From Candidatus Hadarchaeota archaeon (GTDB lineage Archaea > Hadarchaeota > Hadarchaeia > Hadarchaeales > Hadarchaeaceae): a stretch of DNA of 32,000 nt. Below are positions 1 to 32,000 of this stretch, in pieces; the stretch's first letter is position 1, and each line of letters starts with the position of its first letter. Location: contig CAZETV010000001.1 in assembly GCA_964514965.1 (NCBI GenBank), positions 843,063-875,062 on the forward strand, written 5' to 3'. The position numbers and the translations under genes are program-made. The notes beneath the pieces are model-generated. The model searched no databases and was not told the origin of the DNA. It saw nothing but the letters and a program-made list of their open reading frames with translations.

Positions 1-1174
1 CGTTCATAGGCGGCACCCCTGAGATCGCAAGCGCACCTATCATGAAAGCCATCGCGGTCAAGGGCATGTTGTTCCAGAGCCCTCCAAGCTTGTCCATGTT
101 AGAGGTTCCCACCCGGTAGACGATTGTCCCGGCAATCATGAAGAGCATCGTCTTGTAGATAGCGTTGTTGAGCAGGTGGAAGAGCCCACCTTGGATTCCC
201 AGCGTCGTGCCCAGACCTATGCCTAGCAGGATGTAACCGAGTTGGGAGATACCCGAGTATGCGAGCAAACGCTTTAAGTCCCGTTGGACGAGAGCCATGA
301 AAGCTCCAAGTACCATCGAGACTAATCCGAGGCCCGCGAGTATCATCCCCATTCCGAGAATCCCGAAAAGCATGTAGACCACTCGCAACATCGCGTAAAT
401 CCCGACGGTAGCCGTGGCCCCCGAGAAAAGAGCTGCTACAGCCGATGGCGCCGCTTGGTATGCGTCTGGTTGCCACATGTGCAGGGGAACCATCGCAATC
501 TTGATGCCGAAGCCGGTCATGAAGAGACCTAGCGGCACAATCAGGGCTGATGGGACTACCCCTCCAAACTTTTGCATCAGGTCAGCTATGTTGAGGCTAC
601 CCATTTGCCCGTAGAGCAACGCCACGCCAAGCAGGATGAAAGAGGTGCCTAGGGAGCTGACGATCATGTACTTGATGCTTGCCTCGATTGATTGCCAATT
701 TCGCCTGAACGCCACGAGGGCATAGGAGGAGATGCACATGATCTCGAAGAACACGTAGAGGTTGAAGATGTCTCCCGTGAGAGCGACGCCCATCATACCG
801 GCCAGAATGAGCAAGAAAAGGGTGTAATACTGGTCTAGCCCTGTGTCGCGCTCCATGCAAACAAAGGAGTAAATCGCGACGAGTACGCTGATGCTAGCAA
901 CGATGAGCGCTACCAGTAGGTTCAGCCCGTCGATGGCAAGGTTGATTCCCCAAGGGGGCTGCCATCCTCCTAGCTGATAGACGAACATTTGGCCGCCCCA
1001 TACCTCTGGCGCCATGCTCACCAGGACTACTAACTCCGCAAGCACCGCAGCGATCGCAAACCACTCCCGAGCGCGTTTGATACCTCGTCGGCGGGCTAAA
1101 ATTCCAACTACTGGCATCAGGAACGCCGCGAACAACGGGAGCAAGATGGCCAAAATTGGGGCGTGGGGTATCAC
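1..1174 (-). CDS. mrpD: Mrp/Mnh antiporter subunit D / MbhH-like (NuoN/NuoM-family membrane subunit); 3' end cut by window edge
   Basis: Absent from the ORF track because it runs off the window. My minus-strand translation starts at GTG 1174..1172, in a GTGA overlap with the stop of the upstream mrpC ORF, and stays open to position 1. It reads VIPHAPILAILLPLFAAFLMPVVGIL...GGWQPPWGINLAIDGLN...FNLYVFFEIMCISSYALVAF...MVPLHMWQPDAYQAAPSAVAALFSG...LLAYSGISQLGYILLGIG...HLLNNAIYKTMLFMIAGT, which is the conserved core of MrpD/NuoN-type subunits. Track ORFs 99..476, 414..614 and 597..860 are off-frame shadows of this gene. Confidence 0.9.
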   Translation of the reverse strand, partial: MIPHAPILAILLPLFAAFLMPVVGILARRRGIKRAREWFAIAAVLAELVVLVSMAPEVWGGQMFVYQLGGWQPPWGINLAIDGLNLLVALIVASISVLVAIYSFVCMERDTGLDQYYTLFLLILAGMMGVALTGDIFNLYVFFEIMCISSYALVAFRRNWQSIEASIKYMIVSSLGTSFILLGVALLYGQMGSLNIADLMQKFGGVVPSALIVPLGLFMTGFGIKIAMVPLHMWQPDAYQAAPSAVAALFSGATATVGIYAMLRVVYMLFGILGMGMILAGLGLVSMVLGAFMALVQRDLKRLLAYSGISQLGYILLGIGLGTTLGIQGGLFHLLNNAIYKTMLFMIAGTIVYRVGTSNMDKLGGLWNNMPLTAMAFMIGALAISGVPPMN

Positions 1175-1530
1175 TCCTTCAACCTCCTGAGTTTAGATGG
1201 GTCAAGCGTGCCGTAGTGGCGGTAGGCGTAGATGGCTAGCGAGAGAGCCAGCGCGAGGATGCAGATATTGATGACGATCGAAGTTAGCACGAGTGCTTGG
1301 GGGACAGGGTCGACGGCGTGGGCGGCAAATCCAGGGAGGTTTGAAAACATATTCCCGCTAACGATTGGAGCCGTGCCTCCTAGGCGATATCCAAGGCTTA
1401 TCAGGAATAGGTGGATACCATCGGTCAGCACGGAGAGGCCGATGATGATTTTAATCAGGTTTCGCTTGAGCAACAAACAGTAAATCCCGAGCGCCACGAG
1501 CGACATAGCCATAATATAATTGAGTTCCAA
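1171..1530 (-). CDS. mrpC: Mrp antiporter subunit C / MbhG-like (NuoK-like)
   Basis: 119 aa with three TM helices. The sequence MELNYIMAMSLVALGIYCLLLKRNLIKIIIGLSVL...PQALVLTSIVINICILALALSLAIY is typical of MnhC/NuoK. The gene sits between the mrpB-like and mrpD-like genes, with a 4-nt overlap onto mrpD. Confidence 0.88.
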   Translation of the reverse strand: MELNYIMAMSLVALGIYCLLLKRNLIKIIIGLSVLTDGIHLFLISLGYRLGGTAPIVSGNMFSNLPGFAAHAVDPVPQALVLTSIVINICILALALSLAIYAYRHYGTLDPSKLRRLKE

Positions 1531-1548
1531 CTTTACACCCCTGTAAAT

Positions 1549-1986
1549 CTACTCATTTTTATCCTCCCTGAAAGCGAACAACATCGCGTAGAAAATCAGG
1601 ATGATGCCCGCCGTGACTTTTATTCCGACGCCTATGTAGAGCAGGGGCAGGTTGCCGGCACTAAATAGCTGCCCGAGACTTCCGAGCGGGAACACGTTTT
1701 GAAGGAAGAAGGTGCCGAGTAGGAGGCCGAACAACCCGAGAACTACTATCGTTATCCCGCCGATACTTTCAAGCACCTCGGCTTGCAGGAGGCCCATTCT
1801 TTTCTGTGTTCGTTCGACGCCGTAGGCTAGGAGTAGCATCACCACCGAGGCGGCGATGATTACACCACCCGGGAACCCCCCTCCGGGAGTCAGGTGGCCG
1901 TGCAGTACGATGTAGGCGCCGAAGAGAAAAGTGAACGGGAAGAGAAGCCTCGTGATTGTTCGAACGATTACCGTCATTCCAGCCAT
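1549..1986 (-). CDS. mrpB: Mrp antiporter subunit B / MbhF-like
   Basis: 145 aa polytopic membrane protein carrying the MnhB hallmark HGHLTPGGGFPGGVIIAASVV. Its operon position fits. Confidence 0.85.
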   Translation of the reverse strand: MAGMTVIVRTITRLLFPFTFLFGAYIVLHGHLTPGGGFPGGVIIAASVVMLLLAYGVERTQKRMGLLQAEVLESIGGITIVVLGLFGLLLGTFFLQNVFPLGSLGQLFSAGNLPLLYIGVGIKVTAGIILIFYAMLFAFREDKNE

Positions 1987-2285
1987 TACTCCTGCCTCCT
2001 AAATGCCCTGAACACCATTACCACTCCCACGACAGCCGTGAAGAGCACCGTTGCCTCTCCTAGGGTGTCGTAGCCTCTATAACCCCACACGACGCCCGTC
2101 ACCACATTTGCCGCCCCTGTCTGCTGGGGACCGTTATTCAAAATATGCTGGCCGATGCTGTTATCGACATTTTCCCCGATTTGACGGGCGGGGAATGAGC
2201 CGAACGGCAACATGGTCAAGCTGACGGTGGTAATTAATAGCACGCCAATCGCCGCAGCCATCCCGAATGCCAGCGCCCGTCGCAT
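1986..2285 (-). CDS. MnhB-related small subunit (MbhE-like)
   Basis: 99 aa. The motif [28 protein letters not shown] matches the [10 protein letters not shown] signature of the MnhB-related/MbhE family. Start and stop abut the neighbouring genes. Confidence 0.75.
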
Positions 2286-2286
2286 C

Positions 2287-2532
2287 TCACTCTTGCCTCC
2301 TTGTGCGGCTTATCGCGATGACGAAGAGTACGGTCGCCACACCCGCTCCCACGGCCGCTTGGGTGATTGCGATATCCGGGGCCTGAAGCATAAAGAAGAT
2401 AACCGCGAGGGTGATGCTTGCTCCGGCTAGCATGATCACCGAGTGTAGCAGGTCTTTGAGTTCAATCGCGATAAGGCAGAGCACGAACAGGAACACGAGC
2501 AGGGCATTTTGAATCAGTAACTCAAGACTCAC
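2287..2532 (-). CDS. DUF4040 / MrpA C-terminal-like small subunit (MbhD-like)
   Basis: 81 aa with three TM helices. The segment [25 protein letters not shown] resembles the APDVALTEAAVGAG motif of DUF4040. There is a 4-nt overlap with mrpG. Confidence 0.72.
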
Positions 2533-2855
2533 GGTTTTTCCTCCTTGAGCTTGTCGACCACACTGCGGCGCCAGAGCTTGACGCCGGACTTGTGGGCGGC
2601 CCGAGCTATCGCATGGGCGCTCACTGGGTTGGTGAGAAAGAGAAACATGGCGATGATAAGCACTTTTAGTGTGTACGAGCTGAACCCCTCGAACACACTC
2701 GCGCCTATAAGAGTTACAATCACCCCACCGACCACGACGACGGTGTTCGCGTGGATTCGATTATAAACGTCGGGGAAGCGTACGATTCCTATCGCCCCGA
2801 TGAGAGCACAAGCAGCACCTATCCCGAGCAGGATGTATGCCACTAGCTCAATCAT
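2529..2855 (-). CDS. mrpG: Mrp antiporter subunit G / MbhC-like
   Basis: 108 aa. GAIGIVRFPDVYNRIHANTVVVVGG...NPVSAHAIARAA is the canonical MnhG signature (RxPDxYxRxH ... PxxxHxxxRAA). Confidence 0.88.
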   Translation of the reverse strand: MIELVAYILLGIGAACALIGAIGIVRFPDVYNRIHANTVVVVGGVIVTLIGASVFEGFSSYTLKVLIIAMFLFLTNPVSAHAIARAAHKSGVKLWRRSVVDKLKEEKP

Positions 2856-3145
2856 GTCTCGATCCCCCTGCCTTCAAGATATTTTGCGATTGCAAGCGTT
2901 CCCAAGAAAGCGATGAAGGCGTAAACCAAGGCAACGTCGAGGTAGATCGGCGCGTGGTAGTAAACGCTCAGCAGCACCAAGGCACAGACCATTAGCGCGA
3001 CCAAGGCATCGATTGCAACGACCCGGTCGGGGGCAGTGGGGCCCAGCGCGGCTCGGACAGCACAGATGAGGCATGCGCAGAAGATGAGAACGAGCACCTC
3101 TAGAATCATCTGAATATCCTCCTGAGGAAGCGTTCGAAGGGCCAA
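2852..3145 (-). CDS. mrpF: Mrp antiporter subunit F / MbhB-like
   Basis: A small three-TM protein (GPTAPDRVVAIDALVALMV... is MnhF-like). The true start is probably the internal ATG at 3109..3107, which forms an ATGA overlap with the mrpE stop at 3108..3106. That would give about 85 aa. Confidence 0.82.
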   Translation of the reverse strand: MALRTLPQEDIQMILEVLVLIFCACLICAVRAALGPTAPDRVVAIDALVALMVCALVLLSVYYHAPIYLDVALVYAFIAFLGTLAIAKYLEGRGIET

Positions 3146-3645
3146 GCTATCTGTTTGTTGGTTTGCTCGGGTTCGACCGTTTTGACATTGATCCAGTGCA
3201 CGTATATGGAAGGTTTCTCTTCATCGACCTCCACGCTGAGCGTGCCCGGGGTCATAGTGATCGCGTTGGCTAATCCGGTGATGCCGAAGTCGCTCCGGAG
3301 TTTGGTCGGTACTTGCACGATGCCGGGTTTAATTGGCATTCGAGGGTGTAAGATGAAATAAATGACGCTCGCATGCGCCTTCAGCTCGGTCCAGATGTAT
3401 GCGGGCAAGTAGGCGAGAGCGTAGCCCCATCGCTTGGGTTCAAATTTTTCACGCATCCCACCGCGGAAAAGGAGCTTGTAAGAAATTACGGCCACGAAGG
3501 CAGCGACGATTGCTCCAACTCCGAGCTCTTGAAAATTGAGTGAACCAGTTAGGGCAATCCACGCTAGCCACAGGCAGATGAACGCAACGAACAAACTTTC
3601 TTTAGCCATTAATATCGCTTCGTTGCCCCATGATGCTGGGCCCAA
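3106..3645 (-). CDS. mrpE: Mrp antiporter subunit E / MbhA-like
   Basis: Two N-terminal TM helices followed by a soluble domain (HPRMPIKPGIVQVPTKLRSDFGITGLANAITMTPGTLSVEVD), as in MnhE. It is the first gene of the operon. The likely start is the second ATG at 3609 (MAKESLFVAF...). Confidence 0.8.
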   Translation of the reverse strand: MGPASWGNEAILMAKESLFVAFICLWLAWIALTGSLNFQELGVGAIVAAFVAVISYKLLFRGGMREKFEPKRWGYALAYLPAYIWTELKAHASVIYFILHPRMPIKPGIVQVPTKLRSDFGITGLANAITMTPGTLSVEVDEEKPSIYVHWINVKTVEPEQTNKQIAWPFERFLRRIFR

Positions 3646-3980
3646 CTTTTTTTCTTGTCTTCATATTTACTCCATTTTCCGTAGTTTCCTATTCCTTTAA
3701 TTTTTACGTTTATATATCATTTATTTTTATCTCACTTTTTGTGTTTTCTTTAATTGTAACAAAATTTGATGGGTTGGAATGATTTTAGCGCTCTCCAAAA
3801 TTTCACTCTTTTAAAATAACCTTCACCCAAAGAATCGGCGGGCAAATTGAACATTTTGGCCGTGTCCACGCTTGTCGTGATTTGGCAAATCGACTTGCCC
3901 TTATTCGAGCGCTATCGTTGCACGCAGGCAGTCTCGTTGGCGTTTTCCAGCGGATTTACAAATGGTAGCATGGGAAACTC

Positions 3981-5960
3981 ATGAGAGAGTTTGCTTCACT
4001 CTTGCTCGTGCTGGCGGTGCTGCTTCTGGCGGTAGTTCCGGTCAGAGCCAGTCCGTATGTTTTCACCGACAATAGCTTCAGCTCGCCTGGAGGGCTGGAT
4101 GATGTCGAGGTTGTTGCTGGTAATGTAAGATTGGAGATTACTCCCGAAAACTGGACGCAAACAACAAAGGCTGATTTTGAGAAATGGCAGAATTACGAGA
4201 ATGTAAAAGTTGTTGATTTGGGTTATGTAAAACTTGAGGGCACTGGCGAAGGATGGTCAACCTTAGAAAATGCACCCTACAGCAGTAGATATTGCATAGC
4301 GACGGCTGGTGCTGGAGACTACATTTTCATTCTTAGGGGCTACTGGTCCGGCGTCGAGGTCGGGATAGGGAGATACAATACTGCAACCAAGAGATGGGAG
4401 AAGTGGAGCGAGCCAACGATTGAGTGGCAAGAGAAGAAGCACTACTTTAAAAATGGTTGCTCGATGGCTTGGGACAATGGCGGCTATGTTTACGTGCTTG
4501 CGGGAGGCAGCTACAACGATACACTCGACCCATCCAATCCCACCGCGAATGAGCCCCGCTACGGTTTCTGGCGCTTTTCGGTCGGAAATCCATCCAGTTG
4601 GGAGCGACTCGAGAACACACCATGGCACCAAGGCCCGGGAAACGCTTTAGTTTGGGCAAGGGCCGGCGGCGAGGATTACATCTATGCGTGGATTGGCACC
4701 ACGAGCAAAAATCGCGGGCTCGGTTGTGGGGCAAAATTTTATCGCTATAGCATTCACAGCGGACACTGGGATTCAAACCCGATAACAGAGATAGAGAAGC
4801 TGTATCATGATAACGAGGTTTTGCCGCCCTACGGTGCCGACGATGGCTCAAGCTTGGTTTGGACTGGCGGGGATTACATCTATTTTCTCCCGGGCGCCTA
4901 TGCCGAGAATCTGCCTCCCAACAAGGAGCGCTATTTTGCACGTTTCGTGATTTCGGAGGATAGATGGGAAAATCTAGAGATGTTGCCCCACAACGAGAAC
5001 CCGGGCACAGCAGAGAGCGATGGTGTAGACGATGGTGGCTCGATGGTTTGGGCCGGCGGCGATTATCTCTACGTTTTGAAGGGCGGCGATGGAAACGGCG
5101 ATAATGAGGCGGAAAATTTCTGGCGTTACAGCATCAGCTCGGGCTCGTGGGAGGTGCTGGCTGGGGTCCCGCTTGGGCCGTCGAGGAACAACGGCACGAG
5201 GCTAGGTTATGCTGGCGAGAACGTGTATTACTGGCACGCCAATTCGACTGGGTTCTGGGCATACGCGCCGCCGAGGTATAAGAGGGGCGGTTATTTTACA
5301 TCGAGTGTTTTTGATGCTGGTGTGAACTCCACTTGGCAACGGATGAGCTTTGAGTTTGGTGCAAGTAACGGGGCGACGCTTCGGGTTTGGACACGGTCTA
5401 GTTCAGACAACGTGAAGTGGTCGGATTGGGTGGAAAATCAAAGCGGGGACTTACTGCTGTGGGAGAACCGCTACCTCCAGTACCGCGTGGAGTTCTCGAC
5501 CGCCGATGAATATACAACACCCATACTGCACGAGATGCGCATCGCCTATGTTAAGAAAATTTGGAGGGCTGGCACTTTCACGAGCCAGCCCCTCGAGCTC
5601 GGCCACGTTGAGAACTGGGGCGAGCTGAGCTGGGAGGCGACGCTACCGGAGAACGCCTCGATATCGTTCGCCACCCGAAGCTCGGCGGATGGCTCGACTT
5701 GGTCGGAGTGGGCCGATCTTGACTCGAACGCGATTCAAAGTCCGACCAACGGCCGACAGTTCCTGCAGGTCCGGGCAATTCTGATGGGCTTGGGCGCGAC
5801 AACCCCAACCTTGCGGAGCTACAGCGTCTCCTACACCCCCGATTTAACGCCGCCGGTTCAACTGATTTGGCAAGTGGCGCTGGTCGTAGCGGCTGGCGCG
5901 GCTGGAGTTGCGGTGGCTGGCGTGGTTCGGGCACTCTCAAAGGGGGCTCGTAACGCCTAA
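3981..5960 (+). CDS. Secreted, C-terminally membrane-anchored surface protein with a Kelch-like six-bladed beta-propeller and two tandem beta-sandwich domains
   Basis: N-terminal signal peptide (MREFASLLLVLAVLLLAVVPVRASP). Six spaced blade motifs are present: AGDYIFIL, GGYVYVLAGG, GEDYIYAW, GGDYIYFLPG, GGDYLYVLKGG, GENVYYW. Two similar C-terminal modules follow (VKWSDWVE...RYLQYRVEFSTADEYTTPILHEMRIAY and STWSEWADL...RQFLQVRAILMGLGATTPTLRSYSVSY). The protein ends in a TM helix with a basic tail (LIWQVALVVAAGAAGVAVAGVVRALSKGARNA). Confidence 0.7.
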   Translation: MREFASLLLVLAVLLLAVVPVRASPYVFTDNSFSSPGGLDDVEVVAGNVRLEITPENWTQTTKADFEKWQNYENVKVVDLGYVKLEGTGEGWSTLENAPYSSRYCIATAGAGDYIFILRGYWSGVEVGIGRYNTATKRWEKWSEPTIEWQEKKHYFKNGCSMAWDNGGYVYVLAGGSYNDTLDPSNPTANEPRYGFWRFSVGNPSSWERLENTPWHQGPGNALVWARAGGEDYIYAWIGTTSKNRGLGCGAKFYRYSIHSGHWDSNPITEIEKLYHDNEVLPPYGADDGSSLVWTGGDYIYFLPGAYAENLPPNKERYFARFVISEDRWENLEMLPHNENPGTAESDGVDDGGSMVWAGGDYLYVLKGGDGNGDNEAENFWRYSISSGSWEVLAGVPLGPSRNNGTRLGYAGENVYYWHANSTGFWAYAPPRYKRGGYFTSSVFDAGVNSTWQRMSFEFGASNGATLRVWTRSSSDNVKWSDWVENQSGDLLLWENRYLQYRVEFSTADEYTTPILHEMRIAYVKKIWRAGTFTSQPLELGHVENWGELSWEATLPENASISFATRSSADGSTWSEWADLDSNAIQSPTNGRQFLQVRAILMGLGATTPTLRSYSVSYTPDLTPPVQLIWQVALVVAAGAAGVAVAGVVRALSKGARNA

Positions 5961-6177
5961 GGGGACAGAGATAACGCTCGGATTAAGGTGCAAGGCGCAG
6001 ACAGGACGAAAGCAATCTGGGGCTTTACACGTCAATCGTCGATTGTGGTATTAACGTTCAACGTAGTAATTGGGGGTATTTAAAGCTTTTTCTTCAAAGT
6101 TGGGGAATTTTTAAGGCTAGAAACGCTTAAATAGGGGGTCATAAAGAGTTCAGCCGAATAAAAAAGGAGTTGAATAA

Positions 6178-9100
6178 GTGAAAGGCAAACTAGCATTAGC
6201 AATTGCAGCCTTAATGGTAACTTCAATGGCACTTTCGATATCGACAACTACCGTTACAGCTGGTGTGGGTGATAGCATGTCGCCCACATACGCAAGAGCG
6301 AACACTAGGGTCATGTTTACTGTTACCGTAACGAACGACTCGGCGACCGATAGCATCGACAACATTCGGATTATCTCTTCGGATGCTGGCTTCATTCAAG
6401 CGATCGGCGGTGCGGAAAATGCTGAGAACCTGAAGCTCGCGGCGGACAACATGGAGAATGCGGTTGCATTCTTGAGTCAAGCAGGTGAGAACCTGAAGCT
6501 CGCGGGTGACAACAAGGCAGCAGCTGGCCAAGCACTGATAGATGCGGCGGCTGAGCTTGTTACTGCCACAAATAAATTCGTATTACTGGGATGGGATAAC
6601 ATACCAAGTCTAGTCGATCAGGCAGCTACTTATCTAGATTACGCTGCTACTGACATGGCAGCGGCATCTGAGAACTTCACGAACATAGCTGCCAACCTGG
6701 AAAATGCGTGGTATTATCTAAATCTGGCGGGCGGCAACGACAAAGGCGGGAGCCTAGAGAACCTAGACAACTACAATTTAAACGCGGCTGAAAACTTCGA
6801 CAATGCAGCAGCTTGGTTGGACAATGTAGGTGGTGCTCTAGAGAATGGATCTTTGCGGAACGCAGGTGACAACCTAGTGATAGCAGGTATCTACTTGGAG
6901 AACGCAGGCAAAACAGGTGGTTTAGCGGATAATAACACGGCGTTGGGCACAGCTATAGAAACGGCAGGTTTGAAACTCCAACTTGCAGGAAACAACCTGA
7001 TAGATGCAGCTGACTACGAAAACAATGCGGGTCTCAACCTCGTATCCGTTAAAGACTACTTGCTGAGTTCTGGTAGCTTAATCAGATTAGCCAATCCCAA
7101 CCTTGACGCAGCTGGTGACAATCTAGAGAATGCAGCCCTTCAGATAGGTTATGCAGCCGATAACATGGAGGACATAGATGATAACATTCTCAAAGCCGGT
7201 GAAAACCTATCCGTGGCGGCTACATACTTGTCTAATGCAGCTACTCAACTCGGTGCTGCTTTAGGCGGTGACGAGCTGGGCGATGCCATGGATCATGAGA
7301 ACACTGCAGCTGATAGCTTGAACGTTGAAACTGTGGATTTGGGCACAGCAGGTCAAGAGCTAGTAAATGCAGCTGACGACCTCAGTGCGGCTGCCACCAC
7401 GCTCTTGGCAACAGCGAATTCTCTAACGCCAGTTACTTGGACTATGACTGCCGGATCAGGCTATGTGCAGTTCAACTCAATTGACGATAACACCATAGCG
7501 GCTGGCGGCAATGAGACCTTCGTCTTCCTCTGGACGACTCCAAGCGATGACGAATACACGATGACCATAGCCAGCAACAAGGTAGACGGCGGGGACGCGA
7601 ACTGGATAGTACAAGACACCATAACGGTAACTATCGACGGCACATATCCAACTTTGACGATAGAGGTCACGCAGACAGGTGTAGTAGACAAGAATGACGA
7701 TGCTGTTATCAACGTGGTGGGCACTGCCCTTAACAATGCGCAAGCGACGATTACAATAACCGCGAGCGAGACGCTTCAGTCCATCGGCACCGTGACCGTG
7801 GAGAACTCAGGCGGTAGTAAGGATAACTTTGTGCCACCTATTACGCTGACTACGACCGATAATATTGTCTACACTGGTACCTTCACCGTAGGATCTTGGG
7901 ACGACAACGTGCCAGTGGTGAAGGTAGCAAGCGCCACGGACCTAGCGGGTCTCGAGAACACAGCTGGCATGGAAGGCGCATTCACCGTCGACACACGAGC
8001 ACCAGTCTTTGTGGACAACGGCTTGTCAACTCTTGTCGCGGGCATGATCGCGACGAATGTTACACAGGCCGGAACCGGTACGACATTTGCTTACGTGGAC
8101 AACAAGACCGCCCAATCTATCACTATACGTGTGGCGGACAACGTTAGCGACGTGGACAATGGCGCGTATGTGATTAACGTTACAGTCAACACCACCTCGG
8201 CGACTAGGAGCGCAGTGGTGGAGAACCTCTGGAGCGTGGACCCGTTAACGTTGAACGAGGGTCTGACCTCCGTGTTGACAGTAACGGCGACCGACCGCAC
8301 GGGCAATACGGTGAGCGACAACGTTGAGAATATCTTCATCGACACAGTGGTGCCATCGGTCAGTTTTAGCACCATTGCCGGCAAAACTTGGGAGGAGAAC
8401 GCAGAACTCATTAACGATTCCACCCCGACCATAGTGCTATCGATAACCGACGCGGGCTTGGGAGTAGCGTATGAGAATCTCCGCGTCGTTTTGGACGACA
8501 ACGACAATATCGATGGTCTCCCAATCTGGGGCGATAACCTCGACAACGCTAGTCCGTACGTGTGGAGCGTGACTACAGGCGCGACCTTTGAGAACATCGT
8601 CATCTACGAAAACGGCGAATCGTTATCCGACGGTACCTACTGGATAGGTGTGGTCGCGAGCGACAACATCGCGCACGACGGTGTAGAGAAGGTGGTTCTC
8701 TACCGCTCGTTCACGGTTGACGCCACGGCACCATCCGTTCCAACACCAGTAACAGGAGAGAACCCGCTCGCTAGCACGACTGTGATTAACCCGCTTGTAC
8801 AGAAGTCAACAACGCTTACCTTGGTTGGTACCAGCGCAGAAGTTGAGGCGACCGTCAAGGTCTACCTAAACGATGCAACGACGGCGGCAGCTACGTCAAC
8901 TGTTGATTCCGCGGGAAGGTGGACAGTTGGCATCCCGCTGACGGCTGGGCAAGTCACCAAGGTGGACGTTACATTGACTGATATTGCAGGCAACGAAGGG
9001 GCTAGATATCTCTACGGCTACGCAATGGCGGATGGTAATGCTCCGGAGGTGACTCTGGCCACGCCGCCTGAGACGACGGACAAGAGTAGCATCACCATCA

Positions 9101-9408
9101 GCGGAACAGTGACCAAGGATTTATGGGAGGACTGGTCCGATATTACACTGACGGTACAGATCGGAACTGGAAGAGTAGTCGTGCCGTGTATTGGAGGTAC
9201 CTACAACTACAGCTTGGCGCTCTCAGAGGGCCCGAACACCATAGTCGTACAGGCAACCGATAGTATCGGCAATGCGAGTTCTGCAGCAACTGCAGTGGTC
9301 GAACGAGTAGTTACTCCATGGGCAATCTACGCGATTATCTTGGTGATAGTCGCGCTGATATTGGCTGCTATTGCAATATTTGGTGGATCGATATTTAGAA
9401 AGAAGTAA
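6178..9408 (+). CDS. Large (1076 aa) secreted surface/S-layer-like protein: helical N/A/L-rich repeat region, multiple Ig-like domains, C-terminal TM anchor
   Basis: GTG start 8 nt after an AGGAG motif. Signal peptide MKGKLALAIAALMVTSMALS. Residues ~78-415 are degenerate repeats of the type (L)ENAxxxLxxAGxNL. At least five Ig-like module boundaries are visible (DGTYPTLTI, DTRAPVFV, DTVVPSVSF, DATAPSVPT, DGNAPEVTL). The C-terminal TM helix with basic tail reads PWAIYAIILVIVALILAAIAIFGGSIFRKK. Confidence 0.7.
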   Translation: MKGKLALAIAALMVTSMALSISTTTVTAGVGDSMSPTYARANTRVMFTVTVTNDSATDSIDNIRIISSDAGFIQAIGGAENAENLKLAADNMENAVAFLSQAGENLKLAGDNKAAAGQALIDAAAELVTATNKFVLLGWDNIPSLVDQAATYLDYAATDMAAASENFTNIAANLENAWYYLNLAGGNDKGGSLENLDNYNLNAAENFDNAAAWLDNVGGALENGSLRNAGDNLVIAGIYLENAGKTGGLADNNTALGTAIETAGLKLQLAGNNLIDAADYENNAGLNLVSVKDYLLSSGSLIRLANPNLDAAGDNLENAALQIGYAADNMEDIDDNILKAGENLSVAATYLSNAATQLGAALGGDELGDAMDHENTAADSLNVETVDLGTAGQELVNAADDLSAAATTLLATANSLTPVTWTMTAGSGYVQFNSIDDNTIAAGGNETFVFLWTTPSDDEYTMTIASNKVDGGDANWIVQDTITVTIDGTYPTLTIEVTQTGVVDKNDDAVINVVGTALNNAQATITITASETLQSIGTVTVENSGGSKDNFVPPITLTTTDNIVYTGTFTVGSWDDNVPVVKVASATDLAGLENTAGMEGAFTVDTRAPVFVDNGLSTLVAGMIATNVTQAGTGTTFAYVDNKTAQSITIRVADNVSDVDNGAYVINVTVNTTSATRSAVVENLWSVDPLTLNEGLTSVLTVTATDRTGNTVSDNVENIFIDTVVPSVSFSTIAGKTWEENAELINDSTPTIVLSITDAGLGVAYENLRVVLDDNDNIDGLPIWGDNLDNASPYVWSVTTGATFENIVIYENGESLSDGTYWIGVVASDNIAHDGVEKVVLYRSFTVDATAPSVPTPVTGENPLASTTVINPLVQKSTTLTLVGTSAEVEATVKVYLNDATTAAATSTVDSAGRWTVGIPLTAGQVTKVDVTLTDIAGNEGARYLYGYAMADGNAPEVTLATPPETTDKSSITISGTVTKDLWEDWSDITLTVQIGTGRVVVPCIGGTYNYSLALSEGPNTIVVQATDSIGNASSAATAVVERVVTPWAIYAIILVIVALILAAIAIFGGSIFRKK

Positions 9409-9452
9409 GGGGAAAACGCCAATCAATCCCCTTACTTTTTTGCATTTTTTCT
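9409..9452 (+). terminator. Hairpin plus double oligo-T tract downstream of the surface-protein gene
   Basis: GGGG (9409-9412) pairs with CCCC (9428-9431). T6 runs follow at 9436-9441 and 9445-9450, immediately after the stop codon at 9406-9408. Confidence 0.5.
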
Positions 9453-9507
9453 CTACTAGCGAGAGCCTTCTTAACCATAGCCGAAGCAGCTAAGACGAAA
9501 AGTAGCC

Positions 9508-10062
9508 CTAACACTTTTGGCGCAGGTAAAGGTTGTTTCCTTTTGTGTCAACAGCCACCACGAGCGGCCCAAAATCTCGAACCCTGAGCACCCAGAGAGC
9601 CTCCGCGTCCCCGAGGTCGTGCCAGAGCACCCGTTCGATTTTTTCTATCGATTGGGCAGCGAGCACGGCAGCGCCGCCGGTGAAAGCCAGGTAGATGCAG
9701 CCGCGCCGAGCCAGTTCCACAGCAATCTCTCCACCGAGGCCACCCTTACCCACTAGCGCCCTCACGCCGGTTCGCCTGATGAATTCGGCCTGCATTCGGT
9801 CGAGGCGGGCGCTCGTCGTTGGTCCGGCTGAAACTATTTTTTTGCCGCGAGGAGTTTTTTTGGCGAGGGGTCCGCAATGGTAGACCACACCGCCGCGCAT
9901 ATCGATTGGCAATCTTTTCCGGGAGCGGAGGAAATCTAGAACCCGAGCGTACGACTTGTCTCTTGCAGTGAATATAGTTCCGCTTACGCTCACTAGGTCT
10001 CCGACTCTGAGCTTTGTCACTTCCCGCCCAGTCAACGGCGGCCTCAATTTGATGAGTGTCAC
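9508..10062 (-). CDS. Class I (Fe-S) fumarate hydratase / tartrate dehydratase family, beta subunit
   Basis: 184 aa. VSGTIFTARDKSYARV...VYHCGP...SAGPTTSARLD...LVGKGG...FTGGAAVLAA is the Fe-S hydro-lyase beta-type catalytic domain. One-nucleotide abutment with the alpha subunit gene. Confidence 0.88.
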   Translation of the reverse strand: MTLIKLRPPLTGREVTKLRVGDLVSVSGTIFTARDKSYARVLDFLRSRKRLPIDMRGGVVYHCGPLAKKTPRGKKIVSAGPTTSARLDRMQAEFIRRTGVRALVGKGGLGGEIAVELARRGCIYLAFTGGAAVLAAQSIEKIERVLWHDLGDAEALWVLRVRDFGPLVVAVDTKGNNLYLRQKC

Positions 10063-10958
10063 TAAGGAGCCTCCACTCGCAGGTTATCTCCAACCAATCG
10101 CGCAGATGCTCGGCGTGCCGCCCAGCATTGGAAGTTGATGGCAACCGGTAAACTCGCGGTGTGGCACGCTGCTTTGGCCGCGCGAACTCCTAATACGGTG
10201 GTTCGTCCGCCCAGGCCTATCGGACCTATGCCGAGTTTGTTCGCCTCGTTCGTTAGCTCTCGCTCCATGTGCGCGAGTTTTTTGTCGGGGTTCTTCGCGC
10301 TGAGGGGACGGAGCAAGACTTTCTTCGCGAGCAGGCAAGCAGTATCCGCTGAACCTCCGATACCCACGCCCACGATGACCGGCGGGCAGAGTTGTCCTCC
10401 AGCTTCCGCGAGAGTCAATAGCACAGCCCTTTTGATGGCAATTTTTTCATCAATCGGCTTGAGCATGAACAACCTGCTCCAGTTCTCCGCACCAGCGCCT
10501 TTGATCAGCAGGTCGATTGAGAGTTTTTTCCCCGGCACGAGTTCAAGGTGAACAGACGGTTGTCCCATGCCGAGGTTGGTGTTGGTGTTTTTGCGCGTGA
10601 GCGGGTCTACGACGTTTGCGCGCAGCGGCACCTCTCGAGTGGCTTGAGCGACGGCTTTGTAGATGGATTTATTCAGGTCGAAATCCAGCTTGAGTTCTGA
10701 GCCCAGCTGAATGAAAAAGGTGAAAGTACCTGTGTCTTGGCAGATGGGCGCTCCCAGATTTTTCGCCAGCTTGAGATTTTTCAGCATGCAGTCGAGTTGC
10801 AGCTTGGCGATGCGGTTTCGCTCGCGGACTCTGCTCCGTTTGAGAGCACTCACGACATCTTCGGACAAAGTTATTTCGGCATGGCGAAGCATTTCAACAA
10901 TAGCGGCTCGAAATTTGGCTTCGGCCAGCATGCAATCGAATGTTGATAAGATAAGCAA
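10062..10958 (-). CDS. Class I (Fe-S) fumarate hydratase / tartrate dehydratase family, alpha subunit
   Basis: 298 aa. PICQDTGTFTFFIQLG...VPLRANVVDPLTRKNTNTNLG...CPPVIVGVGIGGSAD are the conserved motifs of the alpha-type domain. The true start may be the downstream M (MLAEAKF...). Confidence 0.88.
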   Translation of the reverse strand: MLILSTFDCMLAEAKFRAAIVEMLRHAEITLSEDVVSALKRSRVRERNRIAKLQLDCMLKNLKLAKNLGAPICQDTGTFTFFIQLGSELKLDFDLNKSIYKAVAQATREVPLRANVVDPLTRKNTNTNLGMGQPSVHLELVPGKKLSIDLLIKGAGAENWSRLFMLKPIDEKIAIKRAVLLTLAEAGGQLCPPVIVGVGIGGSADTACLLAKKVLLRPLSAKNPDKKLAHMERELTNEANKLGIGPIGLGGRTTVLGVRAAKAACHTASLPVAINFQCWAARRASARLVGDNLRVEAP

Positions 10959-10982
10959 CGTTAAAACTTCTTCGCAGAAAGG

Positions 10983-11375
10983 TTGGGATGTGAGTTCATG
11001 CGCTTGGTCGATCGAAATACCGGTAAAATCTTGGCTAGCGAGGTTGAGTTAGCGGACACATTTTGGAGGCGTTTTCGAGGGCTGATGTTAAGGCGCAAGT
11101 TTCAGCGGGGTAGGGCGCTGTTGTTCAAGTTTTCCAAGCCCGGTCGCTACGCCGTGCACATGTGGTTCGTATGGTTTCCCATCGACTTGGTCTATCTTGA
11201 TTCGAGTTTCAGAGTTGTCGAGCTTCGCGCAGGTCTCAAATCTTGGCGATTTTACAGACCCAAGGCAGTTGTTAATTATCTCGTCGAGGCTCCTGTTGGG
11301 ACTATTTCTCATGCAGGTGTAAAGGTTGGTCACAAAATTTCGTTTGAGGGAAAAAGTTTTAACCCACTAGAATAA
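10983..11375 (+). CDS. DUF192 (COG1430) family protein
   Basis: 130 aa. The pattern LADTFWRRFRGLMLRR...LLF...AVHMWFVWFPIDLVYLD...VVEL...LVEAPVG fits the DUF192 family. The likely start is the internal ATG at 10998. Confidence 0.7.
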   Translation: MGCEFMRLVDRNTGKILASEVELADTFWRRFRGLMLRRKFQRGRALLFKFSKPGRYAVHMWFVWFPIDLVYLDSSFRVVELRAGLKSWRFYRPKAVVNYLVEAPVGTISHAGVKVGHKISFEGKSFNPLE

Positions 11376-11392
11376 GGAAAGATTGGCTGAGG

Positions 11393-12331
11393 TTGGTGGG
11401 GGACAGAGTTGAGCAGGTGAATGTCCCAAAAGCACTAGCCGAGGCGGCTGCGCATCTTGCTTTAGAAGTTAAGGCAGATGCAATTCTAGCTTTAACTGAA
11501 ACTGGTAAAAATTGCGGTCCTCTTTTCAAGAAGAACCTGCTTGGCACCCATGGGAAGGATATAAAAGTGGTTCTCGCCACGCCCAGCCACGAAACTTACG
11601 AGAGATTCGGCAAAAGCGCCCACGTAAGACTGATCAAGCTGACGGCACGGGCGCAGGGGAGATTTGGCCAAGTCCACCATGCAATGGCGTGCGGGTTGCA
11701 GGAAGGAATATTCTCTCCAGGGGAGCGTTTGGTTTGTTTGGCGGGGGATGGTTTCGCCGATAGCACCGATGCCCTTTTGGTTTTGCACGTTTCCGGATAT
11801 GAGCCGGTGATTGAAACGGTGGAATCGGACCCCGTTCTGGCCTCGGCCGCTGAGATATCGCTCAAGCTCGGAAGAGGAGTTTTGGACGGAAGGTCCGTTG
11901 GCGCGGCGTTCATAATCGGGGACATCAAAGCGGTCTTGAGGCTATCGCACCAACTCATGATTAACCCGTTCAAGAGTTACTTGGTAAATATCACCGATAG
12001 AGAACAATGGGGGATTATCCAGAAATACGCTACTTTTGATGGGGCTTTCATCGTGGGGGACGATGGGCGCGTCATCTCTGCGGAGCGCTACCTCAACGCA
12101 GATGTCAAAGTTGAAATTCCACGTGGTCTGGGCACACGGCACTTGGCGGTAGCAGCAATGACCGCGGCAACCAAAGCAAGAGGGGTAACGGTCTCTGGGG
12201 AAGACGGGATGGTAAGAATTTTTAAAAACGGCAAAATCATAACGAAAATAGACCCGCGGAGCGGCATTTTCGAGTACCTGCGCGAGGCGCGGGACCAATC
12301 GGGTGTTAAGAGTTTTAGGTCGAAGGACTAA
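11393..12331 (+). CDS. dacZ: DacZ-type diadenylate cyclase (pyruvate-kinase-C-terminal-like domain + DAC domain)
   Basis: The N-terminal half resembles a PK C-terminal regulatory domain (AEAAAHLALEVKADAILALTETGKN...). The C-terminal half carries DAC motifs: GAAFIIGD, DGAFIVGDDGRVISAERYL, LGTRHLAVAAMT, VTVSGEDGMVRIFKNGKI. It uses a TTG/GTG start. Confidence 0.78.
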   Translation: MVGDRVEQVNVPKALAEAAAHLALEVKADAILALTETGKNCGPLFKKNLLGTHGKDIKVVLATPSHETYERFGKSAHVRLIKLTARAQGRFGQVHHAMACGLQEGIFSPGERLVCLAGDGFADSTDALLVLHVSGYEPVIETVESDPVLASAAEISLKLGRGVLDGRSVGAAFIIGDIKAVLRLSHQLMINPFKSYLVNITDREQWGIIQKYATFDGAFIVGDDGRVISAERYLNADVKVEIPRGLGTRHLAVAAMTAATKARGVTVSGEDGMVRIFKNGKIITKIDPRSGIFEYLREARDQSGVKSFRSKD

Positions 12332-12348
12332 GATAGTTCAGGGTCGGG

Positions 12349-14061
12349 ATGCGTTACACGATTTTAGCCGAGGCTTTTGAAAAGTTAGAACACACCCCAT
12401 CTTATTTGGAAAAAAATTCGCTCATAGTGGACTTACTGAAACGCACGCCCGCCGAGGAGATGGAGCGAGTTGTCTTGCTGTTACTCGGCAAGCCTTGGCC
12501 AGCCTACGTTTCTAAGGAGACCGGTGTCGGGCTGCAACAGCTCAAGAAGGCGGTCGCGCAGGCTTCCGGCTACTCACCCCCAGATGTCGACAAGCTTATG
12601 GGGCAGGTTGGAGATCTCGGCGAAGTGGCGAGGCAGCTCTTGGGTAAGAAAAAGCAGGTGACTCTTTTCACCGAGCAGCTGACAGTGAAAAAGGTCTTCG
12701 GTAATATCAAACAGTTGCCTGAAATCACTGGCGAGGGCTCGATTGACCGAAAGATAGCTTCGATTGCCGAACTCTTGACAAGCTCCACCCCGCTCGAGGC
12801 CAAGTTCATCGTCCGCAGCGTGATTGGCGACCTCAGAATAGGCGTGGCCGAGGGAAGGTTGCGTGATGCGATAGCGAGCGCGTTCAATGTTTTGCCAGAG
12901 GTGGTCGAACACGCGTACATGCTTACGACGGACTACTCGATCGTCGCGAAGGCTGTTGCCAAGGGCGGGGAAAATGGTCTCGAGAAGCTCGGGGTCGTGA
13001 TAGGACATCCCGTGAACCCCATGCTGGCGCAGCGAGCTGAAACGATTGATGAGATTCTCAAGCGGATGAAGGGAAAAGCAGCCTTTGAAATAAAACTCGA
13101 TGGTATCAGAGTCCAAGTCCACAAGAATGGCGACGAGGTTTCGCTCTTCACGAGGCGGATGGAGGATTACACAGGCATGTTTCCAGACCTCGTTGACCCT
13201 TTACGCCAAGCGTTGAAGCCGAAGCGAGCGATAGTCGACGGAGAGCTGGTGGCGATTGACAAACGTACGGGGAAGCCCATGCCGTTTCAGGAGGTGCTCA
13301 AGAGGCGCCGAAAGTACGAGATAAAGCAGACGATCGAACAAATCCCGGTTGAGCTGCATCTGTTCGACGTACTGGTGTCGAATGATAATATCATGCTCGA
13401 TGATTCATACCTCGAACGGAGAAAAATGCTTGAAAAGATAGTCAAGCCGATAAAAGGAAAGGTGATGGTTGTTGAACAGCGAGTTCTCAGCAAGTCAAAT
13501 GAGATAAAAGAGTTCATGGACTGGGCGATTAGGATAGGCCACGAGGGGCTGCTCGCGAAGGATCTAGAGGCGAGCTACCGCGCGGGGCGGAGGGAGTTTG
13601 TGTGGCTCAAGCTCAAGCCCATGCTGGAGACCCTCGATCTCGTTGTTGTTGGAGGGCTCTTCGGCAGGGGAAAGCGCGCAGGATTCTTCGGCAGTTATGT
13701 GCTCGCAGCGCGCGATGAGAAGAGCGGGAAATTTAAGACTGTGACGAAATGCGGGAGTGGTTACACCGATGAAGATTTGAAAGAGCTTACGAAGTTGTTC
13801 AAGAAAATTCAGCTCAAGAAGCCGCATGAAGATGTCGAGATAGAAATAGATTGCGATGCGTACTTTGAGCCCAAGATAGTTTTCGAAATGGTGCATGAAG
13901 AAATACAAAAGTCACCTGAATTAAAGCATACTTCAACCTTTGCCCTCCGCTTTCCCCGTTACATAAGAATCAGAGAAGACAGAAGGGCGGAAGAGGTCAA
14001 CACAATCAAAGACCTTGCTGAGATGTATGAAAGACAGCAGAAAAGGAAGGCAAAAACTTAG
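12349..14061 (+). CDS. lig: ATP-dependent DNA ligase
   Basis: 570 aa. The adenylation motif I is KxDG (FEIKLDGIRVQVH). Other supporting segments are DGELVA, LHLFDVL, EGLLAKD, WLKLKP and a C-terminal OB fold (FALRFPRYIRIREDR). Confidence 0.95.
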   Translation: MRYTILAEAFEKLEHTPSYLEKNSLIVDLLKRTPAEEMERVVLLLLGKPWPAYVSKETGVGLQQLKKAVAQASGYSPPDVDKLMGQVGDLGEVARQLLGKKKQVTLFTEQLTVKKVFGNIKQLPEITGEGSIDRKIASIAELLTSSTPLEAKFIVRSVIGDLRIGVAEGRLRDAIASAFNVLPEVVEHAYMLTTDYSIVAKAVAKGGENGLEKLGVVIGHPVNPMLAQRAETIDEILKRMKGKAAFEIKLDGIRVQVHKNGDEVSLFTRRMEDYTGMFPDLVDPLRQALKPKRAIVDGELVAIDKRTGKPMPFQEVLKRRRKYEIKQTIEQIPVELHLFDVLVSNDNIMLDDSYLERRKMLEKIVKPIKGKVMVVEQRVLSKSNEIKEFMDWAIRIGHEGLLAKDLEASYRAGRREFVWLKLKPMLETLDLVVVGGLFGRGKRAGFFGSYVLAARDEKSGKFKTVTKCGSGYTDEDLKELTKLFKKIQLKKPHEDVEIEIDCDAYFEPKIVFEMVHEEIQKSPELKHTSTFALRFPRYIRIREDRRAEEVNTIKDLAEMYERQQKRKAKT

Positions 14062-14062
14062 G

Positions 14063-15460
14063 TCAGCTTAGCTGGCTGATTATACTATTCTCAAAAATCT
14101 GTAAAAACTCCGGGATTTTATTTTCCTCCACCTGTGCACCGCAGGCAACCGCGTGTCCGCCACCCTCGCCCCCAACGGCTGCGGCAGCATCTCGGATTGC
14201 TCGTGCGAGATCTAGTCCCTTCAGGAAAAGCAGCTTGGAGCACCGCGCCGAGATTTTCGCGGCGTCCTGAACTCGGACGATGCCGACGATGGGCTTATAC
14301 TGGTCACAGAGCTTGGTGCCAAGGATTAAATTCGCCACGGTGCCGACGAAAGTCTCCTTGAGTGCACCTGTTGCGTCGAAATATTGAAGGTAATCTTTGG
14401 GCCCTCGCTCGAGTCCACGTTGTTCGATGAAGTCCATGCCTTTCGCTATGCTCCGTCTGTGGTACCGAAGCAAGTTCAACATCGCGCGGTGGTAAGTCCT
14501 GCGGTCACCTTTGGCGACCTCTAAACCTATCAGCGGTTGCTCGTGGCGCGCGGTCGAGTTTATGCAAGTTGCGAACCCATCGGCATCGCGGAGTATCGAG
14601 CGGTTGTCTTCTTTCAACATCGTGTGAGCCTCGCCGATTATCAACCCCGGGACATATTGCACGAGTTCCTTAGGCACGTTTGTATATGCCCGCGTAATCA
14701 GCTCGGTTGCCAGTCGACGTTTTTCAGCATCGGTGAGGTCAACTGGCCGGCGCCATCCACCATCCCTCTTGAGCGGGATGTCGAGGTCCTTGAGCAAGCT
14801 AATGCAACCGGGGGTCGAATTGCTGACTCCGGGAATTGGGGGGTCTGTTAATGATTCGAGTGCCTTGAAAATTGGACGGGTATGGCGTCCGTAAAGCATC
14901 AAATCGGTCTTTTGCTCCAAGACTTTTGAATCGGTGCCGTCCTTGGCGATTTGTCGATTGTAGCCGAGTAACTTTCCCCAAGCATTTTGAATGTCACCGA
15001 TGGCGCCCACGATTGCGAGCGCCGAGAGGTCTTGATTGGCTTGATTTAATTCTCGAGTGATTAGGTAGGCCATCCCTGCTCCGCTGATTTCCTGCGCGCC
15101 GTCCAAGCCGTGTTGGTGGGCGTTGAGGTGAACGAGTTTTGGCCAGCCATCCGCCCGCTCCGGCTCGTGGTGGTCGGCGATGATGACATCATGCCCGGAA
15201 AAGCCTTTACGGACATTTTGAAGCTGCGAGCTCCCGAGATCGGTGAATATGGTCAGGTCGGCAGGGTCTAGTTCCTTGACGACTTCTTGGTAGAGCATGC
15301 GGACAAATCTCGTATGATGCTTGATATCGCCTCGATCGAGAGCTTTTGAAATTATCGCGGCCGCGCACACCCCATCAGCGTCCATGTGTGAGATGATTTC
15401 GATAGAATCGTTTCGGTGTTTTTTGATCAGCTCTGCGGCTTTTCGAGCGACGGTAAGCAT
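14063..15460 (-). CDS. recJ: Archaeal RecJ-like DHH/DHHA1 phosphoesterase (GAN/Cdc45-RecJ family)
   Basis: 465 aa. DHH motifs are present: HMDADGVCAAAI, IFTDLG, IIADHHEP, and the C-terminal GGGH (VGGEGGGHAVACGAQ). Convergent with lig, separated by 1 nt. Confidence 0.85.
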   Translation of the reverse strand: MLTVARKAAELIKKHRNDSIEIISHMDADGVCAAAIISKALDRGDIKHHTRFVRMLYQEVVKELDPADLTIFTDLGSSQLQNVRKGFSGHDVIIADHHEPERADGWPKLVHLNAHQHGLDGAQEISGAGMAYLITRELNQANQDLSALAIVGAIGDIQNAWGKLLGYNRQIAKDGTDSKVLEQKTDLMLYGRHTRPIFKALESLTDPPIPGVSNSTPGCISLLKDLDIPLKRDGGWRRPVDLTDAEKRRLATELITRAYTNVPKELVQYVPGLIIGEAHTMLKEDNRSILRDADGFATCINSTARHEQPLIGLEVAKGDRRTYHRAMLNLLRYHRRSIAKGMDFIEQRGLERGPKDYLQYFDATGALKETFVGTVANLILGTKLCDQYKPIVGIVRVQDAAKISARCSKLLFLKGLDLARAIRDAAAAVGGEGGGHAVACGAQVEENKIPEFLQIFENSIISQLS

Positions 15461-15705
15461 GAAATCACCATCAGTCTGTGCACGACTTTATAAGTTAAAG
15501 TGTAAGAAATCAGCGGGTGAAAGGTTGAATATCCACCAGGGATACATAGGGGAGTTGTCGCTTAACATTTTGGCGATTGATTTTAAATCGTTCATGATAG
15601 GAGGGTTCAATCCATTGTTGGCGTGGGGCGGTTCAGGATTGGGAGCGGTATTGCTGATTCACGATACTTTGTGCCATCTCAATAACAGGAAAAAGTGGTG
15701 GGGTT

Positions 15706-16725
15706 ATGCGAACGATTGAGCTTCGAGGCAAAAGCGTCGTACTAATCGATCAAACGAGGTTGCCTCAAGAGTTGAGATTGGTCAGATGCAGGAGCGCCGA
15801 GGAAGTAGCTAGGGCGATTGAGCGCATGCAGGTAAGGGGGGCGCCAGTACTCGCCGCGGCGGTAGCGATGGCGCTTGCGGTCACCGCGTTGCGAAGTAAG
15901 GCCAGAGAGCGAACTCAGATGCTACGCGAGCTGGAGACAGTGGCCGATAGGATGAAACGGACCCGCCCGACTGGAGCCAACTTGTTCGTAGGCTTGGAGC
16001 TCGTACTCCATGCAGCTCGTTCAGCACGTGATGTGAGGGAAATTCGCGCTGCAGTTGTGCGGGAAGCGAAACGCATCGCCGACGAAGATGTCGAGGTAAA
16101 CCACAAGATGGGAAAAAATGGAGCTAGATTAATCAAGAATGGAGAAGTTGTGCTCACGCACTGCAATGCTGGCGCGCTCGCGACTGTGGATTACGGTACA
16201 GCTCTGGGTGTGGTTCGTGCTGCGTGGCGCCAAAGAAAGCGCATTACAGTCATAGCGACCGAAACCCGCCCCTTTTTACAGGGCGCGCGGCTGACGGCTT
16301 GGGAGCTGAAGCGCGAGGGCATCCCGGTCACGGTGATTACTGACAATATGGTTGGATATTGTTTTTCCAAAAAAATGGTTGATTTGGTGCTGGTCGGTGC
16401 AGATCGAATAGCTGCGAACGGTGATGTCGCGAACAAAATAGGCACTTATTCTATAGCGGTGCTCGCTAAGGAGCATCGCGTGCCTTTTTACGTTGTTGCC
16501 CCAACCAGCACGATTGATTTGAGCTTGCGAAGCGGCAGGGAAATCCCGATTGAGCAACGCGATGTGAATGAAATTATTTCCATTGCGGGGAAGCGGGTTG
16601 TGCCTAGAGGCGTTAAGGTGTTCAACCCCGCGTTCGATGTCACGCCGGCACGCTTGATAAAGGCAATCGTGACCGAGCGAGGTATAGTGAAGCCGAGCGA
16701 GCTAAAGTCTTTATTCGCACACTAA
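15706..16725 (+). CDS. mtnA: S-methyl-5-thioribose-1-phosphate isomerase / aIF-2B-related isomerase family
   Basis: 339 aa. LIDQTRLPQEL, MQVRGAPVLAAA, RPTGANL, THCNAGALATVDYGTALG, ETRPFLQGARLTAWEL, VGADRIAANGDVANKIGTY and NPAFDVTPA are MtnA/eIF-2B-family signatures. Confidence 0.85.
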   Translation: MRTIELRGKSVVLIDQTRLPQELRLVRCRSAEEVARAIERMQVRGAPVLAAAVAMALAVTALRSKARERTQMLRELETVADRMKRTRPTGANLFVGLELVLHAARSARDVREIRAAVVREAKRIADEDVEVNHKMGKNGARLIKNGEVVLTHCNAGALATVDYGTALGVVRAAWRQRKRITVIATETRPFLQGARLTAWELKREGIPVTVITDNMVGYCFSKKMVDLVLVGADRIAANGDVANKIGTYSIAVLAKEHRVPFYVVAPTSTIDLSLRSGREIPIEQRDVNEIISIAGKRVVPRGVKVFNPAFDVTPARLIKAIVTERGIVKPSELKSLFAH

Positions 16726-16949
16726 GCTGCTTCTACTCGTTTGACTTCTGGTATCTCTCGCTTAAGCGTCCGTTCAATGCCAAGCGCCAGCGTCATCGTG
16801 GACATTGGGCAGCCAGCGCACGCGCCGACCAGTTTTACCTTGACCACACCATCGCTTGTGACATCGACGAGTTCGACGTCTCCGCCGTCAGCTTGAAGGG
16901 CAGGTTTAATCTTGGCTAGAGCCTTCTCGACTTTTTCACGTGTTTCCAT
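16722..16949 (-). CDS. NifU C-terminal-like (Nfu) Fe-S cluster scaffold/carrier domain protein
   Basis: 75 aa. IKPALQADGGDVELVDV...VKVKLVGACAGCPMSTMTL is the Nfu/NifU_C CxxC pattern. Confidence 0.85.
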   Translation of the reverse strand: METREKVEKALAKIKPALQADGGDVELVDVTSDGVVKVKLVGACAGCPMSTMTLALGIERTLKREIPEVKRVEAA

Positions 16950-17031
16950 TTAATTCACCAAATTCACATTAATTATTATAGCAGCATTGTTTTTTTAAGT
17001 TTTGGGATTTCCTCATTTTAAAGATAACAAA

Positions 17032-18264
17032 TCAAGCGCCGAATTTCTTCAACCAGTTGCAATACCCAAAAAGTATGGGAGCTACTTGACCACTTATTCG
17101 CCCCAAACCGCCTTTAAGGACACTCCTCTCATTGAATTCTTTTACTTCGTCCGGCATAACGTTTGGTCCTGCGAAGAGTATAGGGACTGGGTCAGAGGTG
17201 TGGTCACCATAGGCGATAGGCGTCGTGTGGTCGCCAGTAAATGCTACGTGAGTTTCGTCCCAGTTTAGATTGTTTAAGAAGTATCCCATGACTTCATCTA
17301 TTTTTTCGATGAAGGCGATTTTGCCCTCGGCGTCGTGGTCGTGAGCGCAAGAGTCCGTTCCTTTCATATGGACAAATGCAAAGTCCGTGTCCTTGTTCAG
17401 CTCCTCCACGGCTAGCTTGGCCTTGTTTAAAATAGGGGAGTCAGCCCCGCCTGTGGTTCCCTCAGCCCTTTTAGTCCGCAGTCCTATGGCTCTGGCTATC
17501 CCGATGTAGAGCGCTCCGGCTGCGATTGCTACCCCGTTTATTCCGTAGAGTTCTTTTATCGAGGGCAGGTCAATTTTTATCGCCGCCCCACGGGGGAGGA
17601 GTATGTTTGCAGGTGGTTTTCCTTCTTTCTCCCGTTTTTTGTTCAGTGGAAGGTCTTTCAGGATTTCGTAGGACTGCTCTACTATTTCATTAACGATTTC
17701 TGCGGTTTTTTGTGCCGCCTCTTCCTCAGTTTCTGGCTTAGCCTTTGGCACTTTAACCCCAGTTTTATGAGGGTCAGCGTCGGTAATGCGGCTGGAAAGT
17801 CTTGGTCCTCGGAGAACCAGCGCTCCTCTATGCTCGGTGCTGGCTTTGAAAAAAACTTTCGTGTCTGGTTGGGAGGGCTTTAGGCTTTGGAGAGCTTTTT
17901 CGAGTTCGTTTTGTCCGCTCAAAATTCGACCAGCTCTCCTATCTTGAACAACGAAATTTTCATCCACGGTTGCAAAGTTGGTTCGGAAGCTAACGTCTCC
18001 CCCTTTCACGTCCATCCCGATTCCCAGTGCTTCGAAAACTCCTCGACCGGTGTACACTTTTTCGGGATCATATCCGAAGATGGACAAATGGGAAGTGTCG
18101 CTGCCTGGCCTGACTCCGGGTTTGATAGGGTCTAACAATCCTGTGAGTCCTCTCAGGGCGAGCTCGTCTATATTCGGAGTATTGGCGGCTTCCAAGCAGG
18201 TTTTTCCTTTATGGTCTGTTGGCCTTCCTGCGAGCCCGTCTGCGATTATCATCAGTGCTTTCAA
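17032..18264 (-). CDS. apgM: Archaeal-type cofactor-independent (2,3-BPG-independent) phosphoglycerate mutase
   Basis: 410 aa. IIADGLAGRP...TPNIDELA..., GSDTSHLSIFGYDP, FRTNFATVD, HMKGTDSCAHDHD, TGDHTTP: ApgM / alkaline-phosphatase-superfamily metal-site motifs. Confidence 0.9.
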   Translation of the reverse strand: MKALMIIADGLAGRPTDHKGKTCLEAANTPNIDELALRGLTGLLDPIKPGVRPGSDTSHLSIFGYDPEKVYTGRGVFEALGIGMDVKGGDVSFRTNFATVDENFVVQDRRAGRILSGQNELEKALQSLKPSQPDTKVFFKASTEHRGALVLRGPRLSSRITDADPHKTGVKVPKAKPETEEEAAQKTAEIVNEIVEQSYEILKDLPLNKKREKEGKPPANILLPRGAAIKIDLPSIKELYGINGVAIAAGALYIGIARAIGLRTKRAEGTTGGADSPILNKAKLAVEELNKDTDFAFVHMKGTDSCAHDHDAEGKIAFIEKIDEVMGYFLNNLNWDETHVAFTGDHTTPIAYGDHTSDPVPILFAGPNVMPDEVKEFNERSVLKGGLGRISGQVAPILFGYCNWLKKFGA

Positions 18265-18411
18265 CTTCGGTCCCGTATCAATCGGATGTTTTAGATTAGA
18301 AAAAGCTTACGGAGGTTGAGACTCTTCATTTATCGCTGGTCACTTCGGTTTTTCAAGTCACATTGAATGTTGTATGAAAGAGTACAAATGTTGGGGGGAC
18401 ATAAATTATTT

Positions 18412-18503
18412 GGGCCCGTGGTCTAGCCTGGATAAGACATCTGGCTTCGGACTTTGCGGAGGGAGAAACCAGAAAATCGAGGGTTCGAATCCCTCCGGGC
18501 CCG
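18412..18503 (+). tRNA. tRNA-Arg(UCG) with a canonical 17-nt intron at 37/38
   Basis: Manual cloverleaf: acceptor GGGCCCG/CGGGCCC; D arm GTCT-AGCCTGGATA-AGAC; anticodon stem TCTGG/CCAGA; loop CT-TCG-G|intron|A; T arm GAGGG-TTCGAAT-CCCTC; discriminator G. The intron is 18451-18467 (ACTTTGCGGAGGGAGAA). It folds as a textbook BHB: CUUC(32-35)/GGAG forms the 4-bp helix, flanked by 3-nt bulges GG|A and AA|A. Confidence 0.85.
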
Positions 18504-18691
18504 CTACTTGTGCAAATACCATTGGACGACCAAGATTGTTAACCCCATTCTTAACAGTAGTTTCCTTCCGGAGGTGGATTTAGATATAAAAACTTTAATA
18601 GTGTTCTCTCAAAACTACATCAAACGGAGTAGCGACGGGCCCTGGCCAAGATTGTCATATGATCGAGACGTAACCGGTGGTGGGTACCTAA

Positions 18692-19789
18692 ATGGAATAT
18701 CTAAAGCGGGACACAAAATTGATGTGCGAGTGTTCTTTTCAATGGCAGGAAAAACTGGACTTCGAATTAGAACGGCGGTATAAAGTTAGAGGGACAGATG
18801 GGTTAGTTGCTAATGCCATCGTGACGTGTCCGAATTGCGGGTACGAAGGGCTCGCAAGGGGAATAATACCGGCGAACTCCTCTCCGCTCACGTTTTACTT
18901 AAAGCGAGAGTTCTCCCTTTACTATCCGCGAGGTGGATGGAAACATCAATCTGATTTAGAAGAGGTAGAAGGGAAAGAGAATTTTAATCCGGCGAATCTT
19001 GAAATACCTTCGCTGAGCGTTCACCTCTATGAAGATCCATTAATCGAAAATCTGGACCTAAAAGAAATAGCCTATTACCTTGAACAAAAATTAGGGAGCA
19101 TCTCAGTAGATATAAGGAGACCATTTTTTACAGAGACTTCTGCGCCGCATACGAAAGATCTTGCTGAGGAGTTAGCTAACGCCAGAGTTCAAGATTTTTA
19201 CAATCCCGCTGTTGAACTTGGGCCCATTGCTGCGGAAGTCGAAACTGAGCGGAACTGGCTACGTAATGTAAATATGAAGACGCAGGTGTTCTACGACGGT
19301 TTCAAACTCCTAGCCGCGGCTCGTGAATTACTGGAGGAAGATGAATCTACCCTTCAACATATTCACCTTATTTTTACACATCGCATTTTCGGAACTTGGG
19401 ATGAAAAAGACAGAAGGTATCACGCTCGTCTAAGTGTTTGTGGCTTACCCAACCTGATATCATCCACCGGGATAGTAGAGGCCCCGGCTAAGCCGAGAAA
19501 TTTTTATAGCTCAAAACGAAAATCCGTGGAAAGTAAGGAGTTAAAAGAGCGGTTCATGGAGGCATTTGTTGATTACGACGATCAGCGATTAACAGAGGTC
19601 ATGAAGGGGTACGCAATACAAGCAATTCTCTACCATCTTACTTTAAGGCCTTTCTGTACCGATGATCAATGCCGTCTCTTTAATGCGCACTGGCAAGAGG
19701 AAATCATTAAGACCCAATTAGAAAAACCGGAGTTCTGTGCTTACCACCAGAAAGTGTTGGATGGCTGGAGAAAGAAATTCTCTAGTTAA
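18692..19789 (+). CDS. Hypothetical protein: N-terminal Zn-ribbon plus degenerate archaemetzincin-like C-terminal region
   Basis: 365 aa. The N-terminus has CEC...x35...CPNC. The C-terminus HLIFTHRIFGTWDEKDRRYHARLSVCGLPNLISSTGIVEAPAKP ... QAILYHLTLRPFCTDDQCRLFNAHW...x17...FCAYH parallels the archaemetzincin layout (HExxHxxGxxHCxxxxCxM...CxxC). The HExxH catalytic motif is not present. This is pattern recognition only. Confidence 0.45.
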   Translation: MEYLKRDTKLMCECSFQWQEKLDFELERRYKVRGTDGLVANAIVTCPNCGYEGLARGIIPANSSPLTFYLKREFSLYYPRGGWKHQSDLEEVEGKENFNPANLEIPSLSVHLYEDPLIENLDLKEIAYYLEQKLGSISVDIRRPFFTETSAPHTKDLAEELANARVQDFYNPAVELGPIAAEVETERNWLRNVNMKTQVFYDGFKLLAAARELLEEDESTLQHIHLIFTHRIFGTWDEKDRRYHARLSVCGLPNLISSTGIVEAPAKPRNFYSSKRKSVESKELKERFMEAFVDYDDQRLTEVMKGYAIQAILYHLTLRPFCTDDQCRLFNAHWQEEIIKTQLEKPEFCAYHQKVLDGWRKKFSS

Positions 19790-19933
19790 AATCAATGATT
19801 GTTAGATGGCTTTGCTCCTTTTCGATTCTGCCCCTAGAAAATTTGAACCTACCCAAGCCCGCTATAATCGATAAGCACGCCCACGACGACCGGTGAGCAG
19901 AGTTGTTCTAGTACCGGTACCCATTGTGAGCAG

Positions 19934-21130
19934 CTATCTAGTCATCGCTCTCTTGAAGACCGGTATTGCAATCATTATCATTACGGTTCCGAATCCTATC
20001 AACACCGCTAGCTCAGTAGCTATAGCCGGTATCCCAGCCCCAAGAGTCATAACCTTTCTCAAAGCGGTTGTTGCGTACGTTAATGGAAGCACCTTCGAAA
20101 TGCCCTGCATGAACCAAGGCATCTGTTCTATTGGAAAGAATACCCCGCTCAAGAACATCATGGGGAACATTATCGTCATCATCATCATGGACGCCGTTTC
20201 CTCGTTTTTCGCGAATGATGTAATCACAATGCCCAAGCCCACAAAGCTGAATACCCCTAGCAACAACAGGGCGAAAATCAGTGCAATGTTTCCGTAGATA
20301 GTAACGCCGAAGAGAAACACTGCCAACACGAGTATTACGATTCCTTGTATAATCCCTCTAACCATCTGGGCGATCGTTTTTCCAAGCAGTATTGACAATC
20401 TATTGACCGGCGCTGCCATCATACCGTCTAGAGTACCCACCTCTTTTTCATGGGAGATAGCGCGGGGCAGTGCCGTCATCAGGGACATCATTACCACCAT
20501 CGCTATTATCCCCGGTGCCACAAACTGGAAATAGTTCGGGCTCCCCGACACAATTCCACTTGTCTCGACATTATACGGTCTTATCAGCGCTAATGCGGTA
20601 TCTGCGCCGAGGGATGGATTAAGTTGTTGGACGTTTTGTTGGGCCAGCCAGATACCCATCTGGTCGATTGTCTGTGTCAAAACACTTTGCATCATCTGGG
20701 AAATTTGGGGGTTTGATTGGTCCGTGATTATTGTTACGGTCGCCTGTTTACCCATCATCAAATTTTCTGAAAAATTTTCTGGTATGATTATGCCGCCGTG
20801 AATGTCACCATTTTGAATTTTGGTTTTTATGTCGTCGAAACTGGTAGCACTAGTGAGTTCCATCATGCCAGTTTGGTTATTTATCGCCTCTAACTGCGAT
20901 ACAAACATATGGCTTGCAGAGTTATCATTATCGTACCCCGCATCTAAGTTTGCTAATCCAACCGGCAAGTTATTGATTGAGCCGCTGCTTGGAAATATGT
21001 AACCGACCATCAACATCATGAGGAGCGGCATCAGAACTAACATCACCAACAACATTTTAACCCTAGTAAGTTCTAACAAGTCTTTCCAAGCGATCCACAG
21101 ACTATGCGAAAGCGTCCTCTTTATCCCCAT
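19934..21130 (-). CDS. ABC-2 type exporter permease
   Basis: 398 aa. One N-terminal TM helix, a ~150-aa extracytoplasmic loop, then five C-terminal TM helices: the typical ABC-2 (PF12698-like) topology. It starts 4 nt downstream of the ATPase gene. Confidence 0.8.
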   Translation of the reverse strand: MGIKRTLSHSLWIAWKDLLELTRVKMLLVMLVLMPLLMMLMVGYIFPSSGSINNLPVGLANLDAGYDNDNSASHMFVSQLEAINNQTGMMELTSATSFDDIKTKIQNGDIHGGIIIPENFSENLMMGKQATVTIITDQSNPQISQMMQSVLTQTIDQMGIWLAQQNVQQLNPSLGADTALALIRPYNVETSGIVSGSPNYFQFVAPGIIAMVVMMSLMTALPRAISHEKEVGTLDGMMAAPVNRLSILLGKTIAQMVRGIIQGIVILVLAVFLFGVTIYGNIALIFALLLLGVFSFVGLGIVITSFAKNEETASMMMMTIMFPMMFLSGVFFPIEQMPWFMQGISKVLPLTYATTALRKVMTLGAGIPAIATELAVLIGFGTVMIMIAIPVFKRAMTR

Positions 21131-21134
21131 GATA

Positions 21135-22152
21135 TCACCTTATCCTCGGCTTTGTCCCCCTACCATGTCTGAATCCAGTCTCCACTTTCTCGGATACCTG
21201 TTCTCTCACCTCATGTCCAGTGAGGTGCAAAAATACATCTTCAAGCGTGGGTTCAAGATTGTTTATCGATATTATTTTTCCTTTATTTGCCCGTATTGCG
21301 TCAACTATATCATCAAATGATTCATCTCCCTTGGCGCGGACTTTAACGCGCGTCTCGCTCTCCCTAATGACAGATTTAACAGACTCCAGCGATTTTATCA
21401 GCGATAGCAGTTGATTATTGAGATTGGAAATGTTTAATTCAAAGGTATTCCCGCCGTTAACCATCTTTTTTAAATTATGTGAGGTGTTGAGGTCGATTAT
21501 CTTTCCATAGTCCATTATGCCGATTCGATTGCATAAAATGTCTGCTTCGACCATCATGTGCGTTGTGAGAATTATCGTTATCTTTCTCTCTTGGTTAATT
21601 TTGCGTATGAACTCACGGATCTCACTACTAGATTGCGGGTCCAAACCGAGAGTTGGCTCCATCCAAAAATAACACCTTGGGCATGTTGAGAAGTGCTCTG
21701 ATTATGTTGATTCTCTGTTTCATGCCGGTCGAGTACGTTCCCACTTGCTTGTTTTGCCATTTCTCCATATGAACGAGTTCGAGCATTTCCTTAATCCTAC
21801 TCCTTAGCAAATCATTTGGGATATCATACAATTTTCCGAAAAACTTTAGATTCTCCTTGGCAGTCAATCGGTCGTACATAATCATCTTTTCGGATACTAA
21901 ACCAACGAGCTCTCTTACCTTGTTGTCATCTTTCACTATGTCATGGCCACCAATTGTAGCTGTGCCTTTCGTCGGCCTAGTTAGCGTGCAGAGCATCCTT
22001 ATCGTCGTGCTTTTGCCCGCGCCGTTAGGCCCTAATAGGCCGAATATCTCGCCTTCCTTCACGTCAAAGGAAGCATGGTCAACTGCCGTAATTCCATTGA
22101 ATTTTTTTGTTAAGTTTTTTACTTTAATCCTATTTTTTCCCATCAAATACAC
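21135..22152 (-). pseudogene. ABC transporter ATP-binding protein, interrupted by a 1-nt frameshift inside Walker B
   Basis: The gene appears as two track ORFs. 21628..22152 carries Walker A (GPNGAGKST), the Q-loop and the signature (YSTGMKQR), and ends KVLFLDGANSRFGPAI*. 21135..21662 begins MEPTLGLDPQSS and contains the H-loop (LTTHMM). The minus-strand sequence reads TTTTTGGATGGAGCCAACT. Removing one G (plus-strand CC at 21659-21660) restores FLDEPTLGLDP. Confidence 0.85.
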
Positions 22153-22200
22153 CTACAACAACTTTTTGCTCTATTGTTTTGGCGCTGGCTAACGTTTCAG

Positions 22201-22439
22201 CTATCTTTTATTTTTTTCGATTTGTTTCCTCAACCTTTCGAACTTTTCTTGCATATGTAGCAATGTTTCCGCTTTCGTTACTCCAAATCCTTCATCTCTC
22301 AGTCCGCCGATGAACATCAGCGTATCACCGGGCTTAATATTGGAATATTCCCTTAATTTGGCGGGTATCACTATCTGCCCTTTGTCCCCACGATGGCGGA
22401 ACCGTAGAATCTGGGCCTAAATTCTCTTTTCTTCTTCAT
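22201..22439 (-). pseudogene. AbrB/SpoVT (MazE-like) family DNA-binding protein, interrupted by a 1-nt frameshift
   Basis: Absent from the ORF track. From ATG 22439 the minus strand reads MKKKREFRPRFYGSAIVGTKGR* and stops. The next frame continues KGQIVIPAKLREYSNIKPGDTLMFIGGLRDEGFGVTKAETLLHMQEKFERLRKQIEKNKR* (stop at 22203..22201). Adding one G to the GGG run (plus-strand CCC at 22378-22380) gives a continuous ~80-aa protein with the SpoVT/AbrB swapped-hairpin motif (G)xKGQIVIPxxxR. The second frame has no canonical start codon of its own upstream of that motif. Confidence 0.75.
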
Positions 22440-22630
22440 TTGGCCTCTCCTTAAACTTTTTCCACTTGTTATACATATCATACAAGTATAAAAAGTTTTC
22501 GACATGTGACATGTGGCACATATTGTTACCCATTCAGATTTCGAAAATAAAAAGTGTGGGGGAATTTCAGCCCCAGTTTACAGGTAAAAATTTAGTAGAC
22601 GGGAAGGCAAAGAGTAATTCTAAACCGCTT

Positions 22631-23410
22631 TTAATCCTTTTGAGCCACCAAATCCTTTTTTCCCCAGAGATAAATCCATCCTAGCTTTCCCTCGATTTTG
22701 TAGTCTTTGAAGTTGGTCTTTGACATCATTTCTTCGATTTCTTGACTCGTATAGCTGGCGAGTAAAGAACCCTTTGGTTCATTGATCTTTCTTATTACAT
22801 CCGCGCCAATCACTCTAAGAGCCACGTTCTGAGCGAACCACAAAAGCCAAAAGAATAGCTTTCGAGCGTCCCTCCTTAAATCGAGTATCAGCATCTGCCC
22901 GCCAGGTTTCAGGACACGATAAATTTCATTGAATGCGGAGTGAGGATCAGCCCAATGGTGAAGCGATAGGGTGCTTACTATGAAGTCTTGAGTGTCATCG
23001 CCGAAAGGCAAATGGTCAGTGGAGCCTAGTTTGAATTCAACCCTTCCGCTGAGACCCATTGAATCAAAATTGGCCATTGCTCTTTCCAACATCTCCTTTG
23101 AAATGTCTACACCTAGCAATTTGTATCTTGGTAATTTCTCAGCGATGGTTAGCAAAAGATACCCAGGTCCGCATCCAACATCCGTGATTGATCCTTTAAC
23201 AGCATGTTTCTTCAGTTTCTTAACGAAATTTCGTCTAATCAACCCAAATTGTGGCATGCGACTTATGCGATCATACGCCTCCGCTGCCCGAGGGTCTTCT
23301 ATTCCTTCGATGCTTGTCTTCCGCGGGGTCTTCAGCCGGAACGAGCCAAGAAGCATCGTCAGAAACAGAACCGAGCAAAAAGCAAAAATCAAGAGGTCAA
23401 TTGGGCTCAT
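22631..23410 (-). CDS. Class I SAM-dependent methyltransferase with N-terminal TM helix
   Basis: 259 aa. N-terminal hydrophobic helix (LLIFAFCSVLFLTMLLG). Motif I is ITDVGCGPGYLLLTIA, the post-I motif is LLGVDIS, and motif II-III is LKPGGQMLILD. Confidence 0.8.
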   Translation of the reverse strand: MSPIDLLIFAFCSVLFLTMLLGSFRLKTPRKTSIEGIEDPRAAEAYDRISRMPQFGLIRRNFVKKLKKHAVKGSITDVGCGPGYLLLTIAEKLPRYKLLGVDISKEMLERAMANFDSMGLSGRVEFKLGSTDHLPFGDDTQDFIVSTLSLHHWADPHSAFNEIYRVLKPGGQMLILDLRRDARKLFFWLLWFAQNVALRVIGADVIRKINEPKGSLLASYTSQEIEEMMSKTNFKDYKIEGKLGWIYLWGKKDLVAQKD

Positions 23411-23707
23411 GTTTGGTCAATTCAACTAATATGCCAGCTACTTTAAGATAATAGGATTTACAGACTCGTATTTTGCAATGCGTTTTCAATGTTTGAACGT
23501 TATGTGGGGAATGGATTTGAACCTCCGACCCCTTACAGAACTAGCCCCTCAAGCAAAAATCCTGCTCGAATCCTGCCTAGTTGCGAAAAATAGTTTTGGA
23601 TATTTGAATGAGGGATTGAGCCTATCTGGGTCCGCCATTGAAAGAGAGGGATTTTTCAACCACAAGAATTAAAGAAGAGAACATCAAAAAGTTATTTTGG
23701 GGTATAA

Positions 23708-24904
23708 TTGGCGAGGTCTAAAAAGCGTTTTACGACTGGTTTTCTTTCAGGTTTGGTAGCGGTAACATTCATAGTCGGCTTGTTTGCAGGGGGAACCCTA
23801 AGTTATTTGGTAACTTCACAGAGGATAAGTGACCTGGAAAATCAAGTCTCGACGCTCCAAGACCAAATTTCCGATCTTCAACCTTCAGAAAATATTGTCT
23901 ACATATTTGGTGATAACACTTCACTTTCTGAGTTATACGACGAAACCAAAAACTCGATTGTGTTAATCGAGGGAGTTATCGCGCAAACTACGATATTCGG
24001 CACGCAGTACACGCAGGTTCAAGGGTCTGGGTTTGTAGACAATTACGAAGGACAAATGGTTATCGTTACAAACTTCCACGTAGTTGATGGTGCTACAGAC
24101 ATTATCGTGACTTTCAGGGATGGAAATACGTATCCAGCAACCGTACTAGGTTCGGACCCATATGCCGACTTAGCAGTACTTTCAACAAACGCTCCAGAGA
24201 ATGAGTTGATGCCTCTTGAAATCGTTAGTTCATCAACCTTGAAAGTAGGCGACCCCGTGGTGGCGATTGGCAATCCATTTGGCCTTACGGGGTCTATGAC
24301 TGCGGGGATAGTAAGTCAGCTTGGCCGGACGATAAGAGAATCGACGGTCAGCTTTTCAATCGCGGACATTATCCAAACTAGCGTGCAGATTAATCCCGGC
24401 AACTCTGGTGGACCGTTGATTAACTATCTCGGCCAAGTTGTTGGGATAACCACGGCCATAATATCCGATTCCCAAGGGCTTGGTTTTGCGGTCCCGTCTA
24501 ACACAATACTGCGGGAAGTAGGGTCGTTAGTAAAAACGGAGTCTTACACCCAACATTCTTGGTTGGGCGTTACCGGGACGGATATGAACTATAGAATCGC
24601 TCAATTGATGAACACGGATTTCACTTACGGATGGCTGATTACCCAAGTGGTGAGTGGGGGGCCAGCTGATGAGGCGGGTTTGCACGGCGGCACAACACAA
24701 GGTCAAACCGTAGAAGGGACGGTAATAATCGGTGGGGATATTATAATAGCCATTGGAGGAACCAGCATTGTGAATGGAGACGCTCTCTTGACTTATCTCG
24801 AAGAGTACACTTTGCCGAACCAGACAGTCGAACTGACAATCGTGAGAAACAATCAGACAATGACCCTTCCGGTCGAGCTTGGAACGCGGCCTTCACCAAG
24901 TTGA
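23708..24904 (+). CDS. htrA: HtrA/DegP-family (S1C) serine protease with N-terminal membrane anchor and C-terminal PDZ domain
   Basis: 398 aa with a TTG start. TM helix (LSGLVAVTFIVGLFAGGTL). Catalytic His is in TNFHVV, Asp in DLAVL, and Ser in GNSGGPLIN. The PDZ-like segment reads GWLITQVVSGGPADEAGL...GDIIIAIGG. Confidence 0.88.
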   Translation: MARSKKRFTTGFLSGLVAVTFIVGLFAGGTLSYLVTSQRISDLENQVSTLQDQISDLQPSENIVYIFGDNTSLSELYDETKNSIVLIEGVIAQTTIFGTQYTQVQGSGFVDNYEGQMVIVTNFHVVDGATDIIVTFRDGNTYPATVLGSDPYADLAVLSTNAPENELMPLEIVSSSTLKVGDPVVAIGNPFGLTGSMTAGIVSQLGRTIRESTVSFSIADIIQTSVQINPGNSGGPLINYLGQVVGITTAIISDSQGLGFAVPSNTILREVGSLVKTESYTQHSWLGVTGTDMNYRIAQLMNTDFTYGWLITQVVSGGPADEAGLHGGTTQGQTVEGTVIIGGDIIIAIGGTSIVNGDALLTYLEEYTLPNQTVELTIVRNNQTMTLPVELGTRPSPS

Positions 24905-24977
24905 AGTCCCGGAAAATAATCGTGGTTAGAATCTCGCCTAATCTGACTATTTAATTTTCTCGCACACACTAACTAAC

Positions 24978-25071
24978 GGGCCGGTAGTCTAGCCTGGATA
25001 ACGTTATAAGCGTACAGAGAGGACGTGAGCCTCCGGAGCTCGCGGCACGGGTTCGAATCCCGTCCGGCCCG
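24978..25071 (+). tRNA. tRNA-Arg(CCG) with a ~20-nt non-canonical intron in the D-loop
   Basis: Manual fold: acceptor GGGCCGG/CCGGCCC; anticodon stem TGAGC/GCTCG; loop CT-CCG-GA (anticodon 25033-25035); T arm ACGGG-TTCGAAT-CCCGT; discriminator G. The D stem GTCT (24987-24990) pairs with GGAC (25021-25024), but they enclose 30 nt. The first 10 nt (AGCCTGGATA) are identical to the D-loop of the tRNA at 18412. The remaining ~20 nt (about 25001-25020, ACGTTATAAGCGTACAGAGA) must be an insertion or intron. Exact boundaries are not resolved. Confidence 0.75.
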
Positions 25072-25146
25072 CTTTTGTACTGTTAGACTAAAGAAGCGAA
25101 CCCCATTTGTTTTTTACTTAATGAGTTGAGAAATTATTGAGATATT

Positions 25147-25629
25147 ATGGGAAAAATAGCAATTGAAATTGTAGAACTCGTTCTTAGCATATTGGTTTGC
25201 CAGGTTGCAGGCTTTATAGGTTCAATCTTCACCGTTCCATCGATTCCGACTTGGTACAAAAGCCTGAAAAAGCCATCCTTTGCCCCGCCCAACAGGATTT
25301 TCGCCCCGGTTTGGATTACTCTTTACACCATCATGGGTATATCCCTTTATCTCATCCTGCGCGAAGGCTTGGGTAATCTGCAAGTGCAAGTAAGCATGGG
25401 AATTTTTGGCATCCAGCTAGTCTTGAATATCATTTGGTCATTTGTTTTCTTCGGTAAGAAGTCACTTCTCGGTGGGCTTATAGCAATTGCGGTTCTCTGG
25501 ATTGCTATTTTGTTGACTATAATCAGTTTTCTTAGTGTTTCACAATTGGCCGGGCTGCTGTTAGTGCCTTACATTTTATGGTCGAGTTTCGCCGCGATTC
25601 TAAATTACTCAATACTGAAGTTAAATTGA
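25147..25629 (+). CDS. tspO: TspO/MBR family tryptophan-rich sensory protein
   Basis: 160 aa with five TM helices. WYKSLKKPSFAPPNRIFAPVWITLYTIMGIS...PYILWSSFAAILNY match TspO signature segments. Confidence 0.88.
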   Translation: MGKIAIEIVELVLSILVCQVAGFIGSIFTVPSIPTWYKSLKKPSFAPPNRIFAPVWITLYTIMGISLYLILREGLGNLQVQVSMGIFGIQLVLNIIWSFVFFGKKSLLGGLIAIAVLWIAILLTIISFLSVSQLAGLLLVPYILWSSFAAILNYSILKLN

Positions 25630-25760
25630 GGTGTGACGTGGGCAAAAGGTATGAGTTCTACAGCAAGCCCTAAACTACGCAATTTTAGGTCGGAATCCCG
25701 TTCGCCCCCGCTTCATTTTGAGGGCTCGGAAGCTTCTTTTAATTTTTCGTTGTTCTAAGC

Positions 25761-25803
25761 AAAAAATAGGTGTGGGGGAGAGAACTTTTGTCATTCCTCC
25801 CCC
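25761..25803 (-). terminator. Hairpin plus T6 tract downstream of the small Cys-tailed ORF (minus strand)
   Basis: Minus-strand reading: GGGGGAGGAA (25803-25794), a 9-nt loop, TTCTCTCCCCC (25784-25774), then a 7-nt spacer and TTTTTT (25766-25761). It begins 26 nt after the stop codon at 25829-25831. Confidence 0.5.
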
Positions 25804-25828
25804 TGATTAGCTTTTGATTAAGGTCGTT

Positions 25829-26020
25829 TCATCCGCAGCAGCACACTACCAATCCCAGAGCGCTGGCTCTAACACCTCGCTCTAATTTTTCGATTACCAA
25901 GTTGGGAACAGTCCTTATTTCCTCGGCCAAAGCAGCCTCAATTTGTGGTGTAGTCTTGATTTGAAGGACTTCCCCCAATGCTGGTTGCTTCGCTAACTTT
26001 GCCCTTTGCGTAAGTATCAC
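25829..26020 (-). CDS. Candidate RiPP precursor peptide (63 codons) with C-terminal ...SALGLVVCCCG
   Basis: The ORF starts 28 nt downstream of the radical SAM/SPASM gene on the same strand and is followed by a hairpin/T-tract. The sequence MILTQRAKLAKQPALGEVLQIKTTPQIEAALAEEIRTVPNLVIEKLERGVRASALGLVVCCCG has a ~50-aa Cys-free, charged, helix-prone leader-like part. A short hydrophobic tail follows, ending in three consecutive Cys plus Gly. The start is uncertain. GTG 26020 directly abuts the GGAGG motif (26027-26023) with no spacer, and the only other in-frame start is TTG 25978. Confidence 0.5.
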   Translation of the reverse strand: MILTQRAKLAKQPALGEVLQIKTTPQIEAALAEEIRTVPNLVIEKLERGVRASALGLVVCCCG

Positions 26021-26048
26021 CTCCTTTTTCGATACTGAATTTAATTTA

Positions 26049-27458
26049 TTAATGTTTCATAAGAGCTTTTTGGCAGCCCGGCGGTTTCCCGAAGAAATTC
26101 CCGTCATTGTAATAAGCTCTCAGACGGCAAATCTTTAAAGTGCAGGTGCTTGATAAAGAGCAGCTTTTACATTCATTTAGATTTTGTAATTCTATAGAAC
26201 CCCTAAAGAGTTTCCAGCTCTCGGATATCCAAATATCCTCAATGTTCTGTAGTCTTGCTGAGCCCATAGCAAATTTATCATCGTGAAAAGCGTACACACA
26301 TGGAAAAACGATTCCATCGGATCTGATTGCCATCCTTGTGGTGCCGGCTGTGCAAAAGATTTTGGAGTTCCCTTCTGTAGTATCTAGGTCCTTATATTCC
26401 GGTACAGACGGGTCTAGGTAACCAACATAAATACTATCGCCGTATTCACTAGTGAGCTGTTTAGCCGTGTGGGAAATATTGATAATTTCAGACGGCCCCA
26501 GTAAAAGATCATCTTGGTGTTTTGCCCTTCCGAGAGGATCTAGGAGTATAAAATTGATAGATTTTGCACCCAGTTCAATTGCAGTTTCAACGAGGTCTTT
26601 CAACTGATGGATATTTTTATTGTGAACCGTCGTTGATATATGAAAACATGCCCCAGCTTGAGAAAGAAACTTTAGACCTTTAATTACTTTATCAAAACAT
26701 TCCTGACCTCTCAGCATGTTATGTGTTTCGCTGTCAGCACCGTCTAGAGAAACAGTTGTTGAGAAATTGGGCGATGAGAGAATAACCGCAAGTGATTCAT
26801 CGATTAAAGTGCCGTTTGTCAATAATTCTATTCTTATCCTCTTTGAAGTTAAGTATTGTATTATGGTCTTTGCCTTAGGGTACACTAAGGGTTCACCGCC
26901 TGAGATTATAACTCGGAATGTCTCCAAACTTTCAAACTGATCAAATATCTTAAACCATGAGTCAGCTTCTAGTTGGTTAGATATTTTCTGACCCGCATCA
27001 TAGACGCAGTGTCGGCATTTTAGATTACAAGCGTTTGTAAAATGTACTTCAGCTTCATATGGTGTTGATGTGACTGGAACATCAGATTTGATAAAAGTTT
27101 GATGATGCTTGACGTGTGGTGAAAGAACTTTCTCAGATTTTGTTAAGATATTACTAGTAAGATCTTTTTTTAAAAGATTGATTATTTCTACAGCTTGTAG
27201 CTCGATGCCTTTCTCACGTAAATAATTACAAACTTGTTCAATCGTGAGAGAATTATTCTGCAACAATTTTAGTATTATGAAGAGTGTTCCACTGATTTTG
27301 TATTTGTCGCCGCTATCTATTTTAAAAGCCGAATAGTGTGTGTGGAAATTCGGGTCGCTTCTTACTATCCAACGATTGGACAAAGTGTAGCGTTCTCGGG
27401 GTGAGATGAAAAAGTCTTCTCCAGTCTCTACATCTTTGGGATGATTATTTCGCGTCAT
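26049..27458 (-). CDS. Radical SAM / SPASM-domain peptide-maturase-like enzyme with N-terminal PqqD-like (RRE) domain
   Basis: 469 aa. The rSAM cluster motif is HFTNACNLKCRHCVY (CX3CX2C), followed by GGEPL (SGGEPLVYP). The SPASM region reads CTAGTTRMAIRSDGIVFPC ... CKSCSLSSTCTLKIC ... GC. The ~130-aa N-terminal extension is a beta segment followed by helices (YKISGTLFIILKLLQNNSLTIEQVCNYLREKGIELQAVEIINLLKKDLTSNIL). This looks like the PqqD/RRE winged-helix leader-binding domain. The gene is visibly AT-rich relative to flanking core genes. Confidence 0.8.
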   Translation of the reverse strand: MTRNNHPKDVETGEDFFISPRERYTLSNRWIVRSDPNFHTHYSAFKIDSGDKYKISGTLFIILKLLQNNSLTIEQVCNYLREKGIELQAVEIINLLKKDLTSNILTKSEKVLSPHVKHHQTFIKSDVPVTSTPYEAEVHFTNACNLKCRHCVYDAGQKISNQLEADSWFKIFDQFESLETFRVIISGGEPLVYPKAKTIIQYLTSKRIRIELLTNGTLIDESLAVILSSPNFSTTVSLDGADSETHNMLRGQECFDKVIKGLKFLSQAGACFHISTTVHNKNIHQLKDLVETAIELGAKSINFILLDPLGRAKHQDDLLLGPSEIINISHTAKQLTSEYGDSIYVGYLDPSVPEYKDLDTTEGNSKIFCTAGTTRMAIRSDGIVFPCVYAFHDDKFAMGSARLQNIEDIWISESWKLFRGSIELQNLNECKSCSLSSTCTLKICRLRAYYNDGNFFGKPPGCQKALMKH

Positions 27459-27487
27459 GTTACTCTTTATTCATGGCGAATGCGCGG

Positions 27488-27500
27488 CATATAAGTTTAC
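27488..27500 (-). promoter_or_regulatory. Candidate BRE/TATA element for the radical SAM gene
   Basis: The minus strand reads GTAAACTTATATG. The TATA-like core is centred ~34 nt upstream of ATG 27458, which implies a very short leader. Confidence 0.35.
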
Positions 27501-27754
27501 AGAAATGTATTCGGTAAAAATCTCATTTTTCGCGCTGGGTTCAACCTACTATCCTTCTAATTATTTCTTTACTTTCCGTCGCTGCAGCACATGCTTGCTG
27601 AGCATAGCTTTTAGTTGGCGCAACATTCAGAGAGCGTAACCCGTTGCCCCTACCGCAAGCACGCTAACTCCGAGTTCGACTAAATTTATTCTTCAAAATA
27701 AGTTGTTTGCAAACTTTTAGTCCTAGTTGGCATGGCCGCGTTTAAAAACCAGTT

Positions 27755-28717
27755 TTACCCCTGCAAGAATGCACCTTGGAGGAAGGCGAGAAGACCGAAC
27801 ACTATCGCGACAAGAGTTATCTTTCTAAAAAGTGCAGTAGGGGGGCTTCTCTTCACTGTAAGAGTCGCGGCCGTGATGAGGAACAGGACATCGGCCACTC
27901 CAACGAGAGCGAGATAGACCATATTTCCATAGTAGGAGGTATCTTTCAGTAAAAAGAATGGAATGAGGCTCATGATAACGGCAATTATGTAAAAAACAGA
28001 GGCAACCCTATAGGCGTTTCGTTCGCCGATGTATATGGGAAACGACCGAACACCCTGCGCTCGGTCTCCGGCCATATCCATAACATCTTTCATTATCTCC
28101 CGCCCCACACCTGCAAAGAATGCAATAAATGTCAAAAGCCATATGATGGGTGGAAGGTTGGGGGAAACGGCGGCTGCGCCAAAGAGAAACGGTACCGCCA
28201 TTATATATGCAATGTAAAAGTTACCGATGGGTTTTATCTTCTTAATTTTTACGTCATACGCTATCGCAAACAAAGCCGTTATCAGTGCGATGAGAAAGCA
28301 CGGCAGATTGACGAGAAATGAAAAGATTATGCCGAGAGGGAACAGAAGGAAAAAGATGATGAGCGCGGTGTGTGGTTGGATATCCTCCCGAACTAGCGGT
28401 CTGTCTTTTCTCTTGTTCTTCTTATCAATCTCCAGATCAAAGTAATCATTTAGAGCAAAGGTGCTCGCCTCAAGAAACAATGCAGTGAGAAAAGAGAAAA
28501 TTAGTTTGAATGTATCGGGGAGGGCGCCACGATTTGTGATGAGAGAACCGATTAGAATAGCGATAAGAATCATGACTCCATGTTCAAGCCGCATTAAATC
28601 CCAGAGCGCTTTAAGGCGTTTCATGCGGAAAAGTATCAGTATTTTTCGATAATAAGGTTTTGATTTTGAGAGGTTGGGATGAAGGATTAAAGTGAGAAGT
28701 AGAAATAAAAGTCGCAT
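27755..28717 (-). CDS. UbiA-family intramembrane prenyltransferase (DGGGP-synthase-like)
   Basis: Polytopic membrane protein with the first Asp-rich motif ALNDYFDLEIDKKNKRKDRPL and a second (REIMKDVMDMAGDR). The probable start is the internal ATG at 28624 (MKRLKALWDLMRLEHGVMI...), giving ~289 aa. Assignment to digeranylgeranylglyceryl-phosphate synthase rather than another UbiA clade is not certain. Confidence 0.75.
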   Translation of the reverse strand: MRLLFLLLTLILHPNLSKSKPYYRKILILFRMKRLKALWDLMRLEHGVMILIAILIGSLITNRGALPDTFKLIFSFLTALFLEASTFALNDYFDLEIDKKNKRKDRPLVREDIQPHTALIIFFLLFPLGIIFSFLVNLPCFLIALITALFAIAYDVKIKKIKPIGNFYIAYIMAVPFLFGAAAVSPNLPPIIWLLTFIAFFAGVGREIMKDVMDMAGDRAQGVRSFPIYIGERNAYRVASVFYIIAVIMSLIPFFLLKDTSYYGNMVYLALVGVADVLFLITAATLTVKRSPPTALFRKITLVAIVFGLLAFLQGAFLQG

Positions 28718-28770
28718 TTTGTTGCTGCTGAACCTAAACCTCTATTTTTCGACCCCGTCCGGTCCACTAT

Positions 28771-29175
28771 CTACCTTTCCACGTACTTTTTCCAGCTCTG
28801 TCTTACGATCTGGACTCCAAGGACGATAAGAGAGATGCCCACAATGGTCAGAATTATCCCGTAAGCGGCTGTCCTCCAATCAACGGCGAGTTGGGTTCCG
28901 CTAGCCACGAGAATAATGATCCCGATGACTAAAATGCCAATATTAACGATTGGCTTACCGGGCCATACACGACTCCCCCCAGCAAAGACAAAAAGAGCGC
29001 CTGCCGCTAGGAGCCCTATCCCGACGATTAAAGTATTGGAAGTTCCTACGACATTCATCCCTTGGTTGATGAGAATAGCTCCAACAACGACCATAACTAT
29101 CCCAATCAGCATGACCGCAAATTGTTTTGGCGGCTCAGGAACAGGGGGCGGGACGTATGCAACTTTAGCCGACAT
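28771..29175 (-). CDS. Hypothetical 4-TM membrane protein
   Basis: 134 aa. A Pro-rich N-terminus (YVPPPVPEPPK) is followed by four G/I/V-rich TM helices. It overlaps the upstream ORF by 11 nt, which suggests translational coupling. Confidence 0.55.
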   Translation of the reverse strand: MSAKVAYVPPPVPEPPKQFAVMLIGIVMVVVGAILINQGMNVVGTSNTLIVGIGLLAAGALFVFAGGSRVWPGKPIVNIGILVIGIIILVASGTQLAVDWRTAAYGIILTIVGISLIVLGVQIVRQSWKKYVER

Positions 29176-29629
29176 AGCTGGGGCGCTCCTTGTCGGGCTT
29201 AGGTGGTTTGACTAGGCCCGGAAGCGGAATTGGCGGGGGGATGTTGAGCGAGCGGGAGAGCACCGTGGCCTCGACTAGTGATATGTTCGTTATGCTTTGG
29301 AGAAGCGCAGGAGGCGGAGAGCGCTGAGTTTTGTAATCTTTTTGAATTTTTTCAAGCTCCTCTGGTTTTCCAGATAAAATTGCCTGTCCTTTCAAGCTTA
29401 TCTGCGCTATCGATGGAGTGTAGCCGATCGTCACGACGAAGGGCGCCACCAGCTTTTCATCCTTGGGCTCGACGTTGACGATATTGACGTTGGTTGAGAC
29501 GCGCATTCCGGATGGAACAGGGTTGTCCCGCTCCCAAAAGCGCTCTGCGGAGATATAGTTGATACTCACGCTTATTTGCAAGTTTGACCACCGCTTGATG
29601 TTCGATGGCTTTCCTATTAAACCCAGCAT
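29165..29629 (-). CDS. Hypothetical protein, possibly SecB-like fold
   Basis: 154 aa. Alternating beta-strand-like segments (ISVSINYISAERF, VSTNVNIVNVEP, VAPFVVTIGYTP, IAQISLKGQAILSG) are followed by a helix and LVEATVLSRSLNIPPPIPLP. This resembles the SecB-family C-terminal FPxxxLxP region. A TATA-like TTTTTTATAA lies ~35 nt upstream on the minus strand. Confidence 0.4.
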   Translation of the reverse strand: MLGLIGKPSNIKRWSNLQISVSINYISAERFWERDNPVPSGMRVSTNVNIVNVEPKDEKLVAPFVVTIGYTPSIAQISLKGQAILSGKPEELEKIQKDYKTQRSPPPALLQSITNISLVEATVLSRSLNIPPPIPLPGLVKPPKPDKERPSYVG

Positions 29630-29713
29630 TCAATTGGAGCCTAAACCAAACCCCAGAGTTATAAAAAATATTCATCACGCACTTCGTATATTGGCCAGCG
29701 AGGCGCCAGAGTA

Positions 29714-29725
29714 AGCTTTTATTTT
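29714..29725 (+). promoter_or_regulatory. Candidate TATA element for tRNA-Trp
   Basis: AGCTTTTATTTT is centred ~28 nt upstream of the first tRNA nucleotide (29748). Confidence 0.35.
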
Positions 29726-29747
29726 CGGACGGGCGATGTTAGCTCGT

Positions 29748-29913
29748 GGGGTCGTAGTGTAACTTGGCTAGCACGGCAGGCTCCAGTGGCAATTGTGGGT
29801 CTGCTGACGAAAGGATGATGACCCATTGGAGCTGTGCTAGAGAGACCTGCAAACCCGGGAGAGGTTAAGTGAGGGCTTGGCCTCCGGGAATTCAAATCCT
29901 GGCGACCCCACCA
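29748..29913 (+). tRNA. tRNA-Trp(CCA) with two introns (58 nt at 37/38; 31 nt at 53/54) and a genomically encoded 3' CCA
   Basis: Manual fold: acceptor GGGGTCG (29748-54) / CGACCCC (29903-09), discriminator A, then CCA (29911-13) and a T5 run. D arm GTGT-AACTTGGCTA-GCAC. Anticodon stem GCAGG (29776-80) / CCTGC (29846-50); loop CT-CCA-G | intron 29787-29844 | A. T arm CCGGG (29855-59) | intron 29860-29890 | TTCAAAT-CCTGG. The second intron sits in a BHB-like fold: a 4-bp helix CCCG/CGGG, flanked by bulges GG|A and AA|T, with an inner helix GAGGTTAAG/CTTGGCCTC. Removing both introns leaves a 77-nt tRNA including CCA. Track ORF 29719..29922 (-) is a shadow of this gene. Confidence 0.8.
29787..29844 (+). 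ncRNA. Intron-encoded C/D-box-like 2'-O-methylation guide within pre-tRNA-Trp
   Basis: An internal CTGA (29804-07) sits 8 nt before TGATGA (29816-21), i.e. a D'/C' pair. The 12 nt before D' pair with 29843-29852 of the 3' exon (10 bp, 2 G-U). The nucleotide 5 nt upstream of D' (29799) faces C39 (29846). The 12 nt after C' pair with 29780-29789 (10 bp, 1 G-U). The nucleotide 5 nt upstream of the expected D-box position (29829) faces C34 (29783). The terminal C and D boxes are degenerate (GTGC where CTGA is expected). Confidence 0.6.
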
Positions 29914-29940
29914 ATTTTTCAAACAAATACGAAAAATCCG

Positions 29941-30056
29941 TAATACCAGGCGGGTAGCCGCACCGACTACGTTGGAGGTGATTCGTCTTCGGCAAAAAGA
30001 TGTATTGCCTCAGTTTTAAGTTTTCGTCATTGTCTCAGCTACGCCGCCCGGTATTA
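29941..30056. repeat. 116-nt element bounded by ~18-nt imperfect inverted repeats (structured sRNA or MITE-like insertion)
   Basis: TAATACCAGGCGGGTAGC (29941-58) is complementary to GCTACGCCGCCCGGTATTA (30038-56). The pairing is 7 bp + 5 bp + 4 bp, separated by one mismatch and one bulge. The interior contains a cTTCGg tetraloop motif and a TTCGTC direct repeat. It lies 27 nt downstream of tRNA-Trp. Confidence 0.4.
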
Positions 30057-30111
30057 GTGCGAGCCCGTATTAATGTCGATATGAGCTTCGACAGTTAATT
30101 ATGTGGTTTAG

Positions 30112-30121
30112 TATATAAAAA
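30112..30121 (+). promoter_or_regulatory. Candidate TATA box
   Basis: TATATAAAAA lies ~38 nt upstream of ATG 30155. Confidence 0.35.
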
Positions 30122-30154
30122 GTAATCTTTTTTGGTGATGAGAACCAATAGGAA

Positions 30155-30628
30155 ATGGGTGGTGAACTTATGGTGATGTTCTCCACACTTGGTATTTTGA
30201 AATCTGCTTTAGGTAACCCTATCTCTCGTGTAGTTCTTATCCGCTCCACTGCGCGATGTTCGAAATGCAACGATAGCAGGCTCAGAATAGCACTTGCTAG
30301 GTACGCGGGGGTTAATACCAAAGTCTGCCTGAGCTGTCGCATGTACAGCTTTGTAATTGGGAGTATAATCGACATCGGACGTGTACTGTTCCGAACCTCT
30401 AAGCGCGAGATGAGAAATTTTTTTAATAGTCAGACCACCCAGCGTGGGCTGGCGAGCATCGTGCGTGGAATAGCCGAGCACGGCATTACTCAGCCTCAGC
30501 AGCTGGGGCGCCTTTCCTTGTGGTTTGGGATTTCACTCATGCCTGTAACCTCAATTGCAAACACTGTTACCAGCGAGCCAATCGTCCGCTGCCCGATGAG
30601 CTCACCACCGACGAGGCCAAACGTTTAA
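30155..30628 (+). CDS. ORF of uncertain status: probable N-terminal extension of the downstream radical SAM gene (separated by a 1-nt frameshift), or a separate CxxC...CxxC protein
   Basis: 157-codon ORF carrying ARCSKCN...x18...CLSC. It overlaps the rSAM ORF by 109 nt in another frame. Its segment ...RGIAEHGITQPQQLG would join APFLVVWDFTHACNLNC in frame if one G were added to the G4 run at 30505-30508. Antisense ORFs also lie open here, so coding status is weak. Confidence 0.3.
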   Translation: MGGELMVMFSTLGILKSALGNPISRVVLIRSTARCSKCNDSRLRIALARYAGVNTKVCLSCRMYSFVIGSIIDIGRVLFRTSKREMRNFFNSQTTQRGLASIVRGIAEHGITQPQQLGRLSLWFGISLMPVTSIANTVTSEPIVRCPMSSPPTRPNV

Positions 30629-31635
30629 TCAAAGAACTTGCGGACGCAGATGTGGTAGCGTTAGCATTTTCTGGAGGTGAGCCGCTTATGCGCCGCGACT
30701 TTTACGAGCTGGCGGCGTATGCGCGGAGCCTCGGCCTCTACGTGGCTCTAGCGACAAACGGCACGCTCATAACGAAAGAGGTGGCGAAACGGCTCAAGAA
30801 GCTCGACATCTATGTAGAGATAAGTCTCGATGGTGCCAGTGCTGAGGTCCACGATGAATTTAGGGGGGTTCCGGGAATGTTTGACAGGACTATTAATGGA
30901 ATAAAAAACTGTGTCGAAGTAGGCATCTACACATGCATTGCCACTACAGCTACCAAGCTCAATTTAAAAGAGATGCAAGAGACGTATGAGCTAGCCTTAT
31001 CGCTTGGGTGTAAGCGTCAAATGATTTTTAACTTTATCCCAACTGGACGCGGAGCAGAAATGTTTAACCTCGACCTTTCTCCAGATGAGCGCGAGCAGTT
31101 GCTTGAGCAGAGCTATGCCAACCTAGTTAGTGGTAGGGGGTGTGATGTTTTGGGGACTGCCCCCCAGCTTGCCCGCATTGCCTTGGAGCATGCGGAAGGA
31201 GTCGAAGGGGGCCCTCTTGTATCCGCACATTTTGCGGCTCCGGCCGACCTCGGAGAACATACGAGGCTGCTTGCCGAATTCCTAGGTGGCTGCGGTGCTG
31301 GGCGCGTTTATTGTGCGATTGAGTCGAACGGTGATGTGCTGCCCTGCGTTTTCATGCCCATCAAAGTCGGCAACATCCGCGAGAAACCCTTCCTTAAGAT
31401 ATGGCGCACCTCACAAGTGTTGCGTGATCTGCGCGACCGGAGCAAGTTAAAAGGGCATTGTGGTGAGTGCGAGTATCGCTACGCTTGCGGTGGTTGCCGC
31501 GCTCGTGCTTATGGCTATTTTGAAGATTACAACATGCCGGACCCAGGGTGCGTTAACAACTTAAAATATTGGCAGAATTTCAAAGTAAAAGTTGAGGGTG
31601 AACAACAAGTTTCTGCTGAGACGAAAGCAGCATAG
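30520..31635 (+). CDS. Radical SAM / SPASM protein, NirJ/AhbC/AhbD-like
   Basis: 371 aa from GTG 30520. WDFTHACNLNCKHCY (CX3CX2C), ELTTDEAKRLIKELADADVVALAFSGGEPLMRRD, LATNGTLI, and SPASM CAIESNGDVLPC ... CGECEYRYACGGCRARAY. This is the pattern of the heme/heme-d1 biosynthesis rSAM clade. Only 8 residues precede the first cluster Cys with this start, and the frame is open upstream to 30430 without another start codon. Confidence 0.8.
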   Translation: MVWDFTHACNLNCKHCYQRANRPLPDELTTDEAKRLIKELADADVVALAFSGGEPLMRRDFYELAAYARSLGLYVALATNGTLITKEVAKRLKKLDIYVEISLDGASAEVHDEFRGVPGMFDRTINGIKNCVEVGIYTCIATTATKLNLKEMQETYELALSLGCKRQMIFNFIPTGRGAEMFNLDLSPDEREQLLEQSYANLVSGRGCDVLGTAPQLARIALEHAEGVEGGPLVSAHFAAPADLGEHTRLLAEFLGGCGAGRVYCAIESNGDVLPCVFMPIKVGNIREKPFLKIWRTSQVLRDLRDRSKLKGHCGECEYRYACGGCRARAYGYFEDYNMPDPGCVNNLKYWQNFKVKVEGEQQVSAETKAA

Positions 31636-31821
31636 CTGGAATTGGGGTTTCGAAGTTTTAAAGCGCGAAGGTTTAGTTAACATTTTCTTTATTGGGGCAA
31701 GAAGTTTACCAATTAACACCCTCTCCTGTTTAAAAGGCGAATATCTGCTAGCTCAATGCCTTGATTAACCGCGAAAAGCAACCTTCTTAACCACACTCGG
31801 ATAATGTGGGAGGGGGACGGC

Positions 31822-32000
31822 ATGGAAGAAGCCGAAATCCCTGTTGTCGAGGCCCAGTTATTTAAAGGCAAGATAATTGTCTGGGATGAGGCACAGGCGA
31901 ACCAGCTCTATCAACGAGGCTCTTACGGCAAACCTCTGAGTGGGGGAAAGCTTCAGCTCGCGCAGGTTGAGGCTCTATTCCTACTAGAAGGCGGAAAAAT
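31822..32000 (+). CDS. endA: tRNA-splicing endonuclease EndA, N-terminal part (runs off window)
   Basis: Absent from the ORF track because it is truncated by the window edge. My translation from ATG 31822 is MEEAEIPVVEAQLFKGKIIVWDEAQANQLYQRGSYGKPLSGGKLQLAQVEALFLLEGGKI. This matches the EndA N-terminal domain pattern (xVxVxDxxxxxxLYxxGxYGKxxxxxxLxLSxxEALYLxExGxL). Confidence 0.65.
   Translation, partial: MEEAEIPVVEAQLFKGKIIVWDEAQANQLYQRGSYGKPLSGGKLQLAQVEALFLLEGGK

Follow-up and report, generated by a model that had tools for sequence, protein, structure and literature searches.

The question raised by this locus is whether a radical SAM enzyme gene and the small ORF that follows it form a two-gene cassette for a modified peptide and, if so, which reaction the enzyme carries out on that peptide. 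The initial annotation of the window, the whole stretch of 32,000 nucleotides analysed here, read the two genes as a maturase-precursor couple. The features are collected in Table 1.

Table 1. Features of the putative maturase-precursor cassette, with positions in the window.
Feature	Position	Strand	Remarks
Promoter-like block TTCTGTAAACTTATATGCCGCGC with putative TATA-like element	27482..27504	-	23 nt, ends 24 nt upstream of ATG
Maturase gene (putative)	26049-27458	-	469-aa ORF, ATG start
RRE/PqqD-like winged-helix domain, N-terminal (predicted)	27138..27401	-	~aa 20-107; AlphaFold2, hhalign, Foldseek
Radical SAM core	26583..27044	-	aa 139-292; Pfam Radical_SAM
CX3CX2C motif, C144/C148/C151	27006-27029	-	part of radical SAM core
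SPASM auxiliary-cluster domain	26073..26354	-	aa 369-462; Pfam SPASM and invariant Cys columns
Shine-Dalgarno-like GGAGGTGAT ahead of peptide ORF	26016..26024	-	overlaps in-frame GTG
Start-codon context of window peptide ORF, native: GGAGGTGATACTTACG			
Putative precursor peptide ORF	25829..26020	-	63 codons from GTG, ends ALGLVVCCCG-stop
Conserved leader motif TTPQIEAALAEEIR	25913..25954	-	family alignments
Core GLVVCCCG	25832..25855	-	invariant G56 (25853-25855) and C60-C61 (25838-25843)
Hairpin (GGGGGAGGAAU ... GUUC-U-CUCCCCC) and T6 run	25761..25803	-	fold and conservation

Domain architecture of the enzyme

A Pfam scan of the 469-aa enzyme returned Radical_SAM (PF04055; 80 bits against a cut-off of 29.5, aa 139-292) and SPASM (PF13186; 46 bits against 21.5, aa 369-433). 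The three cysteines of the CX3CX2C motif (C144, C148 and C151) and all seven of the SPASM domain (C369, C387, C430, C433, C439, C444 and C462) are invariant in an alignment of 42 homologues, in agreement with the radical SAM core and SPASM domain originally read from the sequence. The generic class of RRE-dependent radical SAM/SPASM maturases requires a CX3CX2C core, which the enzyme has, and seven to eight SPASM cysteines for two auxiliary clusters, of which the enzyme has seven. The seven-cysteine SPASM pattern is that reported for the thioether-forming enzymes CteB, QhpD and Tte1186 (PMC10352776).

Foldseek searches with the AlphaFold2 model of the enzyme (pLDDT 89) returned RiPP maturases as the best matches, SuiB first and then SkfB, CteB and TigE. 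SuiB with bound precursor aligned with TM scores of 0.72/0.77 over 475 columns at an identity of 18-19%, and the alignments of SuiB and CteB covered approximately the full length of both chains, with three domains for SuiB. Besides being a top fold match, SkfB was the best sequence match of the enzyme-family profile among solved structures (5e-40), and anSME and PqqE were likewise among the top matches in the profile and fold searches. The alignments of the enzyme-family profile with SuiB and CteB started at positions 34 and 27, respectively, both within the N-terminal region.

The N-terminal domain had been described as PqqD-like. In the AlphaFold2 model the predicted order is four short strands (residues 23-26, 30-34, 42-46 and 51-54), three helices (57-68, 73-82 and 89-99) and one further strand, with pLDDT values of 91-95 for the block comprising residues 21-90. 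Comparison by hhalign with the N-termini of relatives positive for PF05402 (PqqD) gave a probability of 92.9% and E = 3.8e-7. PF05402 itself gave no match at E ≤ 1 in the window enzyme and weak matches in just 2 of the 42 family members (best E = 0.004). Sequence searches of the PDB returned nothing significant with the N-terminal 125 aa alone, and marginal, unrelated matches only with a 20-sequence profile of the domain (best E = 4e-4, a VapC ribonuclease). Since these PDB searches were negative, assignment of the domain as an RRE rests on the profile-profile comparison and the predicted fold, which support an RRE-like winged-helix fold; the earlier description holds for the fold and not for the PqqD family model.

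Pairing with a conserved peptide gene

Related loci were retrieved with a 23-sequence subset of the 42-sequence enzyme alignment. A gene encoding a peptide of 50-76 aa directly adjoins the enzyme gene in 17 distinct lineages, which are anaerobic bacteria and Hadesarchaea and in which the enzymes are 30-90% identical; Hadesarchaea, WOR-3, Aminicenantes, Bacillota, Elusimicrobia and Bacteroidota are represented together with others, and the pair is present in a cultured organism, Clostridium sp. BNL1100 (Bacillota, CP003259.1). An adjacent peptide was absent in one case only, a contig of 1.85 kb. The peptide gene is located downstream of the enzyme gene in the Hadesarchaea, WOR-3, Bacillota, Aminicenantes and other loci, and upstream in the Elusimicrobium-type and Ancylomarina loci and in two Bacteroidota-type loci, L051 and L127. 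In the window the enzyme stop codon and the peptide ORF are separated by exactly 28 nt on the same strand, and the ORF has the ALGLVVCCCG terminus originally noted.

A search with a peptide profile matched 27 of 1.84 billion cluster representatives at E ≤ 0.001, and 25 of the 27 were peptides of 50-76 aa. Adjacent Cys-Cys is present in every one of these 25, usually as FG[LV]-x-x-CC, and most have the leader motif; clustered at 50% identity, the family amounts to ~25 peptide clusters within the 1.84 billion representatives. The reciprocal test placed each of three peptides from this search 5-30 nt after a radical SAM/SPASM gene encoding 455-471 aa. The leader consensus of the family is [ST]P[EQ][IL]E-x-ALAEQ[MI][RK], of which most leaders share [ST]P[EQ][IL]E-x-ALAEQ; the GG-leader peptide P0134 is without the common motif.

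Three columns of the peptide alignments are invariant, G56, C60 and C61, corresponding to G-x-x-x-C-C. The hydrophobic residues ahead of the cysteine pair are conserved in character, giving a conserved core of G-hydrophobic-x-x-C-C. The initial annotation had taken the core to be essentially three adjacent cysteines at the extreme C-terminus, but the third cysteine is peculiar to the Hadesarchaea lineage: other lineages have CCN, CCT, CCI, CCY or bare CC, and in several of them 5-20 residues follow the pair. A Rab-like C-terminal CC/CCXX prenylation motif was rejected in view of the internal location of CC in several lineages. Some family peptides have long Lys-rich tails after CC. The helical leader originally proposed is only weakly reflected in the AlphaFold2 model of the peptide alone, in which a helix at residues 25-47 is predicted with low confidence (pLDDT 63). 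Synonymous and non-synonymous differences among four close Hadesarchaea relatives were approximately 1:1 and too few to be informative, and conservation across phyla was used in place of this comparison. Compared with its relatives, the peptide has conservative replacements (K/R, V/I and A/S) and an identical core.

Adjacency would be coincidental if the enzyme were a housekeeping SPASM protein, of heme or sulfatase maturation for example, and the small ORF no gene. The top NCBIfam scores of the enzyme are in fact to NirJ2 (148 bits) and AhbD (131 bits), and the small ORF of the window has no Pfam or NCBIfam match. However, both scores are far short of the 500-bit cut-offs of these models, and the matches begin at approximately aa 140 and therefore leave the N-terminal domain outside. 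This explanation is effectively refuted by the presence of the peptide beside the enzyme in 17 lineages and in two orientations with G-x-x-x-C-C invariant. The enzyme and peptide genes are a real, conserved pair, and the comparative sequence evidence supports reading them as maturase and precursor; the original proposal is supported by the adjoining gene in homologues, the conservation of the peptide at the protein level across phyla and the RRE-like model of the N-terminal domain.

No third gene is conserved with the pair across 14 representative loci. All-versus-all BLAST of their neighbouring ORFs identified the peptide alone as shared, plus an exporter pair in L051 and L127, and no conserved peptidase, flavoenzyme or glycosyltransferase. 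Genes for a UbiA prenyltransferase, an HtrA-like protease and an ABC-2 transporter near the cassette were excluded as members, as they accompany the pair in Hadesarchaea only. Relatives conserve another small ORF in the neighbourhood, which in the window lineage has an in-frame TGA. In L127 and L051 the peptides have GG/GA leaders, and genes for an outer-membrane barrel and a C39-peptidase ABC exporter come next; the exporters of the two loci are 50% identical. The Ancylomarina peptide also has a GG/GA leader. The remark in the initial annotation on the lack of a protease or exporter beside the pair applies to the Hadesarchaea loci but, in view of L127 and L051, not to the family. Neither a linked exporter nor a leader-cleavage motif was found in the Hadesarchaea, WOR-3 and Aminicenantes loci.

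Relation to known maturases and candidate chemistry

Beyond the Radical_SAM and SPASM domains, no family-level model of Pfam or NCBIfam matched the peptide or enzyme at threshold. The 12 family peptides searched against both collections gave sub-threshold leader matches only, in GG forms (for the Ancylomarina peptide, TIGR04149 at 15.7 against a cut-off of 25, leader only), and none was matched by the NCBIfam peptide models, that for SCIFF included. Curated models of sactipeptide, ranthipeptide and other maturases stayed below cut-off for every member of the enzyme family. The sactisynthase models scored 92 against 850 (AlbA), 96 against 300 (SkfB) and 108 against 625 (StsB), with best E-values across the family of approximately 1e-30 to 1e-35; the PapB model NF047865 scored 97 against 340, which places the enzyme outside the ranthipeptide/SCIFF group, and the anSME model TIGR03942 scored 85 against 349. 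Since no curated maturase model reaches its cut-off, the chemistry is not transferable by homology.

The arrangement of an RRE-radical SAM-auxiliary cluster enzyme beside a short Cys-containing precursor is shared with the sactipeptide systems SkfB/SkfA, AlbA/SboA and StsB. In sactipeptides spaced Cys donors are located N-terminal to the acceptors, and the CX3D donor of PapB is likewise N-terminal, whereas the family described here has a single G-hydrophobic-x-x-C-C with vicinal cysteines at the C-terminal end of the core. The ranthipeptide/SCIFF systems (CteB/CteA, Tte1186 and PapB/freyrasin) share the RRE-rSAM-SPASM architecture, the seven-Cys SPASM (PMC10352776) and, for CteB, a full-length fold match, and they are widespread in anaerobes, often as minimal pairs of peptide and maturase. 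Their precursors have six Cys in 45 residues or CX3D, in contrast to the two to three Cys, with the conserved pair adjacent, of the family peptides. The streptide system (SuiB/StrB with SuiA/StrA) provides the best overall fold match and has a compact operon of peptide and maturase; however, SuiB forms a Lys-Trp carbon-carbon bond and the family peptides are without conserved Lys or Trp. In the NxxcB beta-thioether RiPPs of streptococci the acceptor is upstream of the donor Cys in a very short N-x-x-C. NxxcB offers the nearest parallel to a cross-link within G-hydrophobic-x-x-C-C, although the family peptides have no conserved Asn upstream of the Cys pair. It is named among the known RiPP families (PMC11851443). 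Finally, the GG/GA leaders of the Ancylomarina, L127 and L051 peptides and the exporter and barrel of the latter two resemble the Bacteroidota GG-leader clusters with TIGR04149-type precursors and C39 exporters, a layout described for Bacteroidales RiPP clusters (PMC10352776), whereas the Hadesarchaea-type peptides have another, non-GG leader. The cassette is an unnamed addition to the well-known class of radical SAM modified-peptide pathways.

The results are probably best explained by a two-gene RiPP-type cassette. The small ORF would encode a precursor with a leader of ~50 residues carrying the family motif and a short hydrophobic core, G-L-V-V-C-C-C-G, and the RRE-like winged-helix domain of the enzyme would dock the leader. 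The radical SAM cluster would convert SAM to a 5'-deoxyadenosyl radical that takes hydrogen from the core, while the two SPASM auxiliary clusters would manage the substrate thiolate and electrons. The most likely product would have one or two intramolecular thioethers, sactionine- or ranthionine-like, joining the invariant Cys-Cys to an upstream residue of G-hydrophobic-x-x, most plausibly the invariant Gly. That the enzyme modifies the peptide in some way is itself presumed; thioether formation among the possible chemistries is the more tentative step, given somewhat less than an even chance. Against it, the Cys pair lies C-terminal in the core, unlike the N-terminal donors of known sactipeptides and PapB, and the curated thioether-maturase models are all below cut-off.

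It is possible, if rather unlikely, that the pair functions as proposed and that another SPASM reaction occurs on or next to Cys-Cys: a carbon-carbon cross-link as with SuiB and PqqE, Cys oxidation to formylglycine or a thioaldehyde as with anSME, epimerisation or cyclopropanation of Leu, Val or Ile, or an unprecedented reaction that generates a metal-binding motif. The best structural match, SuiB, forms a C-C bond; the cyclopropyl synthase TigE, anSME and PqqE are among the top matches; and the hydrophobic residues before CC are conserved in character, all consistent with such a reaction, as is the failure of every curated thioether-maturase model to reach its cut-off. However, what is invariant is a Gly with two Cys rather than the aromatic or Lys/Glu pair of C-C cross-linkers. 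The substrate motif of anSME, C/S-x-P/A-x-R, is absent from the family peptides. The seven-Cys SPASM also matches the thioether formers (PMC10352776).

It is very improbable that the peptide is instead consumed as the scaffold from which a small redox cofactor is made, in the manner of PqqA for PQQ or MftA for mycofactocin. The MftC and PqqE models do score comparatively well, and the loci of Hadesarchaea, WOR-3 and Aminicenantes, with neither exporter nor cleavage motif, would suit a scaffold. Nevertheless, the scores are far under the cut-offs (128 against 265 for MftC, TIGR03962; 95 against 381 for PqqE, TIGR02109), no pqq genes are nearby and no accessory gene, of mycofactocin or otherwise, is conserved with the pair in the 14 representative loci. 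The GG/GA leaders with C39 exporters, or the Lys-rich tails, of some members fit secreted peptides.

Expression and origin of the Hadesarchaea copy

The TATA-like element and hairpin/T6 terminator of the initial annotation are both present and conserved. The promoter-like block, which putatively holds the TATA-like element of the cassette, shows no change in four Hadesarchaea relatives, in contrast to the variable bases on either side. Matches to sigma-70 promoters from a generic scan are inapplicable, the host being an archaeon. The hairpin has a folding energy of -20.1 kcal/mol (z = -2.5 relative to shuffled sequences) and is conserved with the T6 run in the four relatives, with synteny breaking immediately beyond; the transcript of the two genes probably ends here. 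A generic consensus terminator scan, which expects a shorter loop and a T-run nearer to the stem, did not call the hairpin and T6 run at 25761-25803.

The start codon of the window peptide is doubtful, and the doubt is larger than first stated, when only the closeness of GTG to the Shine-Dalgarno-like sequence had been remarked. That sequence is invariant in the four Hadesarchaea relatives, and GTG, the sole canonical in-frame start, sits inside it. At the homologous start position (26011-26009) the window and L045 have ACG, where Hadesarchaea DG-33 has ATG and L042 has TTG. The gene caller left the ORF uncalled on the identical contig. For these three reasons expression of the peptide in the window organism is uncertain, and the cassette could be decaying or silent in this genome, with the enzyme intact and, the start codon being lost through the change from ATG to ACG, no precursor made. 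The ACG, the uncalled ORF and the in-frame TGA in the neighbouring conserved small ORF favor such decay. However, L045, an independent assembly, shares this ACG in an otherwise intact ORF, the frame is open back to GTG, the peptide replacements are conservative with an identical core, and neither the Shine-Dalgarno-like sequence nor the promoter block or the terminator is disrupted. A silent cassette is improbable.

The pair had been described as more AT-rich than the flanking genes, which is correct for the enzyme gene, with the lowest values (GC 0.387, GC3 0.353) of the 21 large ORFs compared in the window (others 0.42-0.55), but not for the peptide gene (GC 0.484). Based on this lowest GC and on its nearest outgroups, which are bacterial, the Hadesarchaea copy was probably acquired horizontally from bacteria. 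The initial annotation had emphasized an archaeal system; since the family is mainly bacterial and the archaeal copy looks acquired, what chiefly sets it apart is not that it is archaeal.

For archaea, radical SAM RiPP clusters have been predicted and none characterised (PMC12144867). The cassette is a concrete Hadesarchaea candidate for a radical SAM RiPP that looks like an inter-domain transfer. The analysis delimits a small precursor-maturase family with a clear invariant motif and no curated model, of which no account was found in the literature on Hadesarchaea radical SAM RiPPs, adjacent-Cys or CC-motif peptides and the radical SAM enzymes of BNL1100. New families of radical SAM RiPPs turn up regularly, so that it is the reaction on the Cys-Cys pair, and not the architecture, that is of interest here. 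The chemistry is directly testable because the conserved unit is just two genes and Clostridium sp. BNL1100 is a cultured carrier. A speculative and rather unlikely reading is that the invariant Cys-Cys four residues after an invariant Gly undergoes a cross-link or Cys transformation without precedent among radical SAM RiPPs, for example a very small double thioether ring on the Gly alpha-carbon or a new sulfur-containing metal-binding motif. The family would then be a new RiPP class with transfer between bacteria and archaea in its history, and the Hadesarchaea copy would be one of the first peptides with a radical SAM modification to be linked to an archaeon.

Architecture of the enzyme

The enzyme belongs to a coherent family of about 44 full-length homologues with 32-100% identity. 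A protein encoded on an NCBI contig is identical to it and the homologue of Hadesarchaea archaeon DG-33 is 88% identical, which assigns the window to a Hadesarchaea genome. In an alignment of 42 family sequences the CX3CX2C motif (C144, C148 and C151, window numbering) was unchanged throughout, and exactly seven SPASM cysteines were invariant (C369, C387, C430, C433, C439, C444 and C462). No family member reached any curated NCBIfam cut-off, the window enzyme scoring 148 bits with NirJ2 (cut-off 500), 133 with ScmE (400), 131 with AhbD (500), 128 with MftC (265), 97 with PapB (340), 96 with SkfB (300) and 92 with AlbA (850).

The initial annotation described the N-terminus as PqqD-like. The Pfam PqqD model gave no match to these ~110 residues of the window enzyme and only weak matches in 2 of the 42 family members, and PDB sequence searches with the N-terminus alone returned nothing significant. 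A family profile of the domain aligned with the N-termini of ten distant radical SAM/SPASM proteins that score with PF05402 (probability 92.9%, E = 3.8e-7). The AlphaFold2 model of the enzyme (pLDDT 89, pTM 0.89) revealed four short strands (23-26, 30-34, 42-46 and 51-54), three helices (57-68, 73-82 and 89-99) and a final strand (105-107), an order that in the model is that of an RRE-type winged helix. The top Foldseek match in the PDB was precursor-bound SuiB (TM 0.72/0.77, 475 aligned columns), followed by SkfB, CteB and TigE; all four are RiPP maturases, and SuiB and CteB have N-terminal RREs. With the full-length family profile the alignments to SuiB and CteB began at profile positions 34 and 27, both within the N-terminal region. 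Based on the profile alignments, predicted fold and structural matches, the RRE-radical SAM-SPASM architecture is real as modelled, with a divergent RRE; the N-terminus is recognisable as RRE-like only by profile and fold.

Other radical SAM genes lie near two of the cassettes. In the window a second radical SAM/SPASM gene ~3 kb from the cassette (371 aa as listed, without an N-terminal RRE) matched heme b synthase AhbD best (301 bits, cut-off 500), then NirJ2 and TIGR04053, all below cut-off; its product was 33% identical to the radical SAM ORF of family locus L053. About 160 nt beyond the cassette of Clostridium sp. BNL1100 (CP003259.1, locus L129), on the opposite strand, a 457-aa radical SAM gene without a SPASM match lies alongside ORFs of 37 and 401 aa, which may be a second peptide-modification cluster.

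Coordinates of features in the window and at other family loci
Feature	Sequence	Position	Strand	Detail
Enzyme ORF	window	26049-27458	minus	469 aa; ORF listing and direct reading
Radical_SAM domain	enzyme	aa 139-292		Pfam
SPASM domain	enzyme	aa 369-433		Pfam
Peptide ORF	window	25829-26020	minus	63 codons from GTG, ends ...ALGLVVCCCG-stop; ORF listing and direct reading
Shine-Dalgarno and start region	window	26009-26024	minus	
Block with TATA-like element	window	27482-27504		23 nt
Hairpin and T6 run	window	25761-25803		-20.1 kcal/mol, z = -2.5 vs shuffles
Terminator to TspO	window	25640-25760		
Second radical SAM/SPASM gene	window	30520-31635	plus	
~44-aa ORF	window	~27548-27690	minus	TGA at 27627-27629
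Split ABC transporter ATPase	window	21135-22152	minus	
tRNA	window	18412-18503	plus	Rfam
Enzyme-peptide pair	L129	6592-8186		
Extra radical SAM region	L129	8350-11167		
IS110-family transposase	L123/L124	9518-10693		
Intact precursor gene	L123/L124	10990-11160		
Family homologue among RuvC, SNase and HTH genes	L130	2727-5346		

The adjoining peptide and its family

In the window the enzyme and peptide ORFs are separated by 28 nt on the same strand, and the two had been proposed as a maturase-precursor couple. A search with the window peptide itself found two close relatives only. When loci from genome and metagenome collections, plus contigs encoding specific enzyme homologues, were scanned for small ORFs, every lineage with sufficient flanking DNA had a homologous small ORF directly adjoining the enzyme gene, and 17 distinct lineages carry the pair. 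No peptide was found on one 1.85-kb contig, where the flanks are just 143 and 318 nt. At locus L123/L124 the peptide gene is intact despite an IS110 transposase between it and the enzyme gene. The surroundings on this Bacillota-type metagenome contig include SLFN/TIR and helicase genes and appear defence-island-like.

Family peptides and their position relative to the enzyme gene (L numbers denote loci carrying family homologues)
Source	Position	C-terminal region
Hadesarchaea relatives	downstream	...LGLVVCCCG
L130	downstream	...LGLIVCCNA
WOR-3	downstream	...LGLIVCCTN
Bacillota incl. Clostridium sp. BNL1100	downstream	...FGLIACCNSL
Aminicenantes	downstream	...LGVAVCCNG
L048	downstream	...FGVISCCG
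L053	downstream	...FGLIVCCNGASAMV... (residues continue)
L054	downstream	...GGICCNGQVIPLD... (residues continue)
L125	downstream	...FGVYSCC
L126	downstream	...LGVIECCNAS
Elusimicrobium-type	upstream	...LGLIVCCTSTPAKADNKTKSKNKKK
L051, two tandem copies	upstream	...LGIGICCNG(D)
L127	upstream	...GVLNCCNTNTYPPGSPDKK
Ancylomarina	upstream	...GIANCCQSAWPFPEDKKE

Only G-x-x-x-C-C, one glycine and two adjacent cysteines, is invariant in the family peptides; the conserved core is G-hydrophobic-x-x-C-C instead of the C-terminal CCC first suggested. A peptide-profile search of 1.84 billion cluster representatives yielded 27 matches at E <= 0.001, 25 of which are peptides of 50-76 aa. Adjacent Cys-Cys occurs in all 25, mostly as FG[LV]-x-x-CC, and in most of them the leader contains [ST]P[EQ][IL]E-x-ALAEQ[MI][RK]-x-LP, a motif absent in the GG-leader form P0134. 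Three profile-matched peptides were checked reciprocally, and each is encoded 5-30 nt downstream of a radical SAM/SPASM gene of 455-471 aa. The family peptides matched no Pfam or NCBIfam model. The conserved adjacency in 17 lineages and the reciprocal result support the proposed couple, and the enzyme and peptide are very probably a maturase-precursor pair.

Expression and origin of the Hadesarchaea cassette

The hairpin with T6 run and the TATA-like element that the initial annotation placed around the pair were both borne out. The hairpin folds below shuffles and is kept with its T-run in four close Hadesarchaea relatives, synteny diverging immediately after it, and the TATA-like element lies within a block invariant in the same four. 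Since both are conserved, the pair appears to be transcribed as a unit of its own. The stretch from the terminator to TspO is common to the window and L045, with unrelated sequence in DG-33 and L042, so that synteny breaks exactly at the cassette end; Rfam gave no match in this stretch of the window.

The nine-base Shine-Dalgarno-like sequence GGAGGTGAT is invariant in the window, L045, DG-33 and L042 and is followed by ATG in DG-33, TTG in L042 and ACG in the window and L045 (window ACG/GTG context, GGAGGTGATACTTACG). The in-frame GTG opening the listed ORF is itself part of the Shine-Dalgarno sequence, and the gene caller left the ORF uncalled on the identical contig. The ACG could be non-canonical start use in Hadesarchaea or incipient gene loss. 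Since the remainder of the ORF is intact, with conservative replacements and an identical core relative to the relatives, translation of the window peptide probably continues, with a non-canonical codon as its start; there is a slim chance that the gene is silent in this genome.

The pair had been described as more AT-rich than its flanks, which holds for the enzyme gene (GC 0.387 and GC3 0.353, the lowest of 21 large window ORFs compared) but not for the peptide gene (GC 0.484, ordinary for the window). Nor is archaeal occurrence the main distinction, as the family is mainly bacterial. The nearest homologue outside the Hadesarchaea group (L130, 73% identity) adjoins RuvC, staphylococcal-nuclease-like (SNase) and HTH genes, a bacterial or mobile-element-like context that fits inter-domain cassette transfer, and transposase, toxin-antitoxin or defence-type genes adjoin several other family copies. 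The AT-rich enzyme gene, the mostly bacterial family and these neighbours together suggest, short of proof, that Hadesarchaea acquired the cassette horizontally.

Gene neighbourhood and proposed chemistry

An all-against-all comparison of neighbouring ORFs at 14 representative loci revealed no further gene that is conserved alongside the pair, except at L051 and L127. At these two loci an outer-membrane beta-barrel gene and one for a C39-peptidase ABC exporter follow the pair, the exporters being 50% identical between the two. GG/GA leaders were found in the peptides of these loci (EVAGG, MVKGA) and of Ancylomarina (LKGG). A GG/GA leader with a C39-peptidase exporter classically marks a peptide that is exported after cleavage of its leader, and the presence of both argues for a peptide end product over a cofactor scaffold. 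The UbiA-type prenyltransferase, TspO, HtrA-like protease and ABC-2 transporter genes neighbouring the window cassette were rejected as parts of it, since none accompanies the pair elsewhere. The initial annotation had noted no adjacent protease or exporter, but exporters accompany two family loci.

Upstream of the cassette promoter, in the interval that separates it from the UbiA gene, a ~44-aa ORF is conserved in the four relatives, its product having one hydrophobic stretch and a tail of basic character ((L/M)IVELGVGVLAVGAAGYALWMLRQRKAMLRRHVLRQREVRKYIEK); the window copy has TGA in place of a Trp codon and a 2-nt gap in the start region. Ahead of the ABC-2 permease an ABC transporter ATPase is apparently split into two overlapping ORFs, one with ABC_tran (171 aa) and the other with the DrrA C-terminal domain (175 aa), which could be a frameshift or pseudogene. 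Rfam detected a tRNA (57 bits) that covers 92 nt although the model has 71 positions, ARAGORN finding none in the whole window; the match may be an archaeal tRNA with an intron.

In RRE-radical SAM-SPASM maturases (SuiB, CteB, SkfB, AlbA, PapB) the RRE docks the leader, a 5'-deoxyadenosyl radical takes hydrogen from the core, and auxiliary clusters aid substrate binding and oxidation. By this general scheme the RRE of the enzyme would dock the leader of the family peptide and the radical would remove a hydrogen of the core, assisted by the auxiliary clusters; our best guess is that one or two small thioether rings would form, with the Cys pair as donor and a preceding residue, within G-hydrophobic-x-x, as acceptor. 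The NxxC beta-thioether family is a precedent for an acceptor upstream of Cys. The system would work in the same general manner as sactipeptide and ranthipeptide pathways. The enzyme failed every membership test run for these and other curated families. Its seven-Cys SPASM pattern has been described in CteB, QhpD and Tte1186, which form thioethers (PMC10352776), and by this analogy thioether formation is a tentative assignment for the chemistry of the pair; most of the remaining probability falls to other SPASM chemistry, or new chemistry, by the same pair. No description of the enzyme-peptide family was found in the literature, and according to a 2025 survey radical SAM RiPP clusters have been predicted in archaea, none of them being characterised (PMC12144867). 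Interest in the family would increase if its Cys-Cys chemistry proves to be new.
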